A stretch of DNA of 64,000 nucleotides, taken from the IMG/VR virus record IMGVR_UViG_3300028888_000055; one strand, written 5' to 3'. Positions within the stretch are counted from its first letter, which is position 1. Every line of letters starts with the position of its first letter. The DNA is from a virus (taxonomy: Duplodnaviria; Caudoviricetes). The position numbers and the translations under genes were made by a program. Shown piece by piece: positions 1 through 64,000 of the stretch. Below the pieces are notes generated by a model, which was not told the DNA's origin, did no database searches, and saw only the letters and a list, made by a program, of their open reading frames with translations.

Positions 1-2
1 AT

Positions 3-1319
3 GATTTTAATGTACTGCAATTTCTATTAGATGATGAGTATAGAGCAATCGCCATTGATGCTTATGACTTAATAAAAGGTACTATTAATATTCTTGATAT
101 AATATCGAGAGTACCACATTTCCAGGCAATGATAGACTCTAGTAGCGTTGACTTTTACCTATTCAGTAGTATTAGTTCTGTATTTAATTTAATGTACAAT
201 ATTTCACATGATCTATTATAGAGAGGTGAATTAAGTTCATTATCTGTTAAACAAAGAACTGACTTTACTAGAGACCTTTAGAACTTCATACAATCTCAAA
301 TTGCTTTAAAATACTTCAAAGATAGAAATGTCAAAATTCCAATTGGTGAAGGAAATTAGGTAATTAATAAAGACGGTGCATTGGTAACTATTGAGCAGGA
401 AGAAGCTTTAGATTTAGGAACAGTAGAAGGACAAGCCGCCTTTAAGCTTTGGATGGAACAATCTGTATTACCAAATTTAAGGTTAGGAGTTGTAGAAGAC
501 GGAAATGATGAGTATATTCAACGTTCATTATTAACTAACAAATTCATACAAGCTCTTACTTTGAATTCTACTACTAGAACAACAACTGGAGACGAAAAAG
601 GTGTTATATCCTTACCTATTAATATGTCCGTATCGACAAGTGAATATAATGAGAATATGTTCGTATCGTATCTTACTGACTTTAATAAGTTAAAAGGTGT
701 AACTTATAATGGTATTCCAGTACAATCTTTATTCTTCTGGTATAATTTAATTGTAAATAGAAATGTCCAAAGCCGAGATGCTTTAACTAAAATATTTAAA
801 TCTGCTATTAGAGATAATAGAGGGGATAATGATATTAATGATTACTTTAAGTATGTTGGCGACATGGATAAAAGACAATTATTCTCTTTAGAAGACTTCA
901 ATATGCAAGATTTATTATTATCTTGTGCTCCAAAAGTCACTAGAGCATGGCTAGTAAATGAGAAGTATGAGTCTAATTAGTATCCTACATTTGTGAAAAG
1001 CTGGGATTCCGACACTGGCACATATAAAATATATAAACTAGATCCTACTACTTTCGCGAAGCGAGGCGGGGATGAAATGGATGAACTAGCTTATGCTCAG
1101 ATGGAGGACGCAGGAGAATTAGACTATGAAACCAACGAATTTACTCCTGTAGGATATAGAGAATATACTATAAGTCCAAGTATGAGTAAAGCAGAAATGG
1201 CTAATTTATATCCATTCTTGCCTTATAATTCTCGAGAATTCAAGACAAAGGATGTAATAAATCAATTAAGTAGATTATTTAAACAAGGTAAAATTTTTAT
1301 TTATAACGATTGTGGCTAA
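3..1319 (+). CDS. C-terminal part of a giant crAss-like virion/ejection protein (possibly virion RNA polymerase-associated); TAG=Gln; 5' truncated by the window
   Basis: Frame 3 is open from the window start to TAA at 1317-1319 when TAG is read through. Track ORFs 381-980 and 993-1319 are in this frame. Ends ...KIFIYNDCG. No RNAP motif is visible in this part. Confidence 0.8.
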
Positions 1320-4206
1320 TAATTGTATTCCAAAAATAATAATAGGTGGCTAGGAATTTGTTGGTTCCTAGCTGCCTGCCCATTCGTCTCTTACACAAAT
1401 ATTGTAGAGCGTATTGGCTAATGGTAATAATGCTTCAGAATTAAATCAAATATTATCTGATATTTCTAGTCTTGATTAGGTGTAGATAACTTCATTTGAT
1501 CAAGTTGCTTAGATAATACCAGGTAATGCTACGTTTATGGATATATCTAAAAAGATACATTCTGAAGGACGTATATATTCTCCAGTAAATAAGTCTATAG
1601 AAGAAGCTATAAGTATTATAACTAAATATGGTAACTACCCAAAAATATTATGGTTAAATGGTGATATAAAGTTAAATGGGGCTTCTATTCCTAATGTCAT
1701 TATTACACCAAATGGAGAAGATATTATAGTTCTTAAATCGAATGATCCTTTTGAGATAAATATAGCATTATAGGAATACATTTATAAAACATTACTATCT
1801 ACAAGAGCAAGAAGTTTCTTGAGTCTTATAGAGACCGCTATGGGTAAGAAAATTACTCAAAAAAATAAAGACTAGATTGATTTAGTATTTAAAAGAAATC
1901 CTGCTATAGCTGCTATAGGAACTAAAGAAGAATATAGACAGTATTTATTATCTATATTCCCAGAATCTGTAGAAACTTCAATCTATTGGCATGGTTCAAA
2001 TTCTGATTTCTCAGAAGGATTTTAGAGTGCACAAAAAACTGAAGGTAGCGGCGCACCTGAAGTATAGGATAGAAATGATATGTATTTTAATAAATAGGCA
2101 TATGCTTCTATTCAATATGTAAATGGTCAAAACAGAACTGCACCAGCAGACGTTAATGGTTTTGCTCATTGGAATAAATTATATTGGGAATTAAAAGAAA
2201 TCCTTTCTAATGGTGTATCTGGAGAAAACTGGAGAAATCAAGTAATTGATACAAGTACTATTAGAAAAGAAATTCCTAATAAAAGAGGTGAATTTGATCC
2301 TAAAAGAAAAAAAGGTAAGACTCTAGACTAGAGAAAACGAGACTATGGCTATGGGGAAGGAGATGAAGAGACTGAAGCTTTCTTCAGAGAAGTTTTTGGT
2401 ATTGAAATAAATGACCCAAATAAAAAAATAACTTTTAATGAATGGGTTGCTAAAAATAAAAAAATCTTCAAAGATATGGAGGGAGAGGCCCCTGGGCTCT
2501 ATCCAGTAATTCTCAATATCAAGAAACCTATTAAAGAAGAAGGTTAGGATACCTATTATGAAGGTCACCGTAGACTATTTACTAAAGCAGCTAAAAAAGG
2601 TAATGATGCTATTATAGGAACTCATACAAAAAATGAATTTGGGTCTGATGTAGTGGTAATGCTCAATCTTGAAGACAATCCAGAAGAGAGAGTACATTTT
2701 TTAGGAACTACAGCAGATTTAGAAGCATTTGCAGCTTGGAAACGACAAAATCAACTTTCAACTGATAATATAATTGAAAAAATACTACGAGATCCATTTA
2801 TAAATGAATTTCTCGATTCTGAAGGTTCTGCTGTTACTGATGGCTTTGCTACTCTTAGAGATGAACTACAAAGTGTAGTACATCAAGCAATTAACGACGA
2901 GATTAGTACAGAACACTACTTTAGATTAGAGAAAGTAATTAGTGGAGGGTAGACTGGAGTAGATACTGCAGGTGTTACTATAGCAAATGAATTAGGATTC
3001 GCTACTGGAGGAACTGTACCCGTAAATGGTTTAAGAGAAAGATTAAACGGTCAGCCTAATAACATATCTAAAGAAGATATGGTTAAATTCGGATTTGAAG
3101 AAATACAAGAAGTCACTGCTTCAAATCCTTATACTGACAGAACGAGAGCCAATGTGGAAAATTCAGATGGTACTGTTTATATCTTAGCCAGTAAATATCT
3201 TGCTAGTGGAGAAGAATCCGCTGGTTATAAAGCTACTTCAAAAGCTGCTATGGAACTTGGAAAACCCTTTGCAGTTGTGCATAGTGCGTAGGAATTAAGA
3301 GAATTTGTTATAAATAATAACATTAGAGTATTAAATATTGCAGGTTCTAGAGAAAGTTCATATTCTCCTGGGGATGCAGAAAGAATAAACGGCATTATTA
3401 AAGAAGGCCTTACTGCACAACCTTGGATAACAAAAAGTAGAGTCGAATCTTCTTTAGTTACTTCAAAATACCCAAGTGCAAACTACAACACTGATAATAT
3501 GAGTGTTTCTGATGTGCAAGATGCTCTTAATAATCGCTCTGCTAATATGATTTCTTACTATGGAAAAAATAAAGCTAATCCATCTATTCCAGGCAATACT
3601 TTTGAGGCAATTTTAACTCGTCAAAGGACTGCCACTACTAGGTTTAAAAACTTATATTTTTGGACACAAAAAATAAAGGTTGGCGATATTGTGGCTTTTA
3701 AGAAAAGCAAAGATAAAGATTCTAGTGTAGTTTTTGTAAAAATAAAAAGTGTTAATCCTATAGACGAGGATGCTAATCCTTCTGAATGGTCGAGCAAGGA
3801 AGGATGGTCATAGGCTTATTTTAAGGATGTAGTCATTCCAAAAATTAGAGCAGCAAAAAAGGAGGGCCTGCAACCAGTGTAGATAGAATATGAATATGTA
3901 GGAGCTATTATTAATGATGACTTAAAGAATGTTTAGGGGACGAGTGAAACTACTTTTACAATATAGACTCCTATAGGGCCTCTTGAATTTAGAAACCAAA
4001 AGGATTTAGCAAATAAGTTAATAACTATTAGAAAACAAATAGTTGGAACATAGAATTAGGAAGCCGAAGAAAAACTATAGAATGATATGAATATGTATGC
4101 CCAAGCTATAGTTACAGGTATTCTTCCTAGTGGAAGGGATATAAATAATGATCCTGTCGAGATGTAGACTTTTATAAATACTGTTATCAATGACGGAAAC
4201 TGTTAA
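1312..4206 (+). CDS. Polyvalent virion protein (~964 aa, TAG=Gln) with ADP-ribosyltransferase-like, SLOG/YpsA (MoCo-carrier-like) and ASCH-like domains
   Basis: GTG at 1312 (MANNCIPK), frame 1 open apart from TAGs up to TAA at 4204-4206. Motifs: IGTKEEYRQYLLSIFPES..IYWHGS (ART-PolyVal-like); VISGG(TAG)TGVD..RTRANVENSDGT..VLNIAGSRES (SLOG); NTFEAILTRQRTATTR..KVGDIVAF..WSSKEGWS (ASCH). Confidence 0.85.
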
Positions 4207-4211
4207 TAAAT

Positions 4212-6149
4212 ATGGCTTAGTGTATAAATAAATTAGAAGTAGAATATCAACAATTATTAGAAATGACAGGGCTAACGCCTGCAGAATTGGACTTATACAT
4301 AGGAGAATACTATCAAAAGAATGGGAAGTGCCCCACTGTAGATAGATTCCTACGTACAACTAATACTACAGCGGCTTTTGTCAAGGAATATAATTTAAAG
4401 AAATGTGGCAAAGGATGGATAGCATAGGACGACAGACCTATTGATATTCCATTGATTAACTCTAAATACCGAGATATTGAAGTGTCCGCAATAACCTCTA
4501 ATATTAGCCCTACTGTTTACATGGCCAAAGTAAGAGCTATTTAGAATAGAGATTTGGACACACCTACAACTTATTTATTACCAACCACCATTGAACAAGT
4601 AAAAGAGCTAGAACCCGAGGTGCAGCTCGAGGATGGTTCCTACCTTTATAGGCAAGGTAACAGAATTTATAGAACAAATTGTAAAGTTACTAGTCCTCTT
4701 TTACTTACATATTATCCAGACTTTGCCACTTATTCGGAAGCTCTTGCAGCTCCAACAGAAAAACCCAGTTACGATAAAAGTGTAATTGACATCATTAGAT
4801 TAAATAGAGGTAAGTTATTTAATGACCAGTATGTAAAAGTAAATACTTCATTAAATTTACCAGGAGAAATTAAGTTCTACAAGAACTTTAATTATCCAGT
4901 ATTTGAATTCAATGATGTTGTTGGAGACCGCGACTATTATATAAATTCTTTAGGAGTTTTATTAATAAATCCTGATGCTGTAAATAGTGATTTAGATTTA
5001 GAAAGAATTATTTTATAGGCAGAAGGCTTTGATGACTCTCAGATCGAAACTATTTTATCTGGATTATCTAATTATGAAACTTATGAAGCTATTAGACAAA
5101 CAGATAATAGTTACTTATTACATAAGGTTAATAATGGAGTAGATATTAATAGTGTAGCTAATACTATTTCTCCAAAAACCCAAAATAATGGAGAAAATCA
5201 TCTAGGACAAATTCTTGATAGGCTAGAAGAGTTATATGGAATAGGGTTCATAAGAACTAGTACAGCAGAATTGCAGTCTAACAATTTTACTGCTATTATA
5301 CCTGATGCTACTAGAGTAAACGCGTTTATATATTAGGGACAAATTTATATAAACATGGATAATGCTACATCTGATTCACCTATCCATGAGTTAGCTCATA
5401 TATTATTAGGAGCTCTCAGAAGTACTAATCCTAATATATATTATGCCTTAGTACAATCAGTTGAACAACTTCCAGATTATCAACAAAGACTTCAATAGTT
5501 CCCTAACCGAACTAGACAAGATGTCAATGAAGAAATCTTCGTAGACTTGTTTGCAAAACATTATACTGATGGTTTAAATCTTGAAATTGATTAGAACACT
5601 ATGGATGATATGGAATATGAAATTGAGCATAATATAGACTCAGGCATATTCCCAAATAAAAGTACTACTACAATAAATTTAGCAGAACTTATGAATAAAT
5701 CCTTGAATGAAATAATGGATGTATTTGGAACTGCTATTAACAGGGATACTTTAATAAAAGCTTATAATAGCGATACTGCATATTGCCGTACAATATCTAA
5801 TATAAAAGAAGAGCTTTTAAAGAGAAAAGAACTGGAAGAATATTGCTCTGATGGAGGACATCATGCTCAAAGAATGATTAACGCTTACCATAGAGGTCAG
5901 AACTCTAATCCTGCTAAATTTTTAAAAGGTCGTATGGCAGATAATGCGAAGGATTTAGATACATTCATAGAGAATGTTAAAAGATCTTTCCATGAAACAG
6001 AAAGGGGGACCTTTGATGTTAATGGAAGATTTTATAAAAATCCAGATTCCTCTTACGCACAAAATGCTAGAGGGGCAAAAGATATAAAGGAGCTCTGGAA
6101 TGAATACAGATCTTATGTAATGTAGAACTATCCAAACACAAATATATAA
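4212..6149 (+). CDS. Virion protein with zincin metallopeptidase domain (~645 aa, TAG=Gln)
   Basis: ATG at 4212 (MA(Q)CINKLEVEY) to TAA at 6147-6149, joining track ORFs 4554 and 5601. NAFIY(Q)GQIYIN..DSPIHELAHILL (HExxH at 5385-5399) and downstream NEEIFV. Confidence 0.85.
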
Positions 6150-6155
6150 TAAATT

Positions 6156-9100
6156 ATGAGTACATGTGTATATAAACTTGGAGGAAGAGTATTTGGTTCA
6201 GAATTGGACTTGGATAACTTCTTATATAATTATCTTGATTCTTTTGATGCGGATGCTATACCTGATCTTGTATTTAGTACACGATCTCCAAAAGCTAACG
6301 TACTTTCAAAAAAATTAGACGATAAAGCAGAGGAGTTAAAGGCTAACGTAGTTAAAGCTGCGAAATTAAGAGCTAGAAGAGACGAATTCGTTAGTGAAGC
6401 AGAAAGCGCATTAATAGCAAATTATTATGGTGCTAATATGGTATTATCTACTGTAGAAATTGCTCCAAATACAAGAATAACTCCAGAATTCATTCGCTCC
6501 AAATTAAAGGCTAACTTATTTAATTAGTGGACTGGACAACCCTCTGCCAACTCAACAGGTATTAGCAAAAATATTGCTGATATTTTAGCAGCAGCGGGTT
6601 ATACAGAAAACGGAAGACAATTAAAAGCTGGAGATATTATTACAGAATAGACATATGCTGGCAATTCTACTAACATAGAGGATATCTTTCCTAAATGTAA
6701 TGATATATTTGAAAATTATGTGTGGCCATATTGGTCAGGTTTAGGAAAAGTAGGTACTGCTATGCACCGTGTGGCAGAAATGTTCTGGTTAGGAGAAAGT
6801 ACTATTTCTATATTAAATGATTCAGTTGTTATAACTGGAGATGATAGTTTTACTGGTGATTTATCCAGAGTTTCTCCTGTTCTTTCTAATGATGCTATAC
6901 ATGAGTTTCTTACATATTTAAATAGTTTAAAAACTGTTTTACAGGCTAGACATGGAAAAAACTGTAAGTTTAGACCTGAGTATCCAGTAGTTGCTAAAAG
7001 CTCTCTCCCAGTAAAAGGAAATCACAAGGCTCATATTATAGGTATTATTGACTTGGTAGTAGAAGACGAATAGGGAATACCTCATATCTATGACTATAAG
7101 ACATCTGATAAGGATATGGACGAGTGGGGCGCAATTAAGAGAAGATCTTATATGGCCCAGTTAGCTTTATATAGACGAATTCTTGAATCATATGGCATAG
7201 ATGTAGAAGGTACTACCCTAGGAATTTTACCTATAAATTTATCATAGTATAATATAACGAGAGATGGGTCACCAAGAGTTAACGGTATAGAATGTCCTAA
7301 AGATGCGAGAGGTCTTCCTTATATTGAAGATCTTTCTAGAGAATAGGCTCTACAACCTTTAGGAGAATTAACTGCAAAAATTAATAAGTTAGTATATGCT
7401 GAAAATCAGCTCGAAGCTTTACCTACAAACTTTATTCGAAATATTGAAACTCATTTCAAAGAATTCTTTCCAAGTTATACCTTTTAGAAAGAATACGATG
7501 ATGCTGTAAAAGCAGGTATAGAAGAAGAAATAAAAGAAAATTTGAATAATGGTAAGTATATGTTCCCAAAGATTCCAGGTGAAAAAGAGCGTATGGAATA
7601 TGATAAGGAAGAAATCTCTTAGCATATGGAAGAATTTTATAAAAAATATGTTACTTAGAATGACATAGCACAAAAGCGTAACATATTTTATATAAAACAG
7701 GCTATTAGGGAACAAGACCCTGCTCGACTTCCAGCAGTATCTTCTATTAACTATGGAGATAAGGGTGAATGGTTTATTCCAATGTTCTCTAGATACTGTA
7801 ATGGTTCATGGGAACCTGTAAATAATAGTGCTCTCGAGAGCTTAAATATATTAGCTTTAAGAAATAAAATTTCTGGGCAAGTTAACTTCTTTATTTTAAG
7901 CGGATATGACTTGAGTCGTAAGGTTAAAATGAAAGAGGGTAATACAGTTCTAGGATAGCACGTTAATGATATTACACCACAACATGCTGGCGTTATCCCA
8001 CTAGAAGCTGATTTAGGAAATATTGAGTTAATGAAAGCTATGGTAGCTATTAATTTGGCATCTAGATCGGTTCTTCGTAAAGGTGATAAGCTCGGCGAAG
8101 TAATGGCGATAAATATTTGGAATTAGCAAGGTAGAACTACCTCAAATAAGCAATTAATGGATAACTTTAATGCTTTATGTGATTACTCTCAAACAACTAT
8201 GCCTAATAATTTCGCAAGTGGTAAAATAGAAGTAGCTTCTGCAACTCAAAAGGTTGCTACTACTATGCTTGAATTAGGATCGTTAGAAAAAGTAGGAGTT
8301 TTGAATCGTATATATTCTAAATATGAAAAGAATTTAGTGGCTTTAGATATTGAATATAATACATTAAATAGACTTCGTAGAGAACTAGAGGATGCTTATC
8401 CAGATTTAGCAGAAGGAGAAGTAGACATTAATACTCCACAAGGAGCAATGTATTCTACTATTATGACTGCTATTTCTGAAATGAATAATGCTTATTATAC
8501 TCAGGAATTAAGGGACAGTTCTTTTGTATAGCTCAATGTTAATACCCCTGAAATGATGAAGTCTTCTAATTTAAGAAGGTTAAGAGCATTAACTAACAAT
8601 GCATTCTAGAGATTACGTGATAGAATGAATAGAGAAGCTGCCGAATGGAGAATTCATTATGATAAATTAATAAAAGCTAAAGGTTATAGTAGAGGTGAAA
8701 AGTGGATTACTGATAATGATTCTCGTCTTTACGAAAATATGATTATTCATAATAAAGAATAGGGTATTCTTAAATTCAAGAATCCTTGGGATAGAACAAC
8801 GGATTTAACTGATGAAGAAAGAGAATTCTTGAAGTGGTATTTGGATAAGTAGGATCAACTAAGATTTGAAGAGGATAGTACAGAAGAAAGTCGCTAGTTA
8901 AGAAGAGCAGATTCAAATAGTCAATATTTTGATGTTCCTTTAATGGAATCTAAAGGACAGGAAAAAATATTGAATGGTAGAACTAAAGGTTTAGTTTCAT
9001 GGTTTAAGCGTACTATACAATGGTGGAGACATCCAATTCAGAATGCTAAACGCCTAGAGGCAAAAGTTTTAACAAATGAAAAAGCCGATGAAGCAAAGAA

Positions 9101-10916
9101 AACAGCACAAGCTTTTAGAATTATGGATGTGTTCGAGGAAAGCGAAAACGAAGTAACAAGAACTAAACTCCTAAAAGAACACGATCTTGACTATTTTACT
9201 ACAAGTGTTGAAAAAATATTCTACGCTTATTCTTTCTCTAAGATTAGAAAGAGTGTATTGGACTCTTACATGCCAGTGTTAAAAGGTATGTATGTAATGC
9301 TAAAGACAAATGGTATGTTAAATAACATTGGTATAGAACAAATGGAAAAATACCTGGTAAATTATGTTTCAGCAAAGATAATGAATCGTTCATTAGTATC
9401 AGACGAATATAAAGGTTTAGCCCATGTTATGAGTAAACTTAGGAATGTAACAAGTGAAGTTACACTGGGTATTTCTCCAAAAGCATTCTTATTCTAGCTT
9501 ATCGAAGGTGTATGGAAAAACAATTCTCGTTCTATTATAAAGCCTATGGGTCTTAATTAGTTCGGACACCAAGAATATAAGGACGCTTTGGTATGGCTTC
9601 TTGGAGATGCGAAGAATCACTTTAAAGTAGTATCAATGGGAGAACTTATTAACGAACAATATGGTATAAATGACCAGGATATTAACGTGTTAGCAGATAG
9701 ATTGCGTGAAGGACAAGATGCTTTAACATTTTAGGGCAAATTAATGTGGATGGTTAGTGCTCCAGATTATATGAACCGTATGGCTATATTTGTTGCTTAG
9801 ATGAAAGCAGATGGTTGTTTTGATGCTCACACAATGAACGATGATGGATTTACAATGTCATATGATTGCTCTAAAGATTCTCGCTTTAATAAACTTAAGT
9901 TTAATAGAAAGAGTAGAGAAGACGTTGATTCTAGAGATCCAGAATATCTTAAGTAGCTAGCTATGTATAAGAGAATGGTAGATGAATTCAATGCAGAAGG
10001 TTACAAAATTGTAGACCCTAATACTGGATTGGAAAGAAGCATGACTTATAATGATAAATTGCCTAGAGCATATACTAATAGAGAAGCAAGAAGTATAAAA
10101 TCATTGGCCGATGCATTATATGGTTATTACAACCATGAAGACTAGTACCTATTAAAGAGTTACTTATTAGGTGCTTTATTTACACAATTTAGAACTTATT
10201 GGTCATCTCTTAAGAATAGATGGTGGTTAGATGGAGGTATTTACAGTCAAGGCCATTGGGAACATATGAAAAATTCAAAAGGTGAATTGATGTATAAAAA
10301 AATAATCAATGAAGGTCAAGAAAACGAAAGAGTAATTCTTATTCCAGAAAGTCAATTAAATGGCGAAATTCTAGAACCATACATGGATTGGAAAGGCTCT
10401 TATTAGGAAGGGTATTGTTAGACAGTCTTAAGTCTCTTTAAAGATATGTTTAGTCCAAATGAAGATGACTTGTCTATGTCTGAAAGAGCTAGACAATGGT
10501 GGAAAGGGAAAGAAGGTATCGATGATACTGTTGCCTACACAAGAAGAGCCAATATGAAGTTAATGATTCACGATTTATCAGTATTCTGCTTAATATAGTT
10601 AATATTTGGTACAATCATTATGCAATTGTTCAAAGACCAGAAAAAAGCAGACAAGACCAAAAATCTAACTGCTATGGAAAAAGTATTAAGATCTGCAGAA
10701 AGAGTAGGACTTTATTCTATGATTTAGTCTGGCTCTGACCTTGGAATAGGAGATGTCTTCTCACCAATGACCGATTGGACTCCTCCTAGCTTTGCAGTAG
10801 CTAAAGAAGCTTGGAAAGACATGGGAGAAGTAATGACTGGAGATTAGAATTTCTTTAAAGCAGTGGTTGATAACGTAGGTTTCTTACGTCAAACTAAGAC
10901 TTTATGGTCACTTTGA
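6156..10916 (+). CDS. Giant virion/ejection protein (~1586 aa, TAG=Gln) with PD-(D/E)xK (AddB/Cas4-like) nuclease domain
   Basis: Track ORFs 6156, 6720, 8157, 8943 and 9963 are all in one frame and end in TAG. The real stop is TGA at 10914-10916, just before a terminator. Motifs: GTAMHRVAE..EYPV..GIIDLVVEDE(Q)GIPHIYDYKTS..QLALYRRIL. Confidence 0.85.
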
Positions 10917-10928
10917 TTAAATACATAG

Positions 10929-10977
10929 AAAAAAAAATGGGCCAACACTCCGAAGAGTGTTGACCCGTTTTTTATTT
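10929..10977. terminator. Bidirectional intrinsic terminator between convergent late (+) and early (-) blocks
   Basis: A-tract, ATGGGCCAACACTC-CGAA-GAGTGTTGACCCGT hairpin, then T-tract. Confidence 0.9.
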
Positions 10978-10979
10978 AA

Positions 10980-11390
10980 TTAATCATCGATTGTAAAAGT
11001 AATTGCCTTTTTACTTTTTGATTCTTCTTTAGGAAGATGAACATTTAAAATACCATTCTTAAGATCTACTTTAACATTCTGATAATCAATATCATCATTT
11101 AAAGCTATCTTCCTTTCACATTTCTCAGAAAAGAATTCACTGTTATCTTCATAACTTTCATCTTTACTGCGTTCGCCAGAAACTATCAATATATTGTCCT
11201 TTATTGCTACCTTCAGCTCTTCTTTACTAAAACCAGGCACCATTACTTGAACTGTATAGGAATCATCTTCCTCTTTCATTCTAACAGGTACAATATAGTC
11301 AGTTATCTCGCATTTAGGTAAATTAAGTTCTCCAAATTTGCTAAGAGAATCTCTTAAATAGTTTTGAATTTCTTTAAAAGAATTACTCAT
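10980..11390 (-). CDS. Small heat shock protein (Hsp20/alpha-crystallin)
   Basis: VPGFSKEELKVAIKDNILIVSGER..KNGILNVHLPK. Confidence 0.9.
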   Translation of the reverse strand: MSNSFKEIQNYLRDSLSKFGELNLPKCEITDYIVPVRMKEEDDSYTVQVMVPGFSKEELKVAIKDNILIVSGERSKDESYEDNSEFFSEKCERKIALNDDIDYQNVKVDLKNGILNVHLPKEESKSKKAITFTIDD

Positions 11391-11394
11391 TGTG

Positions 11395-12468
11395 TTAAAA
11401 TCCTATTTTCTTTTCAGTTTTAACCCCATTATCTTCCTGGTAATTAAAGACATCACAAAGAGGCATTTCCTTAGGCGTTTCGTTAATATTGAACTTTTCA
11501 AATAGTTGTTTAACTTTATCCTTAGTCAATTTACCAAATTCATACTTCAATTTTAGTCTTCCCTTTCTTAACAATGCAGAATCTACATTTGTCAGACTAT
11601 CATTAAAAGTACATATAAATTTGAGGTTCAAAGAATCTCCCAACATTCCATCTGAAATATTCAATATGGGAGTAATCAGGGTATTGTAATTACTTCCCCT
11701 GTCTTTTAATACCATCTCACAATCTTCTAATATAAATACAGAATCTTTACATTTAAATAAAAAGTCCATAAATGCAGTAGAATTTATTTGAGAGAACATA
11801 GAGCTATCTAACCAATAGAACTTAATATCAGGATTATCTGTTATAAGTTTTCTTATAAGGAAAGATTTTCCAGTTCCAGGATCTCCATGAAGTAAAACTA
11901 AAGCACTACTTTCAGCTTTTATAATTTCCTCTATTTTATCATAAGGAAGATCATCATTATAGTTACTCTCCAAATCTACTTCATCTTGTCTAATTGGCAT
12001 CAAATTAACGTTGAATCTACCGTTATTATCTACAGATACAAATTTAAGATTAGCCTTATCACCAAGTTCATCAACTATACAATCAATAATCTTTTGACTT
12101 TTCTTTTCATTAATATTAAATATAGTACCCCTAAATAAGATAAATTCATTGGTTACTACAAACTTATAAGATTTCCATACATGCACGTAGCATTCGAAAT
12201 TCTTTATAATTTTTTCAGTAGTTTCATCAATGTTGATTTTACCTTTTGGATGATATTCTCCTTCTTCGTCCCAATTTTCATCACTAGCCTTTTCTTCAAG
12301 TGTTAATTCATCAAAGAAGTACATTACATGAGGGACCTTACCATAAATCTTTATAAATAAGGCATAACAGAAAGCATCATCATTAGTATTTTCTATTGTT
12401 ATTGATTCTTTAGAAGCTAATTCGTAAATAGCATTTAAAGTTTTGTCTTTTAATTCTTCTTTCGTCAT
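11395..12468 (-). CDS. AAA+ ATPase
   Basis: Walker A LHGDPGTGKS, Walker B ILEDCE, second region of homology DSALLRKGRL. Confidence 0.9.
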   Translation of the reverse strand: MTKEELKDKTLNAIYELASKESITIENTNDDAFCYALFIKIYGKVPHVMYFFDELTLEEKASDENWDEEGEYHPKGKINIDETTEKIIKNFECYVHVWKSYKFVVTNEFILFRGTIFNINEKKSQKIIDCIVDELGDKANLKFVSVDNNGRFNVNLMPIRQDEVDLESNYNDDLPYDKIEEIIKAESSALVLLHGDPGTGKSFLIRKLITDNPDIKFYWLDSSMFSQINSTAFMDFLFKCKDSVFILEDCEMVLKDRGSNYNTLITPILNISDGMLGDSLNLKFICTFNDSLTNVDSALLRKGRLKLKYEFGKLTKDKVKQLFEKFNINETPKEMPLCDVFNYQEDNGVKTEKKIGF

Positions 12469-13175
12469 ATTTCAAAATCAAGAGGTGGATAAACTTCATC
12501 ATAATTCTCGTCAAGTAATGAAACTGTAGCAAATTTAGTACTAGTTTCAGGATATTCTTGAATAGAGTGATCGGAAGAATGTATATGTCCTGAGATTGCT
12601 ATCTTTGGTTTCTTCTCTAGAATTGCATCTGCAAGTATTTTATTACCCGCACGTTCTCCAGAATAATATCCTTGAGTAATCACTCCCATTCTTCCAATAT
12701 CTGGGGCATCATGAGTCATACATACATCGCAACGTTTTGGTAACCTTGCATACTTTTCTTGTATAAAAGAATCTACGGACATAAAAGCCCAGTTGCCAAA
12801 TTGATGACACCAGGGAGATCCCCAGAACATATAACTCTTACCTTCTTTGTTATAGAAATCTACATTGTCATTTAAGAATTCTATTTTACCGTTAGTAGGA
12901 GTCCTAATAACAGAGTGATAATAAGGTTCATTATAATAGAAGCTTTCGCCTATAAAATCATGATTACCCCAAACAGCATACACTTTATTACAAGGTATTT
13001 TATTTATCCAGGGTACGAAAAACTTCTTTATCCATTTTTCACTTTTAGGAATATTACGCTGGACAGCTAATGGTACTATATCGCCACAAATAAATAACAC
13101 ATCAAAACGATCAGTTATCTGAGGAAGTAACCCGTGAAGATCACTAATAGCTTTACATTTTAATTTATTTTCCAT
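12465..13175 (-). CDS. Calcineurin-like metallophosphoesterase
   Basis: SDLHG, CGD, GNHD, THDAP and GHIH motifs. Confidence 0.9.
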   Translation of the reverse strand: MENKLKCKAISDLHGLLPQITDRFDVLFICGDIVPLAVQRNIPKSEKWIKKFFVPWINKIPCNKVYAVWGNHDFIGESFYYNEPYYHSVIRTPTNGKIEFLNDNVDFYNKEGKSYMFWGSPWCHQFGNWAFMSVDSFIQEKYARLPKRCDVCMTHDAPDIGRMGVITQGYYSGERAGNKILADAILEKKPKIAISGHIHSSDHSIQEYPETSTKFATVSLLDENYDEVYPPLDFEI

Positions 13176-13359
13176 CCTTGTCTTCTTTTACATATTCATC
13201 AACATATGCTGCTAATGCTTTATTTATAGTAGTTTCACTGAATGTTTGAGCTCGCATCTGACCAATAAAAAGGCTTATCAAATCATATGCACATATTCCT
13301 TCATCATCAGTTACTACCGTAGTAGATATTCCGTCTAGATTTAATTTTAGTTCAGTCAT
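13165..13359 (-). CDS. Hypothetical protein
   Basis: ATG-started ORF in the co-directional operon. Confidence 0.6.
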   Translation of the reverse strand: MTELKLNLDGISTTVVTDDEGICAYDLISLFIGQMRAQTFSETTINKALAAYVDEYVKEDKDGK

Positions 13360-13389
13360 AATTTTAAATGCATTTAAAAGCCATTTAAA

Positions 13390-13462
13390 GAGCCTCTCAG
13401 AGGCTTTTAGTTTCTGTCTAAGTAAGTAAGTGTTACAGAAATAAAAGCTCTCAGAAAGGCTC
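13390..13462. repeat. Long imperfect inverted repeat (intergenic stem-loop)
   Basis: GAGCCTCTCAGAGGCTTTT..TTTCTGT / ACAGAAA..AAAAGCTCTCAGAAAGGCTC. Confidence 0.7.
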
Positions 13463-13471
13463 TATGATAGC

Positions 13472-13990
13472 TTATTCTTTATTATATTTTTTATTTAAAT
13501 CAAGATTAGATTTTAAGCATATATTTTCGGTGGGAGAAGTTTGAATCATAGAAATATCTCCTAGTTTAATATTACGTTTTTTAGTATTAATTTCTAAACA
13601 TTTTCTTAAAGTATATGGTTTAAGAATCCAGGTTAATATTGTCTTCCAATAAATATTGGACTCATCACTTGTACACTTTTCCATATGATGGTAAGGTGTC
13701 CAACCTATGAAACATCCTATTCTAGCTAATTCAATTTTAACTTCCCATCGATTAAATAATACTATATCTATTATAGGATTATGCTTAAAATAAATTCTTT
13801 TCGCAGTCTGTTTATATTTAACATCTGATATAAAGAGGTTCAATATTTTACAGTCAGGTATGAAAGGTTTATTCCTTTTATTACCAATATAAAACTTTAT
13901 ATTAGGTTTTATAAAAAACTTTCTAACTTTCCAGTATGTTTTTAAGCAGTTTTCTATATGTATTATAAAATATTTATTATTTAATCCCAT
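13472..13990 (-). CDS. Hypothetical protein, paralog of 57037-57966
   Basis: YWKVRKFFIKPNIKFYIG..YWKTILTW resembles WWKARKYFKCPKFKFYFG..YWESILWY. Confidence 0.7.
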   Translation of the reverse strand: MGLNNKYFIIHIENCLKTYWKVRKFFIKPNIKFYIGNKRNKPFIPDCKILNLFISDVKYKQTAKRIYFKHNPIIDIVLFNRWEVKIELARIGCFIGWTPYHHMEKCTSDESNIYWKTILTWILKPYTLRKCLEINTKKRNIKLGDISMIQTSPTENICLKSNLDLNKKYNKE

Positions 13991-14172
13991 ACTCCAGTAC
14001 TAATAGGAAGGCCTTTGCTTTGTATTAATTTGGTAGTATCGAATAATAATAAGTTTCTAATATAAGCTTTAACTTCTCTAGGAGAATTCTTTAAAAAGTC
14101 TTCTATTTCTCTATTTTCTTCTTCTTTTTTTCTGATTATGTTATTCTTTCTTATTTTCTTCTGCCATTTCAT
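13981..14172 (-). CDS. Hypothetical protein
   Basis: Short ORF overlapping its neighbours in the operon. Confidence 0.5.
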   Translation of the reverse strand: MKWQKKIRKNNIIRKKEEENREIEDFLKNSPREVKAYIRNLLLFDTTKLIQSKGLPISTGVWD

Positions 14173-15019
14173 ACAAATAGTCCTTTATTTCGTTGGCAAT
14201 AATTTGCATATCTGGATGAGCATTACTAGCAGTTCTTAAAGAAAGAAAATGTTCCCAATCATCAGCGAAGCCAGTTACAACAAGCTCTGTCTTTAATGCA
14301 AGTGGCAGAATCTGCCTTGCTTGTTGTGGTGTCATTTTAAGTTCTTGAATCATCCATAAATAATGGTCTTCTATTTCCTCACAGGCTTTCATATAACAAG
14401 CTTGTCCATCAACATTATCATAATACCAATATGGCTTTATAAAAGTAATTGTATTGCCAAAATTATCATAAGCATAATTGCAATATCTAGTACTTTCTTG
14501 ACAAAAACTTAATTTTCTATGTCTGACTATTTCATTTCCTACTCCTCTATCACATACAATCTTAAAAGAATACCGCTTAATATGATCGGCTTCTGGTAAA
14601 GATAAATATCTAATATCATCTACTTTATCGTTCTCTAGTAATACTCTATAGTTTGTAGTAATATAATATAAAGAACTAAAAGGTACTTCATTAACATAAC
14701 GTGTTTTTCTTACTACTCTAGAATATTCATTTTCTTCATAAAATGATATTATTTCATATTTATCCCTATATTCAGAATCCCTTAAAGCACCTCGTAGAGC
14801 CCAAGGTAATTCTATTTTTAAATATATAGTACCATGTTCCAGTGGAGAATAATGACCTCTTTTAACAAGCATATCTATAAAATCTATGTGGGAATCAGTT
14901 GTTATTTTATTCTCAGATTTATAGCATACTCTCCCTGCTTTTTCAATCATTCTTGTGACATCATCAAAATCTTTATAGTCACATTTTATCATTTCTACAC
15001 TTGGATCAATTAATCGCAT
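14141..15019 (-). CDS. thyX: FAD-dependent thymidylate synthase
   Basis: GHYSPLEH, EIVRHR..SFCQESTRY, ARQILP, FLSLRTASNAHPDMQ. Confidence 0.95.
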   Translation of the reverse strand: MRLIDPSVEMIKCDYKDFDDVTRMIEKAGRVCYKSENKITTDSHIDFIDMLVKRGHYSPLEHGTIYLKIELPWALRGALRDSEYRDKYEIISFYEENEYSRVVRKTRYVNEVPFSSLYYITTNYRVLLENDKVDDIRYLSLPEADHIKRYSFKIVCDRGVGNEIVRHRKLSFCQESTRYCNYAYDNFGNTITFIKPYWYYDNVDGQACYMKACEEIEDHYLWMIQELKMTPQQARQILPLALKTELVVTGFADDWEHFLSLRTASNAHPDMQIIANEIKDYLYEMAEENKKE

Positions 15020-15366
15020 AATATATTATTTTTGATATATTGATTCATTTCTTCATACTTATTGTTAAATTCTTCATTACTAATAAGGTTAGCTTTTATA
15101 ACAAGAAGCATGGTTCTATCTATCTTAGTAGTAATTGTTTTATGTCCTATTTGTAAACCAACATAAGTTATATAAATAGCCTCATCCCCACTATATTTAA
15201 TATTAGTAATCTTAATAATTTTAGTACGGATACCATTAATATTAAAACATTTACCTTCTAGATATTTATATTTTTCTAATTCAAGCTCTCGAATCGCCTC
15301 ATTAATATTTCCGAGGCGATTCTCAAGCTCAAATTTTTCATTCATTAACTCTCCTAATTTGCTCAT
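15010..15366 (-). CDS. Hypothetical protein
   Basis: ORF in operon. Confidence 0.6.
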   Translation of the reverse strand: MSKLGELMNEKFELENRLGNINEAIRELELEKYKYLEGKCFNINGIRTKIIKITNIKYSGDEAIYITYVGLQIGHKTITTKIDRTMLLVIKANLISNEEFNNKYEEMNQYIKNNILCD

Positions 15367-15558
15367 AGTTCTTTTTCAATTCTTACGAATGTAATACTAT
15401 AAACTCCAGGGAATTGGGCTTTAAGTTTCTTTAAAGCACTTTCTTTGTTATATGCATCAATAAATACCTTGTCTAATTCTTTATCGCCAGCATTATATTG
15501 AATATTATATATGTATCTTTTCATTTAATTTGGTTTAAATGTTAAACAATTAATTTAA

Positions 15559-16203
15559 TTACCTCTTAATAACTTTATTGATTTTCTTTGTGCCATTGTC
15601 ATACTCTATAGTAACAATGTTTACACCGTCAAATGGTTCTGAACTTTGAACGCCTTGCATATTATAATATTGGACTTTCTTTACAGAAGATTCAACATTT
15701 GTAATGCCAGTTGGTGGGGTATATGGAGTATAATTAATTGTAATACTCTTGATTCTTACTTGAACATTTGTTGTATTGTTGTTTCCAATTGTAAATGCGG
15801 AAGCATTAATTGCATATTCACCTTCGTCATTTGGTTCAACTATATTACCATTTACTTCAACATACACATTTGAATAATTAGCACTACTAAACTCAAATGT
15901 AATGTTATTGATAGTTGCATTATTCAATGATGCAACATCAATGGTACTTACACCATTTTCATTCCAATATAATCTTACTTCTCCAGCTTTATTTAATCCA
16001 GGATAAAGCTCATTACCAGCTAAATTACCAATTACTGACCATTCAGTGGCATCAAGTCCAACAATGGTGGCATCATTTCCGCCTGTCATATTTGTTGTTG
16101 TGGTTCCTGTGTATGCTAAAACTACGGTTTCAGCATTTGCATACAATGACATACTCACAAAGAGTAATAATAAAAGAGATAATAATTTTTTCATAAAATA
16201 CAT
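15559..16203 (-). CDS. Secreted Bacteroidales-type surface protein with signal peptide and Prevotella/Muribaculaceae-like C-terminal sorting domain
   Basis: MKKLLSLLLLLFVSMSLYA signal; C-terminus TGITNVESS..YYNMQGVQSSEPFDGVNIV..G.KKINKVIKR. Confidence 0.75.
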   Translation of the reverse strand: MYFMKKLLSLLLLLFVSMSLYANAETVVLAYTGTTTTNMTGGNDATIVGLDATEWSVIGNLAGNELYPGLNKAGEVRLYWNENGVSTIDVASLNNATINNITFEFSSANYSNVYVEVNGNIVEPNDEGEYAINASAFTIGNNNTTNVQVRIKSITINYTPYTPPTGITNVESSVKKVQYYNMQGVQSSEPFDGVNIVTIEYDNGTKKINKVIKR

Positions 16204-16211
16204 TTTTTCAT

Positions 16212-16252
16212 AAAAAAGAGAGATACTATTTATATATAATATCTCTCATTTT
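16212..16252 (-). terminator. Probable intrinsic terminator after the OmpA-like gene
   Basis: GAGAGATA..TATCTCTC stem followed by a T-tract on the minus strand. Confidence 0.55.
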
Positions 16253-16275
16253 ATATTAATAATAACTGATCTAGC

Positions 16276-17376
16276 TTATTTTACAATTACTACAGCAACA
16301 CGAGCACCTAAGTCTGTGCCAACACCATGAGCATCTTCAACGCGAACACCACGGTTTTCAAGATAATTCTTTACAACTTGAGCACGCTCATTTGCAAGAT
16401 TTGCATTGAAATTAGCATTGCCATCAGGCGATGCAGAACCAATTATGCGAACGATTGAGTTCTCACCAATCTCATTGAGAGTTGCCTTAGCATTGTCAGT
16501 GAGCTCAGTTGATGCATTTGCGAAGAATACCACAAATTGGTCAGCATCATTAACTGTCTTAGTAACTTCCTTAATTACTTCAACCTTTTGTACTTCGGTA
16601 ATAACCTCTGGCTTACGGCTGCGAAGCTCATTGATTTGATCATTAAGGCGGTCAACTTCAGCTTGTGTATACTTATAAGGACAGAGTGTAAAGTTGTGTG
16701 TTCCATTACTGTTCTTAAACTTATAAGTTAAACCTGCTTCAAGACCTACCCAAGCATTACGGGAATCAAATGCTGGCTGATTAGCATGATAATAGCCATT
16801 AGCACCTGTCAAATTGTAGGCAATATAAGGAGCTACATTAAGTTGTAATCTATCAGTAAGATTTACATTTACTTCTGCTCCTAACTTAGTAATAATGTCA
16901 TTAGTATGCATAGTAGTACCAAAGTAGTAATACTCAGCATCCTGAGCATAGATAAAGCCATGATTCCAACCAATACCTGCTACTGCTACAATTTCTACAG
17001 GACGAGGTTGTCCCTTGTAACCAGCAAATAAATTGTTCAAATTAACCTTACCATTTGCCATAACATTTACATAGTTAAGCCAATTGCGACCTTGAAAATC
17101 GCCTGGCTGTGAACCATTTTCCCAACCGATTGTACTTGAAACACCTACTCCAAATACAGGAGTGATGTATTTAGTCAAGTCAAGACTAGTACTTGCTTGG
17201 ATGGTATGTCCAAAGTCTTTATAATTGTTACAACCAGGATGTAAAATGGCTGTAACACCGCCTCTCACGCCGATTTGCCAATTGTCTGTAAATTTAGAAT
17301 GTTCTACTGTTTGTGCGCTCATTCCAAGCGTAGTAGCTAGAACAGCAGCTACCATTAAAATAAATTTCTTCATCAT
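16276..17376 (-). CDS. Bacteroidales OmpA-family outer membrane protein
   Basis: Signal peptide; beta-barrel (SKFTDNW..NLNNLFAGYKGQPR..GLTYKFKNSNGTHNF); C-terminal OmpA domain (VFFANAST..GSASPDG..LANERAQVVKNYL). Confidence 0.92.
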   Translation of the reverse strand: MMKKFILMVAAVLATTLGMSAQTVEHSKFTDNWQIGVRGGVTAILHPGCNNYKDFGHTIQASTSLDLTKYITPVFGVGVSSTIGWENGSQPGDFQGRNWLNYVNVMANGKVNLNNLFAGYKGQPRPVEIVAVAGIGWNHGFIYAQDAEYYYFGTTMHTNDIITKLGAEVNVNLTDRLQLNVAPYIAYNLTGANGYYHANQPAFDSRNAWVGLEAGLTYKFKNSNGTHNFTLCPYKYTQAEVDRLNDQINELRSRKPEVITEVQKVEVIKEVTKTVNDADQFVVFFANASTELTDNAKATLNEIGENSIVRIIGSASPDGNANFNANLANERAQVVKNYLENRGVRVEDAHGVGTDLGARVAVVIVK

Positions 17377-17404
17377 AAAATCATTAATTCAATAAAAAAG
17401 TATC

Positions 17405-17656
17405 TTAATCTTTTGTTATATACTTCAGTATCTCGTCTGGATGCGTCAGGCCGTGCCATTCCTTTATCATCTCATTATCATCATCGAGTAATACTAAAGT
17501 TGGTAGAGATTTTACTCCGTATTCTTCACATAAGGATTCATTTTCTTCGTTTTCAACATTTACGGGTTCAATTTCTACCGAATCAAAAGATTGTAATAAT
17601 TCTCCTTGCATTTTACAAGGAGAACACCAATCTGCATAAAAATCAAGTAGTTTCAC
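17405..17656 (-). CDS. Thioredoxin
   Basis: DFYADWCSPCK..YGVKSLPTL. Confidence 0.9.
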   Translation of the reverse strand: MKLLDFYADWCSPCKMQGELLQSFDSVEIEPVNVENEENESLCEEYGVKSLPTLVLLDDDNEMIKEWHGLTHPDEILKYITKD

Positions 17657-17900
17657 TTTTAATTAACTCTATTTCTTTATTAATATACCATATGGCTTTT
17701 TGTAAATCCTCTATATGGGTATCTTTTTTATTGCCTTTAAGTCCAGCACGCCATAGATATTTAATAGCATTACCTATACAAAAATCTCTGTGTTTAATAA
17801 TATCTATACATTCCACTCCAGATGGGTCTGAGCAATAATGAAGTGGATGATCCACATTACTTGTGGAAGCTATATAAGGTTTTTTATTATCTTTTATCAT
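17643..17900 (-). CDS. DUF3310-family phage protein
   Basis: VDHPLHY..ECIDII..FCIGNAIKYLWRAGLK..EDLQKAIWYI. Confidence 0.9.
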   Translation of the reverse strand: MIKDNKKPYIASTSNVDHPLHYCSDPSGVECIDIIKHRDFCIGNAIKYLWRAGLKGNKKDTHIEDLQKAIWYINKEIELIKSETT

Positions 17901-18120
17901 AACTATAATAATCGAATAAATAAGAAGGAATTTTATTCATAAGAGCTAGCCATCCTCTATTAGAAATTTCTTTATTATAATAAAGATTTCTTATCTTTAT
18001 CGTTCTAAATCTAGTAGTAGTACTACTAGTTTGGTGATTTTTCTCTTTATAAAAGCGGCCTTTTCCTTCTCTATTGTTTTCGCTCTGCAAAGATAATACT
18101 TTATCTTCAATTATTCCCAA
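17887..18120 (-). CDS. Hypothetical protein
   Basis: TTG-started ORF in operon. Confidence 0.5.
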   Translation of the reverse strand: MGIIEDKVLSLQSENNREGKGRFYKEKNHQTSSTTTRFRTIKIRNLYYNKEISNRGWLALMNKIPSYLFDYYSYDKR

Positions 18121-18151
18121 AACTCATGTATATATTTATAGTTAATTTTCC

Positions 18152-20200
18152 TTAATGGACCCAATGATCAGAGACTGAGGCTTCTGCAGGGATAGGCAAA
18201 GATTTGCAATATATTGATGCAGCTTTTTCCATACATTCTTTAAGAATATCTGGAGTTTCTTTTATTTCTTCTTTATAAATTACATTAATTTCATCATGAA
18301 CCAAAGCAGATAATTCAACATCCTTAAAATGATTATTATCTACTATCCAATTAAAAAACATAGTAGCAGCAGTTTTTAAGATTACACTTCCACTTCCCTG
18401 TGTCGGGGAATTCAAAGCATATCTTTCATATTTGCTAGATGCTCTAAAGTGCATAGACACTTCTCGAGCAACAGCATCTCCAGTACCTTTATGGTATTGT
18501 CCGTATTCTTCCCAAAATTCTGGAGTAAAAGATTGCTGTCTAGCTAACCATGCATCGTGGTCCCACCAGTACATTTTATGACCACTTTCTTTACACATTA
18601 ATATATATCCATGCTTCTTTACGAAAGCGGCCCCTTCTTTCTTAAACTTAGCAATTCCAGGGAAACCACTAGCATATGCATTAGCAAAATTCCGTGCTTC
18701 TTCTAATGTACATCCCATCGCTCCCATAATAGCATATTCAGAACCTCCAAATTGTTGGCTAAATTCTATACCTTTTACTGCTTTTCTTAAATGAGGATAT
18801 AATTTCTTTATATCTTTTATAGGGGTGTCTCTTGGTATCTCCTTATATACCATATAAGCACATAGTGAATGCATATCTCCACTACCGTGCAGAAACTCAT
18901 TTAACATGGAAGTCTCATTATATATATCTGCTCCTAATCTACTTTCCAATGCACTATAATCACAGCTTACCCATTTATACCCTTTAGGGGCAGTAAATGA
19001 ACCTCGTGTTGGGGCATCAGCTGGTAATTGCTGCATATTAGGATAAGTACAATCTTTAGGGCTTAAATTTTTATACTTGGCTAAATCATAGTTAGGTTGT
19101 TGACTTCCACAGGACATCCTGCCTGATCTAGCTCCAAGTTGTTTATAATTAGTATGTATTCTGTCGGTTATTGGGTTAATAGCATTAAGGTGACCTTCAC
19201 CAAAGGATGTAATTACTTTAAACGCCTCCTGAAAATTAAAATATAACTTTAGGAATTCATCATTTATTCCTTTTTGAACTTTAAGATGCTTTTCAAGTAC
19301 ACTATCTTTATCTTCTCCAGTCTTTTTGTCTTTTACTTCAGTATTAAATCCTAAATCCTTAGCTATTTTAACAACTTGTTGACTACTTGCCCAATTAACT
19401 GTACATATGGGAGTAGTATCAAATCCATCAAATAGACTACCTTGTAGATTTACTCTAGTATATTTAGATAAAGCAGGATTATTAACAACAAAATCATCAA
19501 GGGCTTTTTTGCTGTCTTCATACTTAAGTCTATCATTCTTCATTTTTTCTTTCCACTTATCTGCATCCAAGTGTATTCCACACCATTCAAGATAAGCTAT
19601 AGCTGGAATAAAGTTACACTCTACTTGAACTGCTTTCTTAAGGTCTTGTTTCTTTACATCCTTTAATTGTGAATTAGCTATATCTCCTAAATATGTGACA
19701 TCTCCTGCCGCATATTTAATAACTTCTTCATCCAATCCTCTCCATATAATCTCACCTCTAACTGTTTTATCAATATCAATATTTAGCCTTCTAGCTGCTA
19801 TTGAACGCAAAGAATAAGATATTACGCTGCTAGGATACCCTAAATGCAGTAGTTGTTCTACAATCATAGTGTCATATACATTTCTAGGTATAATACCATA
19901 ATTATATAAGAACTGTAAATCAAACTTTATATTTTGACCTACTAACTTTTTACTTTCTAGAATATCTTTATACAGTAAAGGAGAAATCGTGGTAGTATCA
20001 ACAACTATTTGATTTTCTCCTTTAATATCTCCAAATTGCATACAAAGCAACTTACAGAGATGTGGATCACGACCTTCGGTTTCAGAATCGTATTGGATGA
20101 AGCTCCAGGATTCCATCATTTTAATGGAATCTTCTGGAGTCATCATCGTGTACGCGTCTGAGTCAAATAGTTCTTTTTGTGTACTTACAAAATATATCAT
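18152..20200 (-). CDS. polA: DNA polymerase family A with 3'-5' exonuclease domain
   Basis: Exo YDSETEG, QNIKFD and YAAGD; SGRMS; PNMQQLP; motif A DYSALESR; motif C VHDEI. Confidence 0.95.
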   Translation of the reverse strand: MIYFVSTQKELFDSDAYTMMTPEDSIKMMESWSFIQYDSETEGRDPHLCKLLCMQFGDIKGENQIVVDTTTISPLLYKDILESKKLVGQNIKFDLQFLYNYGIIPRNVYDTMIVEQLLHLGYPSSVISYSLRSIAARRLNIDIDKTVRGEIIWRGLDEEVIKYAAGDVTYLGDIANSQLKDVKKQDLKKAVQVECNFIPAIAYLEWCGIHLDADKWKEKMKNDRLKYEDSKKALDDFVVNNPALSKYTRVNLQGSLFDGFDTTPICTVNWASSQQVVKIAKDLGFNTEVKDKKTGEDKDSVLEKHLKVQKGINDEFLKLYFNFQEAFKVITSFGEGHLNAINPITDRIHTNYKQLGARSGRMSCGSQQPNYDLAKYKNLSPKDCTYPNMQQLPADAPTRGSFTAPKGYKWVSCDYSALESRLGADIYNETSMLNEFLHGSGDMHSLCAYMVYKEIPRDTPIKDIKKLYPHLRKAVKGIEFSQQFGGSEYAIMGAMGCTLEEARNFANAYASGFPGIAKFKKEGAAFVKKHGYILMCKESGHKMYWWDHDAWLARQQSFTPEFWEEYGQYHKGTGDAVAREVSMHFRASSKYERYALNSPTQGSGSVILKTAATMFFNWIVDNNHFKDVELSALVHDEINVIYKEEIKETPDILKECMEKAASIYCKSLPIPAEASVSDHWVH

Positions 20201-20490
20201 AATTGATATTGTTTTACATATTCATATAAAGAATCTAAATCATAGCAAATCCTATTTCCGTTTTCATCGGTTGCTATATGGTCTTTACCTTCAAATATGT
20301 ACCACATTATCCAATCAATTCCATATTCATTAAAGTGACTAGCTAACAAAGTTTCAAATATTACAAAACCTTCAGTATATAAAGGAGACTCTCCTATTTC
20401 TATATGATGGTTATCCCATAACTTATTTCCTTCGTTTAGTAATACTTCTACACTTTTAATAGCCCTGATAAATAATTCTTTAGTTATCAT
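20197..20490 (-). CDS. Hypothetical phage protein
   Basis: DWIMWYIFE..LDSLYEY, typical of a small phage protein family. Confidence 0.65.
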   Translation of the reverse strand: MITKELFIRAIKSVEVLLNEGNKLWDNHHIEIGESPLYTEGFVIFETLLASHFNEYGIDWIMWYIFEGKDHIATDENGNRICYDLDSLYEYVKQYQL

Positions 20491-20719
20491 ATTCTATGAG
20501 CTCTACATTAAAATTATCTGAGTCTACTTTTGTAAGTATATAGTCACTTATAACTTCTTCTATCGCTTTTATATGTTCTTCTCCTACTGTTACAGGGATA
20601 TCTTCCCTTGCTGAACGAATCATATCGCTAAATAAAGGATCATCCATAAACTTTTCTACGTCAACAAAGAATTCACCAGTAATTTTTGCAACAACTTTCA
20701 TATTAATACCATGTTTCAA
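20480..20719 (-). CDS. Hypothetical protein
   Basis: ORF in operon. Confidence 0.6.
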   Translation of the reverse strand: MKHGINMKVVAKITGEFFVDVEKFMDDPLFSDMIRSAREDIPVTVGEEHIKAIEEVISDYILTKVDSDNFNVELIEYDN

Positions 20720-21083
20720 ATGTTATATATTCTGTATCTTGTAAGTTATCGAATGCGGGCAGTATATTAGTTTCTAGTTTCTTTAATACTTCTTCTACAT
20801 CCTGTATATAATATTTATCATAAGCTGTACTACCGAAAAAGAATCCATCCATAGTGGGCAATAGTTCTTTACAAGTAGTAACATCATTTAGTACTGTCCT
20901 ACATCGTTTCACCAGTTCCTCACACATTCCTTTAGTGATTTCTAGAGGAATCTGTTCTGCAATATTAAATCCTTTATCACCAAAAAATCTTACTAAAAAG
21001 TTAACTTTACGAAAATAACTAACTTCTTCTGCGTCTATGTTTTTATTTCTATTTCTACGGAAGAAAAATATATCTAATCCCAT
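20703..21083 (-). CDS. Conserved phage protein (MGLD...YFRK family)
   Basis: MGLDIFF..SYFRKVN..LLPTMDGFFFGSTAYDKYY. Confidence 0.75.
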   Translation of the reverse strand: MGLDIFFFRRNRNKNIDAEEVSYFRKVNFLVRFFGDKGFNIAEQIPLEITKGMCEELVKRCRTVLNDVTTCKELLPTMDGFFFGSTAYDKYYIQDVEEVLKKLETNILPAFDNLQDTEYITFETWY

Positions 21084-21101
21084 ATTTAAATTTTTTATTT
21101 A

Positions 21102-21614
21102 TTATTTACCTGTATGTCCAAATCCTCCATCGCCTCTTTCAGTTTCACTTAATTCAGTAACTTCTACGAGTTCGATTTTAGGATAAGGTAATATCATCAT
21201 TTGACAAACTCTTTCACCAACTTTATAAGGAGCTAAAGCACTTATAGTATTAGCATAAGCGTTTATCACAGTATTCTGGTCATGAGATAGTGTAAGATAA
21301 GGCGTTATAGGCAACTTATCTCTATTCTTAAATACTACTAATAGTTCTCCTCTATAACCAGAATCAAGAGTACCAGGAGCATTAGGTATATAAACGTCGG
21401 TCTTAGTGTTACTGCTTCGTGGTCTAAGATCCATATAATAACCTTCTGGAACTTCAAACGCTAAACCTGTATGATAAATATATCTATCATTTTGTAAATC
21501 ATACTCCACATCTACGGCCGTTATATCCATGCAAGCATCTCCTGGCATTGCATATGTAGGAACAACTGCATCTTCACGCAGTTTCTTGAATTTCACTTGT
21601 AACGTCTCTCTCAT
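21102..21614 (-). CDS. dut: Trimeric dUTPase
   Basis: GDACMD, RPRSS, GTLDSGYRGE, GERVCQ, RGDGGFGHTG. Confidence 0.95.
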   Translation of the reverse strand: MRETLQVKFKKLREDAVVPTYAMPGDACMDITAVDVEYDLQNDRYIYHTGLAFEVPEGYYMDLRPRSSNTKTDVYIPNAPGTLDSGYRGELLVVFKNRDKLPITPYLTLSHDQNTVINAYANTISALAPYKVGERVCQMMILPYPKIELVEVTELSETERGDGGFGHTGK

Positions 21615-21969
21615 TAAATTTAAATTTATACTCAGAGTTTAAGGTATGAAAAACATTATTTTCCCAGTCAATAGATTGAACTGTAGATGTATAGTAATAT
21701 ACATCATTGTCTTCCATATAACAGGAAATTCCTTCTCCAAATCCTGGAGTAATGCCTTTCATTTTTACTGCATCTAGAGGAGTATCTACAACTTTCTCGA
21801 TTTCGATATCCCCCATTTTAGACTTTTTTACTGCTTCATATACAAACATGAAATCTTTTCCATATTTGTTTACAAAGTCCTCTTCAGACATCTGTCTTAT
21901 CTCCATTATCTTCAATATCATCGGATGATGGAGAGTGAGATGCATCACAGGGCGTTTTATCTTTGACAT
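21574..21969 (-). CDS. Hypothetical phage protein
   Basis: YYTSTVQSIDWENNVFHTLNSEY. Confidence 0.65.
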   Translation of the reverse strand: MSKIKRPVMHLTLHHPMILKIMEIRQMSEEDFVNKYGKDFMFVYEAVKKSKMGDIEIEKVVDTPLDAVKMKGITPGFGEGISCYMEDNDVYYYTSTVQSIDWENNVFHTLNSEYKFKFNERDVTSEIQETA

Positions 21970-22228
21970 AATTTACTATATTGTTAATATTACATTCATT
22001 TGCTTCTGAATAGAAGCCTTTTATTCCTTTCTTATTTTCATAAACAGCTACAAATGGAACTAATCTTGCCCCAAAAGAACTTTTTATTTGACGAGCTTTT
22101 CTTTTATCGCTAAATATATCCTCGTCATAAAATTCTAAACTAACTGGATAACCTTCCAGCTCTTTAGTTAAGCTGGAAGGATCCAATTCGTTAGTTAGTA
22201 AACTATTATAAACCAATTTTAGTGTCAT
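21884..22228 (-). CDS. Hypothetical protein, thioredoxin-like fold possible
   Basis: FGARLVPFVAV resembles a thioredoxin cis-Pro loop; ATGA overlap with the RNR stop. Confidence 0.55.
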   Translation of the reverse strand: MTLKLVYNSLLTNELDPSSLTKELEGYPVSLEFYDEDIFSDKRKARQIKSSFGARLVPFVAVYENKKGIKGFYSEANECNINNIVNYVKDKTPCDASHSPSSDDIEDNGDKTDV

Positions 22229-24678
22229 AAGCATTTACTATAATCACAGTCTAAACATCTTATACATCCTCCTTCTCGAATCAATCTACCTCCGCACTTA
22301 GGACAGGTTTCAGCACTTTCCTCTTTAGGCATATACTTACTTAATATCCTACATATTGCAGAACTAAATGATGTTATATTCTCATTAACTTTCTTTTCAG
22401 TCTTGATAATGAACTTTAATGGAATTCCGTGTCTTAATAATGCACTTACTAACAATGTACAAGTTCTTTGTTCTGCATTAAGAAGACTATCTAAGTCATC
22501 TATGTTAATGAGATCCGAGTGGAAGCTATATAATCCCTTAGCCTTTTTTGTTAATATGCCTTTATGATTATTTATTTTTATCTGTTTTTCTGGTTTGAAA
22601 CAGAAGGCTTCATAAGGTTTATTCTTATATAAGCCTATCATAACATAAAAGATTTCTCCACCTACTTTCACAGAATAGAATTCGGCATCTAACTTCTTAG
22701 GACGTTTAGGCGCACTGATGGAAGACTCAAATCTTTCTTCCTTTTGTTTATCACTGACAGAATTAAGAATACCCTCTCTACATCCATCGCGATATACTGT
22801 AACACCCTTTAAACCATTCTCCCAAGCTTCTTTATAAATTTCAGATATCTCTTCTTCTTTAGTTTCTGTAGGTAGATTTATAGTAGATGATATGCTATGG
22901 GTTATAAAAGTTTGACATGCGGCCTGAGTCATAATTCTATAATGCCAGTCAATGTCATGCGCTGTCGCTCCATAATAGGGACTTTCCTTGTAAATAGCAT
23001 CCCATTTATCAAGGTCCCATTCATCAATGTTTTCTTCTGGATATTTTACTTTAGCCCAACGCTTTAAGCCCTCGTGTACGACCATATATTCAGTAAATTT
23101 AATACCTAATTTATCTACATAGTCTACGCGATCAGTATCAGAAGTACATTTCTTTCTTCTCTTATAGTATGGCATAAATACAGGTTCAATACCTGAAGAT
23201 GTTTGAGTGAGCATTGCTACACTACCAGTTGGCGCAATGGTACTGAAAGATATATTACGTCTTCCAACCTTTAACATCTTTCTGTATATCTCAGGATCGT
23301 ATTGCTTTACAAAGCTTTGGAATAATGGATTCTCTTTATCAAATCCATCATATTCTTCAAATACTCCTCTAGATTCTGCCATATCTACAGATGCTTTAAG
23401 TTCTGCTCTGAAAATAGTTTCCATTACAGCTTTTATAATGGGAATAGATTCTGGAGATCCATATTTAACATTAAGTTGAGCCAACATATCGGCTAGTCCT
23501 AATATTCCTACACCTGCTCTTCTTCCTCTTCTTGAAACATCGAGAATCTTTTCCCACATTTTCTGTTCTTCAGATTCAGATTCACATACATCAATAATCC
23601 TTTTTACTGCTTCCTGCTCTAAGTCTACTAAGTCATCTCCCAATTTCATGGCATAATACCCTAAATGAGCTATAACATTATAGTCTAATTCCGCTTTTTC
23701 AGTATACGGATATTTGACGCATTTGGCAAGGTTAATATGAATCAATCTACAAGAATCCATAGCTCCCATACCAATCTCTCCACAAGGATTAGTGGAAATC
23801 ATACTAAATTCTGGATAATAACGATCTGGTGCTTTTAAGTGCATTGCATCGTCAAATATTATACCAGGCTCGGCTGTATTCCAAGCACAATGAATTAATT
23901 TATTCCATAAATCTCTTGCTTTGATTCGTTTGACGTACTTATGATATCCTACTTCTATAAGTTCGCCGATTTTACTATTGGTCGGAACATATATAGTATC
24001 AAAGTCTAAGTCAAGAGGATATCTTTGATAATATACCTCATCATTCTTGACAGCTCTCATAAAAGCATCGGATACCTTTACAGAAATATTAGCACCTGTA
24101 ACCTTCGTTAAATCTTGCTTCTTTTCTATAAATTCTTCAGCATCAGGATGATCGATAGATATAGTTAACATCAAAGCTCCTCTACGGCCATTCATGGCTA
24201 CTTCATTAGTTAGTGCTGAATTTACATCCATAAAAGATGCTGCACCAGTAGAAGTAGAAGCGGCATTATTTACCATTGCCCCATTAGGTCGCAACTTAGA
24301 CAAGTCATATCCTACGCCTCCGCGTCGTTTCATTAATTGAATCTGATAGTTTCTAATTTTCATTATTGAATTATAACTATCTTCTGGAGATTCAACTACA
24401 AAACAATTGGATAGACTTACAGGTTTTTCTAGACCAGCATTTGCCAACACAGAACCGCCTGGAATAATATATCCGTCCTTAAATAAGTTTTTAATAAAAT
24501 CATTGGCTAATACCCAATGATCTTCTTTATAGTTAGATTCTATTCTTGCAAATTCTTTGGATAATCTTTCATATGTATCATCTGGAGTTTCTTCATTTTC
24601 GGCTTTGTATTTATTCTCCCATACAGAAGCCGCCAACTCATCGCCATTAAAATACTCTAAAATTTTCTTATCCATCAA
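22225..24678 (-). CDS. nrdJ: Class II (adenosylcobalamin-dependent) ribonucleotide reductase
   Basis: SLSNCFV, RRGGVG, GRRGALM, TNPCGEI, TIAPTGS, LKGVTVYRDG and a C-terminal Zn ribbon. No small subunit nearby. Confidence 0.93.
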   Translation of the reverse strand: MMDKKILEYFNGDELAASVWENKYKAENEETPDDTYERLSKEFARIESNYKEDHWVLANDFIKNLFKDGYIIPGGSVLANAGLEKPVSLSNCFVVESPEDSYNSIMKIRNYQIQLMKRRGGVGYDLSKLRPNGAMVNNAASTSTGAASFMDVNSALTNEVAMNGRRGALMLTISIDHPDAEEFIEKKQDLTKVTGANISVKVSDAFMRAVKNDEVYYQRYPLDLDFDTIYVPTNSKIGELIEVGYHKYVKRIKARDLWNKLIHCAWNTAEPGIIFDDAMHLKAPDRYYPEFSMISTNPCGEIGMGAMDSCRLIHINLAKCVKYPYTEKAELDYNVIAHLGYYAMKLGDDLVDLEQEAVKRIIDVCESESEEQKMWEKILDVSRRGRRAGVGILGLADMLAQLNVKYGSPESIPIIKAVMETIFRAELKASVDMAESRGVFEEYDGFDKENPLFQSFVKQYDPEIYRKMLKVGRRNISFSTIAPTGSVAMLTQTSSGIEPVFMPYYKRRKKCTSDTDRVDYVDKLGIKFTEYMVVHEGLKRWAKVKYPEENIDEWDLDKWDAIYKESPYYGATAHDIDWHYRIMTQAACQTFITHSISSTINLPTETKEEEISEIYKEAWENGLKGVTVYRDGCREGILNSVSDKQKEERFESSISAPKRPKKLDAEFYSVKVGGEIFYVMIGLYKNKPYEAFCFKPEKQIKINNHKGILTKKAKGLYSFHSDLINIDDLDSLLNAEQRTCTLLVSALLRHGIPLKFIIKTEKKVNENITSFSSAICRILSKYMPKEESAETCPKCGGRLIREGGCIRCLDCDYSKCL

Positions 24679-24679
24679 A

Positions 24680-25474
24680 TTAGTTTAAAGATTGAATGCC
24701 TAGAATCTTGCCTGCTAATAAAGTCTTTTCTGGTATACTAAATACATCTCTGCCTTTAGTTACCATATTAGTTATTTGCTGAGTCATCGCGTTATATACA
24801 TCATACATATTAACAGTATCCCCTACTTGATAATAGTCAGAATTTTCTTCCAAGAATAAGCTCTTATATGCAGATATAATGTTATCAACGCTTAATTTTA
24901 CTGGTTGGAAGCCATTGTTCCAATTCATAAGGAGGGTATTATCTACCCATTTTCCTAATAATTGTTCTCTTGCTTCTACACTGTTTTCAAATTTCTCTTC
25001 GTGTAGTTTAGTAAGAATAGCATTTGTTTCGTCTTTTAACTCTAAGATATGCTCCAAAGGTTTAAAATCAATAGGAGTTTCTGGTTCCAAAGCTTGAATA
25101 CTTAGATAAGAAGGACTAAAGATACACAAGTTAGTACAAGCAGCATTAAGTGCTCCACTATAGAATTTAACCACTGGCTTTCTTACATCAAGACCCATCA
25201 CCATTCCTATGACTTTGTCATGATTTGCGTACATATCTTCATCAGGCATCACAGCTTCAATATATACTCTATTATAAGTAGTATCATGAGAACTAGTATC
25301 GCCAGTTTCAGTAACAGTTATTTGCTCAGGAGTTTGTACGTGTATTCTAAAATCATCTGTATAATTTGATAATCTATCAAAGAAAGGTCCTACATAATTC
25401 GCAGTCTTGAAATAAGCTTTTTTACCAATAATCGTTGGTTTTCCTTCAAATAATTCTTTTACCTCAATATCCAT
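24680..25474 (-). CDS. DUF932-like phage protein
   Basis: ALNAACTNL..MYDVYNAMTQ. Confidence 0.6.
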   Translation of the reverse strand: MDIEVKELFEGKPTIIGKKAYFKTANYVGPFFDRLSNYTDDFRIHVQTPEQITVTETGDTSSHDTTYNRVYIEAVMPDEDMYANHDKVIGMVMGLDVRKPVVKFYSGALNAACTNLCIFSPSYLSIQALEPETPIDFKPLEHILELKDETNAILTKLHEEKFENSVEAREQLLGKWVDNTLLMNWNNGFQPVKLSVDNIISAYKSLFLEENSDYYQVGDTVNMYDVYNAMTQQITNMVTKGRDVFSIPEKTLLAGKILGIQSLN

Positions 25475-25478
25475 ATTT

Positions 25479-25832
25479 TCATTCTTCTTTTTCTCCCTGC
25501 TCTTCTTGTAATTTAGTGATTTGATCCTGTACCCAAGATTTCCATCTGGTTTCTATAACTTCTTTATAAGTATTCCAAATTTCTCTAACTTGATCATTAT
25601 CATATCTCCACTCTCTTTGCCCTTTTGTAGGTACATAAAAACGAGCAGTAAGTTCTTTTAATACTTTTTCATCTTCTTTTGTGCCGTGTTCAACGATATC
25701 TATAATTTCTGTATCAGGATTATAAGATATATACTCTTTTAATCTTGGATACTCATCATCAATTTTTGCTCTTTCGGACCACCCTATTTTAACTTTATCG
25801 TGGCCATTACTTACTAAATATATCATTATCAT
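25479..25832 (-). CDS. GIY-YIG/T5orf172-like protein
   Basis: IYLV..KVKIGWS..RL..EKVL..REW pattern. Confidence 0.6.
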   Translation of the reverse strand: MIMIYLVSNGHDKVKIGWSERAKIDDEYPRLKEYISYNPDTEIIDIVEHGTKEDEKVLKELTARFYVPTKGQREWRYDNDQVREIWNTYKEVIETRWKSWVQDQITKLQEEQGEKEE

Positions 25833-25918
25833 TTACATTTAAGTGAGTTATCTAGTGATACTAGGTTACTCTCACTATTATTAAATAGTAGAGTGGCAAT
25901 ACGCCACCCTACTAATTA

Positions 25919-26446
25919 TCAGCCTACAAATCTAAAGAATGTATAAGCACCCTTCTGAGTGCCCTTAGAAGGCGTATACGTGCATTCTAAAGCTTTAATA
26001 TTATTTACGTCAATCTTGATTGGCATTATATAAGCATCTTCTTTTGCTCCAAGAGTGTATAAGAGTCTAAGAGCTTTAATTGCATCTTTCTTCTGCTTAT
26101 AATAATTAGAATGTAATTTACCACCTATAACAATAGCATAATGTTTTACATAATGTCTTGCTTTAGCTGGAATATTCTTCATACTATAAGGTCTAGTACG
26201 CTTATTTTCCTTGCCTTGATTTTCGACGATATATAAGCTAATATTTTCTTCATCTTTGCATTTCTTTTCAAGTTGCTCTTCCATAAACTGTTCTAAATCA
26301 GCTCCAGTTGGACGACCTGCCTTCTGCCAAGCTATAGTGCAATTAGCACCAGAGTCGGGAAACATCACCGCCTCACCAGTAGGAAATTGATCTAGAGCAT
26401 CTTTCAAAGAATAAGCTTCAAATCTTTCAACTTTTAATATTGCCAT
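25919..26446 (-). CDS. Conserved crAss-like hypothetical protein
   Basis: NCTIAW..RTRPY..YTPSKGTQKGAY; followed by a hairpin at about 25887-25914. Confidence 0.7.
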   Translation of the reverse strand: MAILKVERFEAYSLKDALDQFPTGEAVMFPDSGANCTIAWQKAGRPTGADLEQFMEEQLEKKCKDEENISLYIVENQGKENKRTRPYSMKNIPAKARHYVKHYAIVIGGKLHSNYYKQKKDAIKALRLLYTLGAKEDAYIMPIKIDVNNIKALECTYTPSKGTQKGAYTFFRFVG

Positions 26447-26464
26447 ATTATTTATTAAAATTAA

Positions 26465-26824
26465 TTAAAATGGAATCCATGTATCTAAAATTCTTTTAAC
26501 TTCTGCAATCATTTCTTTATTAGATTTGAAATCTAATTTAGGTATTTCACCAGTTATGCCTTGCATAAAATCTTCACACATTATTGCTAACCCTCTGATA
26601 GCTGCAACGAAATCATCACAATATGATCCATCTTTAAATACTATCTTGGCTAACACTTCCCAGCATGTGATGTCTGGATTTTTCTCTCTTAATTTTTGTG
26701 TTATATAACATATACTCATTATGAGAGTTATACGATCCTCAAAGGGACCATTAAAATTACACACACCATAATACTTATTATATGTGTCTTTTAATTCTTG
26801 ATAATTAGGTGTCCAAGTCTCCAT
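26465..26824 (-). CDS. Hypothetical protein
   Basis: ORF in operon. Confidence 0.65.
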   Translation of the reverse strand: METWTPNYQELKDTYNKYYGVCNFNGPFEDRITLIMSICYITQKLREKNPDITCWEVLAKIVFKDGSYCDDFVAAIRGLAIMCEDFMQGITGEIPKLDFKSNKEMIAEVKRILDTWIPF

Positions 26825-27824
26825 CTTGTATCTTATTTAATTCTACTTCAGCTGCCATTTTAAGTAGTCTAATAAACTCTTGAAAACCTTCTTTTATTTC
26901 AGAGTCATATACTTCATATATGCCAGAATTACATTCTGAAACTGTACTTACTACTAACATATTAGCTTTGAAGCTATTTATATTTGTCAGATTGTGATAT
27001 TTTGCAACATATTCCTTAAGCATAAAAGCATAAAGGCCCATTTGCCTAGCATAATGATACTCTTTGAAACTATGTTTAAAATACTCTAATGGATGTCCAG
27101 AAGTCTTTAAATCATTTAATACTAAAGAACATTTGTCAGTATCAACAGTAAAATTATCAAGTTTTCCTTTTACTCTAAGTATAACAAATTTTCCTGTTTT
27201 AGTATCAGTGGCCATAAAATCTAGAAACAAAGCAGCTTCATTCATTACTTTAGATCCCTTAGGATATAAGAGATTCATAATATTATAATTTAAATGTAAT
27301 GAACTTGTACACATCATACAGGTCTCATAACTACGTGCATCTAGAAATATATTTTCCACATTAAGATATTTAGTTTCTTCTTCATACCTATCTTTAAAAT
27401 AAGGAATACACTGATCGAGTACATTTTGTATACGAGAATCTGTAAGAGAATTAGAATAATAATCTACTTCAATACAAGCAGCTTTTACATCATTATAAGT
27501 AGGAGATTGTTTATTCTTTTTCCATTTCTTATATAATATATCAGCTACAAATCCAAGTTTTGCACTTGGCCGACTGGTAATATCTGATAATCTAAAATCC
27601 TTAGGCTGTAAAATAACTTCATGTACAGCACTTCCTAAAAGTAAACTATTAGAATAATTAGGTTTAAAACCTGCTAAATATTTCTCTACAGATCCTCCTT
27701 GGTCGGGATTTATCAAGCTTAGTTTAGAATTACTAATACAATTAGAAAACTCTTTAGAAAAATAGCGTTCATCACTCATTTCAAGATACTGAACGCTATT
27801 TGGTATATATTCAATTTTTATCAT
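26805..27824 (-). CDS. PD-(D/E)xK exonuclease (RecE/DUF3799-like)
   Basis: SNSKL, LGSAVHE, KGKLDN..DLKTS, YARQMGLY. Confidence 0.85.
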   Translation of the reverse strand: MIKIEYIPNSVQYLEMSDERYFSKEFSNCISNSKLSLINPDQGGSVEKYLAGFKPNYSNSLLLGSAVHEVILQPKDFRLSDITSRPSAKLGFVADILYKKWKKNKQSPTYNDVKAACIEVDYYSNSLTDSRIQNVLDQCIPYFKDRYEEETKYLNVENIFLDARSYETCMMCTSSLHLNYNIMNLLYPKGSKVMNEAALFLDFMATDTKTGKFVILRVKGKLDNFTVDTDKCSLVLNDLKTSGHPLEYFKHSFKEYHYARQMGLYAFMLKEYVAKYHNLTNINSFKANMLVVSTVSECNSGIYEVYDSEIKEGFQEFIRLLKMAAEVELNKIQDGDLDT

Positions 27825-28357
27825 ACTAAATCTTTAAAGCTATAAAAATGTTTCTCCATAAATTCATCATAAGCCTTGCATATAGTATCATAGTCAAGGG
27901 ATTCAATCCTTCCTACTTCCCCCCAACTTTGATTATTAGGAGTACTGTACAATAAACAAGGTACGCCAGCTAGATTTAACTGAATCATATTATGTATACT
28001 ATCGTCAATAAAGACATCGACTTTTCCTTTTATTCTTTTTGATTTATCTACCCGATGTCCATACATCTGATATACTGGACTATTAGGAAAGCCATTATCC
28101 TTTAGCCACTTTTTAGACCAGGCTTTATTGTTAACTCTAGCAGTACAATATAACACTGGAACAAAATCAATTTTATTCTTTACAGGTAAAGTAATCCAAA
28201 ATTGTCTATTTGTCTTTAGATCCCTGACAACATTCTTTGTTATTCGATGTTCTTTCAGTCTACTTGGATATTTCTTTACATTGTAATATTCACAATAGGA
28301 CTCCCACCAATAACACAGGCAGTCATCAATGTCTAAACCAATCTTTAAATCTCTCAT
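27821..28357 (-). CDS. HAD-superfamily 5'(3')-deoxyribonucleotidase-like protein
   Basis: IGLDIDDCL, TAR, DVFIDDS. Confidence 0.85.
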   Translation of the reverse strand: MRDLKIGLDIDDCLCYWWESYCEYYNVKKYPSRLKEHRITKNVVRDLKTNRQFWITLPVKNKIDFVPVLYCTARVNNKAWSKKWLKDNGFPNSPVYQMYGHRVDKSKRIKGKVDVFIDDSIHNMIQLNLAGVPCLLYSTPNNQSWGEVGRIESLDYDTICKAYDEFMEKHFYSFKDLV

Positions 28358-28581
28358 TCAAATTCATCTAAACTATATATATCCCCAATTACTACATTTG
28401 CTGTGTCTAATAATATACCTCTAAATTCAGAAAAAGTATCTGGATCAATATCTTCATCATCTATATATTTATCCATTAAAATTTTCATATACTTATCTTC
28501 AGCAGCCCTAAGATCTTTAGCTACTACTTTGTATATAATATTATCTACATCAGAGCATATTGGTAATAGATATGTATTCAT
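28354..28581 (-). CDS. Hypothetical protein
   Basis: ORF in operon. Confidence 0.6.
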   Translation of the reverse strand: MNTYLLPICSDVDNIIYKVVAKDLRAAEDKYMKILMDKYIDDEDIDPDTFSEFRGILLDTANVVIGDIYSLDEFE

Positions 28582-28586
28582 ATTAT

Positions 28587-29000
28587 TTATTTTTTACTAA
28601 TCAATTCTAGGAAATAATCCAGAGGAATCATAGCAATAGTTCCTTCACTATTATGTCCAGATGTCCCTGTCTTTTTCCAAATAACACAAAACGGTTTGTC
28701 TTTATCTGTACAAGCATCTCGTATTGCAAAATATCTAGGCGTAGAAATAGTATTTTTTGTTTGTATATTACAGGGCAGTTCACCATTTAAATCCACGACA
28801 TCAATCTTATTAGCGTCAGCCATTTTATTTACGGCACGACTAGATTTGCATCCTGAATACCCTATTTGTTTTAATTTATTTACTATTTCAAGTTCAAATT
28901 TATTTCCTTTACGCCTATTGCGTTTACCTATACTTGATTTCTTGATCTTTTCATCAGATAGCTAATCTTTGTTTTGTGCTTTACAGTTTTTCTTTTGCAT
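28587..29000 (-). CDS. Holliday junction resolvase (Hjc-like PD-(D/E)xK), 137 aa with one in-frame TAG at codon 13
   Basis: ATG at 29000: MQKKNCKAQNKD(TAG)LSDEK..RNRRKGNKFELEIVNKLKQIGY..SSR..D..KIDV..NIQTKNT. The track ORF 28587-28823 lacks the conserved KG.xFE N-terminus. Confidence 0.8.
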
Positions 29001-29979
29001 ACTCAATTAATTCAAGAGTCTTTTCTCTACCAAATTTATTATAATAATCCGAAATATCTTTTGCGCCATATTTTCTAGGAATCCAGAAACATTTCACTCC
29101 AAATTTCTTCCTAAATTTATTCATATTCTGGATACCAGCTAAATCATTATCATAAAATATAACGATGTTCTTAAACCTTTTATGCAAGGCTTCAAACTGT
29201 TTTTCAGTTAGAAATAAATTCTCAGAATTAGGTGCTATTGCAGTAATTCCTAAAGAATATAAACAAGCCACATCTTTTAAGGCTTTGGTTACTACTAAAG
29301 TATCTCCGCTAGAAGGTAACTGCTTTGCTCCTTGGAGCATAGTAGCTCGCCAATTAGATAGGAACTTTGGTTCTTTCTTTCTGTGTTTAGGAAGATATAT
29401 TCTCCATAATTCCATTCCTTTGGAATTCTTTCCTCTATAATAACCATATATAGGATGTGATTTGCTAGAAGTGGTAAAGATATTCCCATTTAAAAATACA
29501 GTATTACAGGAGAATATCCTAAATTTCTTTAGGATATCCTCAGTAACACCGAATTGGTTCCACCATTTGAGTTCTTCTGTAGAAAAGTCTTTTATTTCAA
29601 CTTGTATAACAGCTTCTTGAGTTTCCTCAAATCTGTCTTCGCTTACTTTTATGACTTTTCTTGTTCTAGGCCTATCAGTATGTATGAATCCAAAATCATT
29701 TCCTATGATTTTAAGAGCTTCATGATACGAGCAATTGTATTTAAACATCACAACATTTATAAAATTGCCTCGCATATCCGAGCCAAAATCCTTAAATATG
29801 ATATCGCCTTTTTTATTTTTATAAAAAGAACACGTCGGATTTTTGTCATCCCTTAAAGGAGAAACAAATAATCCTTTCCGTACAGGGACTCCCAGGTAGT
29901 AATTAAGATAAGTCTCTTGAGAATACTTACTTAACAAATATTCTTTAGTAATTGTAGGTTCTAATCTAAATATTGCCAT
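28981..29979 (-). CDS. DNA primase (crAss-type)
   Basis: SPLRDDKNPTCSF..FKDFG; TOPRIM VTKALKDV..YDNDLAG..AKDISD. Confidence 0.9.
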   Translation of the reverse strand: MAIFRLEPTITKEYLLSKYSQETYLNYYLGVPVRKGLFVSPLRDDKNPTCSFYKNKKGDIIFKDFGSDMRGNFINVVMFKYNCSYHEALKIIGNDFGFIHTDRPRTRKVIKVSEDRFEETQEAVIQVEIKDFSTEELKWWNQFGVTEDILKKFRIFSCNTVFLNGNIFTTSSKSHPIYGYYRGKNSKGMELWRIYLPKHRKKEPKFLSNWRATMLQGAKQLPSSGDTLVVTKALKDVACLYSLGITAIAPNSENLFLTEKQFEALHKRFKNIVIFYDNDLAGIQNMNKFRKKFGVKCFWIPRKYGAKDISDYYNKFGREKTLELIEYAKEKL

Positions 29980-30003
29980 AACTATTATTTCCTATTAGAA
30001 CTA

Positions 30004-30018
30004 CAAATTTACTAAATT
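30004..30018 (-). promoter_or_regulatory. Bacteroidetes sigma70-type -7 promoter element (TAnnTTTG) upstream of primase
   Basis: Minus strand AATTTAG-TAAATTTG; near-identical copy at 37683-37697. Confidence 0.6.
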
Positions 30019-30019
30019 A

Positions 30020-30688
30020 TTAAAGATCGTCCAACTCTAAATCATCTGTATCATCAGCCTTAGAATCGTCTTCTAAGTCGTCAGGCATAACAGTTGGTCT
30101 AGTGTTAGCGAGAGCATCTTTTGCTTTAAGTTCGCGAGCTGTAAACTTAAGTTCAGACTCATTTGCACTAATCCAGTTATTGCTAAAGAAAGCTTCGTCT
30201 GTCTTAGTATTAATTTGAACAGAATTTGGTAGAGAAGCATAGCCCTTATTATTGGCAACTACCTTGATATAGAATTCCTTATCGATACTAGAATTAGTAG
30301 CCTTAACAAGAACCTCGACAAGCTTATCAAATTCGGCTGGCAATTCCAAATTTAATTTGCCCTTAATCTTCTCATAGTTTTCTGGTGCCACTACAGATAA
30401 GAAATGGGCTACATTAAAGATAAGTTGCTCCATAGCAGAAGGCATAACCCACTTATAAGTTCCAGTGTCGCCAGACATTCTTTCTTCGCCCTTGGCATCA
30501 GGACAGAAGAACATAGTGTCAAATACTCCAGACTCTCCGTCAAATTTTATCTGAAAAGCTTTCCACTCGCGGCCTTCCTTAGACTTTCCTTCTTTGGCTT
30601 CAATACCTTTGAAGGCAACTTTAGAGATTGTAAAAGGAGCGATTCTTTGGACCGCTGTAGTGTTTGCATTTGAAATATTAAACTTCAT
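30020..30688 (-). CDS. Probable single-stranded DNA-binding protein
   Basis: Beta-rich body, highly acidic tail (DDTDDLELDDL), position in the replication module. Confidence 0.7.
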   Translation of the reverse strand: MKFNISNANTTAVQRIAPFTISKVAFKGIEAKEGKSKEGREWKAFQIKFDGESGVFDTMFFCPDAKGEERMSGDTGTYKWVMPSAMEQLIFNVAHFLSVVAPENYEKIKGKLNLELPAEFDKLVEVLVKATNSSIDKEFYIKVVANNKGYASLPNSVQINTKTDEAFFSNNWISANESELKFTARELKAKDALANTRPTVMPDDLEDDSKADDTDDLELDDL

Positions 30689-30690
30689 AC

Positions 30691-31236
30691 TTAATTAATT
30701 AATGATTCAAAATTTATATCCTTCAGTTCTGTACTCTTATCAAACTCTGCTAACCAGTCGTCTAATTCGTCAGAACTTTCTTTTTCATCTATATCTATTT
30801 CTTCGTCAGCACTTGGAAGTTCTATATGTTCGTCTTCCGCTACTATAGGTTCAGCATCTTTACTGACTAACTTAAAGAAAGTACCATCATAATATTCAAT
30901 AGTAAATTCAGTACCATATTTAGACAATACTTCATTTGCTGTACCTCTATAACTTACTGTTTTACTTTTAGTAAGCTTATTACCAGCATCTTCTGACCTA
31001 CATATTACAGGATACATAAAGCCATCTATTTGAGAATATTCGATATTTAATCTATCTCCATAGGTAGCATTTAATAATTCCATAGCTGCACTATTTAACT
31101 CATATTTGTTATCTCGTAATATTAATAAAGGTTTAGTGCTAGTTTCTATTTCTTCTAATATTTCAGAAGTAGTAGATAATACTTTAAAAGTATTATCCTT
31201 TCCTACTTCTGCAAGAGTTGTTATTTTAATTTTCAT
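30691..31236 (-). CDS. Hypothetical protein with acidic C-terminus
   Basis: Start placed at the ATGA overlap (MKIKITT); GNKLTKSKTVSYRG. Confidence 0.65.
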   Translation of the reverse strand: MKIKITTLAEVGKDNTFKVLSTTSEILEEIETSTKPLLILRDNKYELNSAAMELLNATYGDRLNIEYSQIDGFMYPVICRSEDAGNKLTKSKTVSYRGTANEVLSKYGTEFTIEYYDGTFFKLVSKDAEPIVAEDEHIELPSADEEIDIDEKESSDELDDWLAEFDKSTELKDINFESLIN

Positions 31237-31970
31237 TTCTTCAATGATGGATAAATTCTTTCCCAATGTGAAACAAACGATCCGTCTGGCTGCAACTCAG
31301 CCACTATAATTTTCTTATTAGCTAAATGCTCGGGTCTGGCTCCTGCCGTAGCGTCACCATTTGTTTCAAAATTTATACATAAATTACTGTTTTCGTCTCT
31401 AAATACGAATCCAATTGCATCACTTTTAGCTGCTAATATCCTGCCAGTTTTACCTGTTAAATCCAACTCTTTAATATTACTGTCCTGGGTTTCTCCCATA
31501 GTAACAATAGCCTTGTCTTTAACATGCCCTACCAATATAATATTAGGTGCACACATAGCAAGTTTTTCAATAATTTTCTGCATAGCTTCTCTGAGGAAAC
31601 CATAGCCTGCTCCATGAGGAGCATGAAGGACATCATTATCATTAAAATTCGAACCAAGAGGAGACTCTTTATACATTTTAAGGGCAAGAGGTTTGGCAAA
31701 TTCCTCTAATGCAGTAACTGTATCAATTGTTATAAACTTATAAGGATATGATGCTTCCTTAATAGCCTTACACAACTCATTAAGCTCCTTAATGGTAGTA
31801 ATTTTTACTTTCATAGCTTCCACATAATCAGAACCTTCTTCTAAATCTATAATAAGATTATCTTCCAAAGTAGCTAACAAAGAAGTCTTTCCAATTTTAG
31901 GAACGCCATATAATATTAAATTTTTAGGATCTTGAGTTACTTTAGGCAATTTCTTTAAAGGTAAATCCAT
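31233..31970 (-). CDS. AAA_24 / Sak4-like ATPase (recombination)
   Basis: YGVPKIGKTS, IIDLEEG, IDTVT, GAGY, SDAIG. Confidence 0.85.
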   Translation of the reverse strand: MDLPLKKLPKVTQDPKNLILYGVPKIGKTSLLATLEDNLIIDLEEGSDYVEAMKVKITTIKELNELCKAIKEASYPYKFITIDTVTALEEFAKPLALKMYKESPLGSNFNDNDVLHAPHGAGYGFLREAMQKIIEKLAMCAPNIILVGHVKDKAIVTMGETQDSNIKELDLTGKTGRILAAKSDAIGFVFRDENSNLCINFETNGDATAGARPEHLANKKIIVAELQPDGSFVSHWERIYPSLKK

Positions 31971-31974
31971 TAAT

Positions 31975-33057
31975 TTATAATTTAAAAGTTGCTTTAGGAG
32001 TATCTGTTGTTTTGATAGTATCTTGTTTTAGTGTCCAACTAGGATTTTTATAAATTTCATAGTCCATAATCTCTTCAGGTTTAGGAAGCTCCTTAAACCA
32101 TCCACACTCTCCATAAAATCCGACATGGTCTATTATATCGGAAGTACCAAATCTTGATTTTAAAAGAATACAAGCCAGATAATTATGTCCTATTTCCTTC
32201 ATATTATATCCTTTATAACTAGCTAATTTAAATTTAAGAGGAGAATGTAGTGCTAATACTACTTGTGAATCTTCATACATAGCAGCTGAATCCTTAAAAT
32301 CAGAAGCGTCGGGCTCTTGTTGCCCCTGCCTTAATCTCTCAGAATTGTTCGCATTTCTATTAAACTGCATAATATGAATTGGACTTATTTTATACTTATT
32401 TCTTAAAGAAACAGAATATGAAGATAATAAGTCCATTTCCTCCTTCTTACTTTTACCTGTACTAGCTCTTACAAGAGACATATGATCGATAATAACAGAA
32501 ATTATTTGATTTTCGTTATTAGGTATATAATGCACAGGAGTAAAAGTACCGAATTTTTCTAAGTCTTCTAACACAGTCTTTTTATACTTCTCAGCGTTTA
32601 GAGTACCACTATGAAATATAATCCTTTCATCTAATAGATTCAAGAACGGAGTACAAGACTTAACTAATTCAAGATGTTCATCAGATAATCTGCAATCATG
32701 TCCTCTGGAGAATAACTCCTTATACGTTATTGAAACACCATATTTTTCAAATATATACATAGAAACCAGTTTAGCATAAATTTGTTCTTGAGTCATCTCC
32801 AAATTAAACATGATAAAATATGGATCTCTAAATGTAGATACTCCATTCATATATTCTTTTAACGGTTTATATATAAAGGAGTATAACATAAAAGTACTTT
32901 TACCAACGCCACTTTGTGCGGCTATCAAATAAGATGTGCCTGGAAGCAGCCCGTCCATATATAATTCCATTTTAGGAAGACCAATAGTTAATCCTATATT
33001 ATTTCCATCTCTTCCTTTATCAATCAATTCATAAAAACGTTCTGTTCCTGTCATCAT
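31975..33057 (-). CDS. DnaB-like SF4 replicative helicase
   Basis: AQSGVGKST, FNLEM, IIDH, QFNR, FKDS, LKSRFG. Confidence 0.9.
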   Translation of the reverse strand: MMTGTERFYELIDKGRDGNNIGLTIGLPKMELYMDGLLPGTSYLIAAQSGVGKSTFMLYSFIYKPLKEYMNGVSTFRDPYFIMFNLEMTQEQIYAKLVSMYIFEKYGVSITYKELFSRGHDCRLSDEHLELVKSCTPFLNLLDERIIFHSGTLNAEKYKKTVLEDLEKFGTFTPVHYIPNNENQIISVIIDHMSLVRASTGKSKKEEMDLLSSYSVSLRNKYKISPIHIMQFNRNANNSERLRQGQQEPDASDFKDSAAMYEDSQVVLALHSPLKFKLASYKGYNMKEIGHNYLACILLKSRFGTSDIIDHVGFYGECGWFKELPKPEEIMDYEIYKNPSWTLKQDTIKTTDTPKATFKL

Positions 33058-33662
33058 ACAGATGTCAAAGTATCAAATGTTATAGTACCATTACCATCTT
33101 TCATTTCAGCGATACTCTCCCACATCTTACTCACTACAAAATCAGCTATATTCATATTAATAAGCCTACAGTTATTTTCCTTGGCCCATTCTACTAGCTC
33201 TAATATTTCACGGTGCTTATCTATATTCCACCCTATACTTTTGCCATAAGCGAAAAAGAATTCATCTTCTGAATTGAATTTCTTTGCAAAATTCTTGAGC
33301 GGAGCTTCAACACCATTAATAACACAGATACTAGGATAAGTTCTCCAAAACTCATAACCAAGTTCATTACTGCATTTCATGTGGCCAGTTAAAAAGTTCT
33401 TAGAAAAAGGAACGGTTTCAGGATCGAATGTTGAGCCTTTATCTGGAACTTTATATGACTTTAATATGACATTTTTGTTTTGCAGCGAAACAAGTATACT
33501 CCTCAGATCACATTTAGATGCTTCTAAATACTTACATAGATATTCAGAATGCCTTAACTCACTATTAGCTAATAAAAGTAATTCTATTATAAATAATTCT
33601 TCTGCATTTAGACCATATCGAGTCATCAGCAGTAGTTTATTATCAAGTGATTTTATTTCCAA
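33054..33662 (-). CDS. Putative replication initiator/helicase-loader-like protein (TTG start)
   Basis: HTH-like N-terminus and EFWRTYP motif; directly upstream of the DnaB-like gene with a stop/start overlap. Confidence 0.6.
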   Translation of the reverse strand: MEIKSLDNKLLLMTRYGLNAEELFIIELLLLANSELRHSEYLCKYLEASKCDLRSILVSLQNKNVILKSYKVPDKGSTFDPETVPFSKNFLTGHMKCSNELGYEFWRTYPSICVINGVEAPLKNFAKKFNSEDEFFFAYGKSIGWNIDKHREILELVEWAKENNCRLINMNIADFVVSKMWESIAEMKDGNGTITFDTLTSV

Positions 33663-33707
33663 TTAAATAGACTGGTTACGTAGTTTCGAGCTATATCTAT
33701 TTAATTG
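33660..33707 (-). promoter_or_regulatory. Hairpin sequestering the TTG start of the 33054-33662 gene
   Basis: Perfect 12-bp inverted repeat CAATTAAATAGA (33660-33671) / TCTATTTAATTG (33696-33707). Confidence 0.65.
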
Positions 33708-33878
33708 CATACAGTTTATATTCCTTTCGGAGAGTACCTATTGCATTTTATAAGGACGAAGTAATTTGCGCTCTAAATCAATTAATTCGTCTTCGAATTT
33801 TTCCATATCATACACGGTGCTGTCTTCATAACGTTTAAACAGCATATGCATGGCAATATATTTTATATACTTAAACAT
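33663..33878 (-). CDS. Leader ORF: 46 aa if TAG stops, 71 aa with read-through ending at a TAA that abuts the next gene's TTG
   Basis: ATG at 33878 (MFKYIKYIAMHMLFKRYEDS..); TAG at 33740-33738; in-frame TAA at 33665-33663. Confidence 0.65.
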
Positions 33879-33890
33879 ATAATTAAATAA

Positions 33891-35141
33891 TTAAAATCTA
33901 AAAATCATTTGTTTAGGTTTAGTATTTATTTTAGGAGTTATACTTTCACCTTCTAATAATAGATGTAAGTTCTCCTCGTCTATAGTAATGTACTTACTAT
34001 TTCCTACACTATTTCGGAACCATTGTTCTTCTACAGTATTCTTAATAACTAAATTGAATATTTCTACAACCTTTCCTTCTTGTTGTCTGATTGCTCGGCC
34101 TATTCGTTGTTTCTTGGTCGTTTTACTACTATTAGTACCTAAAATTATAGCTACTGATATGGAAGGATCATTAAAGCCTTCATTTAACCTCATAATAGAA
34201 TGTACAACTCCACTATCCTGGTTAATGAATTCTTCTAAAGTAATTCTTCCTTTCTTCTTAGAGTCTTTTCCAGAATAAACCTTACCATATTTTAGCTTTT
34301 CAGCCATTGCAATTGTTGCACTAAAAGTGATGCACTTTTTATCTTGTCTATGCTCTAATATTAAATTGGTTAACTCTACTTTCTTAGGATGATTATTTAT
34401 ATATTGCTTCCTTTTCTGCAGGGTCCTAGTAAATCCCATAGCATGTATAAGGATCTGCCTATTTACTTCTTTAAAATTAGTACCATCAGACTTTTGTTTG
34501 GCTAGAGCAGCTCGTGCTTTCCAATCAGTAGCCATTTTCATAGCTACTCCAAAATTGAAGTCAAAAAAAGAGAAATGCTCAAGAAATTCTCGGTTAACCT
34601 TTTCATATTCTTCTATATCATCAGGTTCTATTAGAACCAAATACTCTCTATAATCATTCAACCAATCATTTTTGATGGATTCCTCTATTGTAACTTCATC
34701 AATAACGGGAGCATGTTGTGCTAATAATCTGTCCCTACCATCCAGCCTTTCAAATGTAGCAGTAAGACCTAATATTATCTTATATTCTACATTTTCAAAT
34801 ACTGAATATAAAGTAGGAGCAGCTACTTTTTGTATTTCATCAATTAGCAATAATGCACATTTATATTGATTACGCGATACATCATACATTGTGTGTACTT
34901 CTGCTTTTATATTATTATCTTGTAATTCTTTATCCCATTGTATTTTTATTGCATCACTTGGTACAACAATTATAACTTTCTTATTAGCATTTTTATTCTG
35001 AAATCTTTGAATAGCTTGTAGTCCAATTCTAGTTTTTCCAAATCCTGTAGCAGCTACTATAGTACCGACACACTTACTTTTTACCCAATTATCAACACAT
35101 TCTTTTTGTCTTTTACTTCGAGAAGAATTAGGATCAAACAT
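33891..35141 (-). CDS. SF2 (DEAD/DEAH-like) helicase
   Basis: ATGFGKT, IDEIQ, LGLTAT, LNEGFN, QRIGRAIR. Confidence 0.9.
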   Translation of the reverse strand: MFDPNSSRSKRQKECVDNWVKSKCVGTIVAATGFGKTRIGLQAIQRFQNKNANKKVIIVVPSDAIKIQWDKELQDNNIKAEVHTMYDVSRNQYKCALLLIDEIQKVAAPTLYSVFENVEYKIILGLTATFERLDGRDRLLAQHAPVIDEVTIEESIKNDWLNDYREYLVLIEPDDIEEYEKVNREFLEHFSFFDFNFGVAMKMATDWKARAALAKQKSDGTNFKEVNRQILIHAMGFTRTLQKRKQYINNHPKKVELTNLILEHRQDKKCITFSATIAMAEKLKYGKVYSGKDSKKKGRITLEEFINQDSGVVHSIMRLNEGFNDPSISVAIILGTNSSKTTKKQRIGRAIRQQEGKVVEIFNLVIKNTVEEQWFRNSVGNSKYITIDEENLHLLLEGESITPKINTKPKQMIFRF

Positions 35142-35952
35142 TTACTCCTTTAGATTTGAGAACAAGGCGTATTTGTCTCTCTCTTTCTTCCCACTGACTA
35201 ATGTGATACTGTACATCGGACTCAAGAGAGAATAATATCCTGTTGCGTAATACTTCCAACTGCATTGTAGACAATTCAGAATATTTCTTACTATGTAATA
35301 TAATCATAGCTCTCATTTGATCCAGAGTAAGACCTTTATAGTTAATCAATACATTGATATTAGGCTTCAAATCCAGATAACCTCTAATATAGTCTACTTT
35401 GCTAGTGTTCTTATCTATCCTCTGTAAGTCACTCTCAGTTAAATAAATTCCTTGTTTAAGTAAGAACGTCAATGTAATATGCTGCTTAGAAAACTTTCCT
35501 AAAGTATCCAGACAAGCAGCTAATACCGTACTTATAGTCAGTGTACTAAATTCCTTAGGACAATCGCCGACAGCCATTGCTATAGAATTAGTTTTAGGAT
35601 CAACAGAAGGATTATTGTTTAGAAATTCTCTTAAAGCAGACATAAATACAAATCTAGGAGTATCTTTGTCTTTTTCAAGCCATCTAACAAATAATTCTGC
35701 ATTACATTTATTACGTTGCTCCTTAATAATGTCAAGTAAAACATATCTTCCAGGATTCTCTTTATCCTTATTATAAAGCATTGTTTCACAATGATTGTAA
35801 AAAGTTAAAAGTTCTTCAGGAGTACAATCCTTCAGTTTCTTCTCTTCTTGAAATACTTCACCGTCTTTAATGACTTTTTTACCTTTCCAAACAAAAGAAT
35901 TTATATCATTTTCCTTTTTACTAAGGGCTTCTTCGTATCTTTCTTTAATCAT
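35134..35952 (-). CDS. Conserved crAss-like hypothetical protein
   Basis: Long ORF coupled to the helicase; HCETMLYN..NPGR. Confidence 0.75.
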   Translation of the reverse strand: MIKERYEEALSKKENDINSFVWKGKKVIKDGEVFQEEKKLKDCTPEELLTFYNHCETMLYNKDKENPGRYVLLDIIKEQRNKCNAELFVRWLEKDKDTPRFVFMSALREFLNNNPSVDPKTNSIAMAVGDCPKEFSTLTISTVLAACLDTLGKFSKQHITLTFLLKQGIYLTESDLQRIDKNTSKVDYIRGYLDLKPNINVLINYKGLTLDQMRAMIILHSKKYSELSTMQLEVLRNRILFSLESDVQYHISQWEERERQIRLVLKSKGVNV

Positions 35953-36026
35953 GTTCTAATCATAACATATCATATCCTTATTATAATATCTTGTTTCTTT
36001 ATTATTATCTATCCACAGTTGATGAA

Positions 36027-36365
36027 TCAAAGTACTATTTCTTTTGTAGGAGCTTGTTCTCTGACAAAGTCTAGAAAGTGAATATTAGTATATTTATAAG
36101 GGATATTGGTATCTGAAATACTATCGTACCAACAATCTATACCACCTTCCACTTCTCTAAACTTAAGAAAACCAGTATCTCCTATATTTAATTCATCACA
36201 TTGCCAGTTGGGAAATCTAGTACACATTACATATTTATCATATAACTTATCAAAATCTAAGTTTTCAAAAACATATACTATGTACCCTCCTGGCTCATCG
36301 TGTTGTGCCAACAGTTTTGCTTTTTGTGTTCGTATATTCTTTACACCCATACTTAGCGAAATCAC
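36027..36365 (-). CDS. Hypothetical OB-fold-like protein
   Basis: GYIVYVFENL..YVMCTRFPNW..GDTGFL. Confidence 0.65.
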   Translation of the reverse strand: MISLSMGVKNIRTQKAKLLAQHDEPGGYIVYVFENLDFDKLYDKYVMCTRFPNWQCDELNIGDTGFLKFREVEGGIDCWYDSISDTNIPYKYTNIHFLDFVREQAPTKEIVL

Positions 36366-36477
36366 ATGACAGTGTGCTTATACCATAAAAGCAAGGATAT
36401 CTGTCACATTCTCTACATGTTCTATAGGGGAATTTATATATAATACCTGAAGGATCTCTTGGCCTATCTTTTCTCAT
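36295..36477 (-). CDS. Small Cys-rich protein
   Basis: CRECDRYPCF..CDFAKYGC; ATGA overlap with the upstream gene. Confidence 0.55.
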   Translation of the reverse strand: MRKDRPRDPSGIIYKFPYRTCRECDRYPCFYGISTLSCDFAKYGCKEYTNTKSKTVGTTR

Positions 36478-36887
36478 TTAAAGATTAATAATATAGCCAA
36501 AGTAGCACTAAGAGTAACTCCCCCTATACTTACCCATTTTAAAACTTTTTGCTTTGACCTAATGCTTTTTAATTCTTTATCTTGTGCTAAAAGTTTTTCA
36601 TGGGCCATTTCAGCGTAATTCTTATACTCAGTTAACTTTAATTCATTCAAAGCTTCGGTTTTTTGATAATTATCAACCAAACTTTGATAATTTGTAATCT
36701 GAGTATTTAATTCAATATTCTCAGCTTTTAATTTCTTATGCTCAGCAAATATTAGATTAGTTTCCTTTAGTTGCTGACTGGTTATAACTACTAGAGAATC
36801 GTTTAAAACTTTCGGATAAGTAGTCTGTGAAAAACTTACTATCACTGTCGACAGGCTGATTAATAATAGTATTAAAATCCTTTTCAT
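36474..36887 (-). CDS. Membrane coiled-coil protein (signal peptide and C-terminal TM), spanin-like candidate
   Basis: N-terminal signal, coiled coil and C-terminal hydrophobic helix; overlaps the upstream membrane gene by about 130 nt. Confidence 0.55.
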   Translation of the reverse strand: MKRILILLLISLSTVIVSFSQTTYPKVLNDSLVVITSQQLKETNLIFAEHKKLKAENIELNTQITNYQSLVDNYQKTEALNELKLTEYKNYAEMAHEKLLAQDKELKSIRSKQKVLKWVSIGGVTLSATLAILLIFK

Positions 36888-37122
36888 ACTGTAATTCTAT
36901 TAAGCCTATATTCTGCTTACTACTGTCAATATTACTAAGTATTGTATCTCTTTGAAGTTTGAGCGAATCAATTTTAACATTAAGAGAATCTACCTTATGT
37001 ATCATATCATCATATGGATCATTTTCTATTTTACCAGTAGAACATTTCTTCCAAAAGAAAAATCCAGTTATAATCAAAACTATACATATACAAAGTAATA
37101 TTAATTTACTTTTTTTCGTCAT
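36757..37122 (-). CDS. N-terminally anchored coiled-coil protein, i-spanin-like candidate
   Basis: Starts MTKKSKLILLCICIVLIITGFFFW (ATGA overlap with ferritin), followed by a coiled coil. Confidence 0.55.
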   Translation of the reverse strand: MTKKSKLILLCICIVLIITGFFFWKKCSTGKIENDPYDDMIHKVDSLNVKIDSLKLQRDTILSNIDSSKQNIGLIELQYEKDFNTIINQPVDSDSKFFTDYLSESFKRFSSSYNQSATKGN

Positions 37123-37673
37123 TGTAAATGTACTATAGCATCTTGAATAGCTAACCAATCTGTACTCAATTCTGCTATCTGATTAACTGTTCTAGCCAAT
37201 TCCATCTCTTCGAGTTGTTCTCTAATCATTGTATATATAAAATCTATAGCTAACAAGTCATTCTCCTTTTTGGCCTGGTCATGCAATTTATAAAAAGCTT
37301 CAGTAGTTTCATCTTCAGCAGTTTTAAATATTTTAAGAGGCTTCTTAAAGTTGCCATCTTCCATTACTTCCTTTACTGGAATCATGCTATAGCTATGAAG
37401 TCTATATCCTCTAGCTTTAAGGAAATTCTCAATAAGTTCAGCATGGTCTAACTCTTCCTTTGCATGATTTTTAAAGAATTCCGCTAGTCCTTCTAAACCG
37501 AAATAAGAATAAAAGTTAGACATATAATTATAAAGATTAGAATTATATAACTCGCTATTAATCTGATTTTCTAGTGCAGATAAAATACCTGCTTTAACAT
37601 CTGTAATTTTAGGAGTAGTATTTTCCTTTTCCTCCATCAATTCTTCGTCTTCTGTGTTGCTATAAATTCTCAT
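37119..37673 (-). CDS. Ferritin (non-heme FtnA-like)
   Basis: QINSELYNSNLY..GLAEFF..HAKEELDHA..EQLEE ferroxidase residues. Confidence 0.88.
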   Translation of the reverse strand: MRIYSNTEDEELMEEKENTTPKITDVKAGILSALENQINSELYNSNLYNYMSNFYSYFGLEGLAEFFKNHAKEELDHAELIENFLKARGYRLHSYSMIPVKEVMEDGNFKKPLKIFKTAEDETTEAFYKLHDQAKKENDLLAIDFIYTMIREQLEEMELARTVNQIAELSTDWLAIQDAIVHLQ

Positions 37674-37682
37674 TTTTTATTT

Positions 37683-37697
37683 CAAAGTTACTAAATT
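37683..37697 (-). promoter_or_regulatory. Bacteroidetes -7 promoter element upstream of ferritin
   Basis: Minus strand AATTTAG-TAACTTTG. Confidence 0.6.
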
Positions 37698-37734
37698 TTT
37701 TTCAATTTAAGGGGATTTAAAAATTTAATAAAAG

Positions 37735-38172
37735 TTAAAGTCTGAATTTAGTAATTCCTTTGGATACAGATTTTACTACTGCCCCACGAGCTAACCTATC
37801 AGCCATCTCATTGTATTCAACATTACAATGTCCCTTAACTAAAATAAACTTTACTGAAGAATGCTTAGTAATAGCTTCATCCAATCTCTGCCATAAGTCA
37901 GAATTAGACTTTTCTTTACTCTTCCATCCTTCGTTATAAGTGTTTACTACATAAGCAGAATCACTATATACAGTCACATCACTACTTACTTTAATTGAAT
38001 TTAAAGCTTGTAATACTGCCATCTGTTCCATTCTGTTATTAGTAGTATTCTTATATGATTTTGTAAATTGAGCTACTATTTTACCCCTGTCATTTAATAT
38101 AACAAAACCTATTCCTCCAGTATTTTTCTGAAAGGAATAGGCTCCATCTGTATATATAGTATAGGTACTCAT
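37735..38172 (-). CDS. rnhA: Ribonuclease HI
   Basis: YTDGA, TTNNRME, YSDSAYV, NSDLW, VKGH, NEMADRLA. Confidence 0.95.
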   Translation of the reverse strand: MSTYTIYTDGAYSFQKNTGGIGFVILNDRGKIVAQFTKSYKNTTNNRMEQMAVLQALNSIKVSSDVTVYSDSAYVVNTYNEGWKSKEKSNSDLWQRLDEAITKHSSVKFILVKGHCNVEYNEMADRLARGAVVKSVSKGITKFRL

Positions 38173-38173
38173 A

Positions 38174-38614
38174 TTATTTATCTAAATCTTTAATATGTTC
38201 GGTCTCTATAATAGACAAATTAACAAACTTACTTAAAGAATCAATTAGAGCGTTCTCTTTAGACCTATAATAATCCACTATATCTGTTAATACAGCAGTA
38301 ATATAATCAAAGGCTTTCTTGTCACATAATGACTCTGTAATACGTACTGCTTTTGTATTATTAAAAAGATCTCCCTCTTTAAGTGTTACTTTTGAAGTAA
38401 ATTGTTTTCTAATATATAATACATCAGCTTGATTACGAAATTGTACATTAGAATACTTCTTTTCTAACAATTTCTTTAGATTTTTCGCATCAACATTATC
38501 GATAGTAAACACTATCCATTTTTTGCACACTGTAATCTTGTCACTACCAAAGAATTGTTTATCCAATTGGTGCATTTTAATCCTCGGTAATTCTTCTGGA
38601 TTTTCTTTTAACAT
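38174..38614 (-). CDS. Hypothetical protein
   Basis: ORF in operon. Confidence 0.65.
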   Translation of the reverse strand: MLKENPEELPRIKMHQLDKQFFGSDKITVCKKWIVFTIDNVDAKNLKKLLEKKYSNVQFRNQADVLYIRKQFTSKVTLKEGDLFNNTKAVRITESLCDKKAFDYITAVLTDIVDYYRSKENALIDSLSKFVNLSIIETEHIKDLDK

Positions 38615-38632
38615 AATCTTAACTTTTTACAA

Positions 38633-38663
38633 TAAAAAATCTCCGTTAAAACTAACGGAGATT
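38633..38663 (-). terminator. Intrinsic terminator closing the recoded island
   Basis: AATCTCCGTTA-AAAC-TAACGGAGATT hairpin with a T-tract on the minus strand. Confidence 0.8.
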
Positions 38664-38667
38664 ATAA

Positions 38668-39891
38668 TTATACAAATAACATTCTAAAAATTTGACCACC
38701 ATCTTTTTTAAAGAGTGTTTCGTCTGCTCCAACAACTTTATCTCTTATACCCGATAAATATGTTGCATGTCTATTCCAAAAATCATTGTCCATTTTAAAG
38801 CGTCGTCTAGTCATGTCTCTAAATATAGCATAAGCTTGTTCGTCAGTTATATTTGGACTGTTATTAATAATATCATTATAAATATCAATTAACTTTCTTC
38901 CATTACCAAGACCTGCATCACGATTTAATCTGCCCATTACATGATCTGCATCTACTGTATAATCCTTTCTAAAAAGATTATTAACAGCAAATTGATTTGC
39001 AAGATTTCCCCAAGTTTTATCTCCAGCATATTTTCTATAGAATTGGGCTCCTCTATACATTTTATCTCTACTATTCAAAGCCTAATTTAAATATATTTTA
39101 TCATCGTCTTCTCCCTTAAATTCACTATATGCTTTATATCTATCTAACATGGGAAGTGTAGCTTGACCTCTCATTAATTGATTAGCATATTCTTTACCTT
39201 TAGCATCAGTAGTGAGATATTTATTAATTAAAGCTGCAGCGCCTGCCACATCATTATCATTTCCAGTCCAACTACCATCATCACCAAATAACGATTTTTT
39301 CTTATTTCCTGCTATATAGTTTGAATTAACATAATCACGTAAACCCTAATTTAATCCAGCAACAACCTTAAATTCATCTGCGGTATCAATATTACCATAG
39401 ATATTAGATAATGATTGCAGGCCATCAAAATTATTACCCCAAGGAGTTCCTTCTTGCCACTCCTTATAAGTATAAGCACCATTATTAACAGTAGGGGCAG
39501 GAGCAGAATTAGAATTTAATCTAAAAGCAGTACCACCAGCGGTATTAGTTAATCTAGAGTCAGGCTATGTTCCTGCCCAATAAATCTAATTAGCTGCTAA
39601 TTGAAAAGGCGATGTACCATCACCAGGATCGTAAGTCATCCACTATGGGGTAGATACTTTTCTTCTTTTCTTTCCTTTACCAGTATATGTAACTTTTGCT
39701 GGATTTACTGTTAATTTAGTAGGATCAATTTTTGCATAGGTTCCATCACTTTTTTTATAATACATATCATTGGTATCATCTTCATCACCATAGAATCCCT
39801 TCATTAGATTATAATTTGTTCCCTATTTTCCAAAAAATGCGTTATAGTATGGATTGTTTTTATCTATTACGTTATAAGTATAGTCTGCCAT
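38668..39891 (-). CDS. TAG-recoded late/virion protein (407 aa)
   Basis: ATG at 39891 (MADYTYNVID), open apart from TAGs and in frame with track ORF 38668-39078; ends KKDGGQIFRMLFV. Confidence 0.8.
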
Positions 39892-39906
39892 AATAATTTA
39901 ATTGTT

Positions 39907-40833
39907 TTATTTTGTTTGTGTATTGTAACTTCTATTTATTCTGTGCAAGGAGCTTAAGTAAGTAGAAACTAAACTAGATATTGCATTATCATTTAATTTA
40001 GTATCACTAACTATAGCATTTGCTACTTGATTTGGATCTAAGTCTGTGGCTTTATCTTTACTGCCTTCTTTTTGTGTTCCTAATACATCATCAAGAAAAT
40101 CAAAACTTCTAGTAGTAGTAGAATCAGTACTTGTAGTGGAACTAGTATCTGTACTTGTAGTGGAACTAGTACCTGTAGTAGAATCGGTAGTCGTAGTAGA
40201 ACTAGTACTAGAAGTACTATCAGTGCTAGAAGTAGAAGAAGTAGAATCAGTACTTGAAGTTGTACCAGTAGTAGAACCTGTGGAAGTAGTACTTGCTGTA
40301 CTACTTGCACTACCTGCACTACCTGAAGGGACGCTAGCTTTATTTAAATATACTCTCCATTTTCCATTTGACGCTTTTACTAAGGTTCCTTTTATTCCAT
40401 CTTTTCCTACAGCTAGTTCGTTTTTTAAAGATTTACCATACTTATAAGTTATATCAGTATCTGTTATCTTTAATCCTTGTCTTCCTGAATGGGATTCTTG
40501 TTCTTCTAATTCAGAAATATCAAATTCAATATAAGGACCTTGACTGGAGGATTTTATAAGTCTATATGCAGGATCAGTGCGAAAAGTCTATTTTAACCAG
40601 TCTGGATTTTTAACAAAATTCTTATTTAGCCATTCATCGAAGCCCTCTAAATACATTCGATCACTAGCTCCCTTTCTCACATCGGAACTTGTTTCCTACC
40701 CAACTTTATTATTCATTAATGCATACTTCTTTTTTCTGTAATATGTTCTAAGAGGACTTTTATCATATATACGAGCATATCCTATTTTATCAAGCTCATC
40801 TAAAGTAGGTACAGGTATTGTTATTGTACTCAT
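39907..40833 (-). CDS. TAG-recoded protein (308 aa) with a long Ser/Thr-rich low-complexity tract
   Basis: ATG at 40833 (MSTITIPVP) to TAA at 39909-39907; contains SSTASTTSTGSTTGTTSSTDSTSSTSSTDST... Confidence 0.8.
40105..40325 (-). repeat. Degenerate coding tandem repeats (STDSTSST-like)
   Basis: Recurrent AGTACT/ACTAGT/GTAGAATC units on the + strand. Confidence 0.8.
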
Positions 40834-40862
40834 AAAAAATTGTTATTTGTATTTTATTTTAG

Positions 40863-40934
40863 TATCTCGGCTGAGAATCGAACTCAGATTATTGGTTTAG
40901 AAGACCAAGGCTCTATCCATTGAGCTACCGAGAC
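40863..40934 (-). tRNA. tRNA-Arg (UCU)
   Basis: GTCTCGG acceptor, anticodon arm TTGGT-CTTCTAA-ACCAA, T loop TTCGATT. Confidence 0.9.
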
Positions 40935-40964
40935 ATCAGCAGTAATTATTTACTGCTATGATTA

Positions 40965-41990
40965 TTAAAGCGTAAAGTTAGGACCTTTACTTGCTTTATA
41001 ATATTTGTTCTCTTTAGGAAGACCCATATCAATGATTTGTTCCAGAATAATATTCCTATCATCAATAGGCATTCCTTTAAATAAAGATACATTCATGATG
41101 TCACACAGACTCATATCAGTCTTCTCTAGCATAGTAATCCTTTGCATAGTTCGATATGAACATAAACATTCAATACCACACTTTTCTGTGGTTTCTCTAA
41201 ATTTATGTACAAAGTTAATCAATTCTGTGTTATTTTCACAAATATTTTCCTCAATTTTTTGTGAATAATCGATTTCGACTAATGCAAATCTATCCAGAGA
41301 AGCAGCATCGATGCAATATCTACCAGTATAATTGTTATCTGCTCCTTTACCTACAGTATTACCTGCAGCGATTACTCTAAAATTCTCGTGAGCCTCGACT
41401 CTACCTGTAGGAAAATCGAAATAACCATTGGCAATGGCGGCATTAAGAATAACTAATACTTCAGGAACTGAAGCATCCATCTCATCCAAGAAGAATACTC
41501 CACCCTTAGTAAACGCATCATAGAACTGAGTCTTTTGATAATTACCGTGAGCATCAATAAATCCAGTTAAACGATACTCTTGGGTTACAGCATTGGTAAA
41601 ATAGAATTCAAATCCAAGAGCATCTGCAACTTGCTTACAAATAATATTTTTACCAGTTCCACTCTTACCAGTCATAAACACTGGAATACCGAGATTGACC
41701 ATGTTTAGAATCTCATCAAATTTCTCATGAGTTACTCCTTCAATCTTTCTAGTTTCAGTAGGGGTTTTAATCTCATGAATCTGAGGCAATACGCCATAGA
41801 TTTCAATAAGTTTTCTAGTTAATTCTGGTTTAATAGCTTCTACTATAGACTCAATACCATCACCAACAACAGTATCAATAATAGTCTTTTGAATAGCTTC
41901 TACTACTTTACTGGCAGAAGTAGTATTTTTACCTTTTGGGGTTTTAATTCCAGCTGAAATTTCTTGTTTAATTTCATCTACAGTTTTCAT
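40965..41990 (-). CDS. MoxR/CbbQ-like AAA ATPase
   Basis: GKSGTGKN, GGVFFLDEMD, HENFRVIAAGNT, DAASLDRF. Confidence 0.9.
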   Translation of the reverse strand: MKTVDEIKQEISAGIKTPKGKNTTSASKVVEAIQKTIIDTVVGDGIESIVEAIKPELTRKLIEIYGVLPQIHEIKTPTETRKIEGVTHEKFDEILNMVNLGIPVFMTGKSGTGKNIICKQVADALGFEFYFTNAVTQEYRLTGFIDAHGNYQKTQFYDAFTKGGVFFLDEMDASVPEVLVILNAAIANGYFDFPTGRVEAHENFRVIAAGNTVGKGADNNYTGRYCIDAASLDRFALVEIDYSQKIEENICENNTELINFVHKFRETTEKCGIECLCSYRTMQRITMLEKTDMSLCDIMNVSLFKGMPIDDRNIILEQIIDMGLPKENKYYKASKGPNFTL

Positions 41991-42856
41991 CTATCTATAA
42001 TCTTTTTACAATTTAAATATTTTAATAATTCTTCAACATCGTAATTATTATTTCTAATCCAATAATTACTTACCACAAAGTTATCTTCTTTTTTAAGATG
42101 TCTAACTACTTTCTCATGGTCAGTAATACTTCTCCCATATCCAAAAGTCCATCCATGATCTTTAATAAATGAATTTGTTTCAATCCATCTAAATCCTATT
42201 CTTCTTAACATGGAAGGATGGGTTATGGGAAAACAAATCTTTAAAAGATCGAGTCTTTGGCCATAGTTTTTAAGGTTAACTGTAGGAAAAGCTTCTTCGT
42301 CACCATATTCTGCTGATACAAAAGCTAAATCAAGTTTCACTTGAATACCATTAGCTTCTATGATATTTATTGCAGTTAACATTGTTACTCCTGCTTTAAT
42401 AAAAAAGTCAGGATTCTCCCCACAATTACCTGAATTAGTATAAACAATATGCATAGTTTTTTGTTTCTGTGGTATTTTATGCACATTAATCATACTATTA
42501 GGAATATTTTGTATTGCATTTGGAACATGTGGAATATATCCTACAATATCTGAATGAGGAGCATTTTTATTAACAACTTGAAATTTATTATACTTCTTAG
42601 CAGTTACTTTCATTTGATGTTTAATCTTATCAAGGTGCTCTTTATAACCAAAAGTTAGTAACTTTTTAGCTTCATTGTAGTCAGAAGTACAGTACCATCC
42701 AGCATCTTCTATACTTTCACTGCTTAAAGTATGATTTTTAAATACCTGATTAGGTTTTCTACAATCTAAAGTTTTAAGTAAGTTATTTACACTTGGAAAT
42801 TCTTCAGTATATACATTCATAGTAATAATATTAATCTCTATATCTGGCATCGCCAT
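41987..42856 (-). CDS. VWA-like partner of the MoxR ATPase (start may be 42820)
   Basis: VGYIPHVPNAI..P.SM..HPSMLRRIGF..GYGR; ATGA-coupled to the ATPase. Confidence 0.7.
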   Translation of the reverse strand: MAMPDIEINIITMNVYTEEFPSVNNLLKTLDCRKPNQVFKNHTLSSESIEDAGWYCTSDYNEAKKLLTFGYKEHLDKIKHQMKVTAKKYNKFQVVNKNAPHSDIVGYIPHVPNAIQNIPNSMINVHKIPQKQKTMHIVYTNSGNCGENPDFFIKAGVTMLTAINIIEANGIQVKLDLAFVSAEYGDEEAFPTVNLKNYGQRLDLLKICFPITHPSMLRRIGFRWIETNSFIKDHGWTFGYGRSITDHEKVVRHLKKEDNFVVSNYWIRNNNYDVEELLKYLNCKKIIDR

Positions 42857-43124
42857 GATTTATAATACCTAAGCCAGACACATCATTATTAATTTCTTTT
42901 GCCTTAGGTTTTTCTTCATACTCAATAGTGCACAAGGTTTGAGCTACTTTATATAAATCTTCTAGCTCTTTTAGTTTCTTTTCTTCTGTAAAGATAGTTT
43001 GTCTTAATTTCCAAATACTATCTTGCAAGGCTTTAATAGAAGTATTTAATTGGATGACATACTCCTCAAACTTTTCCCCAGTCATCATGGGATAATTAGA
43101 TGTAACTTTCTTTATCTTCATCAT
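42831..43124 (-). CDS. Hypothetical coiled-coil protein
   Basis: ORF in operon. Confidence 0.55.
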   Translation of the reverse strand: MMKIKKVTSNYPMMTGEKFEEYVIQLNTSIKALQDSIWKLRQTIFTEEKKLKELEDLYKVAQTLCTIEYEEKPKAKEINNDVSGLGIINHGDARYRD

Positions 43125-43327
43125 ATTATTGCTTTATATCCACATCTACTGCATTTATACTTATATATATAATGATATCTATCTTTCATTCCAGTAGCAT
43201 GTGGACGTAGAATTTTACCACACTTAGGACATCTTATAGATGCCCGTTTATTTCTCCAATGTACGGTCCAATAAACAAGTAACCCTAGTAAGGACCATCC
43301 TACTAGGGCTAATATTAAATTTTCCAT
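43121..43327 (-). CDS. Membrane-anchored Zn-ribbon protein
   Basis: N-terminal TM helix; CPKC..CSRC. Confidence 0.65.
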   Translation of the reverse strand: MENLILALVGWSLLGLLVYWTVHWRNKRASIRCPKCGKILRPHATGMKDRYHYIYKYKCSRCGYKAII

Positions 43328-43339
43328 TATTTATATAAT

Positions 43340-44269
43340 TTACTCTCCAAAAGCTACTTTATATGCTTTGTCTAAAAGTTCTCTAGATAATGTGCTACCA
43401 GTTTCACTTTGAGCCATAGCATCAACAAATGAGCATAATGTCCATTTATCATCAGTATTAATGATAGCATTAGGATCAATGCCTAATTGTTTACATTTAT
43501 TAGTAACATAAATTAACCTCAAAGCAGTTAATCCAATAGGTTCATTCCTTCTATAATATTCCTGCATTCCATTATTCATCTGAGGAAAACTCCTATTTCC
43601 ATATCGTTCTCTATAAAGACGCATAGTAGATGCTACTCCATTAACTATATTATCAAATTTTCCAGCTTTCTAACCATCTCCCATTTTTTGTAATCCAACA
43701 GCCCCGACAGCATATTCACTTGGAACTGAAATATTACATGGATTATTATTTTCTCCACCTTTAGCTTTTAATACTGTCTTCTAAGAATAAGGAACTCTAT
43801 CAAACGTTATTACCTTTCCTGTAGTATCATTTAAAAGATCCTCAAACTACTAATAATTAATTATAGGACGGGTAGTAATTCTTCGTGCATCGTACGTTTT
43901 TACTCCTTTATAAGGAGTAGTGTTAGCATATGGATATTTACCCTCTGCCAATTTCTTATCAGTACGCCCTCCCTTAAAATCATATTTTCTAATACCTACT
44001 GGATTAGACTTATATGGCGGTTCCTTTTTAATTAATTTACTCTTTTTAGTAGAATTATTAGGAACAAGAGGTTTAAAATTATTAGTAATATAATCAAGTG
44101 GCGTCATAAGCCATTGGCTTGTGTCAAGATAATTAGGATCAATATTAAGAACCTTTAATAAATCAGAATTAACAGATTTGAGGTCACTAGATTTATTTTG
44201 CTACTATGTAGACACATTATTTTGTGTTATTGTCTACTTCTATTGTGTTGTTTTCTATTTTTTAGCCAT
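43340..44269 (-). CDS. TAG-recoded virion protein with NNP(G/C)NI lysozyme-like domain, paralog 1 (309 aa)
   Basis: ATG at 44269 with five TAGs in the first 23 codons; joins track ORFs 43850 and 43340; ENNNPCNI..FDNIVNGVAS..MAQSETG. Confidence 0.82.
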
Positions 44270-44271
44270 AA

Positions 44272-45240
44272 TTATCCTCCAAATGCTATTTTATATGCTC
44301 TATCTAAGAGCTCTCTAGATAAAGTACTTCCTGTTTCGTGTTTGGCTGTAGCAGCTACAAATGAACATAAAGTCCATTTATCGTCGGTATTAAGTTTATC
44401 AGATGGAGAAATTCCTAAACGTTTACAGTACTTAGTAACTGAATGTAATCTTAAAGCACTAAGATTAATAGATTCCCCCCTATGGTAATGACTTTGCATA
44501 CCATCGTTCATCTAAACTACATTCTTTTTACCATATACTCTTCTATACAAGCGCATAGCAGAAGCTAATCCGTGTTCTACACTATCATATACAGCGGCTT
44601 TTTGTCCATCAGCCATTTTAGCTTTTCCAACATATCCAATAGAATCTGTGGGATTAGATATATTACAGGGATTATTATTTCTACCTCCAGCAGTCTTTTT
44701 ATTTATAAATGTTTTAGCATTATTAGGAACTAAATCAAGAGTCTTATAATTAGTACTAGTATCTTTTAATAATTGTTCATACTAATCGTAATCTATTATT
44801 GGACGCGTGGTAACTTTTCTCATATCATAAGTTTTAATTCCCTTATATGGAGTAGTGTTTGCATATGGGTATTTACCTTCAGCTAACTTTTTACCAGAAA
44901 TGCCTGTACCTCCTGAAGGAAGAGGAGTACTTCCACCGCTAGAAGTATTATTACTTGTATTTTGTGGCTCTACTTGACTCTATGTATTTAGACTTACGTC
45001 AGTACTAGAACCAGCGCCAGCGGTAGGTGCGGCAGCACCAAGAGCTAAACTAGAAAGATCTATAGGATTACCTTTAAGTCTATTAAATAAATCTGAAATA
45101 TTAGTATACTAAAAATTTCCTCGTATAGGAGAACCTATAGAATCATTCTGTAAATCCGATTCATCATCTAGGTCAAGCCCCCAAGAACTGGGGGGATTCC
45201 AAAACATACCGTATTGTGCTTTTCTTATAAGTTTCGTCAT
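44272..45240 (-). CDS. TAG-recoded virion protein with NNP(G/C)NI lysozyme-like domain, paralog 2 (322 aa)
   Basis: ATG at 45240 (MTKLIRKAQYG); RNNNPCNI..YDSVEHGLAS..TAKHETG; C-terminal ~200 aa highly similar to paralog 1. Confidence 0.82.
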
Positions 45241-45261
45241 AATTTAATCGATTAAAAATAG

Positions 45262-45325
45262 AACCTCTTGAAGGATTCGAACCTTCATTTCTATATCTAG
45301 TGTACTGCCTTTGTACTAAAGAGGC
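45262..45325 (-). ncRNA. tRNA-like RNA with truncated anticodon arm
   Basis: GCCTCTT-TA-GTAC AAAGGCA GTAC-A-CTA GATA TAG-AAAT-GAAGG TTCGAAT CCTTC-AAGAGGT-T. Acceptor, D and T arms are intact, but the anticodon arm is 10 nt instead of 17. Confidence 0.75.
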
Positions 45326-45358
45326 ACCTTATATGCTTCAGGTTTTTATTTATGCTGA

Positions 45359-45535
45359 TTACTCAGCAACTACTGTAGAGTCAACAGAAACTGAATCAGC
45401 TACAACTTCTTCTACCATAGTAGAATCAGTATTAAGAGAATCAATGTTGCTCTTATTGCTGGTAGTACCTTCAGTGTGGCAAGAAGCACAAGCCATTGCT
45501 ACAGCAGCAATCATAATAAACATAAATTTCTTCAT
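45359..45535 (-). CDS. Small Bacteroidetes-type lipoprotein (58 aa), missed by the ORF track
   Basis: MKKFMFIMIAAVAMACASC lipobox, then DSL, DST, DSV and DST. Confidence 0.8.
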   Translation of the reverse strand: MKKFMFIMIAAVAMACASCHTEGTTSNKSNIDSLNTDSTMVEEVVADSVSVDSTVVAE

Positions 45536-45566
45536 AAATTAAAAATTTAAAAAATTAAACAAAAAT

Positions 45567-45980
45567 TTAGCACATAAAATGCTTTATCTTATATATGGCA
45601 CGTTTAAATAATCTAATTATGTATTTATATACATATACGACTGCAAATTTAAGTCTATTTTTTTTATAAACCAAATATTGCACCTTGGAATTTCCACCTG
45701 GAAGAACATTATATCCATTAGGAATCATAGTATCAAACTCCTCAATATACTGTTTTTCAAAGAAATCCAATGCTTTATGAACATCCTTATATGCTCCAGA
45801 TATTCGTTCGAGTACGGTATACTTAAAATTAAATATACCGTACCTACGAATAGCTTTATCAATGCGTTGTTTGTTATTAGTCAAATGTTCTTTGAATCTT
45901 TCTTTTTCTCGAACAGTTTGACCAATATACTTTTTACCATTAATATTATTAGTAAAACAGTATATAACACCTTCAATCAT
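45567..45980 (-). CDS. GIY-YIG endonuclease
   Basis: GVIYCFTN..KKYIGQT..RFKEH..EKQYI..NGYN. Confidence 0.88.
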   Translation of the reverse strand: MIEGVIYCFTNNINGKKYIGQTVREKERFKEHLTNNKQRIDKAIRRYGIFNFKYTVLERISGAYKDVHKALDFFEKQYIEEFDTMIPNGYNVLPGGNSKVQYLVYKKNRLKFAVVYVYKYIIRLFKRAIYKIKHFMC

Positions 45981-48900
45981 GATTTTCTTCTAGTTTTCTT
46001 TGCTCGCTTCTCTCTTCGTTGAATTTCACGAATCAATTTGTTATTTAAAATACGAACAGCATTATATACTTTCTTATAGTTATTGTAAAACTCAGAATCT
46101 CTAAGTCTAAGTCCTACACTCATTAGCTCATTATTACCTGCTTTATATAATTCAGCTTGAGCCTGTTTTAAATTAAAATCATCAATCATTTTCTTCTTCT
46201 TCTAATTGATACTCATCTCCCCATTCTGAATCATCTGGAATATCAATATCTTTATCAAATACTTCTTTCCAGGCAGCCTTAACTGTGTCTCTATTAGAAT
46301 TGGGACTGTGAAATACTACTCCTCCTCTAAATTGATTTTCTTCACGAAGACCAAATCTATAAAAGTGTTTGGCTTTATCTATATAATCTTCAATAGTGTT
46401 ATATGCTTCGTCAAGAATCTTATCGTCTTTTATTATTTCTTTTAAGGCATCTTTTAAAGAAGGCAAATGTTTATAATTTCTACTATAAAAACCATTATCA
46501 TCCTTTTCATATACTTCAGTTATGCAAGCATTATCTACATTATTTATATATCGCGATAATGCATCTATATGGTCTTCCCACACTGTACTAATATTAAATG
46601 CATAACAGAAGTTATCTACAATCATAGTTTGAAATTCTGCAGGACAATAATAAAAGTCTAAGGGATATAGATATTTCTTACCGTCTTTACCTGTCAAATA
46701 GAAAGCATCATTAGCTTTATCCCCTTTATGCTCTTCCCGTAATTGCTTACATTTAGGAATAATATCTTTCATGAAGTCTACCTCTGGATAACTCATATTA
46801 TATAATAATGCTATAGTATCATCCACGAGATTAGCTATGACTTCAGTTTTATTTTTATATTTAAAAATATATTTCATATTAACTATTTTTTAATGTTTCA
46901 TATTCTTTTTTCACATTAGGCATTTCAAGGGATATATCTTCAAAGAGTTTTATTTTTCTCTGTAAGAATGCTAATCGAATATCTTTGTTCATTTGGCGTC
47001 TTTTATCTTCTAAAGAGATAATTTCATCATAAGTAAACATTCCATATTCTACGCATAATTTACCGAATGGAGTTAAAGACTTAGACTCTTCATTGTATAA
47101 CCCATATGACCTATTTTCCAAGATTGCTTTTGAACGAGGGCTATAAAATAATTCTCCACTCTCATCTTCGGCAATAAACATTATGAGATAATCCTTTTTA
47201 TCTCCCTGACTTACGAATAAAACATATCCATTTAGATCAACTGGTTCAGATAAATCAACAAATTTATCAACTTTCCAGCCGTCTAAGTCATTTAATTCTT
47301 TCATTTTAATTCAGCATTTAAAGCATCTTTAATTTTTTGACAATTTTCACTGTCCTTTCCTCCAATATGCCAGATTATATTTGCGGTCTTCTTTATCTTA
47401 CGATATTCTTTCCAATCGTAAATATAACCTTTAATACCATCAATAGTTTCTACTGCCCATTCATATTGGGTTTTGGCATCACTGTCTTCCTCTACATAAG
47501 TAGGAGGACCTAGTAACTTCTTTAGTTTACTATAAGAGGTATTTATAGTATAACCGTGGAAACTAGTTCCAACTGGTTGTTCAGTACATATTTTAATTTG
47601 TTTCATAATTTAAAACAGATCTTCTAATTCTTTGGGAACTTCTGGAGCATGGTAAAGTTCCCAGCCTAGCCAGGCATAGCCTGCTATCCATATAACTAAT
47701 ACTATTATTGCGCCCATATTCCAAAATGTGTATCAATTGCATTTTCGCATACAAAATCTTCTTTAGATTCTTTAAAAAACAAAAGAGCAAACTCAAGTAA
47801 ATTATTCACACGAAATGTAACAAGTTCGTCGTGCTTATCATTAAAGGCTATAACAGCGCGTTCAGATTTATCATCATTTTTCCATCTTATAGAAACTTCT
47901 ACAAAATCAGGAACTTCTCCAAATTTTGAAATAATTTCATTATACTTAGAAGAAAGAAAATGATATACTTTGTTGATGTTATCCAAACACATATCCAAAC
48001 CTGAGTCTTTTGCTTCTGCTAATTCTCCTTCTATAAAGATAATACTGACAGTATACTCATATTCAGAATCAACACTTTCAATAGAATATCCATTAGCAAG
48101 AACTATCGTATTATACTCTTTGTCTATTTGTTCAAATAATTGACCTTCACTGTTAACTAATTCTTTAGCTTTCATTAAAGCACTGTCTCGATCAGCAAAA
48201 GCTTTAGGATAAAAGGCGTGTTCCATTTCATCTGGATACTTCCAGGACTCTTCAACAATATAAAGCATATTAATTTTCTATTAGGTGTAATAGTTTATCA
48301 ATGTCTGAAAACGTTTGAACATCCATAGAAGCAATACTCTCACCTCTATCATTGTCAACATGCACATTCCAGGATTTACCTGGAGTATTACTAAAGGAGC
48401 ATAACTCCAGTTTATAGTCTCTTGTTTTTCTTACCCAGAAACAATTTTCATCGGGAACTGGTAAATAGTCAAGTATTTGTTCCCAGCCTTCTTCTTTTAA
48501 ACGTTCAACTGTTATAACATCTTCTCCTTTTACTTCATTCACAAAACGAGATACAAGACGCATACAAGCCTTTAAATACTTAAGTTTATACTCTTCATAA
48601 TTATTTTTTAGATAAGGAACAGGCATAGGATAATTATCAACTAACCATTTAGAAGCTATATCTAACATCCATTCTGCTCCTTTAATAAAAGATTTTTCAC
48701 AGTCTTTAGTTTCAAAGAGAGGAGGACATACTCCGCCAGACTCCTCTCCTATCTTATCTTCTAATTGCTCGCTGTATAGTCGAGCTTCAGTTTCAATTTT
48801 ATTCATCCTTAATATCTTTTGAAGAGATAAGTACTAATTCATCTACACCCCAATAATCCCGACGGATTTGACATCTAGCTTCATTTTCATTTTCGGCATC

Positions 48901-51282
48901 AACCCAAACATTATCACCATCTTCGTCTCCGTTCTGATATATTCTAAAATAAAATCTTTTCATATAGCATAATTTATTGTTATTTTAACTACTTTGTCTT
49001 TTAAAGTACACATACTAAATAATAATTTGTACCAATGTCCATCTAATTCGCTTCCTTTAGACACATAGTCAAAATTATGATGAAATTCTTTACTCATCTC
49101 TCTTTTGAATTCTTCTCCCATATTAAAAAAAACTATGTCAACTATACCTTTTCTTTTACTTGGGCTTAAGGAGTTCCAAAGTTTCTTAGTAATCATTATT
49201 CTTCAGTTATTTCATACCATTCTACATCGTCATTTTCTAATCCCCAGAAATTTATTAGAAATTCTTGAGATACAGGCAGAGGAGAAGAGTAAGATGGCTC
49301 ACAGATATGATCATCTCCTATTTCCTTTATTCTTGCTTTATATTTAAACATATTATTCTTGTTTATTTTCTAGAATTTCTTTTAATACTATTTCTGATTT
49401 ACCATCTACAGTACTAGTAACTGTAAATTTAAACTTATCGCTCTTAGTAAATTTTACGCCATTTTTATAAGCAATATATACTGGCATATCACCAAGTTGT
49501 GCTATATTCTTTGCTAAGAACTCTATCAATTCACATGCTGTCATAGCTTTTACTTTCTTACAACATTGTATACCCAACCAACATCGTCGAAGTCAACATA
49601 TAGTTGTGAAGTACCGTCTCGAGCAATACGAAGACGAATCATTCCCTTGTCATAATCCTGGTCAAGAACATAATATCCTTGTTGCTGACCACCCTCCGCA
49701 TCATTATATGTTCCAGCATTTCCATAAATACCATATACTTGTGTTCTATTGCTATAAATGATAATAAAATCATCATCTATTTTAAATTCAATGTTAACAT
49801 TACATTTCTGGAAATTTGACCAGCCTTGTGAATTGTTTCTATTATAGTTATTCTTATACTTAACAGCATAACTATAACCTGTAAACCAAATACTTTCTGC
49901 TCCTACAGTTAGTGTTACTAAACTAACTATTAGTATTGTTAAAAATCTTTTCATATTTAAATTAAATTTTCAAGTGTCCATTGTAAAGCTTGTTCAGAAG
50001 CATCATCATATGTTTTTGCTTCACCACTCTTTTCAGGAAAATAATAAGTAGCACTACCACCCCAACGACCAGGTTGTTTCTTATTTACAATCCAAGCCCA
50101 AGGCATTTCTTCAGAATGATTATTTTTAACACATACGATATGAATACCAAATTTACTCAAAATACGCTCTTCGGCTTGACTATGTCCCCATCTTGCACCT
50201 TCTTTAAAATTATCGGCAAATGTTAATTGCATATCCTTATCATCTGTTTTCATTTGCCCGTAATTTTCAGCTGCTTTATCTAACTTTTTTTGTATCATAA
50301 TTCAATCTTCTTTTAATATTAAATCATATTTTATATCCAGTTTGGCTGCAAGTTCTTTAACAGATTGAATAAAAACTTCATTTTTATTTTCAAGATTGAA
50401 ATAATATTCATATCTACCTTCAGGTAAATTTATAGCTTCTTCCCAGAGTTTGGCAAGTCTTTCACGTTCTTCTGCAGAAAGATCATCGTAATTTGCATAA
50501 TCAGAATGTCTCATACCTTCGGCTTGTTCTAAACAATATTCCGAAACTCTGTCAGGTTCTAGTGTAGCAATTCCACTAAATACCCCGTCATTCCAATTCC
50601 ATGTATCACCATCTATATACAAATAATTATTCTTAATCATCGACTTCTCTTATATTCTGTTTACACCATTCACCAAAGTCTTTGGCAATCTGTTCTAACT
50701 CGTCAATACTCCTTTCGGGAAACTGTAGATTTAAATCAATCCTTTCATCACTATTTCTTCCAAACATTACAACAGGTTCAAAAGATAACCAACTATCACT
50801 ATCTGGAATTCTATCTCTAAATTCATAGAGGGACCAAGGCCTAAAAAACAGCTGATTTAATACTAACCTATCTCCATACTCGTCTGTAGTTTCATCTATT
50901 ACTTTATAATAATAATAGAATAAACCACTATAATTAGGTTTATATAAATCTTTCATTTTGAAATTCCTATGATACCCTCTCTTATAGAGTTCTTTACTTA
51001 CTTTGAGGAATTCTTTCTTTGTCATAGCTTACCTTGTTCTAAAAGTTCGTATTGTGGATATTTTGTACTTACTTCTTGTTTTTTTAATCTAAGTTTTAAA
51101 GAATCAAGTGCTTCTTCTGGACTACAAAACCTTTCTACAAAGAATATATCGAAAGTAGTACCCTTAGTATGAGGTTTAAAGCCTTTCCACGTATTCCACC
51201 AATGTTCTTTATACATTGGTATATACATTGGTGCTCTTAGACTATCGGGCTCATAGTTTACTTTAATTATTCTGTATTTCAT
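45977..51282 (-). CDS. Tightly packed array of small standard-code hypothetical genes (45977-46189, 46182-46877, 46879-47304, 47301-47606, 47705-48268, 48270-48806, 48960-49196, 49353-49577, 49550-49954 secreted, 49957-50298, 50302-50640, 50633-51025, 51022-51282)
   Basis: Co-directional ATG ORFs, many with start/stop overlaps and TAA/TGA stops. 49550-49954 has a signal peptide. Confidence 0.65.
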
Positions 51283-52680
51283 TTCTCAATCTTTTGTTTT
51301 TCAAGCCAATCAAGAATATCTTGTGCCTCAACATCTCCCCATTCAAATTTCGCTACCGCCTTAATAAGACCAATTCTATCCTTTTCATTTTTCTCACCCT
51401 CACTCTCTTTGAGTTCAGGGAAAAGGTCTTCAAGGACATTATTTATACAATATTTCCCGTACATTTTCTTGGCCTTCTTAAGAGCCTCTTTATATTTCTT
51501 TTCGTAGTCCATATCTCACTCTTCTTTCTGCTTTTCAAGCCAAGTAAGTGCTTCTTCTCTTGTTACATCAGTACCAAACAGTTTACTACCCTCAATAATT
51601 CCTGAAACTGCTGTAATGAGACCTTTCCTTACCCTCTCGTCCTCTGACTCCGTAAGTTCGGGAAAATAGTGCTCAGCATCTTCTTTTGTTGCTCCATGTA
51701 ATCCATCATAGAGACTTCGCATCCATTCCAATGCTTCTTTATATTTTCTTTCGTAATCCATATCTCAAGCTCCTTTCTCTTTAAAAAATACGCACCAACC
51801 ACCTCTGGGCCGTAACAATTCTTGGATGGTTTCCTTGCTCAATCTTCTTTAGTTCTTTCTTCTCGCTATCCCATTCGCAACCTGCCTCTTTCATCTTTGA
51901 AAAAAGTAAGTCACGTTGTTCTTTGGTTGCTGGCTTTATTCCATTTTTTAATGTCCAATGGGAACCCATACCTGTTATAAACTTGTCACTAGAGTTAATT
52001 CCACAATAAGCGGTTGGGTTATCATATTGTACATCAAATTCACCAGTAAAAATAAATGGACGATTATCTTTACTGACAAGCACATCGCCGTCCATTGCGT
52101 CAGCGATAGTCCAAAGATGATAATTTTCATCAACAAATGAGACCGATATTGCGCTGCCGTCGGTAAAAACATACATACCATCTCTTATTGAAGCAATCTG
52201 CATAGGAAAACATACATCGTTAAGAATCCAATCACGGACCTTAAACTTAGGTGTATCAGCCTGTTTCTGCTCATCATGTTTTTCTTTCCAAGCAAGATAT
52301 TTCTTCATATCTTCCATCATCTTATCAGGTGTAACAATGTCACCATTTAATGTGAAACTGAAACCCATATCAATGAGTTCCTGCTTTGTGTAGTAATCTT
52401 TCTTCTCTCCTTGCTTTTCAAGCCAATGAAGAATGTCTTTTGCAAAAGCATATATATCATAACCTCTATTCGGAAGATTAAAATCATATGCTTTTGCTTG
52501 TTTTTCAATGTATTGCATAAATTTATGCACATCTTTATCACTGAATGATTTCAAAGCATATTCTTCTTTGCCTTGCTTCTCAAGCCAAGCAAGCCAATCA
52601 CCCTTAAATCCACCTCTGCTTTTAACGAAATCAATAATCTCTTTTCTTATCCTCTCATCCTCTGTGCAAATCTTTTTCAT
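51279..52680 (-). CDS. Three genes sharing a repeated 'YKEAL..FPEL.ESEDERIRK..WLEKQ' module (51279-51512, 51516-51761, 51781-52680)
   Basis: Direct protein repeats: MDYEKKYKEAL / MDYERKYKEAL, FPELKESE / FPELTESE, and four WLEKQ copies. Confidence 0.8.
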
Positions 52681-52852
52681 ATTTTTATAAAAATAGTATA
52701 AACATTTCTTTTAATTCTAAAGTTTATTGTTCTCATATTTTTATGATAATTTTCAATCTTACCATCATTTAAAGGATAAATAGGGATTTTAGAAATATAA
52801 ATACCTATTGGAAATTTATATCTGTTTCTTTTACCTTTCATGTATTTTATCT

Positions 52853-55800
52853 TCATATCAAATTATCTTCTTTAAGTCTAATAATCATTTCAACGCAAGC
52901 GTCAATTAAATCGCTTTTAGTGATATAAAAATATACAAAATGGTCAATATCATCATACATAACATACCAACCTTTATTGTCAGAAAGTTTGCCTAATACA
53001 AGGTTATATCTATCATCGATACAATGTGGTAATATATCAAGCAATGCAGCAAGTGACCAACAAGGAATATCATCTTCCCCGAATTTATAAGTGTAGACAT
53101 TACTATATTCTGCACTTATACCAATGGCTGCTGTAGGATTATAATAAATGAAGTTCTTACTCCACCACATATCCGCACTCTCAATTGGCAGTATACTTGC
53201 TAACTTCTTGCTTTGTTTTAAGTCTGTATAACTTTTCATATTTCTTAATTTTTATTAGTTTTAAACTCAAAATCTTCGCAAACGTCATTATTTTTGAAAT
53301 AGGATTGCGATGGATAGTTCCACCAGCGGTTCTTACAGTAGTACGTTCCAAGTAGTTCTATAGGACTATTCGCCGACATGCTAACGCCATTTCCATGATC
53401 ATAAGTTCTCACTTTTGCCTTAGACCGCCTAAACCACTTACACTTGGTACATCTTGGAGTTTTCATACCTTAATCTTCAACATAAGGGTTAAACTCTTCT
53501 GTACTTATAGCATAACCAGCAGGAATAAGTCCTCTGAAATCAAACATCTTCTTATTGAGCCAATCAATTTCAGCAAGCGTTATATTGTTTATTTGTCCAA
53601 GATATTCACATTTTGAATACTCTCTTATTTGAGGCGTGTCGTGGATTTTATTTTCAAATGAAAACCAAACAGCAATACTTCCCTCATAAGGAGATTTTTC
53701 CCGAAAAGAAACTTCATTTAATTTAATGAAATTCTTAATGTATGCACAAGATGTACCATATTTTGCTTGTAAACGGACAAACAATAATTCTTTTGCTTCT
53801 TCCTCCGTCATTGATGATAGAGGACGGAGATAGGGTTTAATATAACAAATATCACCATCAAATAGAGGTGTTCCTATACGCCCATGTCCTGTACCAAAAG
53901 GACTGCAATTAACCACAAACTTAATTCCATCCCAACATATATTAACAAGTCTATGAGGTGTACCACGGTCATTAATATACACCTTATATGGTAACCTCCC
54001 GCTGATGTCTTGGAGTAAAAGTTCTTTATCTTTTTCTTCCATAACTTAATATATTATTTAGGATAATACTTAGTACCTTTTGATGTGTATGTGAACGCCC
54101 AAGAGTTCCGAATCTCCTCATCGCGCTTCTTAATCTCGTAGAAGGTGATAGGCGGCAGTCCAAACACTTTACACCACTTGTTGGCCTCATTCAAATTATT
54201 CCACTCTTCTGGTGTCATATCATCTCAGGTTTTGGTGGTAGTGGTGTTTGCCACACATCTTGTTTGTAAACTATTTTCTGCTTGCTGTCAGCCAACGTGT
54301 ACAGTTGGAAGACTGGGCAAGTTATATGGTCTTCACAAGCATCTATGGATGACCATTCTGTACATCTCTCACAGCATTCTTGTAATAACTCTCTTGCTTT
54401 TGTCATATCAATTTTTCAAGTTCCAAAATTTTCTTTATCTTTAATATAATGTGTCATTTTCTCTTCAGGAATGATTATTCTTTTCATATCTCAATCTCCT
54501 TATTAATTTCTTTTTTAAGTTTCTGCTTCATTGTACTACGAGATAAAAAACTACACATATCTTCCCACCAATTCCTCCATCCTTTTTTAGGATGACAATC
54601 AGGTAGATTAAGTCTTACTTTCTTCTCTCTTCCGTATGGTTTCATGCCTCAGTCTCCTTTCTTTCTAATCCACCAATCAAGAATTTTGTTAAGTACCATA
54701 GGAATATCTTTAAATAAATCTACTGCTATGTATATACACATACAATAGAATATGATTTCCCAACCTCCTGTAAGTGTTATTATTGCTAACATAATCATTA
54801 TTATCCATTTGTAGTTTTAATTGCCAATTCAATATCCTCTTTATTCTTGGAATTCTCCTTATAGAACACACACCAACCACCTCTAGGAACAAATGTTACA
54901 CTGATGATGTCTATGTGTGACTTTTTCTCATTAGCCCACCAACATACTTTGCGATGGTCATTAAAAAATTTACACGCTATCATATCATTAATTCTAGTTT
55001 CAATAAATGCCGTATCTTCCTTCCATTGCTTGTCGAAATGCATTTATTAAATCGTCTTCATTTAAATCTCCTGTGGTTTCGCTAACATATATATGAGCAT
55101 AATCTTTCAGCCATTTGCAGGCATTATCAATCATAGTGCGATCTGCCCACTCTGCGCCAGCTATAAAACCAAGCATTGTTATTTGCTCATTAAAGCAATC
55201 CTTTTTTGCTGTTAACCTAATTTCTTCTTTGCGTGTCCTATTTAAGTTTCTTTTTTTCTTATTAAATATATGTTTATCACACCAATCATTGATAGGTTTT
55301 CCCATCGCTAATAAGACATAAACTATTATTATTACAAGAAGAATAATTTTAAGTGTATTCATATCTATTCTTTCATTGCTTTACGGAAATCTTCAAGAGT
55401 TTCCTCTATTTCACAAAAAAGTGGTTCTCCATTAAAGGTTGTGTTTTGTAGTTGTTCTTTTAACCATTCACAAGCCTTATCTATAAACTTATCACGAAGA
55501 TCATTTTCAATCATCTTCCAAAGTTTATCTAGTTGCGGATCTTCATCAATAACTTCTTTAGCCGCATCTTCAATATCTTTATAACGAATATAAGGATTGC
55601 TATCAGCCCATTCTGCACCTCTCAAGAAATGTATATGAGGATCTTTTACACCTTTATCATTATAGAATTTAGCTTGTTCTAATCTTTCTTCTTCACGCGT
55701 CATAAGGCATTAATTCATGTACTGGAACTTCAGCTTCTGTAGTTCCATATCCTATTAAAACAATACTACCACAAGTAGCCTGAATAATATCAGGGTCATT

Positions 55801-56372
55801 ATCAATCATAAGGACTTCAAACTTTCTATTGAGTAACTCTTCTCGTTCTTTAGGAGGATAATCTTTAATACCAGGGTCTCTCCATTTTACAAAAGCTTCT
55901 ACTGTTACATAAGGATAAGAGTCTTCTTTATCTAAAATATAATGACAAAAATCATCAATCTTTTCATCCTCCCATTGCTTATCTACAACATAGCACCAAA
56001 AGAGTTCAACAAAAGCACATGGATCTTGTTTAATGAAAGCTGAAGTATCACTCATTAACTTACTAATTCTTTCTTCTTCATTCATAATTAATCAGACCAA
56101 TCTAATTCATCTAAGTTTTTATCAAAGATTAAAGCTAACACTTGATTTTCAGAATAGTTATCACATTTATAAGCTTCAAACCATCCAGCTTCATCGGCTT
56201 CAATCTTCCAATCTCCACTCTCAAATTCTTCTTTAAACTCATTTTTTGTAGCATCAGCAAATTCCTTTAATGCTGCTTCAACTTTCTTAACATCATTACT
56301 TACAATTGGGATGCGAGGACTAAATATCTCTCCTTTATGAATTTCAGTAACTAATAAACAAAATATCTTCAT
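52853..56372 (-). CDS. Array of small Prevotella-phage-type hypothetical genes (52853-53239, 53245-53466, 53470-54042, 54215-54406, 54801-55043, 55000-55362, 55365-55703, 55693-56085, 56088-56372)
   Basis: Recurrent motifs PCWSLAALLDILP, IKPYLRPLSSMTEEE and GAEWAD..IDKACEWL. Confidence 0.65.
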
Positions 56373-56394
56373 ATCTATAATAAATTAAAATTAG

Positions 56395-56436
56395 TAAAAA
56401 AATAAGGGGATTGCGTTATAAAACACAACCCCCTTG
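56395..56436 (-). terminator. Terminator downstream of the tRNA cluster
   Basis: AAGGGGATTG..CAACCCCCTT stem with a long T-tract on the minus strand. Confidence 0.7.
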
Positions 56437-56540
56437 ATATTATTATAGGGTTAAAAATTAATATTCAATCTACCTTGTAGATTTTAACTGTCTCTAAAAA
56501 GATAACAATTACTTTAGCCCAAAAAAATCTTTCGAAATAG

Positions 56541-56612
56541 AGCGAATGAACAGAATCGAACTGTCATCCTCAGCTTGGAAGGCTGACGCACTTACCATTG
56601 TGCTACATTCGC
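56541..56612 (-). tRNA. tRNA-Gly (UCC)
   Basis: GCGAATG acceptor; TCAGC-CTTCCAA-GCTGA; TTCGATT. Confidence 0.93.
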
Positions 56613-56615
56613 AAC

Positions 56616-56835
56616 ATGAATCCTTTATAGTTAACCTTCTCATCATAGCTCTTTATGTATACAACTATTGATTTACAGATCTAGTTTCGTATATTTATCT
56701 TCTGGCCAGTATAAATATACTTATAAGATCTAGTGAGTGTATCCCCATGATTTGTGCACATTAATGGGAAATACCCGTACACTGAAGTTCGTTACCTGTG
56801 CTTACGTCTAAGCACGTAGACTTTATTGGATTCAT
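56616..56835 (-). ncRNA. Unidentified ~220-nt multi-stem RNA between tRNA-Met and tRNA-Gly
   Basis: Closing stem ATGAATCC/GGATTCAT; internal stems GTGCTTA/TAAGCAC, TTCCCAT/ATGGGGA, GTATATTTAT/ATAAATATAC and ATAGTT/AACTAT. Confidence 0.5.
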
Positions 56836-56837
56836 AG

Positions 56838-56910
56838 TGGCGGAGGTAGGACTCGAACCTACAACCTTCAGGTTATGAGCCTGACCAGCTACCATTGCTA
56901 TCACTCCGCA
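56838..56910 (-). tRNA. tRNA-Met (CAU), initiator-like
   Basis: TGCGGAG/CTCCGCC acceptor with an unpaired 1:72 position; TCAGG-CTCATAA-CCTGA. Confidence 0.88.
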
Positions 56911-56915
56911 GTATA

Positions 56916-57029
56916 GCCAAGATTTTGCGCAATTTGGATACCTATCTTGGGGTTCCATGACGTTACCTCTGAAGTGGGTCTCTCTCCATCGCCTAAACAG
57001 TGCGCTACGTCAGTATCCAATATCTTGGC
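56916..57029 (-). ncRNA. Unidentified rod-like structured RNA upstream of tRNA-Met
   Basis: Nested inverted repeats GCCAAGAT/ATCTTGGC, TTGGATAC/GTATCCAA and TGACGT/ACGTCA; GC-rich against an AT-rich background. Confidence 0.5.
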
Positions 57030-57036
57030 TCATTAT

Positions 57037-57966
57037 TTATTTTAATTCTTTAATACCCTTACTTGTAAGCAATAATTCATTAAAAGCTTTATATAAACAT
57101 ATATGTTTATGCAGATGTATCTCTACATTATCATAATCATAATTAATAGCTTGCTTAGTCGAATCTTTCGATGGGAATATACAATGCAATACATGATTAT
57201 GTTTATTATCAATATCTATATAACAAGTTAATCCATATACCCAAGAATCACCTATTTTAATATGTACTCTATCTAAATTAGAGATACCATTAACAAAAGG
57301 TTCTTCATAAGAATCAATACACTTATAAAAATCAATACATTGTTTGGCTTTATAAGTAATTTCGTTATGATAGAATTTACTTAAAGTATGAGTATTAACA
57401 GTAGACAGATAACCAGTTTCACTCAAGAAAGCTTTCTTTAAGTCTGGTTTATCTGATTTATATTCTTCATAATAGTTATTATACCAAAGAATACTTTCCC
57501 AATAAGCGTCGGAATGTATTTTGTCTTTAGTTTTACCATTATTAAGAAAATATATGTCAGGAGCTTTTACAATTATTGCAAACTGCCAAGCAGTTCTAAG
57601 ATTTCTGCCTATAATAATTGAAAAGAATCCTGGGTGTTCATATCTGGGAGTATCAAATTTATCTTTCCAACAAATGTCTCTACTTTCTATTAAAACAGGA
57701 AACCATTTTGACATTGACCATTTAAGATAATCTGCACTTACAAAGTATCTGAAGCCTTTGTCTGTATAGAAATATGGTTGTACAATAAATTTGTTAGACC
57801 CAGTGTACCATTCTTTCTTTTGCATTCGACCGAAATAGAATTTAAATTTCGGGCATTTAAAATACTTACGAGCTTTCCACCAACTGGCAAATGGACATTG
57901 TAAATACTTATAATATTTACCAATATGGATAGAAAAAGTCATTGTACTTTTGTTATATGTTATCAT
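57037..57966 (-). CDS. Hypothetical protein, paralog of 13472-13990
   Basis: WWKARKYF..DICWKDKFDTPRYEHP..YWESILWY. Confidence 0.7.
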   Translation of the reverse strand: MITYNKSTMTFSIHIGKYYKYLQCPFASWWKARKYFKCPKFKFYFGRMQKKEWYTGSNKFIVQPYFYTDKGFRYFVSADYLKWSMSKWFPVLIESRDICWKDKFDTPRYEHPGFFSIIIGRNLRTAWQFAIIVKAPDIYFLNNGKTKDKIHSDAYWESILWYNNYYEEYKSDKPDLKKAFLSETGYLSTVNTHTLSKFYHNEITYKAKQCIDFYKCIDSYEEPFVNGISNLDRVHIKIGDSWVYGLTCYIDIDNKHNHVLHCIFPSKDSTKQAINYDYDNVEIHLHKHICLYKAFNELLLTSKGIKELK

Positions 57967-57974
57967 AACATTAT

Positions 57975-58136
57975 TTAATTAAAGTGTTTAGAATACCACT
58001 CTTCTTCTACAAAATATGCTGCAGAACCAAATGTAGCAAGACCTTCATCATCATTAATTAGATAACAATGTTCTTTCCAATCATCTATGTTCATTAGATA
58101 TTGGCTCTCTGGCCATTCAATTACAATATATTTCAT
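57975..58136 (-). CDS. Small conserved Bacteroidales-phage protein (53 aa)
   Basis: MKYIVIEWPESQYLM..HCYLINDDEG..FGSAAYFVEEEW; below the track's size cutoff. Confidence 0.65.
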   Translation of the reverse strand: MKYIVIEWPESQYLMNIDDWKEHCYLINDDEGLATFGSAAYFVEEEWYSKHFN

Positions 58137-58155
58137 AATTTTATATTTTTTATTG

Positions 58156-58229
58156 TGGTCCTTCTAGGACTTGAACCTAGGACCTTTTGATTATGAGTCA
58201 ACTGCTCTAACCGACTGAGCTAAAGGACC
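58156..58229 (-). tRNA. tRNA with CAU anticodon, Ile2 (lysidine)-type body
   Basis: GGTCCTT-TAGCTCAGTCGGTTAGAGCA-GTTGA-CTCATAA-TCAAA. Elongator Met is not excluded. Confidence 0.85.
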
Positions 58230-58233
58230 TGAG

Positions 58234-58892
58234 TACCAAGAGTGGGACTTGAACCCACACGGACGCAATGTCCAAGGGATTTTCTTACCACACTATGTTA
58301 CCATAGCCAAATATTAACAGTAGGATTTGCACCTACACAGAACTCCACTAAAACTTGAGTCTTTCGCTTATCTCTCGTTTACTAATTCCGACATATTAAT
58401 ATTTGTTGTGGTCTGGACTGTCTCTTTACCATATTGAAATTCTCGCGAGATTGAACCTATCATGTCACTCACTCTTCTGAGCCGAGTCGTAGTATTCAAA
58501 TTTCAATTTACGGTATCACCCGTTCAGTCTCTACACGATTATAAACTACTAGCAGTACATCGCTAGCCTGTTACGCTGTCATATTCCAATTTCAGATGCT
58601 TCTCACAAGTATGCCTACTTTATACACATCCTTCTTCATTAGACTACTCGTTTATTTTCGCTCGGTGTTGTCCTTACACATTATTGGTTAGTGTTGAGAT
58701 AAAGTCGCAGACTCGAACCTTGGCCTTCACTTCCGTTAAGTGATGTGCTTCCTATTACACCAAAAATATCTCATAAAAGGATTTTCACCGAATTTGGGTG
58801 ATTCTACATAGGAATTTCTTGCCTATGCACTCAAATTAATCTAAAAAAGATTTGTTAAAGTCCCTCGTGTCTACCTATTCCACCATCTTGGC
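58234..58892 (-). tRNA. tRNA-Leu (UAA) split by a group I intron
   Basis: 5' exon GCCAAGATGGTGGAATAGGTAGACACGAGGGACTT (58892-58858) and 3' exon AAAATCCCTTGGAC..GGTTCAAGTCCCACTCTTGGTA (58283-58234). Spliced loop CTTAAAA, long variable arm. Confidence 0.92.
58284..58857 (-). mobile_element. Group I self-splicing intron (574 nt), no ORF
   Basis: Inserted after U34, the canonical trnL(UAA) site; terminal omega-G at 58284. Core elements: P AAATTCGGTGAAA, Q AACACCGAGC, R GTAGAGACTGAAC, S AAGAGACAGTCC. Confidence 0.92.
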
Positions 58893-58968
58893 ATTAAAGA
58901 AATCTGCTAACGTTTACTACTATTAATTCTGCTATTTGAGTTGCTGTAAGATTTCTTATAGATTATGT

Positions 58969-59178
58969 TTAGTTTAAACTAACTCTAGGCATACTTTTCC
59001 ACTCAGTGGGTTTAGAAAAACCTGTTAAAGATTTATGAGTATTAGAATCTTTCCAGATTTTATCATAATCGTAATAAGCTACACAAAAACCGCATAAGCT
59101 TTTTGTCCATACATTTTTATTATGTGCAGGTAAGCGGTCTTTGGTATCAACGAAATTTGATTTTTCAAATTCAATCAT
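58969..59178 (-). CDS. DUF551-like small protein
   Basis: TKDRLP..VAYY..W..PTEWKSMP. Confidence 0.6.
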   Translation of the reverse strand: MIEFEKSNFVDTKDRLPAHNKNVWTKSLCGFCVAYYDYDKIWKDSNTHKSLTGFSKPTEWKSMPRVSLN

Positions 59179-59339
59179 TTGCGTTTAGGTTTTTTTATTA
59201 AACGAATACCTCTTTTAGCATAATAAGCTTGACTAGGGCCTATATATCTTTTGGCAAATTCCTTAATATCCTAAAATTCTTCTCGACCTTGTCGTATTTT
59301 CTCTTTATCTTTAAGTGGTTCTCTCTTTTTTCCTGCCAT
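59175..59339 (-). CDS. Small basic protein (54 aa) with one in-frame TAG
   Basis: MAGKKREPLKDKEKIRQGREEF(TAG)DIKEFAKRYIG..KKPKRK-TGA; the TGA forms an ATGA overlap with the next gene. Confidence 0.7.
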
Positions 59340-59363
59340 AATTTTATTTATTTTATTTGTTAG

Positions 59364-59725
59364 TGGAGTCGGAGGGATTCGAACCCTCGTCCGCGAATGT
59401 TACAATATCAACTTTCTACATGTTTATTTCATTCAATAGCTTAGTGGTAACAGCTAAATGAACAACTTCTGTTACCATATATCCTAGGTAAGATTTCATC
59501 ACATTACTAAGGCCCCTTATGTGATATATTGTTGTAACGATGCATTGTAAGTTCTCCAGTCCAACAATAAACTTTTGAACCAATGTCACGATGCTTACGC
59601 AGCAGCGCGATACGAATAATAATTTTCGCCAGTTAAAAGGAAGTGTTTGAAAGTTTAAAGAGTTATTTTCAACCTCTACATGCTTATCAACACCATATAC
59701 AAGCCGTCAAATCCAAGTCGACCCC
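59364..59725 (-). ncRNA. ssrA: tmRNA, tag peptide (A)GENYYSYRAAA
   Basis: 5' GGGGTCGACTTGGATTTGAC; 3' GGACGAGGGTTCGAATCCCTCCGACTCCA with G3:U70; TAACT-GGC resume context; tag ORF 59630-59595 ends in TAA. Confidence 0.95.
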
Positions 59726-59729
59726 ATAT

Positions 59730-59767
59730 AATAAACACCTGTAGCAATAAATGCTACAGGTATTTAT
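59730..59767 (-). terminator. Hairpin/terminator after the lipoprotein gene
   Basis: ACCTGTAGCA-ATAAA-TGCTACAGGT. Confidence 0.65.
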
Positions 59768-59781
59768 TTTAATCTTTTATG

Positions 59782-60033
59782 TCACTTCTTCTCTCCAATA
59801 GGCTTGTTTGCCTCTTCAGTAGGCTTTGCTGGAGTAGTTACGTCTACATCCTCCTTAACCTCTGGTTTAGAAGGCTTCTCTACTTCAGCTGTTGCAGGAG
59901 CTTCAATTTTAGTACTGTCAACTTCTACAATTGTACTGTCGCTAGAACTAGAAGTAGTTGAAGCGGGGGTTGTTTTGCACGAAACAAACATAAGGCTGAG
60001 TGCAGCCACCATTACAAAAACTAATTTTTTCAT
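59782..60033 (-). CDS. Small Bacteroidetes-type lipoprotein, Ser/Thr/Pro/Glu-rich
   Basis: MKKLVFVMVAALSLMFVSC lipobox; two DST motifs. Confidence 0.85.
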   Translation of the reverse strand: MKKLVFVMVAALSLMFVSCKTTPASTTSSSSDSTIVEVDSTKIEAPATAEVEKPSKPEVKEDVDVTTPAKPTEEANKPIGEKK

Positions 60034-60116
60034 AATTTAAAAAATTTAAAAACATTAAACATTAAACATTAATATCATAATCTTTATGAGATTATTAAAT
60101 TTCAATATAATATTCA

Positions 60117-61841
60117 TTATCCAAATATGTCTATAATTCCTTGACCAGTATTATATAAATTTTCAGTAGAATAATCATCCCAGTCGTACATATCCATAGC
60201 AGTATTATATGTGTCAACGGCGGTATTAGCTTTATTATATAAATTATAAGCTCTATCAAGAGATTTAGGTAAAATAACTGGAATAATTGAACTAGATTTG
60301 TCTTTTCCATTAAGATAACCTTGCCCTATACCATACAAAGTTGCAAGAGTTTTAAATCCAGTTTTAGCATTAGGAGTTAGACGATAACCAGTTACTCCTC
60401 TAAGACCACGATTAAACATATTTACACCTTTAAATCTACCAAAGAAATTCCTAGTACCTCTAGCAGCACTAGAAGCCCAATCTCTAGTTCCCTAAGGAAT
60501 ATATTGAAGTGCTCTAGTTCCATATCCTTTAAGAGAACTTACAGCACTTTTTCCTGTATTTAAAGTTCCTCTTCCAAATGTAGCCATTTTAGTTCCTCCA
60601 GGAGCACTTTTAATTGCTTGCTTAGTTGCTTGAACACCCTGTTTAATACCCTTAGCACCAAGATCTTTAACCCAATTAGTTGCCTAACCAGTTTTGCCTA
60701 ATACATAATTGACTCCTTTACCAGTAGCATTTCCAGCTGCACTACTTGCGAATTCGCCTGTTCCTATTCCATGTATTAGTCTACCTGCAGCCATATCACC
60801 AACTCCATTTATAACGGCTGTTGCTGTTGGATGTCTAGCGGCCCAGTTTGCTGTAGGATTACTTACTTCAAGAAGACCATAATTACCACTCTTACTTGGA
60901 TCTATAAAATCTTGACCAAATAGAGTATTTGATACAGATCCTAAGAAGGATTGACCTTTTCTGATGCCTCCAGCCACGCCACCAATTGTATTAGTAGGAG
61001 ATATTAAATTAAGAGCACCACCCATTACAGTATTAGCTAAATCATAACTAGAGTGATCTATATTATTAGTGGCTTTCTTTATTAAGTCTCTATTAGTAGT
61101 ATTTTTATGCTAAGAAATCATTTGAGCATCATAAATATTTTCAAACACAACTGGAGTTACACCTTTCATACTATAACCATTATCCTTAAGATAATATTTA
61201 GAAACTTTATTTCCTAATTCTCCTGTCTTAGGATTATAGAAATAATAATATTTAGTAGGTTTTCCCATTTGATTTACTCCGTCTACTAATTTTACTTTAT
61301 AACCGCGATTAATAGACCGAGCATCTCTTTTTCTACTATATTGTTCATTAAGCTAATCACTCCAAGTATTAGCTTCATCATTCAGTTGATTTTTATATCT
61401 TTCAAGCTAGCCCCATTCTCGTACTTCTCTAGGATCATTAATGCGTTGAGCTTCCTTTCTCTTCTTTTCCTACTACTAATTGTATCTACGAACTTCCTAC
61501 TTTCTACGAGCATATTCCTATTGCACTTCTTTACTAGGTTTATAAGGAATTTTAGGTCCTTTCTTCTATAAATCCCAATTAGCGGCTCTTTCTATTATAG
61601 GAAGTGTAGATAAAGAAGATGTGGGTTTTGTACTTGTGAAATCATACTAACTCCAATTAGCATAATTATTTTTGGGCTTAGAACTACTAGGATTTAATTT
61701 AGTTCTAGTACCATCGGAATTAAACTAAAAAAGCCCTTCATTGGTCTTATAGGCTGTCCCTAATCTAAGAGTTTCTGTTCTCTTACCATTGACCTCTCTA
61801 TACCATCTCTTAGCTTTTTTATCATATTTTAAAACTCCCAT
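60117..61841 (-). CDS. TAG-recoded late/virion protein (574 aa), Gly/Ala-rich C-terminal half
   Basis: ATG at 61841 (MGVLKYDKK), open apart from TAGs (including TAG-TAG-TAG at 61478-61470); joins track ORFs 60684 and 60117. Confidence 0.8.
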
Positions 61842-61857
61842 AAAAATTTATTATTTT

Positions 61858-62478
61858 TTATTTTTTCAAAAGAATCTCTTTTATAGAATACTTCGGGTTA
61901 ATTCTATTACAATCAATATCAACACCATCAATTTTCTTTATAGCATATTGTTCTATAACATGATTACATAAAGGAGTGATTGGAGTTTTATTACTTAACC
62001 ATATCCTACATCCTTTTATTGCAGAATGATATGTAAGCATATATTGATAATTAATATAGATTATTGGTTTAACACCATAATATTTCTCACACTCTGAAAT
62101 AAATTCTATGATATTATATTTGTTAATTCCAGATATTTCAATATCCAGTGCAGGAATTAAATCAATATCTTTTTTAACAATATTTTTATAATGTTCAAAT
62201 TGGCTCTTTCCAGAACAATCATTACACATGAAATGATAGGCTCCAACTTTAAGATTATGCTGTCTAGCTGTAATTTTATATTTAATGTATCTTTTATCCT
62301 TGAAGGTGGAGCCTTCACTAGCTTTTAAATATACAAATTGACTTTTTGATAATGTCTTCCAATTTAAATTCCTATTATGACTTGATAAATCATAACCATC
62401 AGGAATATCGGCATTAGAAGAACTTAGTAGAAAAACAGAGAGTATTAAACATAATATAGTAACAATTTTAAATTTCAT
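61858..62478 (-). CDS. GH25 muramidase (endolysin-like) with N-terminal signal/anchor
   Basis: GYDLSSHN, YLKASEG, GAYHF, PALDIE; hydrophobic N-terminus; contains no TAG. Confidence 0.9.
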   Translation of the reverse strand: MKFKIVTILCLILSVFLLSSSNADIPDGYDLSSHNRNLNWKTLSKSQFVYLKASEGSTFKDKRYIKYKITARQHNLKVGAYHFMCNDCSGKSQFEHYKNIVKKDIDLIPALDIEISGINKYNIIEFISECEKYYGVKPIIYINYQYMLTYHSAIKGCRIWLSNKTPITPLCNHVIEQYAIKKIDGVDIDCNRINPKYSIKEILLKK

Positions 62479-63998
62479 TTATTAAAAAAATTTTTGTCTC
62501 GAACATATTTATCATTTAATACTTCTACTTTCTACCAATTATGCTGTGGACCATAATGCCATACAAACTTTAAGGCATCTTCATATGGGATTTGCTATCC
62601 ATTTTTATTTATTAACTTCTAAGTTTTTAAAACATTATAATCACCAGCTAATTTAATTAATGCCGCCAGGGTTGCTTTATCATTATTTTTTATTATATCG
62701 CTTTTACTAACTTTATACTTATTAAACATGTTTTTATAAATAGGATCATTCACAAATGTATCATACTTCATTTGATAAGGTCCAACAGATAATGGAGATT
62801 CTTCTCCGCGCTTTATTCTTTTAGCCACATTAAATAAATCTTCTGCTGCTTCTGGACCTGCCATAGTAATAATAGAATTTCTAAAATTATAATCAAAGCC
62901 CTTTCCATTAGTAGATTCTCTTTTAGCAATATGTGGAAGAACCCTTTGTATTAAATCGAATTCTTTTGGACTGAGATTAAATTCCTTAGATATAATATCT
63001 CTATAATTATTACTAGTATCATATACATTGCCTTCTCTAAGTAAATTAGATTTCAATGTTGACGCTGTATCTCTAACATGTTTATTAGTTAAAACTTTAT
63101 GAGCTGCTATACCAACATTAACAGGATTAAGAGGACCTAAAAGTAATCCCCATTGAGCTCTTGGAATTAATTTACCACCAGAATAAAAATGAGGACCAAT
63201 ATAAGGAGAACTAATATCATACTAAAAGAAATTAGATCTAGCTCTCTTTTCTTCTTCTTCCTTTTTCATCTCTGGTATAGATTTGTCTTTAATCTTACCA
63301 GCATCTGCTATACCTATAATTCCATAGAGATTTGTATCTCCCATTAATTTGCTTGCTGGTTCCTCCTTTTTTCTACCTTTAATATTATGAGTAACCATCC
63401 ATCCTCTTTTAGGATCATAGTATAATAGACCCTCGTGTGAGCCAGGTGTTTGATTTTTTATACCTTTATCATAATAGGACAAAAGAGAATCACTAGCATT
63501 TGTTCTATTCTATCCAAAATACATATTTACAGTATAAACATGTGTTTTATCTAAGTTATTCACATTTACCTTGCTAGCAACATTTCTAGCTGCTCTGTGA
63601 TGCATACTTAATATACTATCAGTACGTTCTGCTTCTGGCAAACCACTTACATTCTATTCTTCTGATTTAATATCAGAATATCCATTATAAATATTTTTAA
63701 AGAGTTTATTAACTTCATAAGCATTTCCCCAACTTTCAATACCATTATCTTCAAGTACTTTGTTTACATAAGCAGCACAATGTGGTGTAAACTCTCCTTG
63801 CCTATTTAATGGTTTATTGGGAAGACGCAATAAAGCTTCTTGTCTTGCTTCTTCACTTAAACCTGCCTATTTAAAGAAATCATCAAAAGAATTTACTACT
63901 TTATCTTGTTTATAAGCAGCTTCAGTTAAAGGGCCCCATCTACCATCAATGATGCCTTTATATAAACCTTTGCTTTTTAAATATTTTTGCATTCTTAT
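62475..63998 (-). CDS. TAG-recoded multidomain peptidoglycan hydrolase (PG-binding, CHAP/NlpC-like and lysozyme-like domains), 5' truncated
   Basis: MQKYLKSKGLYKGIIDGRWGPLTEAA (PG_binding_1); HCAAYVN..WGNAY..SHEGLL (Cys/His amidase); AKRESTNG..SVGPYQMK (lysozyme-like). TGA overlaps the GH25 ATG. Confidence 0.8.
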
Positions 63999-64000
63999 CA

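Follow-up and report, generated by a model that had tools for sequence, protein, structure and literature searches.

Consecutive giant proteins of the RNA-polymerase cargo block of crAss-like phages carry a cysteine near the C-terminus of the upstream protein and another near the N-terminus of the downstream protein, a pattern that goes far beyond chance. Its best explanation, argued by analogy with a cyanophage virion, is probably a chain of disulfides that would link the C-terminal Cys of each protein to the N-terminal Cys of the next. Among phages of the human gut crassviruses are the most abundant, and they store about 0.7–1.1 MDa of cargo protein and pass it through a narrow tail; the cargo proteins were reportedly not resolved in the crAss001 structure. 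A covalent tether would explain the packing of separately encoded polymerase parts in equal numbers, a fixed order of exit, and the evolutionary tolerance of gene splits and fusions in the block.

The DNA analysed here (the window, 64,000 nucleotides) comes from a crAss-like phage of about 160 kb and includes the end of its RNA-polymerase cargo block. With translation table 11 the + strand of positions 1–10916 shows short open reading frames only, and table 4 also leaves the region closed; reading TAG as Gln alone opens it into four abutting long frames, P1 to P4, and TAG is Gln in the late genes of this phage. The features of the block in the window are as follows:

3..1319, + strand: P1, the last 438 amino acids of a giant virion RNA polymerase (5'-open, TAG read as Gln), ending in YNDCG, with its penultimate Cys codon at 1311–1313
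1312..4206, + strand: P2, an accessory cargo protein of 964 aa whose start codon is GTG, beginning (M)ANNC and ending in DGNC
2935..3363, + strand: cpYpsA (SLOG) domain, P2 residues 542–684 (Pfam PF12694, E 6.8e-22)
4212..6149, + strand: P3, a 645-aa zincin-like protein beginning MAQC, with its Cys4 codon at 4221–4223
5385..5399, + strand: HELAH (HExxH) metalloprotease-type motif of P3, with H392, E393 and H396 invariant in the family alignments
5844..5846, + strand: Cys545 of P3 (in LEEYC), which aligns with the C-terminal Cys of the family and is internal here
5847..6146, + strand: lineage-specific 100-aa extension of P3 beyond the family C-terminus, present in the closest relatives only
6156..10916, + strand: P4, 1586 aa, the last member of the block, beginning MSTC, with its Cys4 codon at 6165–6167 and without a C-terminal Cys
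6750..7256, + strand: PD-(D/E)XK nuclease domain, P4 residues 199–367 (Pfam PF12705, E 8e-8)

The terminal residues in this list, read in the TAG=Q frames, agree with those given in the preliminary description. Most likely P1 to P4, the RNA polymerase among them, are packed and injected by the phage; the presence of such cargo proteins in virions is known by mass spectrometry for crAss001 (PMC10172136) and phi14:2 only. The full-length block was taken from a complete close relative (G001), whose P1 is 93% identical to that of the window. It consists of five consecutive proteins, P0 (3298 aa), P1 (3310 aa), P2 (964 aa), P3 (645 aa) and P4 (1586 aa), and its full-length P1 begins MNGQC and has the catalytic GSDYDID (the DxDxD of two-barrel RNA polymerases) at residue 2228. 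In relatives with the same block, on contigs of 90–190 kb, crAss_MUZ (PF25731/PF25729) adjoins it. A megablast of positions 1–11000 against phage records gave no matches, a PHROGs family scan of P1–P4 gave nothing useful, and Crassvirales records were retrieved by a search with crAss001 gp49.

The comparison set comprised 61 non-identical related loci of 23–93% identity with 132 tight gene junctions, and a junction was scored positive when a Cys lay within the last 4 residues of the upstream protein and another within the first 8 residues of the downstream one. Cys was found on both sides at 129 of the 132, where the Cys frequency of 0.39% predicts both by chance at only about 4e-4 per junction; the count of terminal Cys in related phages, proposed beforehand as a check, shows an enrichment. 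The three exceptions are two start-codon miscalls (MDKGC lies 5 codons in) and the extended P3 of the window. Across loci the junction Cys lie 0–2 residues before the C-terminus and at position 2–6 from the nearest upstream Met. Since the loci are related, the 129 junctions represent far fewer independent events; about six independent splits or insertions were counted. The pattern has a polarity: the first protein, P0, lacks an N-terminal Cys in the close relative G001, the last, P4, has none in its last 4 residues in any of the 61 loci, and the inner junctions have Cys on both sides. In 7 of the 61 P4 proteins a Cys lies 9 residues before the end, and a sixth chain member sought after P4 in this sub-group yielded only a 61-aa Cys-rich open reading frame.

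P3 shows the same conservation within a single protein family. In 24 homologues of 21–61% identity C4, H392, E393, H396 and C545 are invariant, so that the terminal Cys pair is as invariant as the HExxH motif, and many members of the family have these two Cys only. The LEEYC at 5844 had been read beforehand as terminus-like, and the alignment agrees: 19 of 23 homologues end 0–2 residues past the Cys equivalent to Cys545, and the 100 residues beyond it are restricted to the closest relatives (P0006, P0007), apart from a 19-aa form in P0010/11. In loci L002, L009 and L010 the extension is shortened by a TTA-to-TAA change at codon 571. A glutaredoxin match for the extension in a PDB sequence search was dropped as not significant (E 0.31). 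Cys545 of P3 is followed by 100 aa, and a Cys lies 14 residues before the end of P0 and 8 before that of crAss001 gp50, so the rule is a Cys near the end rather than at the end.

Gene splits and fusions act as controls, and the terminal Cys are linked to them. In the L052/L055 polymerase an extra split in a variable loop carries ENCNG at the new C-terminus and MDKGC at the new N-terminus, and contiguous homologues of this polymerase have no Cys at the split site. Conversely, crAss002 gp33 fuses gp50-like and gp49-like parts, and Cys is absent between its residues 2141 and 3118. Where a junction lacks Cys, a LAGLIDADG endonuclease insert or a gap of ~400 nt lies beside it and interrupts the polymerase motif between GSDY and DID (GSDYDID is uninterrupted in L046 and L062); such junctions border homing-endonuclease or intron-like insertions within the polymerase and so do not represent genuine ends of proteins. 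As an annotation aid, the terminal-Cys rule marks true protein ends, corrects start codons (as in crAss002 gp33), and tells genes split by an intron from real gene boundaries.

The remark that Cys is otherwise scarce in these proteins holds for the block as a whole, with 20 Cys in the 3633 aa of P1–P4 (0.55%) against 1.71% in 15 other large open reading frames of the window, but not for every member. P2 has exactly two Cys, residue 5 (1324–1326) and the last residue, 964 (4201–4203), and no others; depletion in P3 and P4 of the window is partial only, as these have 6 and 10 Cys, of which 4 and 9, respectively, are additional to the junction Cys and could pair otherwise. The retained terminal Cys stand out because cargo or ejected proteins are otherwise poor in Cys.

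Cultured crassviruses follow the same rule with fewer pieces. Like the lineage of the window, crAss001 (gp47-gp50-gp49) and phi14:2 (g067-g066-g065) have giant virion proteins near the muzzle and cargo genes, a DxDxD polymerase, a zincin-like part and terminal Cys; phi14:2 g066 is gp66, the virion RNA polymerase (bioRxiv 10.1101/2020.03.07.982082). In crAss001, gp47 has a single Cys at residue 2339 of 2341, gp50 has Cys5 and Cys2404 of 2412, and gp49 has a single Cys at position 5, while in phi14:2 g067 ends in its one Cys, the two Cys of g066 are Cys3 and Cys2179, and g065 has Cys3 alone. The rule holds as well in DAC15 and crAss002, and is obeyed in the Suoliviridae phages cr4_1 and cr118_1, where the only Cys of the last protein (1803 and 1667 aa, respectively) is at position 3. 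The lineage of the window differs from crAss001 and phi14:2 in having five pieces instead of three, with an extra SLOG protein (P2), a separate zincin (P3), and a P4 with a PD-(D/E)XK nuclease domain. The papers on crAss001 (PMC10172136) and phi14:2 (bioRxiv 10.1101/2020.03.07.982082) do not mention terminal Cys, and we found no description of terminal Cys in crassviruses in the literature.

A head-to-tail disulfide of this kind is known from one phage only, cyanophage A4, which is unrelated to crassviruses. In the cryo-EM structure of its virion the C-terminal helix of gp27, which like gp26 belongs to the pre-ejectosome, lies in a cleft of gp26, and a disulfide joins gp27 Cys1715 to gp26 Cys5 inside the capsid (PNAS 2025, PMC12002296). 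The sole Cys of the A-4L proteins gp27 (1717 aa, ending NPCQF) and gp26 (1114 aa, beginning MSKHC) are this junction pair. A4 and A-4L thus resemble the window in having consecutive giant ejection proteins with a Cys near the upstream C-terminus and at about position 5 of the downstream protein, and the motifs are also alike, with a terminal NPC in L006, L021 and L029 and MSKRC and MSKTC in crAss001 and DAC15. They differ in that A4, a 42-kb T7-like phage without a virion RNA polymerase, has one link between two proteins, whereas the block of this lineage would have up to four links among five proteins including the polymerase, proposed here from sequence. The A4 authors regard the bond as a local stabiliser and not as a general rule (PMC12002296). 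BLASTP of the crAss proteins against A4 gp26 and gp27 gave no match better than E 0.1, and A4 gp26 (PDB 9k3a) was absent from the fold matches of two P4 models; because no homology was found, the A4 precedent is an analogy. N4-like phages (Schitoviridae; gp50/gp71 with gp51-52/gp72-73) are similar to the window in ejecting a virion RNA polymerase via a short tail and in avoiding Cys, their ejected proteins being almost free of it (PMC11445570). They differ in that a single chain of about 3,500 aa makes up their polymerase and these proteins are essentially Cys-free, so a tether is neither needed nor possible in them.

From this we propose that in the particle the Cys near each C-terminus would form a disulfide with the N-terminal Cys (position 3–6) of the next protein, giving a single covalent thread of about 9,800 residues (P0–P4). 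The pieces of such a thread would be present in equal numbers and could pass through the tail in succession; the host cytoplasm would then reduce the bonds and free the separate proteins. The disulfides that crAss001 virions hold in their tail (PMC10172136) speak for the feasibility of such bonds. Directly visible in the sequences are the Cys pattern, its conservation and its link to gene splits; the bond itself is borrowed from A4, and its existence in crassviruses, the time of its formation and any role in ordered packaging or ejection are inferred. The preliminary description had likewise supposed C-to-N pairing of Cys that chains the cargo in gene order; all of the comparative evidence fits the pairing, but the gene order is not general, as in crAss001 and DAC15 the first member is on the strand opposite to the other two.

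As regards the timing of bond formation, we counted it against a disulfide chain that both the gut and the cytoplasm of the host are reducing. The termini might instead dock head to tail with their Cys bound to one Zn or Fe ion, together with nearby Glu or Asp or the C-terminal carboxylate, or joined by some other thiol link. The pairing pattern is compatible with any two-thiol link, and acidic residues often flank the C-terminal Cys (EYCE, EYCD or KECLE), but one Cys per terminus supplies two thiolate ligands only, there is no conserved His or second Cys beside the terminal Cys, and the sole solved case with the same signature, A4, is a disulfide; a metal or other thiol link is thus unlikely. 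The Cys could also serve homodimers (N to N and C to C) or close single proteins on themselves, so that no chain would exist. Judged by the number of Cys alone, an internal bond is possible in P2, P3, g066 and gp50, which carry both terminal Cys, but gp47, gp49, g067 and g065 cannot close on themselves because they have a single Cys; and neither arrangement explains why Cys is missing at both outer ends of the block or why both ends created by a new split carry Cys. As the A4 bond, moreover, joins two different proteins, we regard homodimers or closed proteins as quite unlikely.

It is very unlikely, in our view, that the terminal Cys do not bind one another and anchor the cargo elsewhere (to the capsid interior, the portal or the cargo protein C1) or mark places where the proteins are processed or modified. 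In crAss001 virions disulfides occur in the tail, many of them between tail proteins (PMC10172136), and the cargo protein gp45 of that phage has two Cys, both of which would suit anchoring; for anchoring, however, the C- and N-terminal Cys need not be equal in number, nor need the outer ends lack them, and signatures of inteins, lipoproteins and prenylation are absent. A split intein with trans-splicing was rejected as Pfam finds no Hint family and as Cys 0–2 residues from the C-terminus and at position 3–6 downstream leave no room for intein halves (about 100 + 35 aa), a bacterial lipoprotein (lipobox) as the Cys at position 3–6 directly follows Met with no signal peptide or hydrophobic leader, and prenylation by the position of the Cys. 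That the Cys have no function, and are inherited by descent or are a by-product of overlapping stop and start signals, is scarcely credible. The P2 GTG start does overlap the P1 Cys codon TGT (tGTGgcTAA, two bases common to both codons), and many of the loci are close relatives, but most junctions have no overlap, the Cys codons are in different frames with varying spacing, and the Cys are kept at 21–30% identity, in different virus families and in a cyanophage that is not related to them, with internal Cys depleted at the same time.

More tentatively, the disulfide chain might extend to Crassvirales as a whole, with the RNA polymerase and its partners stitched by disulfides into one thread for delivery (of three pieces in crAss001 and of five, about 1.1 MDa, here), Cys "couplers" that admit extra payload, and uncoupling in the cytoplasm; we hold this broader version to be possible but rather doubtful. 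If it is true, the SLOG-domain protein P2 and those relatives of P3 that have an ART-PolyVal insert would be examples of such payload, and the thread would be a general modular route for injecting several proteins in fixed order and equal numbers.

The individual proteins give some further indications of their nature. The P2 SLOG domain matches the putative molybdenum carrier protein of PDB entry 3imk (E 3e-6), and was the sole find in PDB sequence searches. Homologues of P2 were found only in close relatives, apart from a 333-aa protein of L004-type loci that is homologous over its first 200 aa. Residue 3 of P3 is a TAG codon read as Gln. AlphaFold models of P4 residues 1–450 (pLDDT 72) and 780–1586 (pLDDT 73) were searched against the PDB: the nuclease domain matches Exo5, Cas4-type and AddB-type nucleases (Foldseek E 7e-5), PD-(D/E)XK nucleases being the only matches of the 1–450 model, and for the 780–1586 model the best Foldseek match had E 0.26, short of the E ≤ 0.001 cut-off, and VIA-align scores did not exceed Z 5.4, a level within the noise for helical proteins. 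Profile searches of the PDB with P4 and gp49 alignments found nothing relevant, and BLASTP of P1 and P4 against crAss001 gp49 and gp50 gave no significant alignment. P4 1062–1486 has a weak hhalign match to crAss001 gp49 888–1228 (E 3.6e-4, probability 37%), the P3 HExxH region compares with gp49 230–360 at E 0.085, and phi14:2 g065 aligns weakly with the C-terminal half of P4.

Under the standard bacterial code the plus strand of 1–10916 contains only short ORFs, and reading TGA as Trp was rejected because the region stays without long ORFs; with TAG as Gln, four abutting long ORFs appear that include 61 in-frame TAG codons. In close relatives TAG interchanges with CAA/CAG in this late plus strand block, which reads TAG as Gln. 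On the minus strand of 10980–64000, table 11 suffices to read 15 large ORFs, which terminate solely at TAA (12) or TGA (3). The tRNA genes found in the window are Arg-TCT, Gly-TCC and two Met-CAT, and no suppressor tRNA was found there. A full-length tmRNA gene lies at 59361–59725 on the minus strand (Rfam RF00023, 133 bits; ARAGORN tag peptide GENYYSYRAAA), and in a stop-recoding phage it might be relevant to the rescue of ribosomes as the code switches. The four plus strand ORFs encode successive giant cargo-block proteins as follows:

3–1319, plus strand: P1, virion RNA polymerase, C-terminal part of 438 aa (5′ open), ending YNDCG
1312–4206, plus strand: P2, SLOG-domain protein, 964 aa, GTG start, from (M)ANNC to DGNC at its end
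4212–6149, plus strand: P3, zincin-like HExxH protein, 645 aa, starting MAQC, with an internal LEEYC (Cys545 at 5844–5846) and then 100 aa
6156–10916, plus strand: P4, last member of the block, 1586 aa, starting MSTC, C-terminal Cys absent

With this translation, the terminal Cys motifs of P1–P4 listed in the preliminary description are accurate to the nucleotide. P2 contains just two Cys, one at residue 5 and one at the very C-terminus, and its GTG start shares bases with the P1 Cys codon. The statement that Cys is otherwise scarce is true of overall content (0.55% in P1–P4 versus 1.71% in the 15 other large window ORFs), but P3 and P4 hold further Cys beyond the terminal ones.

The whole block is present in G001, a complete genome of a close relative (160,728 bp, with terminal repeats) whose P1 is 93% identical to the window's: its first member, P0, is 3298 aa long with no N-terminal Cys and one Cys 14 residues before its end, P1 (3310 aa) runs from MNGQC to NDCG, and P2, P3 and P4 are the same as in the window. 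Because G001 P1 has the two-barrel RNA-polymerase motif GSDYDID at residue 2228 and crAss muzzle genes adjoin related loci, this is, judging by sequence, the virion RNA-polymerase cargo block of a large crAss-like phage. P2 contains a cpYpsA/SLOG domain (Pfam, E 6.8e-22) and P4 a PD-(D/E)XK nuclease domain (Pfam, E 8e-8), the AlphaFold model of which matches Exo5, Cas4-type and AddB-type nucleases.

A search with a P4 alignment gave 75 viral loci (23–93% identity; mixed standard code and TAG as Gln), and Cys was scored in the last 4 residues upstream and the first 8 downstream of each gene boundary. The terminal-Cys count proposed in the preliminary description gave Cys on both sides at 129 of the 132 tight junctions (gap ≤15 nt) in the 61 non-identical loci, where chance expectation is ~4e-4 per junction at 0.39% overall Cys. 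The Cys lies 0–2 residues from the C-terminus of the upstream protein and at position 2–6 of the downstream one, counted from the closest preceding Met. Of the three exceptions, one is the extended P3 of the window; the other two result from miscalled starts and read MDKGC once corrected. The outer ends of the block differ: P0 of G001 has no N-terminal Cys, and P4 has none in its final 4 residues. Seven of the 61 P4 proteins (L059, L062, L063, L067, L069, L079, L083) carry a Cys 9 residues before the C-terminus (..LNCINQSLQED). Downstream of them lies just a 61-aa Cys-rich ORF and no protein start of the form M-x-x-C.

P3 homologues (23–61% identity) start M-x(1-3)-C-I-N and end L-K/E-E-Y-C-x(0-2), and in many of them these are the sole Cys; in an alignment of 24 sequences neither C4 nor C545 nor the HExxH residues vary. 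LEEYC, noted earlier as terminus-like, aligns there with the family C-terminus, so the family's terminal Cys is now internal in the window and the 100-aa tail was added recently. The extension is also evolutionarily unstable, since in the closest relatives (L002 at 8711–8713, L009 and L010; window equivalent 5922–5924) TTA is changed to TAA and P3 stops at residue 570, 25 aa past the conserved Cys, with the ~72 remaining codons still open behind an ATG.

Splits and fusions provide natural controls. Junctions without Cys on either side all flank a LAGLIDADG endonuclease gene or a ~400-nt gap, and these inserts interrupt the polymerase exactly at GSDY|DID (L003 3275–4334; same place in L030, L051, L057, L058, L059, L071 and L082), a motif that is uninterrupted in L046 and L062. 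Terminal Cys are missing from both flanks, and the inserts look like intron-type interruptions, probably a group I intron, and not true protein ends. The L052/L055 polymerase is broken within a variable loop, where its new ends read ENCNG and MDKGC; unsplit homologues lack Cys at this position. In phage crAss002 the protein gp33 is a fusion that combines a gp50-like with a gp49-like portion, and no Cys lies between its residues 2141 and 3118. Separately, the giant ORFs cr108_1 gp054 and gp053 stand 290 nt apart (L093 11123–11412; downstream start TTG) and both flanks of the gap lack Cys; this too may be an intron-type interruption and not a true protein boundary.

Other Crassvirales follow suit. 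In crAss001, gp47 (2341 aa) has a single Cys at 2339, gp50 has Cys5 and Cys2404 of 2412 residues, and gp49 (1349 aa) has a single Cys at 5. In phi14:2 the single Cys of g067 ends the protein, the crystallised polymerase g066 has only Cys3 and Cys2179, and g065 only Cys3. DAC15 obeys the same rule, and in the Suoliviridae cr4_1 and cr118_1 CKGK or CKGE ends are followed by MIC starts, the Cys of the start being the sole one in the downstream proteins of 1803 and 1667 aa. In crAss002, gp32 ends FVCS; the annotated gp33 start probably lies 32 codons ahead of the real one (L089 9270–9368), and Met33, most likely the true start, gives MSC and fits the rule. The 170-nt gap after gp32 contains a hairpin and a promoter-like stretch. 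The first member is encoded on the opposite strand in crAss001 and DAC15, and thus the rule follows protein order, not gene order.

We read the terminal Cys as probable head-to-tail links between neighbouring proteins, most likely disulfides, by analogy and from the sequence patterns. The pairing suggested in the preliminary description thereby stands as the best fit to the polarity and to the split and fusion data; its chaining in gene order is not general, given crAss001 and DAC15. The same data are fitted less well by a metal or other link in place of a disulfide, by homodimers or closed single proteins, by anchoring elsewhere in the particle, or by a pattern without function. Disulfides are plausible because crAss001 particles have them in the tail (PMC10172136) and N4-like phages keep ejected proteins nearly Cys-free (PMC11445570), which makes retained terminal Cys meaningful. 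One published disulfide of this kind, gp27-gp26, was seen by cryo-EM in cyanopodophage A4 (PMC12002296), and in the A-4L genome gp27 (1717 aa, ..NPCQF) and gp26 (1114 aa, MSKHC..) have exactly one Cys each, the same signature as in the crAss block; BLASTP, PDB profile and P4-model fold searches found no homology of A4 gp26/gp27 to crAss proteins. Terminal Cys go unmentioned in the papers on crAss001 and phi14:2, and literature text searches found no crassvirus description of them. New relative to A4 would be a multi-link chain, the inclusion of the RNA polymerase and conservation across an order.

Such linkage would give equal numbers of each piece and an ordered exit, and reduction in the cytoplasm would release the pieces. 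The chain, which would have five members (P0–P4) in this lineage, appears to carry variable enzyme-like members: P2 (1312–4206), an accessory SLOG-domain member, was found in this lineage only, apart from a shorter form of 333 aa in L004-type loci, and some P3 relatives contain an ART-PolyVal (ADP-ribosyltransferase-like) insert (L006 10001–12091); both could possibly be injected effectors. The N-termini of P2 (1324–1374) and P4 (6165–6212) are alike after the Cys (C-I-P-K-I-I-I-G-G-Q-E-F-V-G-S-Q-L and C-V-Y-K-L-G-G-R-V-F-G-S-E-L) and may be a shared docking module; the P4 stretch is modelled as a small beta-hairpin plus helix (pLDDT 63–73).

Follow-up and report, generated by a model that had tools for sequence, protein, structure and literature searches.

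The window analysed here, a 64,000-nucleotide stretch of phage DNA, carries on its minus strand, in the order of transcription, a SNF2/DEAD-type helicase gene (33891-35141; ResIII and Helicase_C domains, phrog_16), a small ORF of 46 sense codons (33738-33878), a gene with a UUG start for a 202-amino-acid protein that is a putative winged-helix replisome organiser or helicase loader (33054-33662), and a DnaB-like helicase gene (31975-33057; PF03796, E 1.3e-16; phrog_19, E 7e-21). Ahead of the latter two replication genes lies a structured leader RNA of about 100 nt (33645-33749, minus strand) that consists of three stems, denoted P0, P1 and P2, and the first codons of the 202-aa gene. Ribonucleotide reductase and polymerase genes are also found near this element. 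The small ORF starts with the ATG at 33878-33876 and reaches a TAG at codon 47 (33740-33738); if this TAG is decoded, the frame continues through a read-through extension (33663-33737) of 24 codons, which lies wholly over the RNA element, to the TAA at 33665-33663 that directly abuts the TTG (33662-33660) of the 202-aa gene. The TGA of the 202-aa ORF, in turn, shares four bases with the ATG of the DnaB-like ORF (ATGA). An earlier note, made from the sequence without database searches, had described this layout, from the ATG and the TAG at codon 47 through the 24 codons and the TAA-TTG junction to the overlap with the DnaB-like gene, and all these elements are indeed present. The ATGA overlap places the DnaB-like gene suitably for translational coupling.

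In the window, long ORFs are obtained only if TAG is read as a sense codon, and TAG is avoided as a terminator. The long plus-strand genes contain 4-26 in-frame TAG codons each, and, when TAG is translated as Gln, the 81 non-overlapping ORFs of at least 70 aa terminate with TAA (55) or TGA (26). Besides the leader ORF, the sole non-nested ORF that ends with TAG is the one at 55365-55703, with a TGA one codon beyond, so that the claim of the earlier note that TAG is otherwise unused as a stop is essentially correct. The large genes are TAG-rich and the replication genes are largely TAG-free. No suppressor tRNA was found in the window, and a tRNA with the anticodon CUA is encoded by a close relative that is complete at 160,728 bp (G001). 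Judging from the sequence, the window appears to derive from a TAG-to-Gln recoded, crAss-like (Zeta-type) phage, an assignment that is based on the size of the relatives' genomes (135-190 kb), the set of replication genes and the matches to crAss-like proteins in BFVD. The source is a large rumen phage, and its relatives are large phages from the gut and the rumen. A PHROG search with the large recoded ORFs of the window gave no matches, and a blastn search against the INPHARED phages yielded a single weak match of 237 nt, in the helicase gene.

The hairpin at the core of the leader, P2 (33660-33707, minus strand), is formed by the 5' arm CAAUUAAAUAGAU (33707-33695) and the 3' arm GUCUAUUUAAUUG (33672-33660), with CAATTAAATAGA pairing with TCTATTTAATTG in 12 perfect Watson-Crick pairs and one U.G pair, a loop of 22-24 nt and an energy of -11.7 kcal/mol. 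The UAA and all three letters of the UUG start are inside the 3' arm, the basal 3' strand of which reads UUUAUUUAA-UUG-GAA. This is the perfect 12-bp hairpin enclosing the TTG that had been noticed earlier. We rejected the reading of P2 as an intrinsic terminator because the stem is AU-rich rather than GC-rich and is followed by GGAAAUAAAAUCAC rather than by a U tract. Upstream of P2, the short P1 hairpin (33722-33731; UCC-GAAA-GGA) combines 3-4 bp with a GNRA tetraloop, and the linker (33709-33721) consists of a conserved (A/C)UAA(A/G)C box followed by UGUAU (33709-33713), which in the minimum-energy fold of the window pairs with AUGCA (33742-33746) to form P0; the UAG codon of the small ORF adjoins the 3' edge of the 5' arm of P0. 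Complementary arms of other sequence occupy the corresponding place in other lineages (AUAUGGC/GCCAUAU in L003, ACAUAGA/UCUAUGU in L024, GAAAGGG/CCCGUUUC in L026 and GGUAA/UUACC in L028). Given that the P0 columns are out of register in the MAFFT alignment, this stem was assessed by the duplex energy in each lineage, which is better than in shuffles only in L003, L024 and L026; P0 is, therefore, a probable but unproven closing stem.

The leaders of related phages were retrieved via the downstream protein, not via the RNA, and 29 distinct leaders keep the element; they represent about nine diverged lineages of large phages from the gut and the rumen, in which the homologues of the 202-aa protein are 49-66% identical to that of the window. 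A covariance model built from these 29 leaders (R1) scores 68 bits on the sense strand of the window (E 1.6e-11) and 22.8 bits on the opposite strand. RNAalifold predicts both P1 and P2 from the alignment. Across the model, 95.8% of the paired cells hold a pair, compared to 83.8% in shuffled alignments and at most 53.5% in slid controls; 11 of the 18 pairs show compensatory changes on both sides; and the covariation score is 0.372 versus 0.150 in the shuffles. None of 500 shuffles matched the observed value for any of these three measures, although these statistics overstate independence because many of the 29 leaders are close relatives (effective sequence number 4.2). P1 shows covariation at all four pairs, with 99.1% of the cells paired and a GNRA loop in every leader, the stem and loop taking such diverse forms as CUGA-GAAA-UCAG, UCU-GAGA-AGA, CUUC-GAGA-GAAG, CUGG-GAAA-CCAG and CCC-GAAA-GGG. 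For the 14 pairs of P2, 94.8% of the cells are paired, seven pairs change on both sides, and two positions most often hold G.U, which implies that the fold forms on the sense RNA strand. The UUG is paired with CAA or CAG in 28-29 of the 29 leaders; in L063, the most divergent member, it is covered by a different pairing, UCCGAG/CUUGGA. Strong sequence conservation is seen, in addition, in the basal strands of P2, in the GNRA loop and at the junctions, and the UAA box of the linker occupies a fixed place in all lineages. The compensatory changes across lineages thus support, at the sequence level, the earlier proposal of a hairpin that would occlude the TTG as a conserved feature.

Chance statistics make the hairpin no more than mildly unusual: perfect 12-bp hairpins with a loop of 3-30 nt occur three times in the window and 0.6 times in dinucleotide shuffles, and the fold energy of the 151-nt region in the window is unexceptional by itself (z = -1.4). 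It is, accordingly, the conservation and not the rarity of the hairpin that leads us to regard it as real. The comparison with a bovine-gut strain that is 98.8% identical, in which none of the 15 differences over 1301 nt falls within 33544-33794, is weak in this respect (P about 0.05). Searches against Rfam returned chance-level matches only, both for the window (E up to 10) and for five relatives (E up to 1). The leader is missing from L068, which encodes a homologue with 36% identity, indicating that the gene can do without the element.

Several lines of evidence show that the UUG is the true start of the 202-aa gene, as the earlier note had assumed. All lineages have the TTG in frame; in the interval between the TTG and the first ATG, indels come in multiples of three and synonymous changes outnumber non-synonymous ones (12 versus 9); the L068 homologue starts with GTG; and the AlphaFold model of the protein (pLDDT 85.9) contains a helix at residues 4-16. 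With regard to function, neither the 46-aa nor the 202-aa protein has a match in Pfam, PHROGs or PDB sequence searches, a Foldseek search of the 202-aa model against the PDB produced no match at E up to 0.001, and the nearest structural matches are uncharacterised proteins of crAss-like phages in BFVD. The two halves of the model show fold similarities: residues 1-99 are similar to winged-helix proteins, namely MarR, the N-terminal domain of DnaD and MotA (Z about 6), and residues 98-183 align with the SPP1 helicase loader G39P (Z 5.4, rmsd 2.7 over 66 residues), the Z-scores of 5.4-6.2 being in the range of common folds. Like the genes for G39P and DnaD-type loaders, the 202-aa gene is located immediately upstream of, and in this case overlaps, the DnaB gene, whereas, unlike those proteins, its product has no family match at the sequence level. 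We consider the 202-aa protein a putative helicase loader or replisome organiser.

Taken together, these observations make it somewhat probable, in our assessment of the sequence comparisons, that the element acts in cis as a translational operator, serving the putative helicase-loader gene together with the DnaB gene coupled to it. Initiation in a host of the Bacteroidota type would not rely on Shine-Dalgarno pairing and would instead need an unstructured start region, so little translation would be expected from a weak UUG that is enclosed in a hairpin of 13-20 bp. The operator would set or switch the synthesis of the putative replisome organiser and, through the ATGA overlap, extend this control to the DnaB-like helicase. 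The conserved base of P2, the GNRA loop and the junctions suggest specific recognition by a trans-acting factor. A phage protein seems the most plausible candidate for this role, possibly the winged-helix 202-aa product itself, and a small ligand appears less likely as the effector. Where a small ORF exists, ribosomes translating it may remodel the fold, which in the window clade would depend on the decoding of the TAG; such TAG-dependent remodelling would be an accessory, lineage-specific feature outside the conserved mechanism.

Operators of this general kind have well-known counterparts. In the RNA phages MS2 and Q-beta, the AUG of the replicase gene lies in a hairpin of about 19 nt that is bound by the coat protein, and translation of the upstream gene can open the masking structure. 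The proposed operator shares with these the start codon of a replication gene within a hairpin and control through the bound or open state; it differs in having three stems and a UUG codon, in its length of about 100 nt and in its occurrence in a dsDNA phage of Bacteroidota, and it shows no sequence or model similarity to the MS2 and Q-beta operators in the Rfam search. In phage T4, structured leaders that overlap the initiation regions of replication genes throttle their translation upon binding of gp32, gp43 or RegA. These autogenous operators are the model for the suggestion that the 202-aa product may bind its own leader, even though they are unrelated to the present leader in sequence and fold, and the host of the latter does not depend on Shine-Dalgarno pairing. 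We found no description of this leader element in the literature, and the paper on the Zeta crAss-like group does not mention hairpins, riboswitches or DnaB.

Among the alternatives, we regard as unlikely, if the best of those considered, that the element is a signal for RNA processing or stability. Such a signal could be a site for RNase III or RNase E, or a structure that protects the 3' end of the helicase transcript, and cleavage or stacking there would set the half-life of the RNA or free the start. RNase III acts in the leader of the lambda N gene and at sites in phage T7, and P2 is a long AU-rich duplex of 13-20 bp between genes; moreover, in the L003, L024 and L007 groups, the element directly follows the stop of the helicase gene, the C-terminus of which (...MLFRF*) immediately precedes the RNA. 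A simple processing site, however, would need neither the GNRA hairpin nor the junction sequences nor a UUG that is paired so precisely. That P2 is strongly conserved in sequence could also stem from a processing signal or a signal at the DNA level. A contig of 12.7 kb in one RNA library spans the region and shows neither transcription nor RNA ends, and no joints were seen in the contigs of the four public runs that were compared, two of which are metatranscriptomes.

The earlier note had gone further and proposed a sensor of the genetic-code switch: without tRNA-CUA, ribosomes would stop at the UAG before P1 and leave the UUG paired, whereas suppression would let them read through P1 and P2, stop at the UAA and re-initiate at the UUG, so that the state of the switch could be read from how strongly the loader and DnaB genes are expressed. 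The geometry in the window is exactly as this scheme requires, TAG is hardly ever a terminal stop elsewhere, tRNA-CUA is encoded by the close relative, and the arrangement is shared by the window, L001, L002/L004 and the bovine-gut strain. The small ORF itself is probably coding, to judge from the six synonymous and three non-synonymous changes between the window and L001, and human-gut relatives contain at the equivalent place a distantly related ORF of 55-66 aa (MTTERMLEL...PYVIDNAEKSE*). In contrast, the codons that follow the TAG differ between the window and L001 by three non-synonymous changes and one synonymous change, at positions that are unpaired in the RNA, which indicates that the extension is not conserved as a protein and evolves like the loops of a non-coding RNA.

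The TAG with the same-frame extension to TAA-TTG is confined to the window clade and is absent from L003, L024, L007, L005, L025, L028, L063 and the human-gut lineages. For the human-gut lineages and L005, the TAA that closes the small ORF falls after P1 and ahead of P2, out of frame with the TTG, and only here does the UAA box of the linker serve as the stop of the ORF; in L025-27 and L028, the stop is a TAA before P1; in L036, the ORF is frameshifted and stops far upstream; and the L003, L024 and L007 groups, where the helicase stop comes directly upstream of the element, have no small ORF at all. The RNA element is kept in all these situations, with or without the ORF. Of the conservation in relatives that the earlier note took as the test of its scheme, the hairpin has thus held up and the post-TAG frame has not, and the sensor cannot be upheld as a conserved design. 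Further against it, the TAA that precedes the TTG belongs to the conserved P2 strand even in lineages without read-through, an open frame of 24 codons that ends in the frame of the TTG could well arise by chance in this AT-rich DNA, with a probability that we estimate, very roughly, at 0.07, and replication genes are expected to be expressed early, before suppression or independently of it. We therefore consider such a switch rather improbable even for the window clade. For the human-gut group and L005, 11 nt separate the stop of the small ORF from the base of P2, a distance that a terminating ribosome could just bridge, and some interplay between ribosomes and the RNA may be ancestral.

For gut phages, stop-codon recoding has been proposed to time the translation of late genes, and the genomes of the Zeta crAss-like group span 145-192 kb (Borges et al., bioRxiv 10.1101/2021.08.26.457843; Yutin et al. 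2021, PMC7886860). The phage described here resembles these recoded phages in its use of TAG, the tRNA-CUA of its relative and the 135-190 kb genomes of its relatives, but the published timer involves in-frame stops inside late genes rather than read-through of an upstream ORF that unmasks a downstream start. Translational bypass of the T4 gene 60 type was also considered and rejected: the GAA-UAA ... UUG-GAA configuration is found in the human-gut group only, with mismatches in L073, L025 and the window, and lineages that have no small ORF keep the element.

We find it harder still to credit that the leader is a riboswitch-like sensor, with P0, P1 and the junctions as the aptamer for a small molecule, for instance one related to the nucleotide pool, and P2 as the expression platform. 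The multi-stem architecture, the highly conserved unpaired nucleotides, the helix that would sequester the start and the location before replication genes, near those for ribonucleotide reductase and polymerase, would all fit, and translational riboswitches likewise have conserved multi-stem leaders with the start codon in the last helix. Unlike those, however, the leaders show no conserved alternative (anti-sequestor) pairing, and the window and five relatives match no known riboswitch class in Rfam; besides, the putative aptamer is small and AU-rich, and no ligand can be inferred. Comparably speculative is the idea of an undescribed class of regulatory RNAs of Zeta-type phages that would gate the helicase-loading module in response to a protein or metabolite signal and, in the window clade, would also be wired to the code switch via the UAG-terminated ORF. 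That the element is instead a DNA-level inverted-repeat operator, replication origin or promoter is very improbable: the strongly conserved AT-rich inverted repeat adjoins the helicase-loader and DnaB genes, and a winged-helix fold is predicted for the product of the neighbouring gene, but the majority G.U pairs at two stem positions would turn into A.C mismatches on the opposite strand, the GNRA loop is an RNA motif, the antisense score of the model is low, there are no repeated copies or iterons in the window (R1 detects no second element there or in the complete 160.7-kb relative, and the P2 arm sequence is not enriched in the window), a promoter at the element would start transcripts after the UUG, and no Bacteroides-type TTTG or TAnnTTTG motif was seen on reading the sequence.

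Few viruses of the human and ruminant gut are as abundant as the large crAss-like phages, and yet, to our knowledge, almost nothing is known about the control of their replication. A covarying leader RNA that hides a non-AUG start gives translational control a concrete entry point that is easy to mutate, in a host phylum with initiation rules unlike those of E. coli, and is a candidate for a new Rfam family. At the same time, the result tempers the attractive idea of amber-suppression sensing ahead of replication genes, since the link to suppression is not a conserved design and is, at most, a recent add-on in one rumen clade. A motif scan of viral contigs also brought up AT-rich palindromes (L006/L017, L009, L010, L011/L016 and L021), which we set aside because the ORFs downstream of them are unrelated.

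On the minus strand of the window, a small upstream ORF starts with the ATG at 33878, encompasses 46 sense codons up to the TAG at 33740-33738 and, beyond this TAG, continues as an open frame for 24 more codons to the TAA at 33665-33663, which is immediately followed by the TTG (33662-33660) that opens the 202-aa ORF (33054-33662). The TGA of the latter is overlapped, as ATGA, by the ATG of the DnaB-like ORF (31975-33057), and a hairpin (P2; 33707-33660; 12 perfect pairs plus one U.G, -11.7 kcal/mol) includes all three letters of the TTG in its 3' arm. Thus, the leader layout, the perfect 12-bp hairpin with the TTG in its stem and the overlap with the helicase start are all present as claimed in the earlier note. 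By chance statistics alone, the hairpin is only mildly unusual: there are three perfect 12-bp hairpins in the window (0.6 in shuffles), and the leader region folds with a z-score of -1.4. The other two such hairpins are at 7643-7689 (loop of 23 nt) and 27760-27801 (loop of 18 nt).

For comparison, we gathered loci via the 202-aa protein, independently of the RNA, obtaining 88 loci with about 250 nt of upstream DNA, which represent 52 distinct upstream regions from rumen and human-gut metagenomes. Many of these relatives are on contigs of 135-190 kb, and their size range, replication-gene set and recoding match those of the Zeta crAss-like phages (PMC7886860); the window's own phage was found in sheep and bovine gut samples among public runs. 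The approximately 100 nt ahead of the gene align well in all lineages with 49% or higher identity of the 202-aa protein to that of the window, even where the flanks fail to align. The hairpin is retained as part of a larger covarying RNA, namely, a 3-4 bp hairpin (P1) that is always capped by a GNRA loop, a linker with an (A/C)UAA(A/G)C box at a fixed place, and the long P2, with a variable distal part and nearly invariant basal strands (CAGUUAAAUAGAU and UUUAUUUAAUUG-GAA). P1 and P2 were recovered by RNAalifold. Across 29 distinct leader sequences, compared with 500 shuffles and slid controls, 95.8% of the cells are paired vs 83.8% in shuffles and only 25-54% in slid controls; both sides change in 11 of the 18 pairs, and none of the 500 shuffles matched the real alignment on any pairing measure. 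All four P1 pairs covary (UCC/GGA, UCU/AGA, CUGA/UCAG, CUUC/GAAG, CUGG/CCAG, CCC/GGG), and in L063, the most divergent member, a basal arm of different sequence (UCCGAG/CUUGGA) still covers the UUG. The fold is a property of the sense RNA, given that G.U predominates at two positions of P2 and that the covariance model yields 68 bits for the sense strand vs 22.8 bits for the antisense strand. A candidate closing stem (P0), with differing complementary arms at the same place, is found in the window and in the related loci L003, L024, L025/26, L005 and L028; since it is better than shuffles in L003, L024 and L026 only, we consider it probable. Both the window and the complete relative G001 (160,728 bp) contain a single copy of the element, which matches no Rfam family; it is a new RNA motif of an already known kind, the start-codon-sequestering leader.

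The TTG is the real start of the 202-aa gene. An in-frame TAA directly 5' of it, set by the conserved P2 strand, is present in the window clade (the window, L001, L002/L004 and a 98.8%-identical bovine-gut strain), L003, L005, the L007 group and the human-gut group, with AAC instead in L063. The 10-18 codons from the TTG to the first ATG are open and in frame in all lineages, differ in length by multiples of three only, and show 12 synonymous and 9 conservative changes within the human-gut group; the structure model of the protein has a confident helix at residues 4-16. A more distant homolog lacking the leader RNA (36% identity; L068:2492-3109, on a 183-kb contig) probably starts with a GTG two codons further upstream, about 2 nt past the helicase stop.

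The small ORF of the window is probably translated, given the 6 synonymous vs 3 non-synonymous changes against L001; its counterpart elsewhere is an ORF of 55-66 aa (MTTERMLEL...PYVIDNAEKSE*) in the same position, with a loose likeness (...L.PY...). The TAG with a same-frame extension to TAA-TTG is found only in the window clade, so of the proposed TAG/hairpin/TAA-TTG arrangement, the hairpin with the hidden UUG is retained among the relatives, and the amber TAG is clade-specific. The small ORF ends with a TAA between P1 and P2, in a frame different from that of the UUG, in the human-gut group and L005, with a TAA ahead of P1 in L025-27 and L028, and with a TGA far upstream in L036; it is absent in the L003, L024 and L007 groups, where the stop of the SNF2-type helicase is directly 5' of the element. 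In L036 and its duplicate record, a 4-nt deletion located some 100 nt 5' of the leader frameshifts the small ORF, and the leader is unchanged. Within the window clade, changes in the 24 post-TAG codons are mostly non-synonymous (V>T, L>P, R>Y) and located at unpaired RNA positions, a pattern typical of an RNA element and not of a protein. Moreover, even lineages without read-through have the TAA before the TTG as part of the conserved P2 strand, which implies that the conserved entity is an RNA with a hidden UUG, not a UAG sensor. The earlier note had proposed that amber read-through melts the hairpin; as other lineages end the small ORF differently, or do without it, and keep the RNA, we regard this reading as improbable. 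The regulatory structure is real and conserved; the trigger assigned to it was wrong.

With the fold, its strand, the start codon and the pairing of that codon established, the leader may be considered as a control device. Because the UUG is weak and buried, the leader would limit or switch translation of the gene for the putative loader and of the helicase gene coupled to it, and the sequence-invariant parts of the element point to recognition by a specific trans factor. We favor a protein, perhaps the winged-helix 202-aa product itself; the MS2 replicase operator offers an analogy for protein control of the leader, and the T4 gp32/gp43 operators for such a product acting on its own leader. 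Alternatively, the element might be an RNA processing or stability site, or a small-molecule riboswitch. The amber switch might also exist as an add-on specific to the window clade, where read-through would take ribosomes over the whole fold as far as the UAA-UUG. The G.U pairs and the GNRA loop, as well as the strand asymmetry, speak against a DNA-level site. Upstream ribosomes may still interact with the element to some extent: the small-ORF stop of the human-gut group and L005 is 11 nt before the P2 base, which would be about the reach of a terminating ribosome. The human-gut loci (e.g., L031:2401-2506) also recall the matching take-off and landing codons of T4 gene 60, with ...GAA-UAA followed 57 nt later by UUG-GAA; bypassing of this type was rejected because the matched codons fail in other lineages.

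No family match was found for the 202-aa protein. Its structure model (pLDDT 85.9) has two domains, an N-terminal winged-helix domain (Z about 6 to MarR, the DnaD N-terminal domain and MotA) and a C-terminal domain superimposable on the helicase loader G39P of SPP1 (Z 5.4); the closest structural neighbors are uncharacterized crAss-like phage proteins. These likenesses, together with the overlap onto the DnaB-like gene, make a role as a replisome organizer or helicase loader a reasonable but unproven prediction.

This phage uses TAG as a sense codon: the existence of four large ORFs on the plus strand and of several on the minus strand, each containing 4-26 TAGs in frame, depends on TAG read-through. 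The statement that TAG is not otherwise used as a stop holds for 81 non-overlapping ORFs (TAA 55/81, TGA 26/81); besides the leader ORF, the only non-nested exception in the window is 55365-55703 (minus strand). In that ORF, a TGA lies one codon past the TAG, and the two codes would therefore yield almost identical products. No suppressor tRNA was found in the 64-kb window; G001, the 202-aa protein of which is 95% identical, encodes a tRNA with the CUA anticodon (G001:C1:126017-126088, plus strand; L106:1501-1575; labeled Pyl by ARAGORN). ARAGORN also predicted a tmRNA gene in the window (59363-59725, minus strand; tag peptide GENYYSYRAAA*) and a second one in the complete relative (L102:800-1134); these genes are next to clustered tRNA genes (Gly, Met, Met, Arg). 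Finally, three minus-strand ORFs with 1-3 in-frame TAGs each (20197-20547, 28587-29006 and 37735-38226) are interspersed among otherwise TAG-free replication and nucleotide-metabolism genes, so TAG-bearing genes are not restricted to the late arm.

Follow-up and report, generated by a model that had tools for sequence, protein, structure and literature searches.

A tRNA-Gln-derived module in the P5a arm of a group I intron within a phage tRNA-Leu gene

The window analyzed here, a 64-kb stretch (64,000 nucleotides) of phage DNA, carries a tRNA-Leu gene split by a group I intron, and one arm of this intron contains a sequence that itself looks like a tRNA. The locus raises the question of where this sequence came from, whether it could still work as a tRNA and what it does inside a ribozyme. 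An earlier note, made from the letters of the window, had described it as a tRNA within an intron within a tRNA and had proposed two functions, either a structural module on P5 or a cargo released after splicing as a decoy or regulator.

The split tRNA-Leu gene and its intron

Every open reading frame of at least 200 amino acids in the window is located on the minus strand, and ribonucleotide reductase, DNA polymerase, helicase and exonuclease are among its PHROG matches. The split tRNA-Leu(UAA) gene lies among clustered tRNA genes and a tmRNA gene (59361-59725). Its joined exons (Table 1) form an intact 86-nt class II tRNA-Leu(taa) according to ARAGORN, with the intron placed after position 35 (between gactt and aaaat), a U preceding the 5' splice site and a G as the last intron base. 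The Rfam group I model RF00028 aligned end to end (model positions 1 to 253) with positions 58852-58389 at 29.5 bits (E value of 1.7e-5); large insertions in P5, P6 and P8 keep this under the gathering score of 50, and P9 is extended by a further ~100 nt up to the terminal G of the intron. No open reading frame of 60 or more amino acids was listed within the intron (58857-58284). Among ~50 homologous introns of phage tRNA genes, the P, Q, R and S segments are conserved and P4 covaries. Elsewhere in the window, a short tRNA-like gene (45260-45329, minus strand; Rfam, 48.6 bits) was not called by ARAGORN, and its anticodon region looks abnormal.

By site and predicted core, the intron resembles the IC3-type tRNA-Leu(UAA) introns of bacteria, cyanobacteria and plastids, which interrupt the gene at the same place (anticodon positions 34/35) and with which it shares a predicted P/Q/R/S core, the terminal G and the absence of an endonuclease gene. 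It differs from them in being phage-borne and approximately twice as long, with large P5, P6, P8 and P9 extensions, and its family spans many tRNA genes and remains under the gathering threshold of RF00028.

Table 1. Coordinates of the split tRNA-Leu gene, its intron and the tRNA-like module
Feature	Position	Strand	Description
Phage tRNA-Leu(UAA) host gene	58892..58233	-	5' exon 58892-58858; 3' exon 58283-58233; ARAGORN, introns allowed
Group I intron, 574 nt	58857..58284	-	Between anticodon positions 34 and 35; terminal G
P5 5' strand, TCCTT	58777..58781	-	Partner AAGGA at 58675-58671; Rfam alignment; conserved family-wide
tRNA-Gln-derived four-way-junction module, 79 nt	58695..58773	-	Distal part of arm P5a
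Closing stem (acceptor-derived)	58773-58767 (TGAGATA) with 58701-58695 (TATCTCA)	-	7/7 pairs
Linker TTTTTG, 6 nt	58766-58761	-	5' of the D-like hairpin
D-arm-derived hairpin, GTGT-AATAGGAA-GCAC	58745..58760	-	4 bp; 8-nt loop containing GG
Second hairpin (former anticodon arm), TCACT-TAACGGA-AGTGA	58727..58743	-	5 bp; 7-nt loop
T-arm-derived segment	58702..58726	-	AGGC, CAAGG-TTCGAGT-CTGCG, extra ACTT
Conserved hairpin "P5b," ACAC-TAACCAATAAT-GTGT	58676..58694	-	Adjoins the tRNA-like module

In the Rfam group I alignment, the module is inserted into the loop of P5, flanked by the two strands of P4 (P, 5'; Q, 3'), which is where the earlier note had placed it. The helices that it had listed are also present on the minus strand at 58773-58695, among them the second hairpin, in whose loop ACG is indeed central in the window sequence, and the T stem is as degenerate as described, with standard pairs at only three of five positions of the T-like part (CAAGG-TTCGAGT-CTGCG, 58722-58706). 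The canonical spacing that had been claimed for the cloverleaf, however, did not hold at the acceptor-to-D and T-to-acceptor junctions. Two extra 4-nt spacers, TTTT behind the 5' closing strand and ACTT ahead of the 3' closing strand, had been omitted from the string given there; 6 nt precede the D stem and 4 nt follow the T stem, against 2 nt and direct abutment in canonical tRNAs.

The family to which the intron belongs is found in diverse tRNA genes. At the loci analyzed with ARAGORN (L048 to L139), the hosts were tRNA genes for Leu (UAA), Arg (UCU), Met (CAU), Trp (CCA), Thr (CGU) and Ser as well as tRNA genes with UCA anticodons, with approximate intron boundaries, and such split genes are missed by standard tRNA finders unless long introns are allowed. 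One of these hosts, at locus L122, was labeled by ARAGORN as having the anticodon UUA, but it is more simply a tRNA-Leu(UAA), given the homology of its exons to those of the window gene (...GGACTT before the intron and AAAATCC... after it) and its long variable arm.

Contigs from four sheep and bovine gut runs, both metagenomes and metatranscriptomes, were compared with the locus. A spliced form of the tRNA-Leu gene of the window was not found in them, and the intron-less joints that do occur belong to other tRNA-Leu genes, since their variable arm differs. In the phage GenBank collection, the sole match to the locus was a 38-nt exon stretch. In three sheep/bovine gut RNA libraries, the summed contig depth on intron-core segments (58376-58704) was 10 to 1,000 times that on the flanking phage genes, and the excess on conserved intron-core segments was much smaller in the DNA run. 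As the depth is summed over many family members, this only hints at abundant and stable excised introns.

Ancestry and fold of the module

Pairwise alignment of the module with a tRNA-Gln(UUG) gene from a related phage locus (L050:1989-2060) gave 52 identities in 69 aligned positions. The acceptor stem (TGAGAT./.ATCTCA) matches at 12 of 14 bases, the D arm is nearly identical and the T loop is common to both. The alignment score was 67.5, approximately 7 standard deviations above the shuffled module, whose top score over all 197 tRNAs averaged 45.4 ± 3.3 and never exceeded 54.5, whereas control segments of the same intron (P8, P6 and P2-P3) did not score above their own shuffles. The 197 distinct tRNAs were drawn from the collected related phage loci, and 11 or 12 acceptor matches out of 14 were found only in this tRNA-Gln lineage; the next best outside it reached 10, and most tRNAs had 4 to 6. 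Besides, tRNA-Gln(UUG) genes with the same D-arm type exist in phages carrying the module. The alignment is decisive; on sequence grounds, the module is what remains of a gene of the tRNA-Gln(UUG) type, homologous to the phage tRNA-Gln(UUG). Relative to tRNA-Gln, it has 4 to 5 additional nt on each side of the junction, one base fewer in the 3' strand of the T stem and a rewritten anticodon arm.

We also built two models from the module copies. The covariance model R1, made from six copies with the cloverleaf imposed and searched against 634 kb of loci, matched ARAGORN tRNA genes in 31 of the 36 hits that followed the module copies themselves, with tRNA-Gln(UUG) first. The sequence-only model R2 matched the module copies alone and no tRNA, so the tRNA matches of R1 lean on the imposed cloverleaf.

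The module is a worn-down tRNA, without features required for decoding. A covariance-model scan, proposed in the earlier note as a check on the cloverleaf, went against a standard tRNA: the tRNA model RF00005 gave 15.5 bits, under the gathering score of 29, and even this fit needs three mismatched acceptor pairs, as the model absorbs the extra TTTT and ACTT spacers in that form. ARAGORN did not call the module at its default or at an 80% threshold, and its minimum free energy is ordinary compared to shuffled sequences (z = -0.6). In the loop of the second hairpin (UAACGGA), position 33 is an A, while the universal tRNA base is a U. The "anticodon" is ACG in the window and ACA in L062, although these are the two closest copies. 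The loop, 7 nt long in these two, is down to 5 nt in L122, and L126, L127 and L129 retain only 3 nt.

Taken on their own, the ordinary folding energy, the low Rfam score and the silence of ARAGORN would suit an ordinary group I peripheral element that is cloverleaf-like by coincidence. Such a chance resemblance is effectively refuted, on sequence evidence, by the alignment to one particular tRNA-Gln lineage, which includes non-universal acceptor bases and has no counterpart in the intron controls, and we give it practically no credence.

The same decay bears on the second function proposed in the earlier note, namely, that tRNA-processing enzymes excise the module after splicing as a small tRNA-like decoy or regulator RNA. 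A tRNA ancestry would suit such a cargo, as would the high summed depth of the intron family in rumen RNA libraries, though this measure is unreliable. However, the module has neither a conserved anticodon nor a free acceptor end, non-canonical 4-nt spacers stand on both sides of its junction next to a degenerate T stem, a complete tRNA was nested in none of the 48 family introns, and contigs from the sheep and bovine gut RNA libraries bridge both of its borders. We found no support for a released product, and a cargo appears very unlikely.

Every prediction of the fold agreed on the closing stem, the D hairpin and the second hairpin but not on the last arm. RNAalifold and the minimum-energy folds favored a hairpin formed by AGGCC and GGUCU, plus a short inner stem (UUG/CGA), over the T arm. 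For the window copy, the energies were -14.7 kcal/mol for this alternative, -17.0 for its own minimum-energy fold and -10.2 for the cloverleaf, and in L126 and L129 the AGGCC/GGUCU alternative is itself the minimum-energy fold (-18.1). Covariation is silent on the T arm because this stretch never varies, and the energy models take no account of the tertiary contacts on which a tRNA-type elbow would depend. Of the original description of a tRNA within an intron within a tRNA, the ancestry and three of the four helices stand, whereas the T arm as drawn finds backing neither in energy nor in covariation. A pairing of the CCAAGG of the module with the CCTTGG of the 3' exon was also considered and discarded, as L129 has the same CCAAGG yet sits in a tRNA-Arg gene.

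The T-loop sequence itself (UUCGA, closed by a G-C pair) is found unchanged in all carriers of the module. T-loops are known modules for long-range tertiary contacts (10.1101/2022.12.26.521914), and this intron family has repeated hairpins resembling T arms in its P5a, P6, P8 and P9 extensions, with 10 strict matches against 0.46 in shuffles, although two of the 10 are real tRNA T arms that result from wrong intron boundaries. The P9 extension of the window (58305-58405, minus strand) has an Rfam tRNA score of 17 bits, its best local alignment is to tRNA-Leu(UAA) (61.5 versus 48.2 ± 3.4 for shuffles), and it contains a perfect T-arm-type hairpin, GTAGG-TGCAAAT-CCTAC (58336-58320, minus strand), whose loop UGCAA fits the riboswitch-type T-loop consensus UGHAA (10.1101/2022.12.26.521914). 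Judging by these similarities, it is probably a second, weaker tRNA-derived domain. A T-loop-like GGTTCAATC is found in the P8 extension (58449-58457, minus strand), where the 3' context, CTCGCGAG, resembles the CTGCGAC of the module, but the tRNA likeness of the P8 segment as a whole does not exceed that of shuffles. In other family members, ARAGORN at a 90% threshold reported two inserts of tRNA shape whose "anticodons" are 2 nt long, one in L130 (intron positions 146-216) and one in L085 (intron positions 598-673), which lie in the P6 and P9 extensions, the one in L130 with a perfect T arm, GTTGGGTTCGATTCCCAAC.

Exchange and conservation of the P5a insert

A related phage contig, reached via a neighboring protein, carries a homologous intron in a tRNA-Arg(UCU) gene with ~36 unrelated nt at the position of the module. 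Searching with conserved core motifs extended the set to ~90 loci from rumen and gut phages, from which ~48 distinct introns were compared. Between P (AATTCGGTG) and Q (ACCGAGCGAAA), these introns contain the P5 stem, a variable insert and the hairpin ACAC-TAAYCAATAAT-GTGT, the latter (P5b) present with its TAAYCAATAAT loop in nearly all members irrespective of the insert. The P5a inserts are unrelated in sequence and range from 11 to >200 nt. The earlier note had also considered whether homologous introns would have unrelated sequence at this site, which turned out to be true of most relatives and untrue of six carriers, the window, L062, L122, L126, L127, L128 and L129 providing five distinct variants among six introns once the identical L122 and L128 are counted together. 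Exact-pattern scans anchored on the T part, on the D part, and on the closing stem plus the D part revealed no further variants of the module, and genome-contig scans for more copies returned zero matches and one chance match.

The insert behaves as a discrete unit. In the gut contigs, relatives of the window replace exactly 58695-58773 with 30 to 33 other letters, with joints at 58694>58774 and 58693>58772. When a tree of 37 introns was built with the P5a insert removed, the carriers occupied three separate positions: a group of L126, L127 and L129 (support of 100), the window with L062 (support of 97) and L122 apart, as the sister of the module-less L104 (support of 97), in which the P5 region is different and 136 nt long. 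This tree requires two or more gains or losses of the module. L122 (1814-1889) and L104 share 78% identity outside P5a and a common T-loop hairpin in P9, while their P5a inserts are wholly different; by sequence comparison, this pair is direct evidence for the swapping of peripheral cassettes between introns. We suggest that recombination at the conserved flanks, P5 and P5b, may be how related introns trade cassettes.

Within the module, substitutions preserve the helices. The outermost pair of the closing stem is U-A in three carriers and C-G in the other three, the stem of the second hairpin has a C-G to G-C swap in L122 that retains pairing, and the D stem shows two one-sided changes, also with pairing retained. 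Compensatory changes across carriers are thus found in two helices, each of them a single event, since there are only five variants in two or three lineages; a count of structure pairs on the six rows was underpowered and disturbed by a one-column misalignment of L122. The D loop is invariant, and so is the 28-nt stretch that starts at CCAAGG and runs through the closing stem, save for the outermost base, which covaries with its 5' partner. The only change in the T-arm-derived segment is AGGC to AGAC in the variable arm of L126, L127 and L129. A G-to-A change at module position 51 was considered as part of a tRNA-type 13-22-46 triple, but it can be read equally well as G-U turning into A-U within the alternative hairpin and so favors neither fold.

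Conservation is uneven. Compared to the window copy, the 5' part of the module (29 nt) is 86 to 100% identical (0 to 4 differences) and the 3' part (32 nt) is 94 to 100% identical (0 to 2 differences), while the second hairpin drops to 33 to 94%, with deletions in its loop. The values for catalytic core segments were 53 to 94% (R) and 68 to 95% (S), and the P2, P6, P8 and P9 extensions of the carrier introns could not be aligned. The D-like and T-like parts are, as far as these alignments go, at least as conserved as the catalytic core, and the anticodon loop decays.

This pattern is what separates a retained module from its main rival, a neutral relic, in which a tRNA-Gln gene or copy was caught in the tolerant terminal loop of P5a and is decaying there with no role, looking conserved through recent spread. 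Much would agree with such a relic: the P5a slot accepts nearly any sequence, the T stem, junction spacers and anticodon loop have decayed, and the carriers are scattered on the tree as recent exchange predicts. Indeed, the high conservation of the module could reflect recent lateral spread of the cassette instead of selection. Nevertheless, while a relic accounts for the decay and the patchy distribution, it does not explain why erosion is concentrated in the second hairpin, nor why the two flanking parts hardly change in the same intron pairs in which the catalytic segments R and S are down to 53 to 68%. Moreover, the three differently anchored searches gave one identical set of module sequences. 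We therefore consider a neutral relic rather unlikely.

Possible roles and significance of the module

The best explanation, which we hold with moderate confidence, is that the tRNA-Gln(UUG)-type remnant serves as a structural cassette forming the outer part of arm P5a. A ready-folded building block is the most likely role because the module cannot read codons yet hardly changes in related introns, and, of the two functions proposed in the earlier note, a structural module on P5 fits better with a hypervariable slot in which the D-like and T-like parts remain constant. The module would be attached to the intron through its former acceptor stem, providing a pre-folded four-way junction as a peripheral structural cassette in which a tRNA elbow, formed by the GG of the D loop and the T loop, may persist. 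The cassette would stabilize the P4-P6 domain, or at least leave it undisturbed, as P5abc does elsewhere, and would remain within the excised intron. This structural role is inferred from sequence comparison, and the module must be dispensable for the intron fold as such, since most family members do not have it.

Synthetases such as CYT-18 bind tRNA-like shapes and thereby promote group I splicing. By analogy, the retained elbow or T arm could be a handle that recruits a host or phage tRNA-binding protein (such as a T-arm-modifying chaperone enzyme, a synthetase or RNase P), although we find this distinctly unlikely. A protein bound in this way would aid folding or splicing or trigger turnover of the intron, linking splicing to the tRNA machinery. 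The invariant parts of the module are those that tRNA-binding proteins read (the GG of the D loop, TTCGA and an acceptor-like helix), and it is the anticodon that varies. However, the T stem is mismatched, closure of the acceptor end into P5a excludes aminoacylation and probably many enzymes too, and the module is absent from most relatives. A broader version, in which captured tRNA bodies are functional handles of phage tRNA-gene introns, their elbow being read by a tRNA-binding factor or docking either on the exons of the tRNA or on a further T-loop within the intron, also seems unlikely. If a handle of this kind did exist, splicing of tRNA-Leu would be coupled to the state of the tRNA machinery of the cell, and new ribozyme domains would regularly arise from tRNA genes.

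Returning to the structural cassette, extensions of P5 stabilize other group I introns. Like P5abc of the Tetrahymena ribozyme, the module elaborates the P5 arm of the P4-P6 domain in an optional and lineage-specific way, but it is made from the remnant of a tRNA gene rather than from an A-rich bulge and a tetraloop. Non-decoding tRNA-shaped domains also occur in larger RNAs such as tmRNA, the 3' tRNA-like structures of viruses and mascRNA. Their acceptor end is free or processed, and they engage the tRNA machinery, unlike the module, in which the acceptor helix is closed into the intron.

Full-text literature searches turned up no account of a group I intron with a domain derived from a tRNA. 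The nearest is a remark on Lak megaphages, in which one tRNA intron "itself may encode a tRNA" and the introns were called enigmatic (Devoto et al. 2019, PMC6784885). As in the window, a phage tRNA gene is split there by an intron that holds a tRNA-like sequence, but those introns were not described as group I (PMC6784885); in the window, a group I ribozyme of 574 nt has the tRNA-like part as one of its arms. The T-loop modules of riboswitches, RNase P and rRNA (10.1101/2022.12.26.521914) likewise represent reuse of a T-loop sequence within a larger RNA; the module took in the whole tRNA body (acceptor, D, anticodon and T parts) and not a single loop.

Group I introns are textbook modular ribozymes, and the origin of their peripheral domains is rarely traceable. 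Here, the source of the P5a cassette can be named, a tRNA-Gln gene from the same phage group, and the series of carriers indicates what was kept (the acceptor helix, the D arm and the T-loop region) and what was lost (the anticodon loop and the pairing of the T stem). For annotation, it means that introns conceal phage tRNA genes, including those with UCA anticodons, from standard tRNA finders. The ~50 introns with swappable cassettes are ready material on the effects of peripheral domains in ribozyme folding, and the module would represent a natural case in which a tRNA body has become an RNA scaffold, much like the tRNA scaffolds engineered to stabilize recombinant RNAs.
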